Assembly: GCA_951804945.1 (NCBI GenBank)
Contig: OX638151.1
Coordinates: forward strand, 62,744,001-62,808,000
DNA: 64,000 nucleotides
Origin: Podarcis cretensis
Taxonomy: Eukaryota
Direction of reading: 5' to 3'
A program made the position numbers and the translations under genes. This document shows positions 1 through 64,000 of the stretch, piece by piece. The notes under the pieces are model-generated. The model made no database searches and was not told where the DNA came from. It worked only from the letters and a program-made list of their open reading frames with translations. Every line of letters starts with the position of its first letter. Position 1 is the stretch's first letter.

Positions 1-327
1 GAAATTTCATTCCAAACCCAACTGAACTCGTGTTAGGGCATATAACTGTGCCTACCACAGAAAGTCAGTAGGTTTACTTAAATCCTGAAACAGTCATGAG
101 TTTACTCTAACTCCCATTCTATATCACCCCCTCCAAAGTTTAACATAGGAAACTGTGAGTTACATTTGAACATTATTATATCATGCAGTATAACATGGCA
201 TGAAGTTGCATTGGGTTGTATCCAACAAAACCATACTCAAAGTAGATCTATTGTCGTGTCCATTCATTCATTTGTAATCACATTCATTCATTTCTGTGGA
301 CTGACACACATCTAGAATGCACACACC

Positions 328-733
328 TGTCAATTTCAATTTCCCTGAGTTTCTTTTTTATTTTCATTATTGATTTCAGTTTGCCACATTTCCACAACAA
401 TTTGTTTGTTTTTTAAGTCATCCTCGAAAAACTTCAGCATTTTAGTGTTCCTTTTTCCCAATATACATATTTTTACAAGCAATTTTTACAATGCAATATT
501 TGTATGGTGTTTTCACAATTGTATGCATTTTTATCTATAGTGCCCCTAATATACACATCTTTGTACTATTCTTTTTGTTGTTGTTGTTGAAGAATTGAAT
601 TGCAAAATTCAGAGAAGTGTGAATTCCAAAGGTAGCTGCCCTTCAGTTCACTTATTGTTTCAGGAAAAAAGGAATCAAATCGGTTCATATTAAAATGCAA
701 ACTGAACCAAATTCGCCTCCCCCCCCCATCCCT
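328..733 (-). mobile_element. Old non-autonomous DNA-transposon-like dispersed repeat (same family as 6421-6835)
   Basis: Its reverse complement begins AGGGATGG and ends with a GAAATTGACAG block also seen at 6421-6835, ~35430-35592 and ~62560-62716. Confidence 0.55.
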
Positions 734-2520
734 GGTAGATTTAGCTGGATTCAGCCCAAGAGCATTAAAATCTAATCACACACACTCCCCATTTACCATG
801 TCTTAGTCAGCATGTTTCAGGGTCATATTAACAAAGAGAGAGAAAATGGTTATCTCTTAGGGACTGCTCTAAAAGACCCTGTGGCTATTTGAGAGCATGT
901 TTTCTTTCCCTGTTTGATGATAACTGTGAGAAAGGTCCTTGGTATAGAAACATTGATGATCAGAGATAGAATAATCCAAGGAGAAATTCACACGGAGGGA
1001 TTGGCTAAGAAGGGTTTTACACAAGGATTTGGGAGTTGGAGCAAGGCGTGGTTTTGCTTAAGGTTGTAGACAATAGATCATGCATGTAGAAACTGACGCT
1101 GCATAACAGCCAAGCTGGGGGAAGGGAAAAGTGGAATGGGAACTTAGGGAAAGGAGAGAGACGGAATCACACAGTGCTTTTCAGTACAGTGGGGGTCTCT
1201 ACTCACATTACTATACAAGGCAGTTACCAGAAACATTAAGCATAAGAGGTTCTGATGAAATACTTAGCATTTCTGTAATCTGTATGTTTGTTGAGAGATT
1301 TCCAGGATTTGTCTGTATGCTGGGTTCCCAGATGGGAAATAATGGTGTGTGATTGATGATACTTTATTGCATGTCTAGGCTTTTGCTAAAATTTTCATCA
1401 CTTGAGTCATGACAGAAGTGGAATTTGAAGTTTTATTGTACCATTTGTTGGGATACTTGTCTCCCTTTGTCTTTCCTGGGTAAACACACGTTACATTTAG
1501 GAACCAAAAGTGTATAGAGTCAAATGGCCCTCCAGGGGGGTGGACAACAAAACCTCTGCCAGATTCATTTTTATCTACCCTTACTAGATATCGAGAAAAA
1601 CAATTCTTAAGGAGAATGAACCATCCTGTAACTTACTCAGAAATTCTTGGCTACGCTTGCTGCTTTTCCTTCTTGAACAAACAGAATAATGTTTCCTAGC
1701 TGGCAGTTTTTATTTTTTTTAATTTTTTTAAAAAAATCCCATTTTTTGGCACGCTGTAGAAAAAACATACAGCTGTATTTCCAAAACATAGCGATTGAGT
1801 AATTCTTTCTGTAAAATGTACTGTGGAGACTGATTCTGCTTTCTGTAGATCTGACTTTCATTGTGTGGGACAGGTGTGGTTTAAATAATCGTTTTCTTGT
1901 CCATCTTCATAACAATTATTTGCTCATATCATGTCTAGAGTTAGGCAGCAGTCTTAGGCTATGTACACACTCCTATTTACTCTGACTCAAGTGCACTCCC
2001 ATGGCTGGTTTGGGAAGCAGTACAGACAATCTCCAGTTGGTGCGGGGGTTTTATTCCAGGTCATCACGTGCAAAAACAGAGTGTGCATAAACCCACTATG
2101 CCCCGTTTTGCCCCATCACAGCCCTGCCCTGCCCTGCCCTGCTCCCATTCCTCCCTGATCTTACCCCATTCCAACCCCTTTACCAGCCACTTCTGGGTCA
2201 CCACCATGCACACATCTGCAGTTGCACATAATTGGACGTGCGTCAATCGGTCGTTGTCTGTATAGACACAACATTAGCCACAATCCATATATATCCTGCA
2301 TTTACTCTGTCATTTCTTAGGAAATACTGCATTTCGATGTATCCCTGCCCCCCGCCAGCTCCAATCCACACTGAAAAAAAGAATGACGTAGCTTCATTTT
2401 AAGCTGGTAACATATACACAGACCTTATATGGGATTTACTTCTGAATAGATAGGCTTGTAGTGCAGGTTTTTTTTCTAATTTAGTATTTATTTTTATATT
2501 ACAGAATTTGTAAACCCCTG

Positions 2521-2526
<6 letters not shown>

Positions 2527-2558
<32 letters not shown>
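2527..2558. repeat. (AT)n microsatellite
   Basis: Direct AT run. Confidence 0.95.
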
Positions 2559-2561
<3 letters not shown>

Positions 2562-3335
2562 AGCAATTTACATTAAATATGCATTAAAATTATCAACAAT
2601 CTTTCCACATGCATACAATGTACAGCTTATTCATTTGATAAGAATACATTGCATAAAAATAGAGGCTCTGGCTAGGGATGCTTCCAGACGATTGTTTATT
2701 GTGGAATCAGTGCTTCCCAGGCATGCACTGTTTTTGTTGGGTTTTTTGTTTTGTTTTTGCAACATTCACATGTTGTTGTTAGCCTCAAAATGCCAGCCTG
2801 TGTTTTGTTTTTCCTTTCTTGGGCAAAACTGGTAAATCTAATTCTTGTGAAGGGCCCATTGCAATATGTCAAAGGCCCATTTGCAAATTAAGGCTCTGTC
2901 TAGAAGCATCCTGTGTCCTGAATCTGGATGTATAAAAATCAGGTTCAAATTCCCACTCATCTATGGAGTTCACTGCTTTTGCAAGTTAATGTATGGCCAG
3001 ATTCACACCATACATGGAAAGCACTGTTTTGCCACTTTAGTGTCTTCCAAAGGATCCTGGGAACTGTAGTTTGTTAGGAGAACTGTATTCCCCTTGCAGT
3101 GCTACAGTTTCCAGAGATCCTTGGGAAGAGCGATTGGTTGCTAAACCACTTGGGAAAGCACTGAGCAGCTCTGTAAATTTGATTTATCTCCATATAGTGT
3201 AAATTTTGAAAATTGTGCTGCACATTTTTACTCTAGTGATGTTGGGGCTCTCAGGGCAGAGGAGTAGGAGATGGCTTCCTGTAGGCAACTGGTTGGCCAC
3301 TGTCAAAACAAAATGCTTGTTAGGTCTTTATGCTG

Positions 3336-3559
3336 ATCCCTAAACGGCCTCGGCCCAGTATACCTGAAAGAGAGTCTCCACCCCCATCGTTCAGTCCAGA
3401 CACTTAGGTTCAGCTCTGAGGGCCTTCTGGCGGTTCCCTCACTGTGAGAAATGAAGTTACAGGGAACCAGGCAGAGGACCTTCTCGGTAGTGGCGCCCAC
3501 CCTGTGGAGCACCCTCCCACCAGATGTCCAGGAAATAAATAACTACCTGACTTTTAGCA

Positions 3560-3603
<44 letters not shown>

Positions 3604-3812
3604 TTATTATTTATACCCCGCCCATCTGGCTGGGCCTCCCCAGCCACTCTGGGCGGCTTCCATAAAAACCAAAAATACAGCAGGCATCTGAAGGCAGCTC
3701 TGTTTAGAGAATTTTTTCCTGTTTGCTGTTTTATCATGTTTTTAATATCCTATTGGAACCTGCCCAGAGTGGCTGGGGAGGCCCAGCCAGATGGGCAGGG
3801 TTTAAGTAATAA
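3336..3812 (+). mobile_element. L2-clade LINE 3' fragment
   Basis: Translates to the ORF2 C-terminus (QGTRQRTFSVVAPTLWSTLP). 3' end CAGAGTGGCTGGGG...GATGGGC. Homologous to 41450-41810. Confidence 0.85.
3561..3678 (-). mobile_element. Very short L2 3' end with (TTA)n tail, inserted antisense inside the L2 fragment
   Basis: (AAT)n at 3561-3603 is followed by the reverse complement of the L2 3' terminus. Apparent TSD AGCAG at 3556-3560 and 3679-3683. Confidence 0.75.
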
Positions 3813-4087
3813 TTAGTTGTTGTTATTGTTGTTGTTGCCCAGCAGGGTTGTCCTTGTGTTCTTATGCACAGAGAAAGTAAGTCATGAATATCAGTGGCAG
3901 AAAAGGAGCACCAACTTGGTCATCACTTTGTGCCACCTGAGAGAAGGGCCATGGCTCAGTGATCGATCACAAACTTTGAAGGCAAAGAAAGGTCCCAGGT
4001 TCAATCCTGGGCATCTCCTAGTAGATCTAGGAGGGACTTCTGTATGATACCCTGGAAAGCTGCTACCAGTCAAGGTTGACAATACAG

Positions 4088-4404
4088 AAGAAGAAGAAGA
4101 AGAAGAAGAAGAAGAAGAAGAAGAAGAGGAGGAGGAGGAGGAGGAGGAGGAGGAGGAGGAGGAGGAGGAGGAGGGATTTGATATCCTGCTTTATCACCCA
4201 AAGGAGTCTCAAAGCGGCTAACATTCTCCTTTCCCTTCCTCCCCCACAACAAACACTCTGTGAGGTGAGTGGGGCTGAGAGACTTCAGAGAAGTAAGACT
4301 GGCCCAAGGTCACCCAGCAGCTGCATGTGGAGCAGCAGAGACGCGAACCCGGTTCTCCAGATTACGAGTCTATTGCTCTTAACCACTACACCACACTGGC
4401 TCTC
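4088..4404 (-). mobile_element. Squam3-type tRNA-derived SINE with (CTC)n(TTC)n tail
   Basis: Minus strand starts GAGAGCCAGTGTGGTGTAGTGGTTAAGAGC (A box), has a GGTTCGCGTCTC B-box-like motif and a CORE-like GCTGGGTGACCTTGGGC. TSD TACAG at 4083-4087 and 4405-4409. Confidence 0.85.
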
Positions 4405-4406
4405 TA

Positions 4407-4650
4407 CAGTTACACCTTGAGTTACAGATGCTTCAGGTTGCGTTTTTTCAGGTTACGGACCACCGAAACCCGGAAGTATCGGAATGGGTTACTTCTGGGT
4501 TTCAGCGGTCGTGCATGCGCAGAAGTGCTAAATTGCGCTTTGCGCATGTGCAGAAGCACAGAATCACAACCCGTACGTGTGCAGACGCACTGCTGCAGGT
4601 TGCGAACATGCATCCCGCACGGATCAAGTTCGCGACCCAAGCGTCCACTG
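4407..4650. mobile_element. Tc1/mariner (Tigger-like) MITE
   Basis: TA-CAGT...CACTG-TA termini with imperfect TIRs and internal CAGGTTGCG/CAGGTTACG repeats. Confidence 0.8.
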
Positions 4651-6420
4651 TACTGGGCTAGATGAACAAATAGCAAAATGGTTCTCCCATTGGGTCCCCC
4701 TCCCCCTGCCTTGAGTTCATGTTTTCCTCTCTCTTTGCATTCCATACATTTTTTATTTTTTAAAAAAAATATCATTTTCTGTCAGAGTACGAAGACTTGA
4801 GAGGGCGAAGAATTTCCAAAACATGTACAGCTGGTGGTTGAAGCTTTCGAGTGAGAAATGTAATATTGGCCAGGCCCTGTAGTGACTGTCAGAGCTAATG
4901 CCTCTGAACCTTGGAGGGACCGAAAGCAAACACCAGCCTGTTGCCATTAAACTCCAGCTATGATCCCAGGGAGTATGCAGAGGGTTAAAAGGCTTTAAGA
5001 AAAAGAGCAGGTTCTTTGTTACCTTTGACACACAAACATCCCAGGCAAGCTACCGTTTTGTTTATCCCACTGCAAACCTTAGGACAAGCTGCTTACCTTC
5101 CATGACATGACCTTTCCGCCGAATATATCCTTTCAAACATTTGAATTCAGCGAAGTAGAATTAAAATCATTGACCTTTCATTCTTCCCTAATCCACTCCC
5201 TTCTACAGACTTTGCTTTTAATAACCAAAAAAAACCCCACATCTCTCTCTGTCTCTAATGCCCTGCTGTCAGTAGTGCAGAAAGCAACCCCATGTTTGTG
5301 AGAGACGCCAGCCAAATCAGCACCAGAGAACTTATTGCAAGCGTTCGGACTTAATCTGCGAATTATATTAGGACTTTCTATTGCCTGTATTTCTGCTTGT
5401 TGAGCTTGTTTGAGGGTGGTTTTGTTTTCTAAGCCTTTTGTAACCAGCATGCGGGGAGGGCGGGGGAGAAGAAACAGCTACACAGGAATGTCTTTCTCCA
5501 TGGGGAGGGGGGGAGTCTAATACATAAACACACACAACAGAATAGTTCCTGTTCTGGTCACTGAACTAAAAAGGGATCCGTTTCTTAGAAGTATCAAATA
5601 ACTCTGCCAAACAAATGGTAACAGAAAAGGCAGAGTTTACTGGAAGAGCTAGATCACTCATTAAAAGAGAGGATTTTGAGGGTGCTCAGTTTATCTCTCA
5701 GTGGAGCCACCCAGACCAATATATTTTTATTGCTCTTCTGCTGCTTGTGTTGTCAGCTTTTCAGTAGAAGATCCTAAACGACAGCATTTTTTAAAAAACT
5801 TAAAATTTAGTTTAATGACAGAAGGGGATTTGGGGTGGCACCTATCCTTTCAGGTTGCCCTTTAGGGCTTATGGCACCAATCAACTGTCCCACTGTATCA
5901 TTTCCCACCCCGCAGAGTCAAAGACACAGAGGATGCTACACGATGGCAAAAGGCAGAGTTCTGTATTCCTCGGAAACGTGCTGCATTGCAGGACCCAGCT
6001 TTTTATTTTTGGCAGCAGTTGCTGGAGCAAATTATACAGCTCATCAGATGTGGTTTGTTAGCTGCAGTAAATAAACCAGTGCAAAGACTTGTTTTTCTTG
6101 TTTATATTCGGTTACTAGTTTGACTGAAATCGGATTTCGGAGCTAGGGTTGTTGTTTAATATGGAACAAGATCTGAAATGAAGACACCCCAGGTTCTTAG
6201 AAAGAAAGAAAAACTCCCAAAATGATTTCCCCCAAAGTTTGTTGTTGTTGTTTTAATGAAGAGCTGGTTTACTGACCATGAACAAAACTTCAGGAAATTC
6301 CAAAGCCCACATGGATATTCAGAGACTTGCAGGTGGCATATAGACATTCATAGAAACAAAAGTGGGTTCAGGAGATTGTCTACAAAGTGAGCCTTGCTTC
6401 TCCCTTTCTCCTCTGTACTG

Positions 6421-6835
6421 TAAGGATGGTGATGGAATTTGAATCACTTCATGCTTAAAGGTGAACCTACATAACTTGCACTTTCCAAAACAATGCACAA
6501 ACCCAAACACACCCATCCTTCTCTGAATGGTGCAAAGTAGTTCTTCAACCAAGTATGTATATGCTGGGGTAAAGTGTCCACACAAATGCACTTCATGAAA
6601 AAAAAACCATTTAAAAATGCATTGCTTTACTGGAAACTGCTGTGCAAAAAGTGTTTCAATTCAGCGAAATTATATACAAGCATATGTATGTTAGGAGAAA
6701 TTTGCACCAAAATGCTAATTAATTTTCATGAGGGTCTTTTTTTAAAAAAAATTACAAACTGGTGTAGACTGAATGTGAGACTGAAAAAATGAGAAACTGA
6801 CTGAAACTGAAATTGACAGATTTGCCCGCCCCTAG
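6421..6835 (+). mobile_element. Old non-autonomous DNA-transposon-like dispersed repeat
   Basis: TAAGGATGG...GAAATTGACAGATTTGCCCGCCCCTAG; homologous to 328-733. Confidence 0.55.
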
Positions 6836-7321
6836 TACTGACACTAGAGTGGAAGGTAGAGAAAAAAGTGGTCTCCTCATTTTGATATGGGTGGAATTGT
6901 TTCTCAAGTTCTTCCCATGACTACCTAATTAAAAGTTTCTGACTTTATTTTAGAAAAATATTTTTTTCATTAATTCTCCCCCTTGAATTTTCTAATCAGC
7001 TCAGGAAGTGAGAGAATTTGCTTTGTCATTGGCACACAGGCCAGCTAGTCCTCACATCTTGTTGTGACTGAGATGAGTGCAATCCCCAGCAGACTCACCA
7101 CTGAATTTTCACACTTCTGCACACAGCTGCATTACAATAGGGTTGGTGTATGCAGATAAGCTCCAATGCAAGCAGAATACTAAGAGCAGACCTGATTCCT
7201 GGCATTATTTTAATACTGGCATTGCTCAGAATGAGCTAAGTTTATTTGAAAACTGAGCCAAAATTCAGAGGAAGGAGACTTTTTGTGGGAAGGAGCCATA
7301 GTTCTGGGGTAGAGCATCAAG

Positions 7322-7363
<42 letters not shown>
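7322..7363. repeat. (ATT)n microsatellite
   Basis: Direct trinucleotide run. Confidence 0.95.
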
Positions 7364-7570
7364 TATATTTTTTTCATCATAATAGTTCCTCAAAAATGTA
7401 GATTCCTGAATTTCAGGACAGCCTTCCTCAAGACTTCTCGATGTCTTGTATGCCAGCTTCAGTCATCCCTGATTTTTGGCTATGGTTGCTGGGCTGACAT
7501 AGTGGGAGAATTTATTTTCACCACTATGACCCAGCAGCAAAAACCTCCCCACATAAAAAAATAAAATAAA

Positions 7571-8044
7571 CCTTCATGGCCTAGGACCCTCGTACCTACG
7601 GGACCGCCTCTCCCGGTATGCCCCACGGAGAGCCTCAAGGTCCATAAATAGCAACACCCTAGTGGTCCCAGGCCCTAAGGAAGTTAGATTAGCTTCAACC
7701 AGAGCCAGGGCCTTTTCAACACTGGCTCCAGCCTGGTGGAACACTCTGCTTCATGAGACCAGGGCCCTGCAGGATCTGATTTTTTTCCGTAGGGTCTGTA
7801 AGACAGAGTTGTTCCGCCTGGCCTTTGGCTTGGAGCCAATTTGATTCCCTTCCCTCCCCCTCTTTCTTTTTTCTTTTTCCTTTCTCCTCCTGTGATGAGG
7901 CTGCATTTTAATATTTTAATGTTTCAATATTTTAATGTTGTATTTTAATCTTGTTTTCAAGTTGTATTCATTCAACTTGTTTTTATTATTGCTTGTTAGC
8001 CGCCCTGAGCCCGGCCTTGGCTGGGGAGGGCGGGGTATAAATAA

Positions 8045-8091
<47 letters not shown>
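7571..8091 (+). mobile_element. L2 LINE 3' fragment with (TTA)n tail
   Basis: ORF 7662-7844 (EVRLASTRARAFS...CKTELF) matches the C-terminus of the 12978-14081 RT ORF. 3' end AGCCGCCCTGAGCCCGG...GGGAGGGCGGG followed by (TTA)n. Confidence 0.9.
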
Positions 8092-8092
<1 letters not shown>

Positions 8093-8097
8093 GGCAC

Positions 8098-8430
8098 AGT
8101 GTAGCTCTGTAGTAGAGTATGTCCTTTGCATTCAGAACATCCCAGGTTCAAGTCATGGCATCACCAGTTAGAGCTGAAACCCTGGAGAGGTGCTGCCAAA
8201 TAGACTACTGGTCTTCAACTGGTGGATTGGGACCCACTGGTGTGTCATGGCCTGCCCCAAGGTAGACTACAACAAGAGCACTGCCACCATGCAAATCTGT
8301 GATAGAAGATTAGCAAATGGGTCCCCAAATGCATGTTTGTGTTAAAGGTACTTCCTGCATCTGAAAAAGTGGAAGATACTTTGAGGAAGGCCAGTAGTCT
8401 GCTTCAGTATAAGGCAGCTTCTTATGTTCA
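8098..8430 (+). mobile_element. Degraded tRNA-derived SINE (Squam2-like), apparently interrupted
   Basis: Head GTAGCTCTGTAGTAGAG...CCAGGTTCAAGTC; tail CAGTATAAGGCAGCTTCTTATGTTC. Confidence 0.45.
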
Positions 8431-11400
8431 CAATATACACAGCTCAGCTCAAGCATTCCTCATCTACCTGTATGTAAACGCACAGAGGGAGAGGTTTCCA
8501 GTGACCTTGCCTCCTGAAGCATTTAATTCACACAACATCTGAAACATCGATTAACATTTGGCAGGCACCCTTGCTATACCATGTTTTACACATACCAAAA
8601 CCCTTTAGAAACCTTATCCAGACACAAGATTTAATTTTCTATCCATATTTTTAGCACTTGCTGATTTCAGGTGTATTATATTGCGAATTGTTATACTATT
8701 TTATGTACACTCTTAGAACTGTGGTGGTTTTTTTTCTAAGCCATGTATGATTTTTTTTCTAAATATGTAAATAAATATGAAATGGGATTGAAGTCTGTAC
8801 AGCTCAGAATTTTTCATTTTAAGCATGTTGCACTGCAGCAAGGAAACATGTCCAGAAAGAAAGAAAAATCAACATTATTATATGGCTATGTATTCAGGGG
8901 ACATTATTAACACACTTGTCTTTTCCAGTACATCTATTATTTTAATTCAAAATGTTATGGAATAAGAGCTTCTGTCCAAATTTAAGGCTGGCAGAATTGC
9001 CCATTAAAATGACAAGCTAAGAAAGGCGATATAAGACCCTCCCCACCCCGCTTCTCCTCCTTACTGGCCATTGTGTGAATAGAAATAGTCTCCTACTGTA
9101 ATGTACAGAATCTCCCAGATCACGCTGCACTTTTCAGCTAGAATAAGATTCTGCAATGGCACCCTGTTCATTTAGTTGGCAGTTTATTTTTAGGCACCAA
9201 GCGCTATCACTAGACTCTTTAATTCCTTGTGCAATTGTTGAAATATTTATTTCTTACTTCAAGTTTAAGGGCAGTCCTTCCCTTTACCCATCTCTTTCAG
9301 ATGTGGTGTTAAAGCTTTGTTTTGTTTTCTTTCTTTTAATGCAATAATCATCATCATCTTATTTACTGGTCAGTGCTGGTCCCCTTCTTGCATGCATGCC
9401 TACCATTCTATGGAAGCCACTTCTCCATGGTGCTACCACAGAACACTGTGGCACTTCAACCATGGAGGTAGGGCTAAATTTTCTCACTTTATCCTCACCC
9501 TTGTAACTACAGTATACACAAACAGACTGCAGCGATGTAAGGTAGCACCATGGAGAATCATGCTGTATTAACCATGGAGAGTGAATTCAGTGTGAATGCT
9601 CATCATTTGCCAAGATATATACTCTTTGCAATGTAATTTTAAGGATCCGTCCACCAGGCCAGAACCTTATCTCACTCATCACATCTTTGGAGTAAGGAAC
9701 TCCCCAGGGCAGACAATCACAGTGGGGCTTCCAGGCAGCGTCAATCAGCTGACTGACATTATCAGTGAGCCTGGTTTGCCAGGGAACAAAGCACAGAACC
9801 ATTTAAGCACACAGCATATGATGTCAGGTGTGGGGCGGGTGTAGCTTGGGGAAAATGAGGACCCCAGCAAGGTCTAATTAGGCCCACAGGCTGACACAGA
9901 TGGTTCTGTTGCTAAAAGGAATAGTTAATGAAATGAATTTAGAACTTACAATGGCATTATTAATAGCGACAAGAATTGTAACAGTAGGTCAGTGATCATT
10001 TCCCATTTGACCCGATATAATGCAATAGTGACTCAAAATCTGGAAGATAGTCTTTTTGACTAAGTTAACATATTATAAAAAATGTAAAGAAGGAGAAGCA
10101 GTTAGTAAATTTATTGGAAGGTGTAGTTTGCTTATAAATTATTAAAAATTGAAATTTCAAGTTAACATTCAACTGGATGTTTTGTTTAAATTAATTTCCA
10201 AAGTGCTGAAGATTTCCTGATGCTTTTTTGGTCTCTTTTCTCACTTATTTAACATTCTGGTTAATAAGCATAATATTGTGCCAACATATATGGAATGATT
10301 ATTTCAAAGCACTTTTTTTTAAAGGCTCTTTTGATAAAATCCCTTGTCCTCAGGTAGATACAAGAAGAAAGCTGATACAGCCATTGTAAAAAAAAAAACT
10401 GGCAAAAAAAGAATTCAGTGTCATTATGGTGGTCATAGGAAAAGCAATTTATCCAGGCACACTTGCATAAGCAAGTATTGTACCAAAGACTATATAAAAA
10501 TTGAGAATCTGTGGCCACCAACCTAGACAGGCTCCTCACTGGTCTTTGGTTTCATCTGAATCCCAGGCTCACTTCTGGAGATGCCAAGTCAAACAATACT
10601 TATAAAAATGATGAGGCAGCAGCTTTGTTGAGGATGAAGAAGCTGGATGGAGAATCTTGACAGCCAAATAAAGCATTTCTATTGTTTTATGTGTTGTTCT
10701 AAAGATTTTATGACCAACCTATAGCCTCGAGTGCAAGAAATCTGACCATTCTGCTAGTTTTTCTGTTGGTGCAGGGTACCAATTTTGGACTGCAGTAGTT
10801 TATGTGTTATCATCAAAATGCTAAAGAAGACATACTCCTTAATTCCTGAGAGCACATCTCTTAAAGAAGCAAATTTCAATTGACCTAGGATAACTTCAAC
10901 GAATCACCATCCCGCACTCAAACATACTTCATGGGGTGCAGGGAGGCATGGGATACATCGAAGTGAACCAGTTTCAGCTGCTGTGAAAAATAGTTCATTT
11001 CAAATATTCTAAATAAATATTTATTGTAAGCATTCACATTGCACAACATGGGTTGGGTAATCGTATGCCAACTCCTGGTCTGAAGGGAGCATATGTATCC
11101 ATGCCATGCAATTAATTTAGGAAAGAAAATGTAATCCTCAGCTAAATTCCTCAAAGTAAGAATCTTTTTAATTATATGTATGTCCATACAAATAATAACT
11201 GTTACTGTCTCTTAATTTTTTATTCAAAATACAAGGCTCCCAAGAAGAGCTCTGGGAAAAGTGCATGAAGACATAAAAAGGGAAGAGGGGAGAAATAACT
11301 GATTCCGGCAGTTTTTAAATGTTAGATTTTGCACAGGGAGAAAAAGAGGGAGGGCAAGAAGTAGAGTGATTCACTTTAAGCTCTAATGACTATGCCTTAT

Positions 11401-12483
11401 GAGTACAGCTTTCCCCAATATGTATAATGCATGAGTGGCAAAATAGGTCAAACACTGGAGAAAAAAACATCCACATCTTTGAAATCATTAAGAATACAAT
11501 CGTTCCACTGCTTGGCTGCTTGCATAAGACTTCCAAAGCAAAGTCTATGAGAGATGTGAAGGATAATGAAAATTCTCGCTCTTGTGGCAGATTAGAGAGC
11601 TCCTGCCAATTTTGGTCCCTTTCCCGTTTTCAGTATACGAAGTGCTGTGGCCAGTGTTATCTAGAAAGTCTCCTTTGTGCGCAACAGGATCTGCTTTAGC
11701 CTTGTTTTGGGTAAATGAAACAGTCAAGTTCTTCAGCAATCTGTTAAGCCAACTATGCTCTTTGTAACATAGTCATAAACACCCTAATGGTGAATGCTAC
11801 TTTATAGAGCAGTGTTTGGGCAGTGAATGGTAACAACTGTGCTGCTTCTACAGAGGCAACACACACAGAAAGAGGGAGGGAGGGAAGCAGAGGGAGGGAA
11901 ACGTAATGGTAGACCTGTCATTTTTACAACTACAAAACCCAGTCAAATCAAGGCACGGGCCTGGGACTGGCTAGATCATTTCTTTTACTACCTTAAGTGT
12001 GGTGTTTTCCCCAGTTGCTGAGAAGCTTCTGAACCAAAGATGAATGACAGACCAATCCTACACATTCTTAATCAGGAGTGAGTTCCAGAAATAAATCAGT
12101 TTATTTGTTTATTATGTTTATATACTACCTATCCAATCAAGTTTGCAGAGTGGTTCACAGTTGTTGCAATTAGGATGCAATGGTTGGCAAATTATCACAA
12201 AAGCACTGCAGAGCACAGGGGGAAAAATCTTTCTTTACTATAATGTGATGGATATTTGGTCTGGACTACGCCATTGGGTTCTTACATAGCATTCAACAAA
12301 AGCCCTTCTGACTGCCTTCTGCTGCAGGAAGGGCTCATGAAGCACACTGCAATAGAGCATCCATTTGGCCCCAGATGCTGCTGTGGCAGCGTGCATCAAT
12401 GCCTTGCTCCCATGGTTCCCAACATCTGTAGATGCTTCTACACATTCTTATGGCATTATCCATAGGTTCCGGAAGGCCTGCTG

Positions 12484-12619
12484 CAAGCTTCCTCAACATC
12501 AGCCCTCCAGATGTTTTGAGACTACAATTCCTATCATCCCTGACCACTGGTCCTGCTAGCTAGGGATCATGGGAGTTGTCGGTCAAAAACATCTGGAGGG
12601 ACGGGGTTGAGGAAGCCTG
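12484..12619. mobile_element. hAT-superfamily MITE (136 bp, largely palindromic)
   Basis: TIRs CAAGCTTCCTCAAC / GTTGAGGAAGCCTG. 8-bp TSD GCCTGCTG (12476-12483) and GCCTACTG (12620-12627). Confidence 0.85.
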
Positions 12620-12755
12620 GCCTACTGCAATTCCTAATACCAGACCTAGCAATGTAGCGAGAATGGGCAATGGGAATAAGTTGCATCAGGCACTGTGGTG
12701 CCAGGGGTAGAACAGCTCTAACTAGCGTAATGCTGAGGTTTTAGAGATGAATCCT

Positions 12756-12756
12756 A

Positions 12757-12799
<43 letters not shown>

Positions 12800-14086
12800 T
12801 TTATTTATATCCCGCCCTCCCCAGCCGAAGCCGGGCTCAGGGCGGCTAACAACAATCAAACAATCAAAAAATCAGATAATCGCACATTCTAAAAATATTT
12901 CATTATAAAAATCAATTAAAATCAAATTAATGGCAACTGATTAAGCAAGATTCTGTGCAGGTTGCCAGAGGAGGGAGTCAGGCTGCACCCTGACCAAAGG
13001 CCTGGTGGAACAACTCTGTCTTGCAGGCCTTGCGGAAGGATGTCAGGTCCCGCAGGGCCCTAGTCTCTTGTGACAGAGCGTTCCACCAGATTGGAGCCGC
13101 AGCCGAGAAGGCCCTGGCTCTAGTTGAGGCCAGCCTAACCTCTCTGAGGCCTGGGACCTTGAGGATGTTATTATTTGCAGACCGTAGGTTTCTCTGTGGG
13201 GCATACCAGGAGAGGCGGTCCCGTAGGTACGAGGGTCCTAGGCCGTATAGGGCTTTAAAGGTTAAAACCAGCACCTTAAACCTGATCCTGTACTCCACCG
13301 GGAGCCAGTGCAGCTGGTATAGTACCGGATGAATGTGATCTCGCAGCGAAGACCCCATAAGGAGTCTCGCCGCAGCATTCTGCACCCGCTGGAGTTTCTG
13401 GGTCAGTCTCAAGGGCAGCCCCACGTAGAGCGAGTTACAATAATCCAGTCTGGAGGTGACCGTCGCATGGATCACAGTGGCTAGGTCAGGGCGAGAGAGA
13501 TAAGGGGCCAACTGCTTAGCTTGGCGGAGATGAAAAAATGCCGCCTTTGTTATAGCTGTAATCTGCGCCTCCATAGAGAGGGAGGTATCGAAGATTACAC
13601 CCAAACTCTTAACGGACGGTGCTGGCACTAATTGCACCCCCGCAAGAGATGGGAGTTGCCCCCTCAATCCCATATCGTCCCGCCCCAGCCAGAGGACCTC
13701 TGTCTTCGAAGGATTTAACTTCAACCGGCTCCCACGTAACCATCCAGCCACAGCTTCCAGACATCTCGCCAGTGTGTCTGGGGCCGAGTCAGGATGGCCA
13801 TCCATCAACAGATAGAGTTGGGTGTCATCAGCATACTGATGGCAACCCAGCCCAAAACTCCGGACAAGCTGGGCGAGGGGGCGCATAAAGATGTTAAAAA
13901 GCATCGGGGAGAGAATCGCACCCTGAGGCACTCCACACACCAAGGAGTGGCGCGATGACAATTCCCCCCCGAGCGCCACCCTCTGTCCCCGACCAGAGAG
14001 AAACGAGCGCAGCCATTGAAGGACTGTGCCCTGGATCCCCACGTCGGCAAGGCAGTGGTCCAGGAGTTCGTGATCGACCATGTCGA
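12756..14086 (-). mobile_element. Young 5'-truncated L2-clade LINE
   Basis: Open RT frame, 3' UTR and (TTA)n tail at 12757-12796. CpG-rich. Truncated within the RT FDxVDH motif. Confidence 0.93.
12978..14081 (-). CDS. L2 ORF2 fragment: non-LTR reverse transcriptase and C-terminal domain (5'-truncated, 367 aa)
   Basis: Motifs GVPQGAILSPMLFNIFM, HQYADDTQLY, LKLNPSKTE, SRLDYCNSL, LQRVQNAAAR, LHWLPVEYRIRFK. No endonuclease domain, so not autonomous. Confidence 0.9.
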   Translation of the reverse strand: MVDHELLDHCLADVGIQGTVLQWLRSFLSGRGQRVALGGELSSRHSLVCGVPQGAILSPMLFNIFMRPLAQLVRSFGLGCHQYADDTQLYLLMDGHPDSAPDTLARCLEAVAGWLRGSRLKLNPSKTEVLWLGRDDMGLRGQLPSLAGVQLVPAPSVKSLGVIFDTSLSMEAQITAITKAAFFHLRQAKQLAPYLSRPDLATVIHATVTSRLDYCNSLYVGLPLRLTQKLQRVQNAAARLLMGSSLRDHIHPVLYQLHWLPVEYRIRFKVLVLTFKALYGLGPSYLRDRLSWYAPQRNLRSANNNILKVPGLREVRLASTRARAFSAAAPIWWNALSQETRALRDLTSFRKACKTELFHQAFGQGAA

Positions 14087-17000
14087 TAGCTCTCCAGGCC
14101 TACATAGATCTGTGTGAAGATACGTCACTCTCCTATTTCAGAGTCTTTATTACCACTAAAACCGACATATTATTTGTGGCTATATGCCATTCAGATTATA
14201 GTTATCCCATATATGCCCCACTAAATGCAAAGGTGCACCTCTCCACCTGCTGTCCTGACACCATCTCTGCCATTGTAGGTCATCCATGTAGAGACGGTAT
14301 GTTGGAATCGCATGTAAAATCTAATGTGTATAGACTAAATTCACAGCACTGTTTTCCATATTTATTCCATGATTTTCTTGACCATGCAGTTTTGGCCTAC
14401 ATAAGCTGAATTTTCTGTCCATGGGCTATACTGTAACATGCCACCTCTCTGTGGATGGCTGCAGACAACCGCAGTAGGGCTGACTCACCAATAGGGAGCA
14501 AAAGTACCCTCACACTCACAACCCCACAGACTGGGGGGTTAAGTATCATCCATTCCAACCCAGTGACAAAATGCTTTTCTTTAGAGCACTTCCAGAAAAG
14601 CCATTTCCAAGATGTATTTCCTGAAAGAAACTGGGAAATCTCTCTTTAAAAAATATAATGGGCCACAAACCTAGCAACATTTGGACAGAGTGATGCTTAG
14701 TACTGTGAAGATCAGTCTACCAAAGAGATCATTACTACACAGTATCCGCAATCTTCCTCTGGGGAAAGGATGCGAGAGGAAATGAGCCAGATGTGACAGA
14801 TGTTAGTCTCTTTGCTTAATGCACTGTTGGAAGATGCTCAGGTACAGCAATAATGGGGGAAGTCGAAATGCATGTCAAATAGAAAACCACTGTCCCACTT
14901 TAGTTGCATGCCAATATATGAACACTTAAATCAATAACATTATATATCAACATAAGAATGGAATCATGAACCAGATAAAATCAGCACTATGATGTGCTTA
15001 GCATCTTCAGTACTTTTCCTTTTCTCCTACGCTTCATGGCTTTATGCTACATACTATACACATGAAGTAAAAGTACCATGAGTTGAAGCTGAACTATTTT
15101 TCATGCTACCCAATCAGAAATAAGTCCCACTATTCTCAAGTAAGTATGGGCAGAATTCCAGGCTTGGGAGATAAATGCTAGGGGTGTGCATTGCCTCTGT
15201 GAGTGGGCTGAAGAACAAGTTGAATTTGGGTGGTTTGTGGGGAGGTCTCCCCTCCACACAATAGTGAAAGCACAATGTCAGCTTTTAAAAACCCAAGCTG
15301 ATTGGAGAGACACAAAATCTGTTGCTCTCTTTCTGTGCTTTAATGCGCCTTTACAGTTCTATATTTCCCTATATCGAACCGTCTTTAGGAACCAGGCAAA
15401 AGCATTTCTCTTTACCCAGGCTTCTATGGCCTGTGAAAGCTGAGAGGGACTGTTATTATAATTATTATTTTTATTATGCTTTAACAACAGAACAGCTGCA
15501 CAGAGCTCTTCAGAATTCCACAGACAGCCTCAGGTTGTAAGGTTTATCAGAGACCTGTAAACGCCTATTAAGAGGACTGTCCAGCCTATTGGATGACACA
15601 AATAGCCACCAGAAAGAAAGGTAGAGTTTTAAAAACCGTACAAACAAGAGTTTACACTACTTGGCCACCTCATAATTATCTGAAGGTACAAAAGAGACAA
15701 TATCTCTTCCATCCCCTCATACATGATTGTGGAGGAAAGTGAATTGCTTTTAACTACCTCCACAAAAAGCTCCTGAACCCATTTGTATACAATTTGGCAG
15801 ACTTAATCCAGTCCGGAGGAGCTCCACCGCCTGTAAATTTTATCCACTTTGGCACAAAGAAGAAAAGTTATAGGCATTTTTAGACTCCACATTATAGAGA
15901 ATGGGGGAACACAGAACTTCATTTTATACAGAGCACCCCAGGAGAAGGATTACAGACAGCAGCAGATAATACACACCTCTAATCCTATGGTCTCCATTCC
16001 CCTCAGGGAGCTACAATTCCGCTCTGAGATTTATATCTCTGTGATGGATTAGGGGCCTCTGAACAATTCTCAGCCCCCTTTACAGTTTCCATGATACGTT
16101 GTTAGAAGCCATAACTGTTTAAAGTGGTATGAAACTACATTAAATGTGTAGTGTGGATGTGGCCATGGTTAAGGAAAAATGGAAAAACCAGATGAGAAGA
16201 GGAATGACATGAACATCCCGGAGAAAGACATAGGTGGCTGACTGGAATGGGACAAGTAACATTTTGTTGCGGGTCCCACCTGTACATCTTAGTTTGAATC
16301 ACTGACGTGGCAGTTGTTAAAACGTTTACCGTATTTGGCTTTTTACCTGAAGGATTCAACTCTTGATTTGGAAGGGGCACAGAAAAAAAGAGGTTCTCTG
16401 CCCAGTCTCTTTGCCATCATGTTAGTTCCTCCAATCAGTATTTTCTGCTTACAAAGACAACTATGCTAGAGGTCTATATGAAGAAAGGCTTTGCTTGCAC
16501 AAGCAATCATCCATCAAGTTGTAAAGATACGTTTCTCAGTTCTCACATAGGTATCCTTAAGTAAAAGTCCAACTTGAATAACTTCAATCTCCGGTTTCAT
16601 CGACTGAATCTAAACTCTGGATGCTGTTTGTTTTCTGCAGGAAAAAATAGCTTTTAAAAATATATTTCATTCCCATTTCCTGTTTTTTCTAACAGGTCAG
16701 GCCCCCTACATTTGATGCCTATCAAGGCCAAAGGGCTTCATTCATCAAACCCTTTGCATTTTTCAAAACATGGACTTAGTTATTTGAAGAGTCCTTTTCT
16801 CTAGTGAACATTTAAAACCATTTAACCTTCCTAGTGTTAAAACTAGTTCCCAAACAGCAGGCTGTTGGGTTAAAAAAAAACAAAAAACTTTAGTGCTGTT
16901 TGCATACTTCTTCAGTATGGTATGATTTTATCTTTTCATCGCCATTCCAAGAAATCACCTTGTTCTGGCTAGATGCAAATTATTTGTCTGGAGCAATAGA

Positions 17001-17441
17001 TAACCTTCTTCCTTGGCACCACTCAGATGTGGTTATTCATTGCTTGATAACAGTACAAATGTATTGGGGACGTAGTGGCCTGCTATGGGTTGGATGAAGC
17101 CTCTTCACTCTGTTTTCTGAACAACAGCTGTCCCTTTTGGCCCCAATGAATCCAGTATTGTAAAAGCAGACAAACAGCTCTGAGGTTGCTCAGAACAACT
17201 ATTTTGGCTCCCTCATCTATGGCAATACTTTTGGATTGATAATGAGTGTTTCAGAGGATGAGAGACTGACAGAAATTTCTCCAGGAGCAGCATCTCTTAA
17301 ATCCAAATGGATTGCAGAAGAATGTATGGAACAGAAGAGAGTGTGGCTTTGAGATTTTGGGTTAAAAAAAATTGTTTGACATTTTGATTGGTAGGGTTCA
17401 GCCCTGATTGCCCTAATGGCCACAATAAAAATAAACACAAC

Positions 17442-18264
17442 TGTCAGAGCTGCCCAAGGTCCCAGCTCACAAAGGACCAACGCCAGTTCTTGCTATATAC
17501 AAAAGTCTTTATTAAGGTTCAGTTTCCATTTCAAAGCCGTGGCGTGCAGCTCTACGTCTCAACCCTAGACCGCTGAAGCTCCATCTGAATCTCCTCCCCC
17601 TCGACACCAGTTCAAGACCCTAGCCTTGCTCCACCTCCTCCTTTGCTCCTTTCTCCTCTGGGTCCTCCTGCCCGCTGGGGTGTCGCCCTTTCTGGACTCT
17701 TCTGATGCCGATTCCCCAGATTCTTCCCCCTGCTTCCGGCGTGCTTTAGGACCTGGCTCCCAATCCGACCTCCCTGCTGTCCCGCGCACCTGTACATTTG
17801 AACTTGGCGCGCGCGCCCAGCCGGCAACTTTCCTCCTGACCGTTACACTGCTCCTGTCACTGCTTCCCCCTTCGGGGGGGTTGGCTGGGTCTGACTTCCC
17901 CTCCGTTCCCTCACTCAGCGATAGGGGCGTGGTCAGCCCTGCCTCATCTTCTCTCCCCACTGGAGGGGAAGCCGGCCCTGACGCATGGGACTCTTCCCCC
18001 CCGCTACGCCCTGGTGGGGAAGCTGGTCCCGATCTCCAGCTGCTGCTTTGGGAGTCGCCGCTGGCCCCTTGCTTCTGGTGCGTCCTTCCCGGGACCCCCC
18101 TTGCCCTGGCCATCGGTGCCCCCTTCTGGGAATCTTCCGAATCGCTGGAGAAGCTCATGGAATCTCTCGGCCCACTGTCATACTCCCCTACGCTGCCCTC
18201 GGATTGTTCCCCTTCGCTCTCCGCTCTCTCTCTCCCCTGTGCCTCTGCTCCTGAACCCCTGACA
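17442..18264 (-). mobile_element. Solo LTR (probably Gypsy/Ty3-type), copy 1, 823 bp
   Basis: TGTCAG...CTGACA termini. 5-bp TSD ACAAC at 17437-17441 and 18265-18269. Minus-strand AATAAA at 17508-17513. Second copy at 41873-42698. Confidence 0.88.
17565..18263 (-). CDS. LTR-internal ORF: 232 codons, S/G/E/R-rich with a basic C-terminus, function unknown
   Basis: Frame is open from LTR nt 2 to TAG at 17565. About 75% aa identity by hand count, and equal length, to 41999-42697. Confidence 0.55.
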   Translation of the reverse strand, partial: VRGSGAEAQGRERAESEGEQSEGSVGEYDSGPRDSMSFSSDSEDSQKGAPMARARGVPGRTHQKQGASGDSQSSSWRSGPASPPGRSGGEESHASGPASPPVGREDEAGLTTPLSLSEGTEGKSDPANPPEGGSSDRSSVTVRRKVAGWARAPSSNVQVRGTAGRSDWEPGPKARRKQGEESGESASEESRKGDTPAGRRTQRRKEQRRRWSKARVLNWCRGGGDSDGASAV

Positions 18265-18289
18265 ACAACACAAAAAGGCAAAATAAGAC

Positions 18290-18291
<2 letters not shown>

Positions 18292-18331
<40 letters not shown>
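18292..18331. repeat. (AG)n microsatellite
   Basis: Direct run. Confidence 0.95.
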
Positions 18332-18334
<3 letters not shown>

Positions 18335-18588
18335 CAAAAATTTAATATTCTTTTTAATTATTAACAAACACTTTCCCACCTTGCTTTCATGCAAATGGCA
18401 ACATCTATATAAGTTCACAAGAAAACAAGTCTTCTACCAAATCACATCTCTTATGTTGTTTAAATCAGCACCTCTAAGCTAAATGAATGTGTCACAGTTC
18501 GGTCCGATGCACATAAAAACAAGTTGGGAAACTTATCAAATGCCAAAAAATTAATAACTATGACATCCAATGGAAGGCGGGAGGCGGG

Positions 18589-19559
18589 GACTTCATTTGC
18601 AAACAGGTCATTGAGATATCACATTTGAGATGCCAAAATCCACAACTCTTTTGAGCTCAAAGCCCCAGGCTAAACAGCCCTCCTGGCCGTCCAACTATAA
18701 TTGGTCCTGAAAGCATATGCTTCCAGGGAATTTATTCCTTGGCGCAACCTTTTTCAGACCTAAGTGAGTAATTCCAGGGTTCTAAAGCCATTCTTTCAAC
18801 TATGGGGGGGTAGGGTGGGGTAGGATGAGTGAGAGTGTGCATGAGCATAGTCTTCATGCTCCTGCGAGAGGGAGGATGCAACAATCGAAGTGTTCCTGGT
18901 CCAGGGTTATAAAGCCATTCTTTAGAACTGTATGCATGCATGCGCATTCATGCTCCTGTGCGATGGAACAGGCATCGGTTGAAGCACAGCCAGTCACATT
19001 CTTTAAGGTTTGGCTTTTCCAGAATGCAGCTCTAAAGCACCAGGAAAAACTTTTAAATGATTTTGACCAGAGAGCACAGCAAGACATAGAAAGATTAACA
19101 GGCAGCATGCTAACTGGACTTACGCAATCCGTTCCAAAACAGTGGAAGCAAAAGAATGGGAAAGTGACTTCTTCCTGTGGGAAACAGGAATCATTTCACA
19201 ATTCCTACTAATTGAAAGCCACCTTAAAAAATGAATATCTTTCAGAAGCATTGAACACTACTTCCCAGAGAGGGGAATTTTTTTAAAAGAAGAATTAAAG
19301 CTAGTGAACTCTAGTAGGTCTTTCTGGGTTTCATTGTGTGAAATGATTTCATATCACCAGGAGCCAGATTATATGTGAGCCTCAGTTACATTTGGCTGAT
19401 CCTCAGCTTTATTTCGTTTTGTTTTACAAAATGCAGTCTTGGTTCTGCTTTTCCATTTAAATCAGCCCTCCCCAAGCTGTTCTTTGTCCCCCAAAGATAT
19501 GGGGATGGGAAGCCTTCAGACAGAGACTTCATTTGCAAACAGGTCATTGAGATATCACA
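18589..19559 (+). repeat. 35-bp exact direct repeat pair (18589-18623 and 19525-19559)
   Basis: GACTTCATTTGCAAACAGGTCATTGAGATATCACA occurs twice. Confidence 0.9.
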
Positions 19560-19986
19560 AATGCGTCATTGGCAGCAGGTTTGTTTTCCTTATTGGGCTT
19601 TCCCTGGAATGGGTGAATTCAGATTAAATTGTGGGCTGGCATTTTGATGTGGATGTGGATGCTTCAAAATAAACCCTCAATGGATGAGGAGTACTGATCC
19701 CACAATAAACACCTGACTGAAAGCACTTGTTGGCCAGCAAGGAACTGCCAGAACCATTTTTAGTGGGAAGACAGCATTAAGGGGAAAGAACTCCTGGCCT
19801 CTTTCCACTCTGCAGCTGGACTTTACAAAACAAAAAGGTCAGGGATGAACTATGTGCAACAAAGTGTCACATATACTTTGGTCTTAAACATTACCAATGT
19901 ATTACAAAATATGAAAGATGTAACCTGCCTCTTAGGATCCATATTTCCTAAACATTACCAATGCATTACAGTGGTACCTTGGTTCT

Positions 19987-20269
19987 TGAAATATACTCGG
20001 AGTCAAGTGTGGATTTCATGCTCTTTATTCAGCTCAGAGTAATGAGGAATGGAATATCTGCATTATATACATTATTTACACAATGGGCCGCACATGATTG
20101 GCTAATTCTGGGATTCTCCTGTAGGCCAATCAGGTTGCCAATTCACTTCCACCCAGAGTTGGATTGGATGGCTCCTGCGGACCAATCAGACTGCTGCATT
20201 CTGAATCCTATTGTTCTAGGACCAATCAGACTGCTGCACTTTCGATCCTATTCAGCTCAGTACATAGCA
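19987..20269 (-). mobile_element. Short solo LTR (~283 bp) nested near the left end of the MITE
   Basis: Minus strand TGCTATGTA...TATATTTCA with AATAAA near the 3' end and repeated CCAAT boxes. TSD GTTC(T/C) at 19982-19986 and 20270-20274. Confidence 0.7.
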
Positions 20270-20758
20270 GTTCCAAAACCTAATCCGTTCCAGAAGTCCG
20301 TTCCAAAACCAAAGCGTTCCAAAACTAAGGTGCGCTTCCCCATAGAAAGTAATGCAAAATGGATTAATCCATTCCAGACTTTTAAAAACAACCCCTGAAA
20401 CAGCAATTTAACATGAAATTTACTATCTAACAAGACCATTGATCCATAAAACGAAAGCAATAATCAATGTACTGTACTATAAAATAAATAAGACAGCATT
20501 GTAGATGATTAAAGTTTTTTTAAAAAAAACCTTACCTACACTGATGATAGTCATTGTTTGGATGGGGGGGGGGCTTTTAACCATTTCCTCAGCCATACAA
20601 TCAATCAATCAGTAGCTTAACTGGCTTCCACACAGACACAAAAACAAATTAACCGAAAAAGCCTCAAAAACAAAACCACAAAATAAATAGCAAAAACAAA
20701 AGCGCCAAACTTAATCCATTCCGGAAGTCCATTTGACTTCCAAAATCTTCGAAAACCA

Positions 20759-21208
20759 GGCTGGCAGTAGACAATGGATGAACTTTGGGGATTGGAACCG
20801 GGGAATGGGGGGGGGGAGATTTGGAATCCAAAGGCTGTAAAATTATATATTATTTCTTTCTTTTCTTTTTTCATGTTTGTTGTTTGAAAATAGGGGAATT
20901 CGTGGAAGGGAAATGGGGTCGATCTTAGGGAATTATATAAAATATAAGGAGAAATGGTTCATTAAGATAAATAAGATAAATTAATTTGGAATAAATGGGT
21001 TATTTAAAATTACAAATAAGGTTTTAAAATTTGGGGTAAGAATCTGTGGAATCAATTTAAGGGAAATGGAATACAAGAGGGGGAGGGGGGGGAGTCCGGG
21101 AAAGATGCCACTGAAACCAAGTGTAAATCATATTTGTTTTTTCTTTTTTTCTTGCTATCTTTCCTTTTTATTCTGGAAAATTTTTAATAAATATTATTAA
21201 AAAAAAAA
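20759..21208 (+). mobile_element. 5'-truncated non-autonomous retroposon, probably L1-mobilised (element D; 3' part of the 60408-62036 family)
   Basis: Near-identical to ~61584-62036. AATAAA and poly(A). 17-bp TSD AAAATCTTCGAAAACCA at 20742-20758 and 21209-21225. Confidence 0.9.
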
Positions 21209-22380
21209 AAAATCTTCGAAAACCAAGGCTCAGCTTCAGGAGCCCCAGAAACAATAGCCGACAACTGCATTGAACGTTCAGCTTATTTCCAAGTTTTCAG
21301 CATTTGGGAACCAAGGTGTTTGAGAACCAAGGTAGCACTGTACAAAATATGAAAGATGTAACCTGCCTCTTAGGATCCATATTTTCTTACTCCTGTGTGT
21401 TGGTTGCGGACTGTTGCTGTTTTCTTCCATTCTGTGCCATCTCTATAAAATGACTTGAGATATGGTTTCAGATAACATTTATGTGAGGCAACCCATTCAC
21501 TCCACGTACCAAACAGTATTGTAAGACGGGTCAATGAAACATCACTCGCTGGTGATTTCTGAATAAATCAGCAGAAGATGAGAGAATTGTTTTAGCTCCC
21601 TGTGATTTCGCTCTTATCCATCTTTTTATATAATGAAGTTATATTTTATCCATCACTGTCATATTGGAAGGCAACCGCATCTTCTTTTGGGATTTGGCAT
21701 CCTCAGCCTACTACAAATTATATGCTTCCCAGCGAAAAGATCAATAATCAGCAAGGCATCCATTGAATCCTTAGAGGCAAAATGATCTAAAAGATAGAAA
21801 ACCGACATGCAGATTCTTATGGCAAGCACTCTGATCCCTGCTGTGCCAGTTTCACTCCATCGCCAGGACCAATTAAGTTGTCTGGTACTTTGCAGTAACA
21901 TACAAGTGGACAGTTGTAGATTTCTCTCATGACATCTTACCCACAACAATGAGGGTTAGAATCTTTCTTTTTTCCTTTTAAACGGAAGGCAAAATTTTAA
22001 GGGTTCGAAAAAGAGCTCACAGATGACAGAATATCTTTGGAACATAGAGGTTGCTCTGCCCTCCCTACTGTAAAAGGGGCAAATATAGCTGAGTCACTCT
22101 CCTATTATCTTAAAATAGAGGCACAAAAACTGGAAATACTACAAAAAGGGAACAAGCATGGACTGTCATCAATATGCGGAAAGGCAAGGAGAGGATATGA
22201 TTGACTGGACTGGAAAGAATGACAAGGGAGCAGTTGTGTATTCTCTCAAATGGTACTGGAAACTAGAGAGCATTCAATGAAATCAACACAGAGCACATTT
22301 AAAGCAAAAGAGCCCGTTCCATCACCGATCTGCCTCAGTATCGGCCGGCGAGCTGCATTTGCAACCTGTCTACCAAACAG

Positions 22381-22730
22381 GGGACCCGGGTGGCGCTGTG
22401 GGTTAAACCACAGAGCCTAGGACTTGCCAATCAGAAGGTCAGCGGTTCGAATCCCCACAACGAGGTGAGCTCCCGTTGCTTGGTCCCTGCTCCTGCCAAC
22501 CTAGCAGTTTGAAAGCATGTCAAAGTGCAAGTAGATAAATAGGTACCGCTCCGGTGGGAAGGTAAACGGTGTTTCCGTGTGCTGCTCTGGTTCGCCAGAA
22601 GCGGCTTAGTCATGCTGGCCACATGACCCAGAAGCTGTACACCGGCTCCCTCGGCCAATAAAGCGAGATGAGCGCCGCAACCCCAGAGTCGGCCATGACT
22701 GGACCTAATGGTCAGGGGTCCCTTTACCTG
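22381..22730 (+). mobile_element. Sauria SINE (Squam1)
   Basis: A box GGTGGCGCTGTGG, B box GGTTCGAATCC, body AAGTAGATAAATAGG, CCTTTACCT tail. TSD CCAAACAG at 22373-22380 and 22731-22738. Confidence 0.92.
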
Positions 22731-23046
22731 CCAAACAGAAACAACACGCCCACTAACAATGCACTATTGCTACATTCAAAGTGGAGGGAGGGCTGGCTTT
22801 CATGCCCTATTTAAGGGCAGCCTGCCTTGCCTTTTGCCTCTTTGCCAGTGGCTGTACCTACCTGTCCACTCTGTCTTCCAGTGTGACTTGTCACTACTAG
22901 AGGGTTTAGTAGGAATTTCCCCCAATCCACAACTGGGATCATGGATTGGTTTTTCACCTATTTTACACTGAATAGTGGCAGGCAGGGGAGCTAGGTGGCC
23001 TGTCATACTGTTTAATGGGTTAATCTGGTCTAATATGATAACTTTA

Positions 23047-23420
23047 GGGGGATGCAGGTGGCGCTGTGGGTTAAAGCCTCAGCGCCTAGGGCTTGCCGAT
23101 CGAAAGGTCGGCGGTTCGAATCCCTGCGGCGGGGTGCGCTCCCGCTGCTCGGTCCCAGCGCCTGCCAACCTAGCAGTTTGAAAGCACCTCCGGGTGCAAG
23201 TAGATAAATAGGGACCGCTTACCAGCGGGAAGGTAAACGGCGTTTCCGTGTGCAGCTCTGGCTCTGGCTCTGGCCAGAGCAGCGATGTCACGCTGGCCAC
23301 GTGACCCGGAAGTGTCTCCGGACAGCGCTGGCCCCTGACCTCTTAAGTGAGATGGGCGCACAACCCCAGAGTCTGTCAAGACTGGCCCGTACGGGCAGGG
23401 GTACCTTTACCTTTACCTTT
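23047..23420 (+). mobile_element. Sauria SINE (Squam1), different subfamily
   Basis: A and B boxes, (ACCTTT)3 tail. TSD ATGATAACTTT at 23035-23045 and 23421-23431. Confidence 0.93.
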
Positions 23421-24576
23421 ATGATAACTTTTGGCAGTTCAGGTGCAGGAAGAGAACTCTGGGGTTCTGGGATGGGGCCCCCCTTGAGGCCAAACTGCCT
23501 CATCCACCTGGGAGCTATGGAGTCCTGGGGGGTAATGGCCTGGAAAAGGGGGTATGCTGGATATCCATGCTTATAATTCCACAAGCAGGGCTGCGTTGCA
23601 CAATGGCTACAGTTATATAGCTGAAGTTAGTTCTTGACCTCTGCTCACTTCATAATATGTCATTTAAATAAAAGTGGCCCAGTTCAACGCCAGCCTATGT
23701 ATCTGTCTCTTTATTTTGGGCACCAGGCCGCAAAATATAATTTTACATCACACGCCTGATCTGCACTGTCAGACTAAATGCAACTCTGGCAACCAAAATA
23801 GCAAAAGGCCAGCTGTAAGACTGCGCTCAAACAAGTTCAGTATGAAAGCTGATACTATTAGCAGCTACTCAGTTGATGCATGGGGGGGCATCTTTATTTT
23901 AACAATCAGAACTTACAACCCTTACCTGAGAAAACAAAGGAATTATAGTTCTACAAGTAGCACCTGCAGCCACCCTCTTTTCCAGGACACTCTATTCCAT
24001 TCTCCCTCTTCTCCATCCCTGGTTTTCCATTCCCCCTTCCCAACTGACCACAGCATTCCATGTGTACTGAGCATGCTCAGCTGTTTGTGGGAGTCCACCA
24101 TCCCTTCCCACTGGGGTTTTTGCGTTATAAAAAAATGTGTATTTCTACTAACCTTCAGGTTTCCCTGAGTATGCTGAGCTTTCCCTTCTTGTTTCTCAAT
24201 ACCCCATGCAAGCAACAAAGCCATCAAAACGCAGCAATGCATCTGAGTTCACTATTAGCATTCAGTTCTGCGAAGGAGCTAGCATTCTTTCTCACAGAAA
24301 AGTATTGGCGGCATCAAGAAAAAACAGCATTCCAGGAAGGATCTCACAAGAGCCATACTAATCCAAGGTCAGTTCAAATGACTTAACATGGCTGAAGCCA
24401 GTTGTGGAGTAACAGAGAGGTGATACTCCACTAAGGCCCAGTTTCTTTCTCAAACTGCCTTGTAGAGCAGTGGTGGGCAGAAGGCAGGCTGGAATCTGCT
24501 GGTAGATCACAGTCAACCAGGAATAACTTCTTCCTCCCAATGGCTTAGCAATAGCAAAAGCAAAGCAAAACACTTT

Positions 24577-24774
24577 GGCTTTGTACACACCATACCTTTC
24601 AAGCATGTTGATTCAAAGCACATTCTTGCCCCTCAAAGAATTCTGGGTGCTGTAATTTACCCCTCACCATGTTGCAAGTCCCAGCAACCCTTAACAAACT
24701 GCAGTGCCCAACATTCTTTGAAGGGAAGAAGATGCTTCAAATGTGCTCTAAAGGTATAGTGTGTGTATACAGCC
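24577..24774. mobile_element. Palindromic MITE, possibly PIF/Harbinger-like; relatives at ~2995-3200, ~28525-28688, 29252-29428 and ~30818-30925
   Basis: Termini GGCTTTGTACACAC / GTGTGTATACAGCC; internal inverted AAAGAAT / ATTCTTTG blocks. Confidence 0.6.
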
Positions 24775-24897
24775 TTAGCTCCTCTAAATTGAAATGTGGG
24801 AATTCCTGGTGATAGATACAGAGTAGTTCCTGGGCATGCAGATCTTTTCTAGGTGGGGGTCGCAGGATGCAGCAGATCATGAGAACTTCCCCATAAA

Positions 24898-24899
<2 letters not shown>

Positions 24900-24947
<48 letters not shown>
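24900..24947. repeat. (CT)n(CA)n microsatellite
   Basis: Direct run. Confidence 0.95.
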
Positions 24948-27876
24948 TATTTTAAAGCCAGCTACAGTTGGTGGGTTGGTCGGTGTAAGTGGGCCCCACA
25001 GTCTGTCTGTGCCTGTTGTAGATTATACTATGAAAGGGCAGAGTGCAAAAATGTTAAACAAATAAATCTAGTTTAAGTCACATGAATCATTGGCCAAATC
25101 TATTAACAGGGCTGTTTGTGCATATCAGCTTTGTGATTAAAAAGTCTGCAAAATGTTTGGAGGTTTTCAGTGAACCTTGACTGGGTCTAGTGGCTATTAA
25201 GGCAACTTGGTGCTTCTGTATCCAATATGCTACCAAGCACCAGTTACTTAGCACTTTCAGCCACTACAGAGAAAAAGGAGGTTTCAGGAAATCTGATGCC
25301 TCTTGCCACTAAAGCAACCCTGTTGCATCTTTTGAAAACCCTCCGCTCTTTTGTCTCTTCTGCAAGGGGGTGCGGAGGCAGGGATCAAAGAGGTGGTTCC
25401 GAATCAAGATTTTATGGAGCCAACTAATGGTGGTTTTTTTGCATTCAGAATCAGACACTAAGGAAGTATCAGGATGGCAAATGCTCTTACATCATTGGCA
25501 CACACAAAAAATAATTACTATTCTGATCCATGAATGCAAGCTAAGCCATAAGAATAGCCTTGTAAGCAAGGTCTGCCTTAATAGAATCATAAGCATTATG
25601 CATTAGAGTCTATTATAAATTGGTTGTAATTTTCTCCTGACACTCTGTGAATTAAACTACTTAGGATATCCCCCCCTCAAAAAAAAAATTAAAACACACA
25701 CACACAACACAACACCCTCTCCAAATGCCACAAAGCAGAAAGCAAGCTCGGTGTCTGAAGGTTAATGATTGCTCATGAAAGCTACAGAAATAAATTATCT
25801 GCCTAGGGACTCTGTCACATGATCAGCAGAAAAGCTGCAACAGCCAAAAATGTTTATGTAGAGAGAGAGGGAAGGAGGGGGGGAAGCCCACTGTCAGCGT
25901 CACCAAACCCTTCCCCCACTGCGAAATCCGTGTCCCGAGCCAAACAGCTGCTCCTGACTGCCTACATTAAACTAATTTGTGCTGCAACACTGCAGCTGCT
26001 TAATTTTTAGGCTGAACTTTTATCACTGATAAGTGTTGCAATAACAAGTGATATGATCCTATCTTGGAAATCATATCAATCACCTTCCAAAACAAAGAGT
26101 GTTTTCTAGCACAGCTAGAGAAAGAAGGGATCCTGCCGACAATACAAGTCTTTCAGTGAATGAGGCAGGGCAGCACATGAGATGGTTCCTTTTGAAAAGG
26201 AACCCGTGTGGCCACATAGGCATGCGCTGTGAAAGACACAGTGCGCATCCTACATAAAAATAGACGTGGAAAACAAGAAGTGTCCACAAGATGAAGAAGC
26301 TTAAAAAGAAAAAGCTGGGGTTGTTTGCTCAAGTCCCATAAATACAACCATTTCTTTTTCTACTCTGAAGGTAACATTGTATAATTACTACTGTACAGAG
26401 AAACATCACAGAGCAAGCATCGTTATACCCCCAAATGTCCTCAGCGATGAAAAGAAGAGGAACTGACAGCCTGTTTTTTTCATAATTAAGCTTGTGTGGA
26501 GACAATAACTTTATCTGCTATATACACATCCACTGCCCAGCCCCCCCAGCCCCCAATTGTCTCCACCACACGCAACCAGTTCTCCTCTTTCCCAGAATTC
26601 TTCAAGCCCAGGGCTGGGAAACTTTTCTTCAAACTGAAGTCCACATGCTCTCATGGACAACTTTTCAACAGCCACATTGGGGTCGGGGGCACAGGCAAAA
26701 TGGGGACCAATGGGTGTGACTTGGCCCTTTATATTGTAGACCACATTCTACCCACCCGGTAGCTGGAGGTTTCTGCTGGTACATCTCTCCAACTGAGGCA
26801 AGCAAGGGGCCTCCTCACAGTTCAAGCATACATTAAAGCCAGGCAAAAACCACTTGGCAAGGGTGCAGAGAAGGGCTGGGGAGGACTATGGCTGGAGGAC
26901 AGAACTCCTGCCTCCTCCCAAGGAATTTTGTAATTACAGTACAATCATATGCACATAGAGTCAAAAGTAACCTCCCCCCCTTTAATTCAATGGGGCTTAC
27001 TCTCAGGCAAGTGAATATAGGAATCCAGGTTTATTTATTTAGACCACTGCAGAGCATCTCCAGGCACACTTATCCTCGTGAGTATTCCTACTGCCATTAA
27101 AGGAAAGGGGGGTGGGAACCAAAGTATAAAGAAAACTCCCTCTAGCAATGTTCCAACAAGTCAATAACATTTTCTTATTTTGTTTCCCCAGTTTCTTCAA
27201 ATAACGTGTGCTTGGTTGTTCAGGACATTCAAGAACAATTTTATTACTCTTTTCCTTTTTTAGAGGTTTCTCTTTGGAATGATATCGGGTCCCTCCAGAC
27301 TGGCGGTGCTGTTGTTTCGCAGGCACAAACTGCAACAGCTCGTTGACACAATCACAGTGCAATAGCAATGGATTGATACTGAACCATCCATTCCGTTTTA
27401 TTAATTGTTCCATGATGCCTCCCCACATTATTGATGTCAGCAAAGGCACTCTTGCGCTACAGCACAACAAAAGCAGGGCCTCCCCCCTCACACACATACA
27501 AAAATAATCCATAACATTTGAAGTATGAAAATACAGGATTTAAGAAGGAAACTATAGGATGTGCTCCAAATGGAAATGAAGCAGTATGCCTCTCCAAAGG
27601 CTTTTGCAGGTACAAACTGTATTGAAAGCAGGATCATGTATAAACACCAAGAGCCCAAATAATTATAAATGCACAGTAAAGGGGAAGTCTGGAGGGGCCC
27701 ACTGACTAAAAAGGAAGCTGCTTGGGATGTGATCTCCTTCATATTATAACTACCGTATTTTGTCTTGCCTGAGAATGTTGGGGGAAGCAACTGCAATTCT
27801 GAGTAAAAAAGGGGGGGGGGCTGAATGAGGTGGCCTTTCCACTGTTGGAGGGTATGGCGTTATCTGATCCCTGATC

Positions 27877-28015
27877 CATCTGAAGGCAGCCCTGTTTAGG
27901 GAAAGGTTGTTTTTTTAATGTTTAATGTTTTATTATGTTTTTATATGTGTTAGAAACCACTCAGAGTGACTGGGACAATCCAATCAGCTGGGCGGGGTAT
28001 AAATAGTAAAATTAT
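27877..28015 (+). mobile_element. L2 3' end fragment
   Basis: CATCTGAAGGCAGCCCTGTTTAGGGAA...GGGCGGGGTATAAAT, as in 3336-3812. Confidence 0.75.
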
Positions 28016-28167
28016 TTTTATAGAATAGTATGTCTCTATTTTCATCAAAAAAATGTTGGAGGGTATGCTTTTGGACTGTATCTATAGGTTTCCCCCTCTG
28101 AGTCAAATAACTGGGGTCAAATAAGTGTTGTTTACTTTTTATAATACAGGGAAGGTATAATACCTCA

Positions 28168-28315
28168 GGAGGTTCTGGACTCTCCTTCCTTGGAGGTTTC
28201 TAAGCAGAGGTTGGATGGCCATCCGTCATGGATGCTTTAACAGAGTTTCCTACATAGCAGGGGGTTGCACTAGAAAGAAGACCCTTGAGGTCCCTTCCAG
28301 CTCCATGATTCTATG
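28168..28315 (+). mobile_element. CR1 LINE 3' end
   Basis: TTGGAGGTTT...GGTCCCTTCCAGCTCCATGATTCTATG terminus. Confidence 0.8.
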
Positions 28316-29251
28316 TTTTCCTGATTCAACAATATTTCATTATGTTCCTATCATTTTGTGTAATTGTATTTTGTATAAATTATAAAAATTATAAATAAAA
28401 CATGTTGTATTTACAAACAAAACACTTAAATAGCTGCCTTTCTACCAGTAGGACAGGGTAGGGGGGGCACAGAAAGGAAACAAGATCAGAAGGGGGCCAC
28501 AGTTGGGGAAAGGTTGGGAAACACTGCTTTTAAACACATTTTCTCCCTCACAGAATTTCGGGCACTGCACTTTGTTTAGGCTTGCTGGGAATTGTGACTC
28601 TGTGAGGGATAAACTACAATCCCCAGAATTCTTTGAGGGAAATAATGTGCTTCAAATGTGCTTTGAAGGGATAGTGTATACACAGCCTATGTTTAGCCCA
28701 GCTAAACTATACTATGTAACTGCAGAATATTTTCATCAAAATTTCTTCCTTTCTTTTTTAATTTGCAAAACACACAAGAAAAAGTGTCCAAATGGCAGGG
28801 TTCTTCTCTCAGGGGTGTGAGTGTGTTATGTGTCTGTGTGTTATTTGCATACAAGTTTACTTAAATATATACAATTGTCATTGTTGTCTAGAAAACAATG
28901 GCCTTTGCACTGGTATTTTTGCCTTTCTCCGTGAAACGTTCCAGCATTTCTCATGCTTTACTATCACTGCATCAGCATGAAAGCTTTTCACAAACAGGAA
29001 GTCATAAAGATGGCAGATCAACCACATTTCCTATGGTTATATAAATGGAATCCTCCAATGCAGATGCTAGCAGCGTCAGTTACCATTCAATTTGTTTGCT
29101 GTGAGGGCATGTGGGGAACAAGCAAATGTGCAGCACATAAAAACACCACTGTTCATAAACTTCAGCTTTTAATATCCTCACATTTTTAGTCTGCCCTTCC
29201 TCCAAAGACCTCAGCCTCTCAAACAATTTGGTAAGCTGAATCACGCTGGGA

Positions 29252-29428
29252 GGCTGCATACATGCCCCACATTCAAAGCACATGACTTCCCTTAAAGAAT
29301 CCTGGAAACTGTGGTTTGTTGAGGGCGCTGAGAACTGTACCCCTGAGAAGCGAACTGCAGTTCTCGGGATTCTTTGAGGGAAAGCATATTATTTAAATGT
29401 GCTTTAAATATACTGTGTGTATGCAGTC
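29252..29428. mobile_element. Palindromic MITE (family of 24577-24774)
   Basis: GGCTGCATACA / TGTATGCAGTC termini. Confidence 0.6.
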
Positions 29429-30261
29429 AGAGACGGGACACAAGGTCATCCAACCAACTTCATTGCTGACAGCAGACTTGAAATGGTTCTAGCTCCAAAC
29501 AAGGAGGTTCAAACAAGCGTGTCCTGCGTTAGAAACACACATGAAGAGTAGGTTACGGCTGATGCATCCTCTGGCCACAGACTCCATTCGCCAAACATTT
29601 GGAAACAATGAATGGCTTAGGGTTCCTCATCACATAGAAGAGATGGACTCATATGACTCATTTCTCCCTGTAGATGAACATGGAGCCATTGTGGGGAATC
29701 ACCAGCAAATGCAGTAATGGGGGCTGGGGATCAGCCACTATGACTCACTCGTGAGCAAAGTTGGGTGTTCTTTTTCACTATACCCCATTGGCACCAGGCG
29801 CCCAAATAGTAAGTATATTTAAAAACAGTATGGAACTCCTTCCTAGGGGGATTATGAGAGTCGCTACCCAAGGACTCTTGCTTTTTAAAGCCTCCTTGGT
29901 AATTAGGGATTCCTAATAAGGAATATTGAGGCTATAAAACAACCTCTTTATCGTTCCCAAAACCATCTGCTGGAACTCTAACCAAGAAGCCTTCACAACC
30001 AACTCTGGGCCAATCATTTTGGACAGCAGGACCGAGACAACTCTGACACTTGACTTTTTCCAGCCTACTGAGGCATGGGACTTGTGAAAGTTAACAACCA
30101 AAAAACTGTATGTCTGTTGTAAGGGATTATTTGAAGGAAGGTTGTTTTTTTTTAAAAAAAAAAAAAAAAGGTCCAGCTCACTCATTCATATGGTAACAGC
30201 TTGAGAGCTCTGACCTCTTCCTCACCTCCTCCCTGTTCCCCTTTGAAAACTCCCCCCCTCA

Positions 30262-30265
<4 letters not shown>

Positions 30266-30311
<46 letters not shown>
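30266..30311. repeat. (AAT)n microsatellite
   Basis: Direct run. Confidence 0.95.
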
Positions 30312-32859
30312 GATTCCAGCACAGTGCATAGGAGGAAGTGTTCTAAGAGGGGCTGTAAAAAAATGTTGATCCTTGAGTAATAGTAATGCTGCAAACTTGG
30401 AAAATGTCACATGCTGTTCCTCATGTTTTCCTTGGAATTATTTTCCTTGTGTTTTGTGCACGGACCTTTTCTTTTCTTTTCTTTTCTGCACTGTAGCAGA
30501 CACTGACCTGAACTGGTTGTAATTCCTGCCAAATATGCAGGCACTGTTTTTGCTACATTTTGGAATTTGACTTAGTCCATGTGTCAGACATTCACTTGCG
30601 CTTAGGAAAGAAGAATGTTGAGGCAGAAGTACTCTCTCTCTTTTCTGCACACACACACACCACCCACTGTCAATTCCACAAATGTTTTGCAGAGCTGAAT
30701 TAATTTTGACATGATGTTTGCATATAGCTGGTTATATAGTATATGCCTATTAAAACTGTTGCTCATGTTAACCAAATTGTGGACAATAAGAGTGTCCAGA
30801 ATACAAACAGCTGCTAAGGCTGTGTACATACCATACTTTTAAAGGACATGCCTCCCCTACCCCACCCTCAAGAATCATGGGAACTGTAGTTTGTTCACAG
30901 TGCTGGGAATTGCAGTTCTGTGAGGGTTTTCCCCATGCCAGCAAATGCCTGCACTGCCAACCCCCAAACTCCTCCTCATGAAACTGTCAGGTGTACATGC
31001 ACAATGGCCGTCTCAAATGTAAACACCTCAGCTTTTTTACTTACATTTTCAAAGTAGGGGGGAGCTGGTTTGAGGGGAAATGCAAGACACAGCTGTATTT
31101 CTCAATATAAAATATAGATATGAGTGGTAGCTAACATCATGGGTGCATGGCTTCCTATACCAATGGTAGGGAGTAAACTGGTGCCAGAGTAAATGGTAAT
31201 ATGTTTGCAGCCTCCACAACTCCCATCAACTGGGAAGCACACCTGGGTTACCTAGTGAGTTCATGGCAAAGTTGATATCTATAACCAGGGTCCATGCTGT
31301 TCTGGAGGGTTTCAGGAGGTACAGAGGGCTGCAGTGGTAAGGGTGAATTGACAAAGAGCATATGCTATTCTTGGCAGGCACCTCCATTCGGTCAAAAGCC
31401 TTTCTGCAATTGACAATAAAAAGTGGGGAGTAGCACTGATGAAGACCATTTTGCCTAAAATACAGAAAGCATTGGCTAAGGTCCTCTACTGCTGCTATTG
31501 GACTTGGACTAAACTGTACAGAATAAAATCTTCAAATATCTCCCCAATGTCAGCAGGGGTTGGCAGATATTACCACATGCGCCAAAGGTGTTATTATGTC
31601 AGAGTTTGGACGGAGATGATATTTTGTCCTGTTCTCACCAGGTATCTGAGCAACCAGGGAACTACCCAACAGTAATGCCAATGCAGACAGCAACCAAAGC
31701 ATTATCCAGGACTGATCCAAGGCCAAGCAAGCAGGGTGCATAGCACAAGGTTAGGCAAGAGGCAAAGCCAGAAACAGAGACCGAGCAAGCAGAGTTCACA
31801 GGGGTCAGGCAAGAGGCAGGATCTATTTTGGCACAGGACAGAGACTCAGTAGCAGCAGAGCACACATAGACAGTGTTCTAGCAGATCTTCCAGCCTGGTA
31901 CTGGGTCTTTGAGCAGGAGTCTCAACTGATTCCTATCAATTACGTCTTCTTACTCCCAAAGAGACCTTTACTCCTGAGTTCCTCACCTGTAGTCGGGAAT
32001 TTCTCCAGAGGGTCAGATTTCCATCAGGCATCTAAGATACCGCCTTTCCCTTGGGCTAGGGACTGATTCAGCCTCCATGTCAGAAGCTGAATTCACCCTC
32101 AGTGCAGACAGAGCCTCCTCAGCCTTATTCCAGGATCCTAGCCCCTCAAATGGAGCCTAATGCAGGCTTCTCCAAGCCTCCCTGGTCATTCTCTGGTGAG
32201 GATTTCTATGGCTGAGGCATGACAGACCTTTGTGGAAATCTGCCATTATGGGACAGATCACGATCCCTGACCTGGTATTGGCACAAATGTTAATTAATAC
32301 AGCAGAATACTTTATAATAATCCATAGCAACTTGGTGATGTTGTTGACAACTGCATGTATGGAAACAGTGTTCAATTGGAAAGCTGCTGATTTTTTTATA
32401 AAAGTCTGGACAGATAAGGTCCATGACCTGACACTGTCATAATAGCTAACACAGCATAACAGGGTTATTAGGGGATGCAGCCAAAGGAGATTATTCTGAG
32501 GCCGTCTGGGTGCCCTTTTTGTCTTATGTCAATAGACAAGGCCAACCACATATTGATCTACCAGGTCAATATGTGGTAGAGTATGATACAAAGCAGGAGT
32601 GAAGCCATGAGTCAAGGTATTTCCAGTAGTATGAGGGATACCACATTGACAAGTTTACAATACACTTGATGATTTTCCTTCAATGTAATATATACAACAC
32701 AAATTTGCACCCTAGATATATTTGTACTCTTTAGTTATTGCTATTTTCCTTTTTAATATATTGTACAAATACTATTGTACAAAGCCTTTTCACAGATGGA
32801 ATGCCAGCACTGGGTTTCATCCTGGGTGAATACAAAGAGTTTTGTGTAGTGCTGAGGGG

Positions 32860-33300
32860 CACCTCAATGAGTGAAGAGAGCCAGAGATGGGATCACAGCC
32901 AAAAATACACGCCATTGTTGGCCTGACCTCAGATGAGGGGGGCACTTACAGAGGGGCTTCTGAAGATGACCTCAGTATATTGTCAGGTCCCAAAGCGCAT
33001 AGACCTTTGTAAGCAGGTCCCAGCACCTGGAATTGAGCTTAGAAAAGGAACAGGAACTAGTGGGGTTCTTTAAACACCCGTGAGATGTATTCCCAATAAT
33101 CTAGGTGCATTTTTCACTGACCACATTTCTTGGACTTTCTTCTAGGACAACCCCACATACAATGCATTACACTAATCCAAACAGAGGTTACCAGAGACTG
33201 TGGCAAGATTATATTTATCCAGACAAAGAATGTTTTTGTAGGTCTCTGCATTAGGTGTGTATCCCAGTAGTGCCAATAGCCTTTGATGTTGTGGGCATCA
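32860..33300 (-). mobile_element. Highly degraded old L2 fragment
   Basis: Remnants such as ACTAATCCAAACAGAGGTTACCAG resemble the reverse complement of the SRLDYCN region. Confidence 0.5.
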
Positions 33301-36300
33301 GTTCCAAATCTCAATCCCTCTGCATGAGCAGTGACTTCTCCAATACACACACATGCCTTAGAACACTGGAGTCAATGGGGCTTGCTTCCATATGCCATGA
33401 TTCATGATGGAATGGCAGTCAGGCCCTTAAATTTCACTTGAATGTGAGAAATCAGTTATTGTGACTATTGCCGAGGTGTTATGATTGTGTCATTCATTTA
33501 TTGTGGCCTGCCAGAATGAGGCTGTCTCTAAAAATGACGCCAATATCAATAGCTGTGACTACTACCATATGGAGGAAGTTATTCATGAAGACATCAGTGC
33601 AGAACTGAATATTAACTGCCTTGAACATTTGTTTGATAATTCAGCTTCTGTACTGCAGATGGTGGCTTTTTCAAACTGATTTCACTAGCTTAACATTTAC
33701 AGTTCTATTAATAAACAGTGGAAAGTGATATTAAGATGCTAAAATCAAGCAACTGGTTTATTCTCTTGGACTATTGTCATAAGCTTGACACACTGCCAAA
33801 ATCAAGCCCCACCGTGAGACTCCCAACAAATCTCCAATTCCTCTTCATTTGTGAAGAGTCTGTGTGGGTTAAGGGGACTGCAAGACTGGGCATCTGGCCC
33901 CACTTTGATGAGGACATATGATTCCGCCGCCCCACCCCATATGCTAATGTTCATGCTTGAGGGGGAGGAGCCTATGTGCATAGATTTTACCTTGTCATTC
34001 AACTCAGTGTGATCAGGCTCCCATCATCTGGGAAGCCTGTGAGCACAGAGAGCTACACTAGGGTTGCTTTATTTCTAGACACATAGCTTCCCCTGCCTTG
34101 GATGTCCACATCAATAAGTGGATAGTGGGTTCAATGTCAGGGAGAGCCACACATCCCATCACGGGGGCTGGGACTGGAGGTATGGCCCCATGGTCCCATT
34201 CTACCCCCATTGCCCTTTCATGTGAGTAATGTATGATTACTGAGTGGCTGAACAGGAGGCCTGACATTGGAAATCATTCTAACTAGCCATTCTTCCTGAC
34301 CAATGCAACATCTCTCCTCTTTCAATTTATCTGAGCCATCTCTCTTGTTAATGAAACATTATTCAAAATGCATTGATGAGTTTGTCCCCTGCAATAGTAT
34401 CCAAAATCTGCCAGGCTTTTCCAGGGAATGTAAATTGAGAAGTCAATGAACATAACAACCAGTCACTGTGTACATTCACCAATCCTTCCATCATGAGGGA
34501 ATGGTGAACATTTCCCAGTCAATACACATAACATCCAATAGGCTATGGGATATGGGCCTATATTAACTGAATGCTGTTCATTCTCCAGTGTTTATGCATA
34601 ATCCCCACCAGGTATTGGGGAATGTGCCTATCAAGTGTCCACGGATACATGGACATGATACAACTTGGAAATACAGCTCAGAATATGGAACACCCAGAGA
34701 CAGCCTATGTTGTGGAACTTTTAATATGCTTAAAACCCTTTTTATTATTTGTAATGATTTGCTGGACAACATGCAATGTAAACATTTCATTATTTTCCCC
34801 TTAAGAAAAAAATCAGTTTCATTTTCCCAGTTTATGTTAAGAATATCAGAGAAGTTCACAAATGTCCATTTACAGCCAATGAAAAACAGGTTCAACATCA
34901 TATGAGGCTCTGAAATCCAGACCTCATGTTGAACAAATATTGCCTTTATCTCCTCGTGATATCTGATTGTTAATATTCCTCTTAAGGCTGAGTCCAATAA
35001 ATGAAGATTACCAGCTGTTTCCTAGGAATCTAAGGGCCAGTCCTAAAATCCCACATGTGGACAACTTTTGAAACACAGCCAGTATTGTTTTCAAATGACT
35101 TTTGATTAAATAAAGTGGCAGGCTGCTTTATTTTAAATATTTGGATTATAAAGCAATGCTTGTATGCCTGGCACCAGTGGACAATAGAGCTAAAGATAGC
35201 GCCACAGTACACACAGACACTTCCACCAAAATGAGAGTACACCTTCTCACCTTTGGAGTCATGCTACTTGTGAGCTGGACAGTAAAGATGGTCACCACAC
35301 GAAACCTCTTTCAAGGGAAAGAAAAAATGGCGCCAGGCCTATTCTGAACATATTGATTCATGATGTGTTCCACTGCCACACTGAGGGCCATTTTTTGTGA
35401 AGAATGAGGGACAAACTCAATTCTATTTGTAAAATGTATATGTTAGGCAAAATTGCAAACAAGCACCTGAATATTAGGTGAAATTCATACTGAAATGTTC
35501 GTGAATTTTCATGAAGACAAACTGATGTGGAAATGCAGAGAGCTGAAGGGGAAACTCAGAGAAACTGAAACTGACAGATTCACTTCTCCCTACTTCTATT
35601 GTTATATTTCACGTTCATTGATAGATTATTTTAAAGCGATCAACTGTTCACCTGCTTGAAGAAATATTCCATAGGGATTAGCCACTATGCAAAATCACTG
35701 GAGTTGATCCACAAACAGAACCTTAAAGAAATCTAGAGTCCTGATCACAGGTCTGTCCAGAAAATGGTACAGTCCCCAATATTACAATTTCCATATAATC
35801 ACTTTCAGAAGCCTATCTCATGCGCACTGAGTATTGCATCAGTAACTGCTCTTCATGAACTGTTCAGGAATTCAGGATTCCTATTCAGAAAAATAGCTTG
35901 AGTAGCATTAGACAATCTGGTGCTTTAAAAGGTCTACTGCTGTCATTAATGGCTATCAGAATGGGGAAAGGAACCTCTCATTGAATTATGTTAATGGAGA
36001 GTAATAAACCCAAGATCCCATAAGTGAACAACTGGGGGAAAGCTTATAGGCAAGGTGGCAAATAAACATCAAGATTTCAAGAAATCTAATCAATGTCTGA
36101 TTAGGCTAATTGAAGCCTGGCCACTAAAAATTAATGATTTGGAAAATTGCTGTAGTGGCAGGGATGGTGGCATGAAAGGGCAAAAACATAGACTGCCAAA
36201 GCCTAAGTGAGATAAACAAGTTTAAAAATTAAAATATTTGTGAAAACCCTCTGTAGATACCTATAGAAATACTATAACAGTGTGTAGAAGTACCAGCTGT

Positions 36301-36909
36301 ACATAACTTCGAACCAAGTTGTAGAAGAGTTTGAGGGACTGTTAGTTGCAAGAGCAAAGGGCCAAACCTGAAATTGTTATGTATAAAATATAGCTGTTTT
36401 GTGAAAATTGGTGACTTAATAGGATTGAAAAACCAAGTGGTTTTAGAACAAAGCACTTCAGTCTTGAACATACATAGCTGCTGCATTAGAAACATTTGAA
36501 ACATAGCATGTTCGTCGCTTTTTAGCAAAAATCTAAGTGTACTATTGGATAAATATTACTCAGACAGGAATATGGTCACATTTTCATATTAATTACAGAA
36601 GGCTTGGTGCTCACAGAGAAAATTGTGGTTAAAAATAGGTTTTTAATTTAGTAAATCCCCCAGCATTACTCCGTATAGTGAATAGCTCATTCCGCTGAGA
36701 AGAAGATCACCCCAGGACCATTTCATTCTTTGTGGTGCATTAGTTTAATCACTTAAAGAGACTTCCAGCAACAAACAATGAAATGTACAAGGCAGGAACT
36801 TTTGGAAGAAGACGTATTCTGTCCCGGCACCAGATAGCAATATTAAACAGCCTAAATACATTTTATTTTCAGTCACTTCATATCTTTGGTCCTTAAAAAT
36901 TAGAATATT

Positions 36910-39160
36910 TTTAAAAAATAATATTTATTAATATTTTAAAGACTGCAAAAGAAAGACAAAGAATTAAACAAAACAATACAATACAATACAATACAAAAAC
37001 TAAAACACCACACAACACCAACCCCCAAACATTAAATTAACAAAACCAAACAAACACAATTTAAAACACATCTAATAAGTTCAGTATCTTAACTTTTATT
37101 TACTTGTTTCAACGACCTCCTCACACCTCCCTTTTTGTATTTCACTTTAATTAACTGTTTCAGCAATTCCTTTCCATCTTCCTCTGTTTTCTGTCCTGTA
37201 ATTTATCTTAACATATTCTAACCTTATTTTTCCCTTTAATATATAATTGTCTTAACATATTTTAGCTTTATTTTCCCTTTAATACTCTAATAATCTATTT
37301 GTACTTAATTCCTTGTAACATTTCTACTAAAGCCATATAGCTCCTTTCCAACATTTTTCTAACACTCATTAATTTTACAATATTTTTATAAATAGTCTTT
37401 AAACTTTTTCCAATCTTCTTCCACCGACTCTTCTCCCTGGTCCCGGATTCTGCCAGTCATATCCGCCAATTCCCTATAGTCCATAAACCTGGTGATCTTC
37501 TGTCCGATGCTCTTAACTCTTTTCCAAGTCCCTTCTGCGAGTCTTCTTCATATTTATACATCGAACTTTACTTTGTCTTCCACTGATCTTATTTTCATTT
37601 TCCTTCCTTTAAGGCTAAAGAGTAGATCTCGGGGTAACTCCCACCTAAAGATGATTTTATTCCTTCTTGACAGGGCAACCAAATCTCCGTAGTTAAATCT
37701 AAGATCCGAAAGGTACTTCAGGACATCTTTCAAAATTTCCACTCTTGACTGTTGTTCTTCTAAGTTCCTCTGGTAGTTCCAACAGTCTCTTATTTTGTTC
37801 TTCTCTTTTTTCCCTCCTCTTCCAAGTCCGAGAGCCCTCACAGTTTTAATCTCTTCTTGACCCAAGTCCCGGTCCCAAAAGTCATCAAATTCCTGTGTAA
37901 GGAAATCTATCAAACTTCCCTTCTCCAGTTCAGGTAGGGCTCTGATCCTCAAAATCTGATTTTCTTTAAATTCAATCATAGCAGGCATCAACTTATGGTC
38001 ATCAAATTGCATCTGTAAGGCTGGGACTCTCTCTCTCTCCAATTGTGTTACTTTAGGTTCAACGGCAATAACTTTCTCCCTAGCCTTCTCCGCAGTTTGC
38101 CATGTCAAAGTAGATTCCTGTGTCAGTTTCTGAATAGTTTCTATATTGGTGTTCACTTTTTATCCCAAATTGTCAATTTTGGTAGTTACCACATCCACCT
38201 TTTTGTGAAGCTGTTCCAGTGAGTCACTTATCTTACATAATACAACGACTAAGGCCTCTTCTGTCAACATTCTTAACCGATTCAAGGTCCCCAGAATCTC
38301 ACAGGTTTTTATCTTGCAGCTGGAAATTCCCCCAGCTCAACTCTTGTGACAGTTTCAAAAGCTTCCTCTAGAGGGAAACAGTTCCTCTAGAGGGAAACAG
38401 TTTCTATTTGTATTAGTCCTTTTAAACTCAATTCAAACAATAAAGTTAGTTTCAATTTTCTGTTACTTTTACTCCATGGAAACAATGTATTCCTCTTATT
38501 TAACTAACTGTCAGTGAACGTTCTAATCACGGTCAGTCCTGTTGGCAGCCTGTTTCCAGCATCGGAGGGGTGGTATATTAACTCTGTTCGCTCTCTCCTG
38601 CAGGTATACTCAGTCCAAAACTTTCCCCCCTCTTCTCCTGCCACCAAGGGGGGTTTAGTATTTTTTACTGATGGAAATTTAGTTCTTTACAATAGGCTTT
38701 CCGAGACTTCAGCTTGCATCCTCATTGCTTCAATCTATTTACAAAAGGGGAAGGTGGACTTCCTGTTTTAGACCTCCCCGTTTCGGCACCAAATTAAGAC
38801 GTTTAAAAATCCAATTCTCCACTCTACTCACGGGTAGTTGCTTTAAGATCAAATTGTCCACAAGAAAAAGTCAGCGCTCTCCGGCAACAGCTATGCGGCT
38901 TCGCTCCATGGAAGAAGCAGTCAACTCGAAGCACCGCACCGCTCACCCTACGTCGCTCCGGATCCCCGAAACCGGGTTTCCCCGGGAGTAGGGGAGGCGC
39001 AAAAGGTGCCAGCTGAATCCCACGTTCACAGGCTTCACCCGCCTGTGATTTCTAGTGGGTCTCCGCCTTCGCCGTGGCGGCCAGACCCAGATTCCTACGA
39101 AGCAAATTCCTCCCGATCAGAGGAATTCCGCCATTACCGGAGGTGCTAACCCGGAAGTCC
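36910..39160 (-). mobile_element. Full-length internally deleted L1-derived non-autonomous retroposon (element A, ~2.25 kb)
   Basis: CpG-rich 5' UTR starting GGACTTCCGG, then an ORF1-like region, the tip of ORF2, a 3' UTR and an AATAAA/A-rich tail. TSD GTCCTTAAAAATTAGAATATT at 36889-36909 and 39157-39177. Confidence 0.88.
37554..38270 (-). pseudogene. L1 ORF1p-like remnant (coiled coil, RRM start, CTD)
   Basis: ATG at 38270 with an in-frame TAA at 38162-38160. Heptad-like region, LRIRALPE and FRWELPRDLLFSLKG motifs resemble vertebrate L1 ORF1p. Confidence 0.7.
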
Positions 39161-40967
39161 TTAAAAATTAGAATATTATGAGCCCAGTATGTCCCCGACC
39201 AGAGGTACTACCCCTTCCCTAACATCCCATGCACTCCTCTTTTAATTACTTATGGTGTAATCTTATGGTCCCTGGGAGGGCATCCCAGGTCCCAGAAGGT
39301 TTTGCATATCTCCCTTTCTACAGACAGAACAGGAGGTTCACCAATGGAGACTCCTCATTCTGTCTTCAAAATCCCCAGGTCTCTGATTCTAATAGTGGAA
39401 AGGGTAAAAAGGAAGTGTTCCAGGGGCTTGGTTCGGAAGGCATTAGAATCAGTGGATACAATAGCCTTCTCTTGCCCTAAGATGCCCCAGAAAACTGATG
39501 GGAATTAGTAAGAGGATATATTAATTATATTTAATCTTCTACAGATCCACATGTGTTGGTTAACAAACAAAGGAAAAAAACAGCTGGTGCCTGTTTTTAA
39601 AACACACAGGGCTAGCACACAAAGAGCCCCAGTAGCAGAGTACTACGTACAATCATTAAGAAGATTAATGAAGCATAGGACTGGGCTATTAAACCTTCTT
39701 TTATTCTGTTCAGCTGTGTGAAGCGGCTGACCTCCCACTCTACTCTCATGCAATGAAGTAGACCACACTCTGAAGTAAGTTTAAAAAATGATTTACTTAC
39801 TTAATTGACGTTACGGCCGTGCATTTTCCTTTGTACAACAGAAATAAAACAATGCAGGTAAAACACTTGAAATTCAGCAAAGCTGGGAGCTAAAGTTGAG
39901 GCATTGCAGTGTGTCAGAGAGAGGGGGGTTAATGTGAATTCTAGGGATCAAATTATGTGATAGAGGAAATTGGAGCTTTCAAAGAAACAATGTGCATATT
40001 GATTTTGTGTTCTATTATTGAAATTCAACTAAGTCCATTGATTTCAATAGGTCTGCTCTGAGTATGATTAATATTGGATATTGGTCTGTAAACAGAATGA
40101 AGGTGGAGTATATGGGGAGTATAGGGTGGAAGATAAGGTCTCATCTTGCATTTCTTGCTTAGGAAAAGAACCCTCACCTGGTCCTGTTGTTTTCAGATAT
40201 GGTGAGCAAGCTTTTGCCCTTTTACTTTGATAGCTTTGTTTAGTTTGGTTCGTTCTGACAATCTTCATCCTATTTTAATAGTCTATGATGAAAGTATACA
40301 ATGAAGGATAATTTTTATCAGCATTTCCTCCTTGAGGTCTTATTGCCATTGCGGAAAATCTGTTCATAGACAATGGACAAGAGTAGCTCTATCCACACAT
40401 ACAAGATCCAGATTTCTGTGGGTTAGGGGAGAAGCGTCATGTTTACCTCACCTACTGAAATGTCAAAGGCTAGCTCAACTCTTAACTAATGGATTCTTTT
40501 TTCACCCCCTCAGAATTTGATGGGATGATTACTTTGCAGATAAAGTCATTCAACACCCTTAAACTTCTAACAGATGTAGCATCTGCCTCATAATATGTGC
40601 ATTTACATTATATATGTTGATAACCACATCCTGTTTTCCCAATGGCTACAAAGACATATAGTTGATTCCTGTTACTCTTTTTTCAGAGAAGAATTAAGTT
40701 AAACCACGAGCCATCCTACAAGCACAATTTGTTTCCTCCCCAGTCCCCGGTGCTCATTGATAGAAAGAGCATCGCCTTTTGTCCAGTACTGCTTCCATAA
40801 TTATCACTGTAGGATGAGAAACCGGACATGGCATATCACTATGGCCTTAGAGCAGGGGTCAGGAACCTTGTCCAGCCTGAGGGCCACATTCCCTCATAGT
40901 CAACCTTCTTAGAGCCAGATGCCTGGGGTGAGTGTGGCCAGGGGTGGGCCCTTTGTACAATGGTCTA

Positions 40968-41810
40968 CAGGTCTGGAGGCGGTTGAAGGATGGGTGGCAG
41001 CTAACAGATTGAGGTTGAATCCTGACAAGATGGAAGAACTGTTTTTTGGGGGACGGGGTGGGTGGGATGGGGGTGGGGGCCTCCCTGGTCCTGAATGGTG
41101 CGCAGCCTGGGAGTCATTTTGGACTCAAAGCTGTCCATGGAGGCACAGGTCAATTCTGTGTCCAGGGAATCTGTCTACCAGCTCCATCTGGTACACAGGC
41201 TGAGACCCTACCTGCCTGCAGACTGTCTCACCAGAGTGGTGCATGCTCTAGTTATCTCCCGCTTGGACTACTGCAATGCACTCTACGGGGCTACCTTTGA
41301 AGGTGACGCAGAAACTACAATTAATCCAGAATGAGGCAGCTAGAGTGGTGACTGGGAGAGGCCACCAGGACCATATAACACTGGTCCTGAAAGACCTACA
41401 TTGGATCCCAGTATGTTTCCAAGCACAATTCAAAGTGTTGGTCTGATCTTTAAAGCCCAAACAGCCTCAGCCCAGTATACCTGAAGGAGCATATCCAGCC
41501 CCATCGTTCAGCCCGGACACTGAGGTCCAGCTCCAAGGGCCTTCTGGCGGTTCCCTCACTGCAAGAAGTGAGGTTGCAGGGAACCAGGCAGAGGGTCTTC
41601 TTGGTAGTGGCGCCAGCCCTGTAGAACACCCTCTCATCAAGGAAATAAACAACTACCTGACTTTTAAAAGACATCTGAAGGCAACCGTTTTTAATGTTTG
41701 ATGTTTTATCGTGTTTTTAATATTCTGTTGGGAGCCATCCAGAGTGGCTGGGGAAACCAACCAGATTGGTGCGGTATAAATTTTTATTAGTAGTGGTAGT
41801 AGTAGTAGTA
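40968..41810 (+). mobile_element. Degraded L2 LINE (RT C-terminus to 3' end, (TAG)n tail)
   Basis: NRLRLNPDK, SLGVILDSKLSMEAQV and ISRLDYCNALY in shifted frames. Confidence 0.9.
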
Positions 41811-41872
41811 TTCAGCTAAGCCTGTTATTAAATGTCTACATGAATCTGAGCCTTTATTTCTTAAAATGCGAG

Positions 41873-42698
41873 TGTCAGAGCTGCCCCTAGGTCCCAGCTC
41901 ACAGAGGACCAACGCCAGGCTGTAGTTATGTACAAAAGTCTTTATTGAGGTTCAGTTTCCATTTCAAAGCCGCAGTGCACAGCTCTACGTCTTAAAGCCT
42001 AGACCGGCGAAGTACCGTCTGAGTCTCCTCCCCTATGACACCAGTTTAAGATCCTAGCCCTGCTCCACCTTCTACGCTGCTCTCTCCTCCTCTGGGTCCT
42101 CCTGCCCGCTGGGGCATTGCCCTTTCTGGACTCTTCCGACGCTGAGTCGCTTAGCTCCTCCCCCTCCCTCCGGCGGGCTTTAGGACCCGGTTCCCAATCT
42201 TCATTCTCTGCTGTCCCGCGCTCCTGTACATTTGAACTTGCCTCTCGCGCCAACGTAGTGACCTTCCTCCTGACTGTTACACTACTTCTGTCACTGCTTC
42301 CCTCTTCCGGGATACTGGCCGGATCTGACCTCCCCTCCGTTGTCTGACTCTCCGATGGGGGTGTGGTCAGCCCTGCCTCATCTTCTCTCCCTGGTGGGGA
42401 ATGCACTGGCCCCGATCCTCGGGACTCTTCCCCCCCACTCTGCTCTGGTGGGGAAGCTGGTCCTGATTTCCAACTACTGCTCTGGGAGTCCCTGCTGCCC
42501 CCTTGCTCCTGGGGCGTTCCCCTTGGGAACCCCCTACCCTTGGCCACTGGCGCCCCCTTCTGTGAATCTTCCGATTCGCTGGAGAGGCTCATGGAATCCC
42601 TCAATCCACTGTCCTCTTCTCCTACGCTCCCCTCGGATTCTTCCCCTTCGCTCTCCATCTCCTCTCTTCCCTGTGCCTCTGCTCCTGAACCCCTGACA
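41873..42698 (-). mobile_element. Solo LTR copy 2, 826 bp
   Basis: TGTCAG...CTGACA termini. TSD GCGAG (41868-41872) / GTGAG (42699-42703), differing by one CpG transition. Minus-strand AATAAA at 41941-41946. Confidence 0.88.
41999..42697 (-). CDS. LTR-internal ORF, 232 codons (219 aa from ATG at 42658), homologue of 17565-18263
   Basis: Same length, same stop position and no frameshift relative to copy 1. Confidence 0.55.
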   Translation of the reverse strand, partial: VRGSGAEAQGREEMESEGEESEGSVGEEDSGLRDSMSLSSESEDSQKGAPVAKGRGFPRGTPQEQGGSRDSQSSSWKSGPASPPEQSGGEESRGSGPVHSPPGREDEAGLTTPPSESQTTEGRSDPASIPEEGSSDRSSVTVRRKVTTLAREASSNVQERGTAENEDWEPGPKARRREGEELSDSASEESRKGNAPAGRRTQRRREQRRRWSRARILNWCHRGGDSDGTSPV

Positions 42699-44764
42699 GT
42701 GAGTGAATTGTGGTTTGAGTGGCTGTTTCTTCTACCAACATGAGGAAGAACATAACACAGTGAACTGAATCAAAAGCAGGTTGTAGCATAGTGCTCTTGC
42801 CCCCTGCAATTTCCTGAGCTTGTTGAAAGTATAATGCACAAGTGCCGTGATCCTTCATATTCTAATGTGTGGTTAAGTCCCTCTGAAGTTACTGGGATGA
42901 AATATGAATAATTGTTTACGGAACGGCAGCCCAGGATATATAAATACCATTATTTATTTACATTTGTTTGAAACTGTAGAGATATTTAGTGACATGAAAG
43001 CACTGAAAAGCCTTAATTAGAAATCGGAACAAGATGTCAAAGTAACTAATAGGGCATAGTAATAATGCACTCCGCAGTGTGTAGGTAAGTGGGAGTTAAG
43101 AGAAGGGCATGACCCAGACTTCAGTGGGTGATGTTCTCAGGAAGATCTCTAAGTAACAATGTGCACTCTGGGAAACAGAACTTGAAGGGCTTAAAATGAG
43201 CTTAAAAAGCAAAACGAAGGAGGGAAGAGCCTACACTAATTGCACAAACCATGTACCCATGATCACATTAAAGTTACTAAATCCACATTTGGGACTAACA
43301 AGCGGAAACTGCTGAGCGAATGATCAAACAGATCTCAGTTCCCAATTATCAAACACAAAGCTGGAACTATTTTTATGTCTCAACTATTTTTGGAAACCCT
43401 CTATTTTAACTTGCATTCAAACTATGTAGATCGCCGCTGAAAGGAGCCACAATGTGATGCTAAGGCTTTCAACTCGTTAGGACAAGGAATGTTTTTAATT
43501 CTGAAGGGAGGAGGCAGAGAAAGACAACATCAATTACAGGAACATGAAACAACTCCCGAATTCAATACAAGGGATATATTATTAATTTAAGGAATCATGC
43601 TCTTTCAACTTGGGACGATTGCCGAGGAGATAGTTGTAACATCTTAGAGATGATACATGTGTGCTGTTTTTACAAGAGGCACTAAATTTCCCTGGGTTTC
43701 AGTTTTCTTATCAAGCCTTAGCTCACTGTTGGGAATGGGCTATAGGATAGTGCTCTTTGTCCTTCCAGCAGTTCTGCAACTGAACAAAACAGCAGTTAAC
43801 ACTTAAACCAGGACAAGAAGCTGGGGATGCAAACTGATTTCAAATCCTGGTTAAGCACACACCCCAGTGACCTTTAACTGCAGTTAATATTGTTGTCAAC
43901 ATAATGCTTAACCATAGTTAAGGAGTTAGGGGATGAAACAGCTGGAATCACTGTGTCCACATAGTTTAAGCACATGGTTAAGCAATCAAAAGTGTTATGC
44001 CTGCACTGGGCCAAGAGCGAAAGTGTTCTTCCTTGGTTGTGCTGGTGTTTCATAGATGCACATTACAGAGGATCCAGGAAAACCTGATACGGTTATTACA
44101 AAAACTCAATAGGAATGATGTACAGTATGGATTACATGTTAGATCCGGACACACTTGCCATTGCCATGACTGAGGCTGCAATCCTATTATTTCTGTAGTG
44201 TGTGCGTCAAACGTTGATATATTGCATCTCCAGGCAGTGAACAAACAGTACTCAGAAAACAACCAGTATTCAGATGTACTTCAAACCACAATGCCAGCTA
44301 TTACAAATCAGCCAAAGCAAAGGCAAACAAAAGGTCTTCAACATGCATTAGAAGTGTTAGAGTGTTGGTACATGCCTTATTTGGGGGCAAGGGCAGGGGC
44401 TATTCCAGAGTATGGATACCACCACAGAAAGAGCCATCTTCCTAGCTGTTCCCAGATAGGCATCTGTAGGATACGACAAACCCAGGAGGGTCTCTGAAGA
44501 TGATACACACACACCTCCGCTCAGCTCAAAGGGGCTTTTGAGGAGTCATGTATGGGATTGCACTGTGGAAAGAAAGAAAATAAAAACCTAAATATATGGG
44601 TAAGCTTTAAGTCTACTCCGAAGAGAACATTAGACTGTTCCTCCAGCCTTGAAGGGAGTGTTCTGTCCCCTGTTTGTCCATCAAGTTGGGTAAGTGGAAG
44701 TTTTATGGTCCATTTATGGTGTATTTATTGAACACAATAAACGCATATGGGAATTTGTACTCAC

Positions 44765-45082
44765 TGGCTTAGACGGCTTTAAAGGGGGATTAAAAAAACT
44801 CAAGGAGGAGACATCTATCCATGACTGTTAGCTAAACAAAATCTCCAGGGTGGGAGGCCTTACACTTCTCTGAATGATGCTAGCTGCTGAAGGACAGCTA
44901 CCTCCACTGTCAAAGGCAGTACTGCTTTTGAATACCTGTAAACTGCAAGAGGAGAGAGAGCTGCTGCTTGAGGTTCTGTTTGTGGGCTTCCCACAGGCAT
45001 TTGAGTGGCCACTGTGAGATCAGGGAGCTGGACTAGATAGGCCTTTCGGCCTGTCTCAGCAGGTTACTCTTACATTCTTATG
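44765..45082 (+). mobile_element. Old CR1-like LINE 3' end
   Basis: TTAGACGGCTTTAAAGGGGGATTA...GGACTAGATAGGCC...CTCTTACATTCTTATG. Confidence 0.65.
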
Positions 45083-45282
45083 ACAAACAGCATTCTGTTC
45101 CTTTGTTAGGGGCTTTGCAGAAGCATCTGGATGGCCACGGCTGGATGTTTTGAATGTTTTGAACTGGAATAAAACAGTGCTAGTACCAGGAAAGGTGAGA
45201 TAAAAAAATCTAGCTTGCCCTCTCTGTTCCCATCTTCAGGAAAGAGCATTTTAGGTGCAAGGCCCCCCAAGATGGCAGTCCA

Positions 45283-45284
<2 letters not shown>

Positions 45285-45328
<44 letters not shown>

Positions 45329-45358
45329 TTTTATTTGTATCCCGCCCTCCCTGGGCTC
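45285..45358 (-). mobile_element. Ultra-short L2 3' end with (TTA)n tail
   Basis: (AAT)n followed by ATCCCGCCCTCCC, as at the 12808-12822 L2 terminus. Confidence 0.7.
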
Positions 45359-46252
45359 ATATTTGTGTATTTTACTTGATTTGCAATAAAAAAATTTAAA
45401 AATCTATACTGCCATCACCAAATGAGCAGTGCTAAGAAAGAGTGCATTTGAGCATGTACAAAGCTCTCTGTAGCACCACTGAACAACTGCAACCATTCCT
45501 TGCTATTGGGGATAATGGGCTTCCCTGCTGTGACTTTTGGCATGCTTGAGAACGAAAGAGTTTCAGCAGTATACGTTGCCTCTAATTGTTAAGCACTTTA
45601 ATAAGCTATTCTTTGGCAGTTTTACAACTTTGTCTCTGAAGAAAATTATAAGTCACTTGCACTGCAGCAGCCCCTCCCACCTTAAGCCTCAATCCCACCA
45701 AAAATAAAGCCCACCTTTATGCAGCAATGTGGCACAGCCTTCCAAACTTCCTTTTTATATAGATTGTGTTTTGTTTTGTTTTGTTTTGTTTCTTTAATTC
45801 TCTGTGTTTGGTTTCCATGGAGGGGAACCAATTGCGGGGAGTGTGCAAAATAACGTCAGGCCAGAGAGGCGTTTCGTTTTATTTTGCTTCAGACTTTTTC
45901 TGCAGCCTGATTGGTGGAAGCAGCCTGATTCCAAGAGCACGTTGCAGAGAGACCACGTTTGGAGCGAGGCCCATTGGGCAATGAACCTTGCGGGCTATTA
46001 ACCCACAGCCTGCAATTTGTAAATGTGCAGGATACTGAGTCAGTAGAAAAATAATTTTAAACATCTGTGGTATTCTTCAATTCCAGATTAATTACACTGC
46101 TCAGAATCTAACGTTAGCCAGAAATTTCAAGCCTTTCCACTGCTATGCTGGGAATGCTGTAGTTCCCTTTGTATTTGTCACTCCTTTCTTACAGCATGAG
46201 GGTTTCTTTGCTATCCCTTGGCATGCATCTTGTTTTTCTTGCCCTAATTCTC

Positions 46253-46253
46253 T

Positions 46254-46293
<40 letters not shown>

Positions 46294-46295
46294 TC
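46253..46295. repeat. (TTTC)n microsatellite
   Basis: Direct run. Confidence 0.95.
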
Positions 46296-46367
46296 CAAGG
46301 GTTATTTATTACAGTTTCAAGACTAAATGTAGGGCACGAACGGCCCTATCAGATTGTTAGTATAGAG

Positions 46368-46535
46368 ACATAAGAAGTTCCCTTCTACTGAGTCAGACCA
46401 TTCTAGCTCAGCTTTGTCCACACTGACTGACAGCAGCTCTCTGGTCTTTGAGGCAGGAGTCATTCCCAACTCTACCAGGAATGTAACCTGGAACCTTCTT
46501 CAAGCAAAGCAGATGCTCTGTCCCTACTCTGCACA
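46368..46535 (-). mobile_element. tRNA-derived SINE (Squam2-like), degraded
   Basis: Minus strand AGAGCATCTGCTTTGC...GGTTCCAGGTT...GAGCTAGAATGGTCTGACTCAGTAG. Confidence 0.6.
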
Positions 46536-47966
46536 TCCCCTTCCCCCTTAACCAAATGGAGCACGATCAGGGGGAGACATGTTTGGTGAGGACAGGAAAC
46601 AGGGCCTTCTCGGTGGCTCCTCCCAGATTGTGGAGCCCCCACCCTACCTTGCTCTGCTTTCATTTCGCCTGCAGCAAAAGACTTTTTGTTCCAACATGCC
46701 TTTGGCCACTAAGTGGCTGTTGTGGCAGGGACTTCTAAGGGTGGGTGTTTTCAGTGTTGTGTTTATTTTATTTTAAAAAATATTTATATTTGTTGTGTGC
46801 TTTTAGTTGTATCCGTTTTAATTTATGCTGGGAGCCACCTTGGGTCCTGCTTTGGGGGGAAATATGGGATATAAATAATATGTTTTTAAATAAATAAATA
46901 AAGGAAAAGGAAGGAACTGCCATTTCTCCAAAACGGGGGTTAGTCACTACCATTTCTGGTTTCCATGAACTCATGAAAGCACTGGATTGTCCAGACAGTG
47001 AAAGACCTCTTGTTCCCCCTTTTTATTGTTTCCTCTCTCACATCCCAGCATATCCTACCCCTGCAGAGGTGGTGAAGCATGGCAGGACATTTCCAGGTCC
47101 AACCTGGGTCACCTTCATAATGCTCCCCCCATCTCCTCCTTCCCACTCAATGCCAAACAAAACAAAACAAAACCTGTAGGAGCTTGAACAGTCTATTGAA
47201 TACCAATTCTTTCCACACAGCAGAAGCTTATGGGCTGTTCAGCACAATATTTCCAGTTTTCCCCACATCAGAAAGGGGTCTGGGATATCTGCAGCCAATG
47301 TGCATTATCTGCATGGTTCCCCTGTCTTTGCAAACCCACCCACCCCCCAAAGTCCCATTCACGAAGCTGCCATCTGCGCAATGGCTTCCTCAAATGTACA
47401 CACCTCAGCTGGACTGCAGAGTGAATGTGGCTTAAGTTTTCCTTCCAGATTGAAGCTGGTTTGAGGGGGACTGCATCAAACAGTAGTATTCGTCTAGAAG
47501 CTACGGGCTAGCCCTGCATCGTGGGTAACTCTGTGTGTGTACACAGACTCCAAAGCCAGCAGTGGGAGCACCCTGGAGCCAGAGTAAACAGTAATGTGTA
47601 CACAGCCAAGGCAAGAAATAGTCATCAGGGCAGCTGTTCCTGTCCTCCTACCACCCCACCCACCCCACAGCTGTTTTTCTTCCTGTAGGGGAAAAAAGCT
47701 GCTTAAGATTTTGAGCAGAAGAACAGACAGAATGGAGGGGGTTAAGTAGCCCCTTTTGTGCTTTTCCCTCTGCCCTACCACTTCACTGTTGAAATCTGCA
47801 GACTCTGAAGGTCTTTCCCTCCTCCTCCTCCTTCCAATGTTTGATGTTTGAGGAAAATATACACACAATTGCAAGCCACATCTAGTTGGGACCAGCTACA
47901 ACTCTAGACAGGAGAGGATCCATGAAGCCATGGTTTCAAAACAATAATCCAGGGCAATGTAGAGGG

Positions 47967-48004
<38 letters not shown>

Positions 48005-48382
48005 GCTATTGCCACTATTCTTCCACCAGCAGGAGCACAAGCCCTATCTGGTTTTGTTACGCACAGAGTCATACATTCTTGCGCTGAATGGCTGCTAGAA
48101 ATGCCAATCAGAGCCTTTGTTTGGCACCACCACCAGCTGCTTGGGTTGCCAGTAGCTGCTTGTGGTGAGGGCATCACTGGCAGTCAATCAAAGGCTCTGG
48201 TGAGCATTATTAGCAATCAAGCTGAGGTAATAATCTACATGTGGGTTGTTTTTAATGGTCCAGGGTTGGATTTTCTAGAAAGCAATTGCTGCTGCATCCC
48301 ACACCAACCGCAGTCACTTCGACAACCAATAACAAAATGAATCCGGGAAGCTGAAGCCTCTTGACTACAGCCAGTTTTATTT

Positions 48383-48876
48383 ACTTCTCTTTTTAAAAAG
48401 TTTTTATTTATACATTTCAAATTTATACATTTCATTAGTTTTACAATCCATTTAACATTTCGAAATTTGACTTCCTTACCCCTCTTTCTGCGGTTCCTTA
48501 AATTTATTTTTTAACATCTTCTGCATATCCAAATTCATTTAACTTACTCATTTAATTATCTACTGTAAATATATACTGTTACAAAACTGCAGATTATTAC
48601 AATAATCCTGCTAATGTTTTTATCTGTTTACAATTTATCTGTAAATATTCAATAAACCATTTCCATTCTTTTATAAAAAGTTTGTAATCTTGATTCCTTA
48701 TTCTTCCGGTAAGTTTCACCATTTCTGCATATTCCGTAAGTTTTTGTATCCATTCTTCCTTTACTGGGACTTCCGCTTCTTTCCATATTGGGGCAAGTAA
48801 CATTCTTGCTGCTGTAGTAGCATACATAAATAAATTTCTATACAATTCAGGTAGTTCTGTCCCTATAACTCCCAAA
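48383..48876 (-). mobile_element. L1 LINE 3' fragment (ORF2 C-terminus and 3' UTR)
   Basis: ORF 48597-48875 contains LFMYATTAARMLLA and EYAEMVKLTGRIR..EWKWFIEYL. G-rich 3' UTR motif. Possible TSD AGTTTTATTT at 48373-48382 and 48877-48886. Confidence 0.8.
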
Positions 48877-51188
48877 AGTTTTATTTGTTGATTTATTTTA
48901 TTTGAAAGATTTCTTACTCACCATTTGTTATGAAGTCCCAGAACAGGTTCCAAGAATAGCATCATACAACTATAAAAAAATAAATAAAACAATTCCAAGC
49001 CAAAGCAGCAATATGTAAGTTAAACATAACATAAAGGTCAGGGCAAAGAGGTGTATCTTCAGTATATGGCAGAAGCTGTACAATGAAGACACCAGAAGCA
49101 TCTTTGTGGGAAGAGAGTTCTACAATTTAGGGGCTGCCACAGAGAATCCCCTCTCCCAGGTCAACATTGAGGGTGGTGGACCTACCAAGAGGAAGTCTCA
49201 GCACAAAAAGAGCTTTTAAGCTTGGCATGCCAACTCCAGAAGACTAGGGAATCTGGCAGCCCCACAAGAGCTTGCAATAGCATCCCAGAACCGGTGTGTC
49301 AAGAGGGCCTTGCCCTCCGAAGCAAGGCAGAGAGCTCAAGAGCACTTTTCGTGCCAGGTCCACTTGGGCTACCCAGAACAATAAGAGCTTTTAAGCTCTC
49401 TGCCTTGCTTGGGAGACACCCAACATCTCCAGAAAGCTAGGGGTGCTTCCACAGGGGCAGTGCATTTTTGCATATACGCAGAATCTTCGGGTGGACCCGA
49501 ACCACCACATAAGATGTGATCATACTGTATGGTGCCTATGCAGCCTGACTCTTTGGGTGATCTTTATTTCACTTAGTAGGGTGGGTCTACTGAAACTGAT
49601 GACCTATCTACACATACTAGGGAGTTTCAATGTGCTCAGTGGGGCCTATTTCTGAGCAAAGCTGTATAGGACATATTTTATTACTGGATATCTGTGAAAG
49701 CTATACAGGAAGCGAAATGCTAAATTTTGCTACATGTGTAAGATTTTCAGCACAAACCTAATAAGAATGTTCAATGTTCTTTTTCTTCAGGCAGTAGTAG
49801 TTTGTTCTGATAGATCAGAGGTGGAAAGAATAAATATGTGAAAAAGAAAAAAAGAAAACTGGTCGGAATTGGGGGGAAAGGCAGTGCCATAAAAGAATAA
49901 TGAATGGATTGGAGCATTCATTAGTGGAAAAACATAACAATGTTATTCCAAGCAGCTCTAGTATTCAGAACAGCATTTTTGTACACAGTGGAGACATAAC
50001 CCGTGCAGACACTGAATTTGGCAGTCTTAAAAGGAATACTGTTTTCCCAACGATGAATTTTGTCAACATATTGGTCACAGATATGCTTTCATTCTTCAGC
50101 ACAAAATGTCTTCGGGTTCCCCATCATTTTGATTTTAAGTTATCTGCAGTGGACAATTCTATTTACACCATTTCTAAAGGAGTACATCCCATGGAGCATC
50201 GTGTGCTAGCTTTTTTGTAGCCAGTTCCTTTATAGTGCAGCAGTCTGACCACTGTTGGTAGCAAGCCCTTAAACTTCATGGACCAGTGATCTGATCCGAT
50301 GTGGCAAATCCCATGTTTTCATTCCACCCGCTTTGATGTCATTCTGGTTCTTTCTGTTCCAAGTGTTGTATTAGTCACAATTAGAGTGTAAACTTCTTGC
50401 AGGGGGGAATTTTTTGACATATTTTTAAGAACAACTTGTGCATATGTCAAGCTCTGCAAAGCAAAGATGTGGGTGTCCAGATTTAGGGAAGTGTATGTCT
50501 CATTAGCTGGTTTCACATCTGCATTCTTCTATCATTCTAATTGGGGCTTTCCAAAATGTGCTGTGTTTTTTCACAGGAAATGCCAATTTTTCCTTTTTTT
50601 GTGGAAGGGGATCCAGATGATATTCCTGGAAATTCTGCTAGCCCTCAAGCCAAAAAAAAAAAAAAATTCAGCAAAGAATGCCTTGTACTACTAAGTAGCA
50701 TAGAGCTGGTTCACAAATTAATTTCCAACATTTAACGCTGAGGTTGCCAGCATAGTTCCCATGGACGCAATGCCTTTAAGGACTTACTCTGGTGACCCCA
50801 CCCTCTTGCTCCCTTCATCATGTGGTGGCAAGGATGGTAACTTCCCCCTCCCCACTGAAAACTCCATAGAGCCAAAGGAGGAAATTTGAGGAGTGACACT
50901 CTTTCCTGCTTCCTGTTTAAGCTCTGTTTTTCAAGGCCCCAAGTGGCATCTGGGCAGCTGAACAAAAAGCTAAGCAATAAAAGGAATAGGAGGTGGGAGG
51001 TAGGAGTGAAAATTGAGTAATCCAAGAGACTGGAGAAAAGTAGATAGAGCAGCCAGCGTTCAGAAAGTGGGAGACTACAAGAGTTAGGAGAAAACAGAAA
51101 GAAAGAGACAGTGGAGAAAAAGAGAAGAGAAGATGGAGTGCCAGAATAGTTTGATTGGAGGGGGGAACCAATTAAAATTATGCAGATA

Positions 51189-51413
51189 TAGTGGTACCTT
51201 GGGTTACAAACGCTTCAGGTTACAAATGCTTCAGGTTACAGACTCCGCTAACCCAGAAGTAGTACCTCTGGTTAAGAACTTTACTTCAGGATGAGAACAG
51301 AAATCGTGCGGTGGTGGCGCGGCAGCAGCAGGAGGCCCCATTAGCTAAAGTGGTACCTCAGGTTAAGAACGGATCTCCGGAACGAAATAAGTTCTTACTC
51401 AGAGGTACCACTG
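51189..51413. mobile_element. Tigger/mariner-like MITE
   Basis: TA TSD; TIRs AGTGGTACCT / AGGTACCACTG; internal CAGGTTA repeats. Confidence 0.85.
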
Positions 51414-53882
51414 TATTTTACAAGCCATGTAACTTGGGTACAATTCTTACTTGTTTACCAGGTTTTGTGCAAAAGCCTCTACATGTTGTTTTGTTCAGGG
51501 TTGGAGTTTCTCTTTGCTTATTTGTAGTTCCATGTGTCTAATTCCATGCGCCCCCCTCCCCGCAATCCAGGAACTTCGGACTTTGCCATGTGGCAAACCT
51601 CTTTTGAAACTATTTCAAAAGTGATTTGTGATAGATACATAGTGGTTGTCTGTCTGTGGAAGTAAAATGCCATGGGGCATCTTTAATCCCATGGTTATAC
51701 CTGATGGTTCTTGAGTTCGTGGCCAGTGGTGTGTTTTGTTTTGCTTCTCTCTGCTTGCTTTTGCTGCAATATACAAGTGGCCAATGCTCTATTCTTCCCA
51801 TACGAAATCAAATTCATTTTATGAGCACTAAAGATCTACCCTTGATCATTATTAAGGCATCTGCCCAATGTTAATGAATAATAATAGTGCATGAATAAGC
51901 CCAGTGATGATTAAGTTTATATTTATCTGGATGTAGGTTATTAAAGGAAGATTACATGTGATACCTACATTTCACTGAGTGATTAGGAAATAACTTTTTT
52001 CTTCTTGCAGGTACTGTCACTTCCAGTGAGGCAAGGGATACTAATAGGCCCATTCATCACCGCTTCTTTAGAAATTATTTGGCTTGGAAAATCACTTAGG
52101 AGCACTAATTTTCCTACAGTGATGTGGTTTCTGATTGCTGGAGAGAGAGGAAATGCAATGTGAAATTTCAAGTGCATTCAACAATGTTTAATTGGTATCA
52201 CCATGTAATCTTTTATAGGCCTAGTGAAACATCTTCATTTATACTCAGAGCTTCTGGATTCTACTTTTAAAAAACTGAAGTAGGAACATCTATCAGTTAT
52301 TCTGCCAAGTCAGAAATATGAGAAAACACATGTGTCAAAGAAGAGCCATAGGACTATAGATGGACATGTTGACTTGAAGTATATCGGGTATACCAGCTGA
52401 AATAGAAAGCAGTAGAAATCTTGACCAAGGGATAGAAAATCACTGAAATTCTGGGTGGCATTTGCAATAGAGTCCTGTATGTATTTGGATGGATGGATGG
52501 ATTGCATTTCTATCTTACCTTTTTCTCCAAGGAGCTCTAGGTGGTATACATGGTTTTCCCTTCCTCACTGAATCCCCACAACATCCTACTGAATGTGCCT
52601 AGGGTTGCAATCTGAGTCATACACATTGGGCTGTATTCAGTTAACCTTTACTGGAGCCAATATGGCCATGGTTATTCATTTCAGTGACTCTACTCTGTGT
52701 AAAAGTGAACTGACTACAACCCATTATTATTGCCTTTCCCAAGTTTTGCCCTTCAGTGCAATCCAGTAAACCAACATTACTTAACTGCAGACCAAACCAA
52801 CAAACTTGTTGGCTGTTCAGTTGCCAACAATAAGCTTACTTAGCTTACTCACACAAACCATTCTCGTTCCTGTGTATTAATTTATGCAGAGTGACAACTT
52901 CTTGCTTTTATCAGTGGAGCCACATACACAATATGGAAGCTGAAGAATGCAGATGGCCTCCAGATGCTTCAGTTTTGTGTGCATGGTTCCCCTGATAAGA
53001 GTTTAGAAGCGATCACTTTTGCATACATGAATGTGCAGGATAAGAACGCACATAGCCTTGTGAGAAGAGTCAAGTAGGAATATGGGTACAATAAAATAGA
53101 AGTACTCAGGAATACAGGAATGAGCTCTGGGTGTAATTTTAGGCAGTTCAGGGCTTGAAGGAAGGCGGCTGAAAATGACTGAACAAGGTGGGATCAAGAG
53201 GCAAGGCTGCTGGACAAAGTTCGGAATCCACCAATTGTTCATAGTTTTTTTAAAAAATCAGAAAGATGTTCTTGGAGGTAGATTCCACGAATGGTTGCAT
53301 ATTTTCAAATGGTAATGTTCTTTTCTTTTCCATCTATAAACCCTATAAGGAAAAAATGGAAAGGAAAGGACAAAAGGACTGCCAGTTTACTTTTATTATC
53401 ACTTTATCCTGCTGTTCAGGGTTTTTTTAAACCTTGCAGAGTGGCTAATGGATTAAAACATGAAATAGCAATCAATTATGTAAAAGTAGCATAAAACAGT
53501 AACAGCAGGAGGAGAAAACAAAGAAATCAGTTTAAAAGAGCATTAGAAGTCAACAGCTAAAGCACCTGAGCAAATAAGAGTACCGTAATTCACCTGATGA
53601 TGAAAAGACATAAGACTTGGCACCAGGCTAGCCCCCCTGGGAAGCACGCTGCAAGATCAGGAATCACAATGGTATGATCATCTACAGTACACAGATACAT
53701 CTGAAAGATCTCCCACCTAGAACATTTTCAGGTGCTACAGAGGTATATCTCTTCTTGTCTGCTGATGAGTCACTCTTCATTTTCCCTTGTTTGACAAATA
53801 TGCTTTGTGGGTTTTTTGTATGGCATTAGAAATTAGTAAATTGAGGAAATCCAGGAAGTGTAAGCAGACTGCTAGAGCCACT

Positions 53883-53940
53883 CTGGGACACCTCATATTA
53901 ACAAATTGTTTCTGGGACACCTCATATTAACAAATTGTTT
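53883..53940 (+). repeat. Perfect 29-bp tandem duplication
   Basis: CTGGGACACCTCATATTAACAAATTGTTT x2. Confidence 0.95.
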
Positions 53941-56516
53941 ATCTTTGCTTTATTTTTCAGTTTTTCAATTTGCAGGTTTAAGTTGTTAAAACATTCCGCA
54001 TTTTCTTCTACTCCCATTCTTCATAATCTTATACCTAAGTTTGTTTTCTAAAGCATCCAATTTATTTTTTCAGTTTTCTCATTTCATTTCCACCTTACTG
54101 ATCTAAAGATCTAAAGACTTGATCTTTGATCAACTGCAGAATAACCTATCAATTGTTGTTGTTGCTGTTGTTGTTTCCATACCACCCTTTGTCCAAGAAT
54201 CACAGGCACACACCAGTTTAAAAGGTCATAGGTTGTTTCATTAGCCAAAGGCCTAGGAGGAGGAGAATGTTTCTGCCAGGCACCAGGTAAGCCTCCATGG
54301 GGAGGGAGGCTTTCCACAAGTGGAGAGCCACTGCAGAAAAGGCCTGCTCTTGTGTTGCTACACTTTGGACCTCTTGTGGAGGAGGCACACAAAGAAGGGC
54401 CTCTGGTGATGATCAAAGGTGATGATCGCAGGGTGCAGATCGCCTCATTTGGGAAGAGCCAGCCCTTGACATTGAGAGACATCCAATTATGTCCACCCAC
54501 CTGCACAACAGAAATCCACTTGCACAATGGGAATTCCAGGTTCTCTCCATTCACCTTCACTCCAGCCCAGGGAACTTTCAGGACGGGGTTGCTGCCATGG
54601 ACATTATGTGAATGTCTATTTTAATGAGCGGAACAGAGTGGAAGATTATAAGTCATGGGGCTGTGGAGAGTGTGAACTTAACAATGCTTGGTTTATTTTT
54701 GGGTTGTTATTTTGTTAATGTTGTTAATATTGCTTTATAGATTATAAATGCTGTATTGATTTGTTAATTATATAATAGAACTTCTGCTTTAATTGTGGTG
54801 TTTAGCTTGTCTTTAGCTTGTTGCTTTGTTAACAGTGTTTTATAGATTGTAATTGTTTCATTGGTGATTTAATTATTCTATGTGATTCTTGCTGTATTTG
54901 TGATGGTCTATTATGTTGTATCATGTTATCATTGTTTGTAAGCCGCTTTGGGATTTATCTGAATGAAAAGCAGCATAGAAATATAATAAATCAAATAAAA
55001 GATGCATCACAAGGACTTTTCAGGTTCATCTTCTACTGGCACAGTCTGCATCACTGGGTCTTTTGTTTGTCTTTAAATTTGCTCAGAGGAGTTCTGAATG
55101 TTCTCCTTTGCACTGAGTGAACTCCTTTGCCCGTTATAAAGCTGAGCAGAGTGGAAGATCTACTGTCTGGTTTATCTCAAGGAAGTTGAATGCCTCCCTA
55201 TTTTAACAGTGCCTCCTTCACAGCTTACTAGCATTTGGGGTCTAAGCTGCTTTAGCTGTTGCTGACAAGCCTTTTGAGTTTTTCTACTGAATAACAACAG
55301 GACTGATAGGATTATGTTTTGGGCAATGCCTCCACCTTTTACCAGATCATAATATTCAAATATTTCTGTTGTGAGGGGCCATGTGATAGAGACATGTGAT
55401 ACTCATATTGCCCTTCTCATGTGGTCCCCAGTGGTTCCAAGGAAGAGGTAGATTGACCTGTTGTAATTTGGCAAATTTGGTTTCTATACTTACCTCTTCA
55501 GCAACTTATTAGTGCATTCTGACAACAGAATATTATGTGTGTGTACATATGTAGTTATATATAGTTAGATCAACTTGTTTGGAGTATTTAACAGATTGAT
55601 GGGAGTTTGTTTACTTTTGTTAAGTCTGATTAACTGAGCACAATATGAATTGTTGTAACTTTTTTATTGCTTGACTATGTCATACTGTGTAACATGTATT
55701 AACTCTATGGCAGTGTGTTGTTTAATTGAGAAGGTTTAACTATTCATGGTTAGGGAGAAGCTAAAATCCCAACTTATTTTCTGATACAACAGCTGCTTAG
55801 CTGGTATAACAGTGAGGATGCTACACTTACAGTTATATCTCAAGGATAAAAATTAATGGAAGTAATGAACAACGATACAACTGAGAAATATCTCTCCCTG
55901 TATGAGCCCACTGACCAGTTGAGATTCAGTCACTGACCTTGCTGTCCATTTCCCCCAGCTTCCCTTCTGTCCTCAGAGTCCCCTTCTCCTACGTATCTTC
56001 TTGCTTCCCAAACTCACCTACCCACTTTTTTCATAACTCCTGAAGACCCTTCTTTATATGCTTCCTTCAGAAAGACTTCACATCATTTTCCACAAAACTT
56101 AAACAGACGGATTTGTGCATGTATTTGTCTGGTCTGGTCGCTCAACTTTTGCAACCCTCCTGTCATGCCAGTAGGAATATTAGAAGGCATCATTTTGTTT
56201 TGCCCTGTATTTATCTCTTGCAGCACTGTTTCCATTCCACTGCAGTTTGGGGGGGAAACTACATTATTCATCCCAATGTCCACTGTGGCAAAATTACACC
56301 ATGTAAGTTATGCTACCATCTTTCATTCACCTCATTCATTTCAATGCAAAGGAAACAATGTAAATGGATGAAGATAATAATCAATTTCATAGTGTTTGCA
56401 GACTGAAAGCAGCAACCACGGCAAATTCCAATCGTATTCACTGGATTTATTTCCTTTCCAGACATGGGACAAATAAGCGGACACCAGCAATTCCCACTCC
56501 CTTGGGAATTATCCAA

Positions 56517-56850
56517 GACTTCCTGGTTAGCGCGATCGGCTAATGGCGGATTCCCTCCGAGCTCCGGAGGGAATCGGCTCTGCTGAAGACGGGTCCTACC
56601 GCGCCGGCGACGCGGGGACCCTCAGAAACCGCAGGCGCGGAAGCCTGCGGACTTGGTGACTCGGTGGGCACCTTTAAGCGCCCTCCCTGACCCACGAAGA
56701 GCCTTTTTAAAGGCTACGGAGAGGGTACGGGGAGCGGCGTGGTGCTGAGAGTAGACCGCTACTTCAGTGGAGCGAAGCCGCGTGCCATGGCCGGACAGCG
56801 CTGACTTTTTTCCCAAAATTCGGACTGGAAACAAATAACCCGTGAGTAGA
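56517..56850 (+). promoter_or_regulatory. Putative internal promoter and structured 5' UTR of element B
   Basis: ETS-like ACTTCC at the start and YY1-like AATGGCGG. Several hairpins covary with elements A and C. Conserved CCC|GTGAGT donor-like site at 56842. Confidence 0.6.
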
Positions 56851-57331
56851 ATGGAATTTGGACTTTAAAATCTATATCTTTGAATTCGGTACAACCGGGG
56901 GATGTGCTAAAGGGAAGTCCGCACCCCCCTATCTACAAACGATCTAAAGCAAGGATCGGTGGACTAAGGTGGAGAGTACTGTTTTTGGTGTTAGATAAAA
57001 AATATTTCCATGAGTTTGACAGAAGTCTTTGTGCTGGAGAGAAAGTGAGGAGTTTTGGAAGCTTTTGTGTAACCCCCCCTCCCGAACCCGGGAGCGTCCT
57101 GTGTGTGAGCCGGAGGAAAAAGAACAAGGAGTTTGACAGCTGTCAAAGGAGCTGTCAAACGGGCGGCTAAAATTTAAGAACTTTGTTATTTAATAACTTT
57201 CTGAACTAAAAGTGTTGCTTTTGAACTGAGGTGGCTGAAAACAACGTAGTCATAAACAACAAAGTAACGGGCTGTTGGAAAAGGACTATCAAGCAACTGT
57301 AATCCCCCTAGGGGGAACTAGAGACATTACA

Positions 57332-57904
57332 ATGGCTGCAGAGGGAAAATTACTGGTAGAGATAGAAAGAATGTTTTTTCTCGTGGGAATCCTGCAAGAG
57401 CAGAGTACGGCTATGAACAAAGAACTTATGACCTTGAATTCCAAAACAAACGACTCTGCTGAATGCATAAAGGATTTGCCTGATAAGGAATCTGCAGCTG
57501 AACCAGAAAAAACTTTTTTGGAACCGGTGGAGAGAAAAGAAGGAATGGAAAAAGTGCAGGAAAATATCAATCAGAAGCCCATATTGTCAGGAAATAAAGA
57601 AGAAGATCTTTGGATTACAAATCTGCGAAAGATGAGAAAGTTGAAGGAGGAAGTCCCGGGAGCACTTGGAATATTGGAATTCAAAAGAGTAAAGAAATAT
57701 GATTGGGACTTCCTCCTTGAGTATGGGAGATCAACTGACTTTTTGCAGCAACTGCTATTAAGTATCTTGGATGGAAGAAAATATGATGTGACTGAGATAG
57801 AATTCCTTCGAGACCTGAGGACCAACAAAAAGGGCTACCAACAAAATCGGCAGAGAGAGACTGACAGAGACTTGAAGGCCTCTGATGTGAGGAATCCGGG
57901 CTAG
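57332..57904 (+). CDS. Element-B ORF, 190 aa, unknown function (possibly a highly diverged or truncated ORF1)
   Basis: ACAATGG Kozak-like start and an intact frame. A decayed homologue is in element C (LSRICYLLGKLQKRS vs IERMFFLVGILQEQS; FKRTKK vs FKRVKK; DVDTPG vs DVRNPG). Confidence 0.6.
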   Translation: MAAEGKLLVEIERMFFLVGILQEQSTAMNKELMTLNSKTNDSAECIKDLPDKESAAEPEKTFLEPVERKEGMEKVQENINQKPILSGNKEEDLWITNLRKMRKLKEEVPGALGILEFKRVKKYDWDFLLEYGRSTDFLQQLLLSILDGRKYDVTEIEFLRDLRTNKKGYQQNRQRETDRDLKASDVRNPG

Positions 57905-59380
57905 GATAATTGCTTGGGAAGGGATGGAAACTGGGGTAGGGAGGGAGGGGAGAACAGAATTTCAAAATTTTATGATTTTTGTATTTGGCCATTATGACAT
58001 ATAATTAACAAAAATACAAAGGGAGAAATTCGTGGAAGGGTAATTAGGTCGACCTTAGGAAAAAAAAAGATTTAATGTTTAAAAGAGAATTGGATAAATT
58101 AAATTTGGATAAGTAAAAAGGATTAAGTTTAAAAATAACAATAATATGTTAAAGATGGGAGATAAGAACTTGCTGAACTAATTTTTGGAATTGGGATGTA
58201 TGAAGAGGGGGTGGGGGGAAGTCAGGGAAAGGGGGTAATGAAAATAAAAGTTTAAAAATATATATGTTTTGTTTTTGTTTTTGTTTTATAAAATGTGAAA
58301 ACCTAATAAAAAATTTATTTTAAAAAAAAAAGGGAATTATCCAATATCCTTATATTCCATGCAAGGTGCAGGAAGACAGAGGCAAAATGTTACCAGGAAT
58401 CACTCTTTTCTTCTGTGTGGATAGGTTTTGTTCCCTTTGAAGAGATCACCGATCACCTCTGAAAGGAAGCGAAGACCAAAACAGACGCTCATCAAAAGAG
58501 TGGAGTGCACACCAACCCATCAGCATTGCATATATACTGATACAAAGGGCCCTGGTGCTTTCTGTTTCCCATGAGTGATTTTTCTAGAAAAAGAAAAGAA
58601 AATAGGTGCCAGCCTGCACTAAGCAGTGCACTTCTCAAGGAAAGGTTTATAGAGTGGAAATATTTACTAAGAATAGCTGACCATGAAAATTCACTAGAGC
58701 ATCAAGACAGTTCTGTAGTTTGGGGAAAAACCTTTAGAAAGCACATTTTTAAAAGCAACAGAATAGATGATAGCTTGCAGAATGCAATTGTGCTGAAAAG
58801 AAAAAAGGTACAGTCTTCTAAAGAGTGGAAGTAATGTTGGTTTTCTGCATGATAAACAAAGTGGGAGCAAACGTACATTGCTACTCTTTAGGGCCCTTTT
58901 TGCTTGATCAACATGTTTCCTACTGCTTTTTAGCCTTACAGTCCAATCCAAACAATATTGATATTGGAATATCTCCCTGACAGTGTGAACCAAAGGATGT
59001 CTACTCAGTCCAATTAAGTTTGATAGCATTTGCGCACTTACATATGCACATTTATAGTATTGCAGATTGAATACTGGTTCAAACTGCATGGAATAGGATA
59101 GATGATTATCAATGGGACATGAAGTAGCCTTCAGACCATGAAATATTGATCAGACATGGTCTACTGTGTAAAAAAAAAAAGTTTGGTGTCTAGCCTATTT
59201 CTAACAACACGGCCTACTTGGGATAACCCATGTCTCATTATAGAAACCAGGCAGTCAGGTGGTACTGTCTGTATATAAAACTGTTGTCATATGCTAGATA
59301 GGTTTAGTCTAAACATAGCAAAGCTGCTCTCTTAAAACCTTACCCAAGAAGGGTTCCATGTGTTCACTGCTATATTTAAA

Positions 59381-59810
59381 GTGTCCAGTTCTGGGTGCCA
59401 CAATTTAAGGATATTGACAAGATGGAACATGTGAGGATCAGTTGAGGAAGTTGGGTATGTTTTAGCATGGAAAAGATGAGAATGTGCAGATCTTCAAATA
59501 TCTAAAAGGCTGTCACATGGAAGAAAGCTTACTTTCTCCTGCTCCAAAGGGTTGGACCCGAACCAATGGCTTCAAGTTGCAAGAAAGGAGATTCCAACTA
59601 AACATCAGGAAGAACTTTCTCACAGTAAGAGCTGTTCAACGGTGGAATGGACTCCATTGGAAGATGTGAATTTTCCTTCATTGGAGGTTTCTGAGCAGAA
59701 GTTGGATGACCATGTGTCATGGATGCTTTAGCTGAGATCCCTGCATTGCAGGGCATTGGACTAGATGATCCTCAGAGTCCCTTCCAACTCTACGATTCTA
59801 TGATTCTATG
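59381..59810 (+). mobile_element. CR1 LINE 3' fragment
   Basis: ORF2 end (IFKYLKGCH...RTRTNGFKLQERRFQLNIRKNFLTVR) and (ATTCTATG)n octamer tail. Confidence 0.92.
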
Positions 59811-60407
59811 AATACATCAACCCAGAGTGTTCCCACGACACAGCTGCCTGGTATTCTTATGTGGCATGATGAGCAGTTGTCAACAATTCTGCTTCAATGT
59901 GAACTGAAGTGCATAGATATGCTTTTTTAAAAACAATACATACCTGCCATATGTTTAAACCAGACCCTAGTATAATCTATGTTCTTAAAAGTACTCTACA
60001 AATGACTGCTCACTAGACGTTAGAATAAATAAATGAAGTTAAATAAGCTGTTGTAAAAATATTAATACAAAAGTCTATTTCAATGAGAACTGGTTCTCTG
60101 TTGTTTCTTTGTGTCATGTTAATAGGTGTTTAAACTGAGAATGTTAAATGAAATGAATTCAAGTGAAAAATCTAGCTATTTGAACATCTCATTAAACTAC
60201 ATCTTGAAGATGCTTTTTCATCTGAATAACAGACAGAACTTACATTATACCAAAATAGAAATACAGCACCTAAAGCTACTGTTGCCCATACCTTCTGACT
60301 TATCAATCTTTTCTATAGCTCTGTTGATGTGGAAATTACACTTTTAAAAAAGCTCTGGATAAGGACACTTGCTGGGAGAGGTGAAGGTCAAGAAGGAGCC
60401 AGACAGT

Positions 60408-62036
60408 AAAACCATGGGCGGAGATGCCCATGGACTTGGTGACTCGGTGGGCACCGTTTGCGCCCCCCCGACCCGCGAAGGAGCCTTTTTAAAGGCTGCG
60501 GAGCGGGTGACGGGGGGTGTGTGGTGCTGTGAGTCCAATGCTTCCCCTGCCCAGCGAAGCCGCATGCCATTCGGCGGAGAGCAACGACTTCTTCTTTGAA
60601 AATTTTGGATTTGGACTAAAAGGAACAACCCGTGAGTAAATTGATTGGACTTAAAAGGGAAATTTGATCTTTGAATTTGGAGCGAGCAGGGGGGGTGCAA
60701 AAAGGAAGTCCACCCCCCCCCCCCATTGTAGATGGCTCAACGCAAGGATTTGACAACTAAGATCGAGAGATGAACTTGTTTACCTGAAAAAAATTTTTAA
60801 CTTCACGAAGGGAAATTACAATAATTGTGCTGGAGGAGAAGACTGATTTGTGGGAACTAAAATGCAACCCCCCCGGGAACCGGGAACGATCCGCTATGAG
60901 AGACTGGTGAAGAGACACAGAAACTTTGACAGCTGTCAAAGTAGCTGTCAAAGCAGGAAAATAAAAGAGAACTTTGTTACGATGGCTTTGCTGGTTAGAT
61001 TTGTTACAATTTGGACATAAATTATTGGAAATAAAGGCAACAAGTTATTTGACTTTTGGGTCTGATTTTGAAAGAAATTAAGTTACCATATTCCCTCTAG
61101 AGGGAGGCTGGGACATTGCAACAGTAGCAGCAAGTGGAAAAATATTATGAATTTGAGCAGGATCTGTTATCTCTTGGGAAAGCTGCAAAAACGAAGCATT
61201 ATTTTGTCTACAGAGGTTTCTATACTAAAGGAGACAATGGATTTATCTATTGAAGAAAGGAAGGGACTTGACGCAAGTTATGTTCCTGAACAACAAAAGC
61301 CTCTGTGGAGAACAAGAAGTTTCTGAATTAGAAGGTTTCTGCAGCAGAACAGGAAAAAGCAACCTGAGGAATAAGAGCTGGACCAAATTTGAAGCCGGAG
61401 TATTTGGAACATCCAGACTTTAAAAGGACCAAGAAATAGAATTTAAGTTAGACTCTTAAACATAGAGGTCTGGATGGAAGAACAATGACTTTTTCTGAGA
61501 GTTTTTTCGAGATTGGACTTTCTGAAATTAAAAGCTATCAAAAGACGGCAAAGTGGAGTTGAGATATAGACGTGGATACACCAGGCTGGCAGTAGACAAT
61601 GGATGAACTTTGGGGATTGGAACCGGGGAATGGGGGGGGGGAGATTTGGAATCCAAAGGCTGTAAAATTATATATTATTTCTTTCTTTTCTTTTTTCATG
61701 TTTGTTGTTTGAAAATAGGGGAATTCGTGGAAGGGAAATGGGGTCGATCTTAGGGAATTATATAAAATATAAGGAGAAATGGTTCATTAAGATAAATAAG
61801 ATAAATTAATTTGGAATAAATGGGTTATTTAAAATTACAAATAAGGTTTTAAAATTTGGGGTAAGAATCTGTGGAATCAATTTAAGGGAAATGGAATACA
61901 AGAGGGGGAGGGGGGGGAGTCCGGGAAAGATGCCACTGAAACCAAGTGTAAATCATATTTGTTTTTTCTTTCTTTCTTGCTATCTTTCCTTTTTATTCTG
62001 GAAAATTTTTAATAAATATTATTTAAAAAAAAAAAA
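60408..62036 (+). mobile_element. Slightly 5'-truncated non-autonomous retroposon, probably L1-mobilised (element C, decayed ORF)
   Basis: Colinear with element B from hairpin 3 onward. Poly(A). 18-bp TSD AAGAAGGAGCCAGACAGT at 60390-60407 and 62037-62054. Confidence 0.9.
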
Positions 62037-64000
62037 AAGAAGGAGCCAGACAGTGGCTCCTTCTCAAAGAGAAATAGATGTCCTGCTTCTGAACTTTTTA
62101 TTCATGTAAATGTTGCCAGTGTAGAATCTGTTCCACATCTTCCCAGCATATTAACTTAACAAGACAGTGTGAGCTGTGGGTCAGGAAAGGCCCTAGTTCA
62201 AATTTCACCTCAACAACAAACTCTTAATCAGTAGATAAGATGTGCAATCCCTATCCATAGAAACAGAACCTTGCAGAACACCTTTCCCCATATGAGATCT
62301 GATCATCTCCTATGTCCAGCAATCCAAAGGATGGCTATTAGAGAAGAGCCTTTTCAGGAGTGGACCTCCTGTCTATAGAAGCTCTCCTGCAGTTGACCTG
62401 GACATATTTTTGGTGTCATGCAAAATTCTTCTTCTCCCAGGCATTTGAGGGTATTTCAGGGGTGCTTGAGTTTATGTTGGAGAGTGAGTAGAGGGATTGG
62501 TTTTATAGTTTGGCAGCTTCTCATCTGTATTGTATCAGTTTTAAACATCGCTCTGGTGTTGGGAGAAATTTCCACTAAAATGCTGGTGCATTTTTCATGA
62601 AGACTTTGTTTTTTTTAAAAAGCATTGCAAGCTGAAGTGGAAATGTGAACAACTGAGCTTATGATTGGAAAAATGAGACTGACAGAAGCTGAAAGTGACA
62701 GATTTGCCCACCCCTACACAGGACCAGAAATCCTCTTCTAGACTGGGAATGAAGAACCAATACCAACTGTAATGACATGCTTAGCCGTATAGCCTCTGAC
62801 CACAATACAGCTCCCTCCTTTCTTTCTAGGTCATCACTTACTAGTACTGGCACACAGGCAGCTTTATGAAATGGAAGCAAACAGTGTGAGAAGGGCAAAT
62901 TGGTCAAGGGAGTTAAAGTTCATTTTAGTTAACCTTATGTAATGTGTTGTCCATTGAATACAAAATATTGGATTTGGATGTGGGCAATTCAGGCTCAGAT
63001 TCCAAATCAGTCACAGCTTCACAGGGTAGGAAAATGACTGACACTTTAAATATATATATATATAAAACATTTTTTAACAGATCTATCAGGGAGGTAACCC
63101 TGAAAAACTCTGGCGCAGCAATCTCCTTCTGACATAATACATGCTTTCGTATGTGACCATAGATCTAATAATTTAAAACAATGCAGTGCGAGAATCAGCT
63201 CTTGAACTAACCTAGCCATGCAACTGTAGTAGACTGAATATTTTAGAGGGAAAGCATTTTGATGCTGTAGCCTCTTGATTAACCAGAAAGAATAGTTCTA
63301 AGAAAGGCAATCTTTTATTAAAGCCTTCAATTTGTGATAGTTATGAACTGTTGTTTTCCACGCCAGACTATCTGTTCTAGACAAGATAGATATGAGAGGA
63401 TTATTTTCAAAAGGGTGTTTTAAAAGAGAGTGTCTCTTTCATTATTGAGACTACTAGTATTTTTGTATTCAGGCAGAACAGTACAGGAGTGGTTATAACT
63501 GATTTGTGAATATTAAAAATAGAGGCACATGGATGTTGGGACAGATGCATTTTGATTTTCTGTAGTTCTAAATCAAGAAATGCAGCAACTTTTTAAAAAG
63601 TCACATACTTACGTTGCTATATTTTTTATCATTAAGGAACAGGCATTCATATGACAGATAACTCAAGATTCCACTGACCTTGGCAGCATTCTAGAGCAAT
63701 CAGTCAAGAGATAAGCATGCAATGTTCTTGAACAATTGCCTTAGGCATTGAACATACTTTCTTCAATAGTAGGCTAAAGCATGTTTTTGTTCCTTCCCTT
63801 ATTTTGAACATGGACTTTTTCTAGCTTACTGGAAAATGTCATGCTTTATGTTCTACCCCCCCCCCCCCAAAAAAAAAAAAAAAAATTCAGATCTCCAAGT
63901 ATTTAATAATATTCTGCAAAGGTGGTATCTCTACTCCTGTTTTAGCTGGTTGTATCTTTTAAAACAAGCAGAGAATCTGTAGACCTCCATATGTTGCTGG

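Follow-up and report, generated by a model that had tools for sequence, protein, structure and literature searches.

Introduction

Coding sequence overlaps the U3 region of the 3' LTR in HIV nef and MMTV sag, which are separate genes expressed from spliced RNAs of enveloped retroviruses. Among LTR retrotransposons, the coding regions of the plant CRM group A and of beet Bingo elements extend into the 3' LTR, according to the available portions of the reports on them (PMC3059260, PMC3605345, PMC5818461). Elements of the Tf1/sushi type, as far as the accessible text of the sources goes, are self-priming, with the 5' end of the RNA itself acting as primer (PMC4600332, PMC6317226), and have LTR termini of the form TGTYANR...CNTNACA (PMC3601003). 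The integrases of Ty1 and Ty5 are described in the available parts of two papers as having disordered C-terminal tails that function in targeting, with Sir4 tethering Ty5 to silent chromatin at telomeres (PMC9673352, PMC4700185). The telomere-specific elements SART/TRAS, MoTeR, Zepp, GilM/T and the anole Tx1-1_ACar are all non-LTR or Penelope-like in the portion of the source at hand (PMC10088271).

Here we describe a Tf1/sushi-type Ty3/gypsy element of the lizard Podarcis cretensis, the LTR of which holds a long open frame. The literature searched yielded neither a vertebrate gypsy element whose Pol fills U3 nor an LTR element within the telomeric arrays of a vertebrate, although one of either kind may be described in sources outside its scope, namely Repbase reports and subscription papers on vertebrate chromoviruses.

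Two solo LTRs share a long open frame

The window analysed here, a stretch of 64,000 nucleotides, contains two solo LTRs with the following features (window coordinates):

17442..18264, minus strand: solo LTR copy 1, subfamily c2, 823 nt, Tf1/sushi-type Ty3/gypsy, recognized by its termini and target-site duplication (TSD)
17437..17441, plus strand: TSD ACAAC of copy 1, with the second instance at 18265-18269
17565..18263, minus strand: very probable Pol/integrase C-terminal tail in U3 of copy 1 (P0001), 232 codons plus TAG
17576..17586, minus strand: AGATGGAGCTT of copy 1, complementary to the family primer-binding site (PBS); putative self-primer and start of R
17607..17616, minus strand: TATA-like element of copy 1, of putative function, about 30 nt upstream of the inferred start and overlapping the L-N-W codons
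17508..17513, minus strand: AATAAA polyadenylation signal of copy 1
18156..18158, minus strand: internal Met of RDSMS in copy 1, which precedes the putative transcription start and is replaced in some relatives
41873..42698, minus strand: solo LTR copy 2, subfamily c10, 826 nt, TSD GCGAG/GTGAG
41999..42697, minus strand: very probable Pol tail in U3 of copy 2 (P0002), 232 codons plus TAG
42010..42020, minus strand: self-priming site AGACGGTACTT of copy 2, complementary to the c10 PBS AAGTACCGTCT
41941..41946, minus strand: AATAAA polyadenylation signal of copy 2

Both LTRs have the termini TGTCAGG...TCTGACA and represent elements on the minus strand. As the original prediction proposed, they are two separate insertions with distinct TSDs, that of copy 1 being exact (ACAAC/ACAAC) and that of copy 2 having one mismatch (GCGAG versus GTGAG), and over the entire LTR they are 82% identical (680 of 830 alignment columns). 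The predicted 699-nt frame, equal in length in the two copies and running from LTR nt 2 to a TAG about 50 nt before the AATAAA, was likewise found in both: in each LTR, 232 codons are open from nt 2 onwards and end with a TAG at nt 698-700, and the AATAAA at nt 752/753 lies 51-52 nt beyond this TAG. The estimate that about a quarter of the residues differ agrees with our count of 57 of 232, the underlying nucleotide differences falling mostly at third codon positions (33/34/69 at positions 1/2/3), and the length difference between the LTRs (823 versus 826 nt) is made up of three 1-nt indels, every one past the stop and thus outside the ORF, as had been stated. One detail required correction: the product had been read as ending in LNWC, after which 12 further residues follow. 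Genome-wide, the copy 1 LTR gave 2,820 initial candidates, of which the best 40 match at 97-100%; the 1.5-Gb genome also contains 1,057 exact polypurine-tract/3' LTR junctions.

Such a frame might be an accident of T-poor, purine-rich promoter DNA, i.e., a functionless run-on of Pol. When LTR nt 1-700 were shuffled 5,000 times with dinucleotides preserved, the longest open frame averaged 138 codons for copy 1 and 115 for copy 2, so that the concern that sequence of this kind stays open by chance is borne out for long frames in general, which are fairly frequent. Sense frames of at least 232 codons arose with P = 0.019 in the shuffles of copy 1 and P = 0.0034 in those of copy 2. A single frame of this length is thus only modestly unlikely in T-poor DNA, and the case rests on conservation across subfamilies, which is considered below.

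The window shows several further features. The sequence GCGCGCGCCAAGTTCA at 17801-17816, which resembles what we take to be an E2F-type site, encodes ARAPSS, is conserved at the DNA level in several subfamilies and is changed in copy 2. The open frames at 12978-14099 (minus), 37554-38159 (minus) and 57239-57904 (plus) resemble, by eye, fragments of a LINE RT and of LINE ORF1. A block of at least 300 nt occurs in two 100% identical copies, at 20755-21054 and 61580-61879 (40.8 kb apart), and is probably a very young repeat.

The full-length element and its self-priming

The LTRs of the window belong to a Tf1/sushi-type Ty3/gypsy element. Its full-length copies have a gag of 358 codons with Retrotrans_gag, Ty3_capsid and DUF4939, and a pol with the Pfam domains RVT_1, RT_RNaseH, Integrase_H2C2, rve and SH3_Tf2-1 in this order, the best PDB match being Ty3 Gag-Pol (E 1e-135); the protease motif DSGS can be read in the Pol sequence, giving the order PR-RT-RH-IN. 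The gag/pol overlap contains a GGGAAAC heptamer (L151:2358, L159:2368 and L162:2270 on the element strand), presumably the same as in mammalian PEG10. Upstream of the polypurine tract lies a stretch that we read as a degenerate chromodomain from its resemblances: the Pfam Chromo match (E 0.04) is below the cut-off, the best PDB matches are CDYL2 (E 0.034) and then LHP1 and HP1, and N, R and A occupy the positions of Y, W and Y in CDYL2, aromatics that we take to form the methyl-lysine cage. The sequence from pol to the LTR showed no env-like ORF.

Of the LTR termini, TGTCAGG fits TGTYANR exactly, whereas TCTGACA has one mismatch to CNTNACA in the window copies and the fit is exact in the copy at L162. 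The family PBS is not tRNA-like but of the self-priming type, and in 47 of 48 PBS-bearing elements it is complementary, over a length of 10-11 nt, to a site located 142-148 nt from the LTR end. Five versions of this PBS/LTR core co-vary between subfamilies, in addition to that of c10, whose AGACGGTACTT differs from copy 1 at three positions, each compensated in the c10 PBS. By analogy with the Tf1 mechanism as given in the available part of the source, transcription would start at about LTR nt 679, within the last ORF codons (PMC4600332); in copy 1, AGATGGAGCTT falls within the last seven or so. A start at this position would place the ORF in U3, beyond the reach of the promoter of a solo LTR. 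The suggestion that the Met of RDSMS allows expression from solo LTRs consequently loses its footing, the inferred start lying about 570 nt downstream of this Met, which is Ile or Pro in some relatives, although read-through from a host promoter could still use it.

Two other features of the full-length copies are apparent. The first bases after the 5' LTRs are GTAAG(T/C), which is splice-donor-like and overlaps the self-priming PBS. The polypurine tract comprises four adjacent G-runs, identical in the young subfamilies and variable in length in most older copies, with a composition that may be quadruplex-like.

The Pol frame runs into the LTR

We examined 60 3' ends from the first 100 listed junctions, 20 picked by subfamily and 40 others, most of a cluster at the end of one chromosome being omitted. 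A single open frame connects the RT, IN and chromodomain motifs to the tail in 35 of the 60, all of them from the young sister subfamilies c1 (784-nt LTR) and c7 (759-nt LTR), and the chromodomain is in frame with the tail in 46. This Pol frame of about 1,560 codons (1,556 and 1,563 in two examples) passes through RT, RNase H, integrase, the degenerate chromodomain and the polypurine tract before reaching the LTR stop. Two public proteins of Podarcis muralis (P0007 and P0012) end in the same LTR-encoded tail; both bear the automatic UniRef name 'Gypsy retrotransposon integrase-like protein 1', which leaves the LTR location unmentioned. The named matches of three word-based searches were all from Podarcis, and three further assemblies also matched. 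We hold with high confidence that the LTR frame constitutes the last 210-232 residues of the Pol polyprotein. The earlier surmise that the frame begins in the internal region is thereby upheld, as it is continuous with pol in full-length relatives, while the idea of a separate nef- or sag-like accessory gene gives way to an in-frame Pol C-terminus, the same fusion being present in the P. muralis proteins.

In older c2 and c10 copies, the register is often lost through changes in the length of the polypurine-tract G-runs. In the first 30 of 97 junctions, chromodomain and tail are in register in 5 of 10 for c10 and in none of 11 unselected ones for c2; the corresponding counts are 2 of 6 and 2 of 2 in a selected set of 20 extra junctions chosen for a longer last G-run. 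Given the 0 of 11, c2 may have spread partly without a translated tail, and these counts may speak against a translated tail in its last burst, though in-frame c2 copies exist. We also considered whether Pol normally ends 25 codons into the LTR in another frame, as it does in older copies, and rejected this since the young copies and the public proteins read through.

The tail could lie in the Pol frame and still act as a separate small protein with an accessory, anti-silencing or RNA-binding role, either released by the element protease or started on a spliced or subgenomic RNA at an ATG five bases upstream of the 3' LTR; we consider this rather unlikely. The polypurine tract does have an in-frame ATG at its end, in a strong context (GGGATGG), but since this ATG belongs to the tract, which is DNA-identical in c1 and c7, its presence is explained without its use as a start, and the junction search pattern itself demanded it. 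Similarly, the donor-like GTAAG(T/C) after the 5' LTR, while favouring a spliced product, coincides in part with the PBS. Among the joints listed for two sets of contigs presumed to derive from RNA, none began at this donor-like site, which favours neither reading. Many older copies retain the LTR frame despite an out-of-register junction, and the Arg-rich end of the tail has what we take to be a resemblance to RNA-binding or NLS motifs, both of which would fit a separate protein; against it, young copies keep a strict Pol-tail register that is needless for a separately initiated gene.

Purifying selection on the tail

The tail is under purifying selection. In comparisons of five subfamilies that used real copies only, the Pol frame has a net dN/dS of 0.23-0.38 (0.32-0.49 at kappa 3), as against 1.3-1.7 and 0.8-1.1 for the other two sense frames, and maximum-likelihood estimation under a codon model gives an omega of 0.35 for seven subfamily representatives, again real copies (2dlnL = 94.6 versus omega = 1). 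These values support the selection on the sense frame that had been proposed and lie well under the dN/dS near 1 that the original prediction had set against itself. Of 70 invariant tail residues, 49 have synonymous variation. As a neutral control, the 5' and 3' LTRs of the same element were compared (46 pairs), yielding 27/19/24 changes at the three codon positions and 45 nonsynonymous versus 19 synonymous changes.

The indels follow the frame in a comparable manner. Whereas 18 of 20 single-copy ORF indels are frameshifting, the ORFs of six representatives of closely related subfamilies differ by indels of 3 and 63 nt, i.e., multiples of three, a check suggested at the outset, and the indels in R-U5 are 1-2 nt; alignments with the distant c1 have some gaps in the ORF that are not multiples of three but cancel each other. 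The same stop and in-frame indels are found across subfamilies up to 35% diverged, and the full frame is kept in 128 of 159 independent LTRs, a fraction biased upwards as most of these were top matches to intact queries. A frame-specific dN/dS below 0.5 alongside the neutral control, together with the shared stop and in-frame indels, leaves a functionless run-on most improbable despite the long frames of the shuffles.

Between c1 and c7, omega is 0.05 for RT, 0.06 for integrase, 0.22 for the linker and 0.28 for the tail, which is thus 5-6 times that of RT, with the middle third of the tail near neutral (0.51-0.72). The dS values are similar (1.38 for the tail and 1.31 for RT), and constraint at the DNA level therefore fails to explain the pattern of selection. 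Within subfamilies, the shared-versus-singleton comparison gave no significant difference (p = 0.24).

The antisense ORF was rejected as the coding frame: the TGA noted earlier at 42345-42347 is present and breaks it in copy 2, and its dN/dS (0.31-0.54) is above that of the sense frame, values below 1 being expected for a frame that shares third positions with the sense frame.

The tail as a candidate integrase targeting module

The tail is rich in S, G, R, A and E and has no match in Pfam or the ESM Atlas. In nine sequences, including those of other species, the blocks RKV, PGxKARR, SASxESR and RWS....L.WC are invariant. AlphaFold modelling of the chromodomain, linker and tail gave a mean pLDDT of 47.5 with the chromodomain unfolded; short helices were predicted in the linker and at the S..LLNWC motif of the tail, which otherwise has no confident fold. 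Because the L-N-W codons share sequence with the TATA-like element, and the last codons with the self-primer, part of the conservation at the end may be at the DNA level.

In our judgement the best explanation, which we favour with moderate confidence, is that the C-terminus of Pol extends through the polypurine tract into U3 as a likely disordered integrase tail bearing nuclear-import and chromatin-tethering motifs; a role of the tail in targeting or nuclear import also seems somewhat probable. Gag-Pol would be produced by a -1 frameshift at GGGAAAC and then cleaved, releasing an integrase in which a chromodomain without the cage would be followed by about 135 residues of acidic linker and then by the U3 tail, the C-terminal extension amounting to about 350 residues in all. 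The short motifs RRKV, PGxKARR, SxSEESRK and RxWS...LxWC, basic or helical in character, would act as NLS and partner-binding sites, like the C-terminus of the Ty1/Ty5 integrases or the CR motif of CRM. The presence of the frame in the solo LTRs of the window would be passive, each replication copying U3 to both ends of the element.

The role could instead be generic, the tail being an acidic or disordered spacer, an aid to solubility or stability, or a means of placing the stop near the poly(A) site. An omega 5-6 times that of RT, a tolerated 63-nt in-frame deletion and a near-neutral middle third would all suit this, but discrete motifs that are invariant in nine sequences including other species, mostly with synonymous variation, would not, and we regard it as distinctly unlikely. 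It would also require another cause for the telomeric bias of c1 described next, such as the linker, Gag, timing or the survival of the newest insertions.

Insertions of subfamily c1 in telomeric repeats

The sister subfamily c1 has 728 LTR ends, 363 of which face their own PBS, leaving 365 on the host side. About 225 of these 365 (107 C-strand and 118 G-strand) directly adjoin telomeric repeat, a share of 62% that is approximate since the repeat patterns are slightly shorter than those of the denominator; about 38% of c1 copies are on chromosome arms. Near-perfect TTAGGG arrays total about 324 kb, or about 0.02% of the assembly, and the telomeric enrichment of c1 is several thousand-fold; a five-fold under-assembly of the arrays would still leave it at about 1,000-fold or more. 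By comparison, all subfamilies ending GGCAGCYCTGACA together have 2 telomeric ends, both from c7, which has 1,966 LTR ends.

The telomeric copies of c1 (e.g., L129-L132, L193, L194 and L207-L226) occur at both chromosome ends and also in interstitial arrays, in both orientations and in one phase, many on small unplaced contigs. Seventeen of 20 fetched copies could be parsed whole. Each of the 17 has an exact duplication of CTAAC or GTTAG; pol is open in 15, and the LTRs are identical in 12, as they are in 12 of 22 copies of c7. In a tree built from 18 telomeric copies and 12 from chromosome arms, orientations and arm/telomere locations are intermixed, which indicates independent insertions. 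The possibility that the telomeric copies are duplicates of one founder was rejected, as no two of them are closer than 6 substitutions while one arm/telomere pair differs by 1.

All subfamilies share a target preference, V-Y-W-R-B, which fits GTTAG/CTAAC and so explains the single telomeric phase. This fit, and the fact that the window's own copies and subfamilies are not telomeric, would again be compatible with a generic tail; however, a 5-bp preference common to all subfamilies leaves the thousands-fold enrichment unexplained. c1 and c7 are 88% identical in IN but only 52% in the linker and 50% in the tail, a contrast that suggests the integrase C-terminus as the target determinant, judged from a sequence correlation across two subfamilies. 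In the explanation favoured above, C-terminal divergence would account for the presence of c1, but not c7, in telomeric repeats despite the shared integrase core. Our tentative extension of this, which we put at somewhat less than an even chance, is that the U3 tail is a fast-evolving targeting module whose c1 version tethers integrase to telomeric chromatin. The cause could instead lie in the linker that precedes the LTR, in Gag or in when the element is expressed, and insertions of the slightly older c7 could have been lost to fast telomere turnover. The motif [FYH]xLxP, which we take to be of the TRFH type, was rejected as the cause since it occurs only as HALFP and in all three subfamilies tested; PxVxL is absent from the same three.

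Several other arrangements were observed in these regions. An internally deleted c1 variant of about 3.5 kb from LTR to LTR, with identical LTRs, is present at separate sites (L133, L177 and L211) in arms and telomeric repeat and was probably mobilised in trans. At the start of contig C1 (L189-L192, C1:1-51,000), a 46-bp satellite contains c7 and c10 copies, and on the same contig telomeric arrays of opposite orientation flank a c1 element at about 35-41.5 kb, which could be a fusion scar or an assembly join. Dense mutual nests of c7, c10 and c4 lie near a chromosome end (L195-L202, C1:141.08-141.59 Mb; also L169, L170 and L203), and c7 copies are found within AT-rich and ~500-bp satellites as well.

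Implications

If the above reading is right, one vertebrate LTR would be at once a promoter, a self-primer and about 230 codons of selected protein, and thousands of ORF-bearing solo LTRs would be explained without host genes. Moreover, c1 and c7, both recently active, with near-identical catalytic cores, divergent C-termini and very different distributions of targets, offer a natural experiment on integrase targeting. Should the c1 tail indeed tether integrase to telomeric chromatin, c1 would be a currently active telomere-targeting LTR retrotransposon of a vertebrate that has turned the telomeres of this lizard into mixed arrays, with roughly one 6.5-kb element per 1.5 kb of assembled TTAGGG. 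This would be relevant to the measurement of telomere length and to the stability of chromosome ends in lizards, and a defined telomere-tethering peptide would be generally useful.

Comparison with known systems

Unlike nef and sag, the lizard frame is continuous with pol (35 of 60 ends), and the element is without an env-like ORF. The proposed integrase resembles those of Ty1 and Ty5, as the available parts of the reports present them, in a large, phosphorylatable and disordered C-terminus with an NLS and a short targeting motif; yet these are of the Copia superfamily, their C-terminus is not LTR-encoded, and Ty5 is described there in telomere-near heterochromatin and not as packed into the repeat array. 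With SART/TRAS and Tx1-type elements, c1 shares canonical telomeric repeats as target, in its case at one fixed phase (PMC10088271, in the portion at hand), and differs from them as an LTR element with an integrase that inserts in both orientations and also on arms. Packed into telomeres, it is thus unlike the known telomere invaders, non-LTR or Penelope-like, in those parts of the literature searched that were available.

In organization, Tf1, Tj1 and sushi-ichi, in the accessible text of the sources, have in common with the lizard element the order PR-RT-RH-IN, a Tf2-type SH3, a chromodomain-like stretch, which we read as degenerate in the lizard, a self-priming PBS and an LTR beginning with TGTYANR (PMC6317226, PMC4600332, PMC3601003). 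The lizard element differs in about 350 extra residues past the chromodomain, two thirds of them within U3, and no such extension was found for vertebrate Tf1/sushi members in the literature searched.

In coding layout, beet Bingo1-4 and 7, as far as they are described in the part of the report available, likewise extend into the LTR with a chromodomain upstream of the polypurine tract. A parallel is also seen in CRM group A, in which, according to the available portions, gag-pol crosses the polypurine tract into the 3' LTR, as it does in the lizard element (PMC3059260, PMC3605345); what the LTR encodes there is the C-terminus of integrase, which is linked with the targeting of a repeat-rich chromosome region. 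CRM, which is centromeric and has the CR motif instead of a chromodomain, is primed by tRNA-Met in those same accounts, in contrast to the self-priming lizard element, which lives in an animal host and keeps a chromodomain-like stretch upstream of the polypurine tract. The lizard extension fills about 85% of the LTR, its likeness to that of CRM being one of layout, and the enriched target is the telomeric repeat, in c1 only.

Follow-up and report, generated by a model that had tools for sequence, protein, structure and literature searches.

Vertebrate L1 5'UTRs are usually viewed as DNA promoters of fast turnover, and the mammalian ones cannot be aligned deeply enough for RNA structure. Compact folding of RNAs that are mobilised by L1 is known from the Alu domain of 7SL-derived SINEs. 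The closest described system to the locus analysed here is the clade-1 L1 of the anole, whose terminus reads GACTTCCGG and then ATGGCG (PMC5381506 section 9; Boissinot and Sookdeo 2016). Our comparisons refer to the available sections of this paper and of the others cited below; in those sections, motifs only are described for anole L1, no 5'UTR fold is given, and the words splice and hairpin are absent. Human L1 keeps a conserved 5'UTR donor, SD97, which is rarely used and at which splicing would be harmful (SpIREs; Larson et al. 2018, PMC5860796). According to the available text of the same report, mutation of this donor cuts the RNA about 5-fold, and the donor is explained by a RUNX3 site, with structural masking speculated only. 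The half-L1 (HAL1) elements of mammals consist of an L1 5'UTR and an ORF1-derived frame without ORF2 (PMC5753468). Ribozymes are also described: L1Tc has an HDV-like 5' ribozyme in which promoter DNA and RNA structure overlap (PMC3185411), and the twister-sister-like L1 ribozyme has a conserved internal loop and a CA cleavage site between two stems (PMC11620745).

The window, a stretch of 64,000 nucleotides of Podarcis cretensis contig OX638151.1, holds three elements, A, B and C. Their common feature is the 5' head of a lizard L1 5'UTR, which is shared by ORF2-less derivatives (coordinates are those of the window):

56517 to 58331, plus strand: element B, a full-length ORF2-less L1 derivative of 1815 nt, with a poly(A) signal at 58305 and an A tail
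56504 to 56516, plus strand: TSD of element B, 13 bp, with its second copy at 58332 to 58344
57332 to 57904, plus strand: ORF of B, 190 aa, open across B-like subfamilies, with weak likeness to ORF1-derived frames of other non-autonomous families
36910 to 39160, minus strand: element A, about 2250 nt, TSD of about 19 bp, 5' domain at 39159 to 38826
38012 to 37554, minus strand: broken ORF1 remnant of A, 41% identical to the C-half of ORF1 of the autonomous relative L066
60408 to 62036, plus strand: element C, 5'-truncated at helix P5, with an 18-bp TSD and without a long ORF
60408 to 60637, plus strand: domain remnant of C (model positions 107 to 332)
20755 to 21212, plus strand: C-family 3' fragment with its own TSD, 99.6% identical to C

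ORF2 is absent from A, B and C, and all three end in a poly(A) signal and tail. Their ORF states differ: a broken ORF1 remnant in A, an open frame in B and no long ORF in C. The family of B is young and of high copy number (99-100% identity in 40/40 scored genome matches). The same 5' head is found, in many subfamilies, on elements that have both ORF1 and ORF2, the latter of the endonuclease-RT type (L066, L067, L061). The ORF2 of L066 and L067 matches PF03372 (E 4e-12) and PF00078 (E 1.5e-38), with ORF1 closely upstream; in L067-like autonomous copies ORF1 starts at about +920 to +960, behind a long 5'UTR. Pfam L1 ORF1 models gave no match in the autonomous relatives, and a search with PF02994 returned zero in the genome and zero in the controls as well. 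The terminus pattern, GACTTCCGG then ATGGCG, has 3887 genome matches versus 1 in the control, and a pattern that combines two motifs of the fold's 3' portion occurs at 1823 genome places versus 0; many of the copies that bear the head are 1.5-2.7 kb long and lack ORF2.

The likeness to anole clade-1 L1 extends to the type of terminus, a long 5'UTR (0.8-1.5 kb), a head that is a CpG island and conservation across families (PMC5381506, available sections). Here the domain has a GC content of 0.59 and a CpG o/e of 0.94, and the spacer between the two terminus motifs is longer than in the anole consensus of that paper. Compared by eye, most of the clade-1 consensus sequences of that paper show, in their first 400 letters, a hairpin after ATGGCG, in the same plan and with different letters. 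They also show complementarity to the 5' end near +250-290 and a GT(A/G)AG after an A-rich linker, a likeness tempered by the roughly 0.8 sites of this type expected by chance per 400 nt. The sharing of the head with ORF2-bearing L1s and the anole-type terminus identify the feature as an L1 5'UTR head, and A, B and C as HAL1-like elements that derive from a clade-1-type L1 of lizards. In common with HAL1, they and many relatives have an L1 5'UTR, a TSD and poly(A) without ORF2, in several independent-looking lineages, as is the case for HAL1 in the available text of PMC5753468. In contrast to HAL1, some high-copy families here are also without an ORF, and the frame of B is short and barely recognisable. 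The first-pass annotation had ascribed the fold to non-autonomous retroposons as such, and this ascription falls, as the head belongs to the autonomous L1 5'UTR. An Alu-like invention for the capture of ORF2p, also put forward there, is unsupported for the same reason. The resemblance to the Alu domain lies in a compact fold, a possible loop pseudoknot and an RNA mobilised by L1, whereas the domain here derives from L1 itself and is also present in autonomous elements. The SRP family gave no Rfam match at gathering score or at E up to 10.

Further observations concern these elements and their neighbours. The 190-aa frame of B has no significant Pfam match and no direct ORF1 match, and is 23-34% identical to ORF1-derived frames of other families. 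In B-like subfamilies (L038, L040, L049, L050, L070, L073) the corresponding short ORF is open at 174-214 aa, with its first and last residues conserved and its middle down to about 30% identity, a pattern that suggests selection on a small ORF1-derived protein. The 5' domain of B groups with the autonomous L066/L194 families, while its ORF resembles only ORFs of non-autonomous families across the tree (the L050/L171/L192 side); a 5'UTR swap in the B lineage is possible. A perfect 16-bp palindrome, partly repeated, stands in the leaders of B (57132-57147) and C (60925-60940); contigs of related organisms pile up at it, and we presume a resemblance to a MEIS/TGIF dimer site. A conserved 3'UTR block in B (58020-58060) and C (61720-61757), with deep coverage by contigs of related organisms, is followed by a G-rich tract ahead of the poly(A) signal. 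Elsewhere in the genome, L085-L094 are near-identical L1 copies with a TGA stop within each ORF1, near the ends of contigs (C1, C3, C6, C7, C9 and probably others), and were probably spread by subtelomeric duplication and not by transposition. Two related open frames rich in Ser, Gly and Arg lie in GC-rich stretches on the minus strand (17565-18158, 197 aa; 41999-42658, 219 aa) and are probably two copies of another repeat. An unrelated LINE is represented by a 367-aa reverse transcriptase frame at 12978-14081 on the minus strand (PF00078, E 3.5e-20).

Averaging of single-sequence pair probabilities gives the architecture of the head, in which nt 11-288 are predicted to form a closed RNA domain with two junctions. 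The layout is fixed: a 10-nt 5' tail, the closed domain, a linker of 33-43 nt and a donor motif. Its parts in element B are:

56517 to 56526, plus strand: 5' tail of 10 nt, with a motif that we take to be ETS-like, complementary to the donor site and to 56913-56919; its start is as in anole clade-1 L1 (PMC5381506 section 9)
56527 to 56804, plus strand: predicted closed RNA domain, with P1, a 3-way junction (P2, P3) and a 4-way junction (P4, P5, P6)
56527 to 56547 with 56785 to 56804, plus strand: P1 (nt 11-31 to 269-288), containing the YY1-like AATGGCGG and its AUG
56549 to 56575, plus strand: P2 (hairpin 1), pair kept in 5/6 double changes
56577 to 56587 with 56763 to 56773, plus strand: long-range helix P3, pair kept in 12/13 double changes; E = 0.007 for 56583:56767
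56591 to 56621, plus strand: P4 (hairpin 2), whose loop CGGC (56605-56608) is the candidate pseudoknot partner of 56777-56780
56629 to 56650, plus strand: P5 (hairpin 3), pair kept in 10/10 double changes
56658 to 56753, plus strand: P6/P7, a long irregular stem with a purine-rich internal loop and a tip hairpin at 56698-56717
56777 to 56781, plus strand: junction strand J3/1, near-invariant, candidate pseudoknot
56838 to 56848, plus strand: 5' splice-site motif ACCC|GTGAGTA, GT at 56842, invariant, about 37 nt after P1
56842 to 57311, plus strand: AUG-poor leader, from the donor motif to the acceptor-like palindrome, including a hairpin with a second ETS-like motif (56913-56919)
57304 to 57315, plus strand: acceptor-like short palindrome (AG at 57310-57311); also at 61093-61104, with a duplicated copy near 38395-38365 on the minus strand

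The folding energy of the 5' domain is -166 kcal/mol in B (56517-56850; z = -5.9) and -147 kcal/mol in A (z = -3.6), with 0/100 shuffles as stable in either case. The three hairpins of B, their equivalents on the minus strand in A, hairpin 3 of C (60412-60433) and the long stem with its tip hairpin lie where they had been placed at first reading. The long-range closing helices P1 and P3, which were absent from that list of stems, hold both of the pairs that reach significance in the all-pairs test described below. The covariation claimed for the named stems stood for hairpins 1 and 3 and for the proximal part of the long stem (4/4 double changes pair-keeping in P6a and 5/5 in P6b, versus 0/6 in P6c-e and 1/2 in P7, in the sequence-only alignment). 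It did not stand for hairpin 2, where 1/3 double changes keep the pair and the support is conservation with little covariation.

For the covariation tests, 144 distinct full heads were gathered into 43 clusters (mean identity 71%, minimum 54%), and one real copy per cluster was aligned by sequence alone. The tests are custom scripts, R-scape-like, and all sequences come from one genome. In the RNAalifold consensus of the 43 representatives, 33 of the 61 pairs show a double change; in the averaged structure 48/93 do, and 91.5% of its cells pair versus 41-44% when partners are slid by 1-3 columns. An alignment of 101 matches fitted to the model, and biased towards it, gave 93.2% pairing and a double change in 60/93 pairs. 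Mapped on a tree of the 43 subfamilies, 53 double changes keep the pair, 16 of them of the transversion type, versus 5.6 in a null of reshuffled partners (maximum 14.6 of 500); on internal branches the figures are 21 and 1.6. A non-circular test, which takes the fold of B itself and counts only branches off the path of B, gave 50/65 pair-keeping changes versus 6.7, and in 31 of these 50 the partners are separated by more than 60 nt. With pairs taken from five other single-sequence folds, 32-49 double changes kept the pair, and within the nine-tip non-autonomous B/C clade 16/19 double changes keep the pair versus about 1 in the null. In the all-pairs G-test, which uses a tree null, no pair reached E < 0.05 when the 43 representatives were used (best paired E = 1.4). 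With 68 representatives (of 70, two were removed for an internal deletion or a lost donor) it found two long-range pairs, 56583:56767 and 56539:56791, and a two-set test on the same 68 placed 5/112 pairs of B at E < 0.05. Support is uneven among helices, strong for P1b, P2, P3, P5 and P6a-b and weak for P4, distal P6 and P7. Covarying pairs are thus present after phylogenetic correction, in support of the first-pass proposal that an RNA fold some 300 nt long is under selection; we hold the existence of a selected RNA fold to be highly probable.

The strand comparison indicates that RNA is the likely selected substrate, with moderate support. The sense strand folds at lower energy in 40/43 representatives, the covariation term is 7.25 for sense versus 3.43 for antisense, and compensated pairs are more numerous on the sense strand in 6/6 test folds (32-50 versus 12-41). 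A-U pairs change to G-U rather than to A-C (31 versus 16, p = 3e-5 against the unpaired background). For G-C pairs, changes to G-U do not exceed the background (p = 0.33), and in the subset of 28 proven pairs the A-U to G-U excess falls short of significance.

A tertiary contact may be present as well. The CGGC of the P4 loop is complementary to the conserved GCCG at 56777-56780, and the middle pair, G-C, is changed to A-U in whole subfamilies. Both changes are found in 178 copies, and nearly all of the 100 listed come from few subfamilies. The loop change alone is found in 188 copies that are scattered over families, as CpG decay predicts; one four-copy group with the loop change alone, among 100 listed, is a counter-example. 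On the tree, two G-C to A-U events were mapped (p = 0.0036, for a state chosen beforehand by inspection), and in the first alignment the pseudoknot helix was not clearly above shuffles. The pseudoknot is weakly supported, and we see its being real or not as evenly balanced. As a candidate, it suggests a defined three-dimensional shape that may bind a protein.

The donor motif lies at a nearly constant distance from P1 (33-43 nt; 37-38 nt in 41/64 measured). Its ACCC and GT are unchanged on internal branches, whereas the surrounding linker changes fast. The sole fixed variant seen is GTAAGT, and position +7 is A in 186/187; both features are compatible with U1 pairing. An acceptor-like palindrome stands at about +680 to +920 in 39/43 clusters, just upstream of the ORF start, and no use of it as an acceptor was seen. 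Spliced retrocopies were not found in the genome: the junction pattern has 57 matches versus 54 in the control, 5/57 listed belong to the element, and both of the 2 checked are point changes. In RNA-like runs, which are presumed RNA of related organisms in assembled contigs, the contigs of 4/4 read through the donor, and no GT-AG joint was seen among the matches listed; 54 loose-end matches and 11 joint matches lie outside this listing. A functional 5'UTR intron was considered and rejected: no spliced retrocopy was found, no GT-AG joint is among the matches listed, and the segment is depleted in AUG, which argues that it stays in the mRNA. Human L1 resembles the lizard element in having a conserved 5'UTR donor that is hardly used. 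It differs in that spliced retrocopies amount to about 2% there and none were found here, and that no conserved fold is shown around SD97 in the available text (PMC5860796).

Downstream of the donor, ATG is the most depleted of the 64 trimers in autonomous leaders (41 versus 131 expected; CAT, 61 versus 65). The AUG count is below expectation in 38/39 elements (mean identity 55%). The depletion is absent from 3'UTRs (120 versus 110) and flanks (121 versus 121), so that the unspliced leader looks scanned by ribosomes. The domain interior is also AUG-poor (11 versus 48), and the AUG of the YY1-like motif in P1 opens a frame of 5-7 codons in 25/43 representatives. The second ETS-like motif is the reverse complement of the first seven bases of the element, is the same in 40/43 representatives and lies in or beside the loop of a G-rich/C-rich hairpin (56895-56930, about +400); candidate roles are an inverted site in the DNA and, in the RNA, a pairing partner for the 5' tail. 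No consensus of this +400 hairpin was obtained by RNAalifold from an alignment in which the G/C runs slip and one row is misaligned.

The domain matches no described RNA family. Rfam returned 0 matches at gathering score in the window, and at E up to 10 only weak unrelated ones. An earlier failure to fit a known ribozyme topology was repeated here for the HDV-like and hammerhead types. A loose descriptor of the HDV-like core (a nested double pseudoknot from +1) hit 14/24 sequences, in scattered fashion, versus 11/24 shuffles, and was rejected. The hammerhead core, CUGAnGA...GAAA, was rejected likewise, being found in 3/70 representatives only. For the twister-sister-like type there was no Rfam match, and no CA among the conserved unpaired columns listed. 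Of 185 ends, 57 have a clear duplication, and their 5' junctions are ragged, with one to three G in 23/57, nothing in 10/57 and other letters in 24/57. Such ragged, G-rich junctions fit capped transcripts and speak against self-cleavage. The L1Tc and twister-sister-like ribozymes share with this domain a structured RNA at or in an L1-type 5'UTR; in the available text they are 35-77 nt long with defined catalytic cores, whereas the domain is about 280 nt long and its 5' ends are ragged (PMC3185411, PMC11620745). With respect to earlier description, the terminus is that of the published anole clade-1 L1, and the available sections of PMC5381506 contain no fold and Rfam no family for it. No description of the fold was found in the literature searched, a scope that leaves subscription journals, Repbase and Dfam outside. 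The L1 terminus is therefore known, and what is new is a well-supported, apparently undescribed RNA domain on a known kind of element.

As to function, the fold acts in cis, for its repair continues in lineages that lack ORF2 and probably any ORF at all. The constant geometry (cap, tail, domain, linker, U1-type site), together with the literature on Restrictor and the cap-binding complex, leads us to judge a cap-U1 scaffold the most likely role, as a tentative proposal that falls short of probable: the domain would hold the cap next to an apparently unspliced U1 site and so license full-length unspliced transcripts. The GC-rich internal promoter would have to be carried in the RNA, and folding would pack this promoter copy away. 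With P1 closed, the cap-to-donor path would measure about 50 nt instead of 325 nt. The cap-binding complex could then aid the loading of U1 snRNP near the cap, and U1, with no splicing involved, would protect the A-rich transcript, which has no intron, against early termination. The unspliced RNA would be scanned by ribosomes and then serve as template for insertion. In the available section 6 of PMC12211998, a 5' splice site blocks Restrictor without splicing, and more strongly near the start; assistance of U1 loading by the cap-binding complex is described in PMC7462061. The conserved inner junctions are unexplained by a purely spacing role of the domain. Alternatively to a U1 site, the donor motif could be a site for a DNA-binding factor, by analogy with RUNX3 over the human L1 donor (PMC5860796).

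Besides the cap-U1 scaffold, a role in translation has to be considered, in which the domain docks the small ribosomal subunit, or shunts it so that it skips the GC-rich head with its upstream AUG and arrives on the AUG-poor leader; in families without an ORF it would be kept as a ribosome contact that helps the RNA meet ORF2p. The confinement of AUG depletion to the leader, the short frame opened by the P1 AUG and the hint of a tertiary fold in the candidate pseudoknot are in accord with such a role. We nevertheless consider it unlikely: families without a long ORF keep the fold and go on repairing it (pair 68:274 turned from C-G into G-C on the branch of C, and 128:144 was repaired in the ancestor of C and L041), the AUG-poor interior fits plain scanning through the domain, and no IRES family is among the Rfam matches. 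More doubtful still is a packaging or integration signal, by which the domain would bind ORF1p or ORF2p, or present the RNA 5' end for complete reverse transcription and joining. R2 has a structured 5' RNA with packaging and integration roles, and a cis-acting fold under selection in ORF2-less lineages, with truncations within the domain (C at P5; L031, L039, L059), could be understood in this manner. Such a signal leaves the fixed spacing between domain and donor unexplained, however, and human L1 retrotransposes without its 5'UTR under a CMV promoter. CMV-driven human L1 constructs appear in the available text of PMC5860796.

The complementarity between the 5' tail and the donor (9/10 bases, both strands near-invariant) raises the prospect that the tail masks the donor as an anti-U1 strand (a helix P0), perhaps switching to the complementary loop at about +400, which pairs with the tail about equally well. 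Masking was proposed, untested, for human L1 (PMC5860796), and one 10-copy family here has an A-U compensation. It is nonetheless improbable, as the probability of P0, 0.70 in RNA that ends at the donor, is down to 0.12 and 0.03 after extension by 40 and 70 nt (21/42 representatives folded), P0 wins in 1/43 folds extended by 135 nt, no pair-keeping double change maps to it on the tree, and the same position is mismatched in more than ten other subfamilies. That the stems lack RNA function and are a by-product of a palindromic CpG-island promoter, or of template switching at reverse transcription, is a lesser prospect again. The domain is indeed a CpG island with ETS- and YY1-like motifs, and antisense folds gain compensated pairs too, but compensated partners lie 184 and 252 nt apart, bulges and G-U pairs have been retained (one G-U in 41/43) and the sense strand is favoured in all of the test folds. 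The least credible of these readings is a ribozyme, a role raised in the first-pass annotation; it would be of a new, self-cleaving type and would trim the 5' end. Conserved junction strands, the candidate pseudoknot and the 5' ribozymes of other non-LTR elements (L1Tc, PMC3185411) speak for it, and the failure of Rfam and of the HDV and hammerhead searches, with the ragged 5' junctions, makes it very unlikely.

The presence of one head on dozens of diverged subfamilies in a single genome provides comparative evidence that selection acts on the transcript of the promoter as an RNA domain, also where the element encodes no protein. Speculatively, and with less confidence than the scaffold itself, amniote-type L1s with long 5'UTRs may carry an unrecognised tertiary RNA domain, its shape kept from the anole to this lizard despite sequence turnover, that couples the cap to a decoy U1 site; the intron-less RNA would thereby pass as an mRNA bearing a first exon and escape early-termination surveillance. 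If this is true, dozens of subfamilies that evolve in parallel would make the lizard L1 the first among vertebrates in which such a domain can be read by covariation and tested by compensatory mutation. The domain is a candidate Rfam family that could mark the starts of full-length L1 and HAL1 in lizards, and it makes testable the question of why L1 retains a 5'UTR splice donor that it hardly uses.
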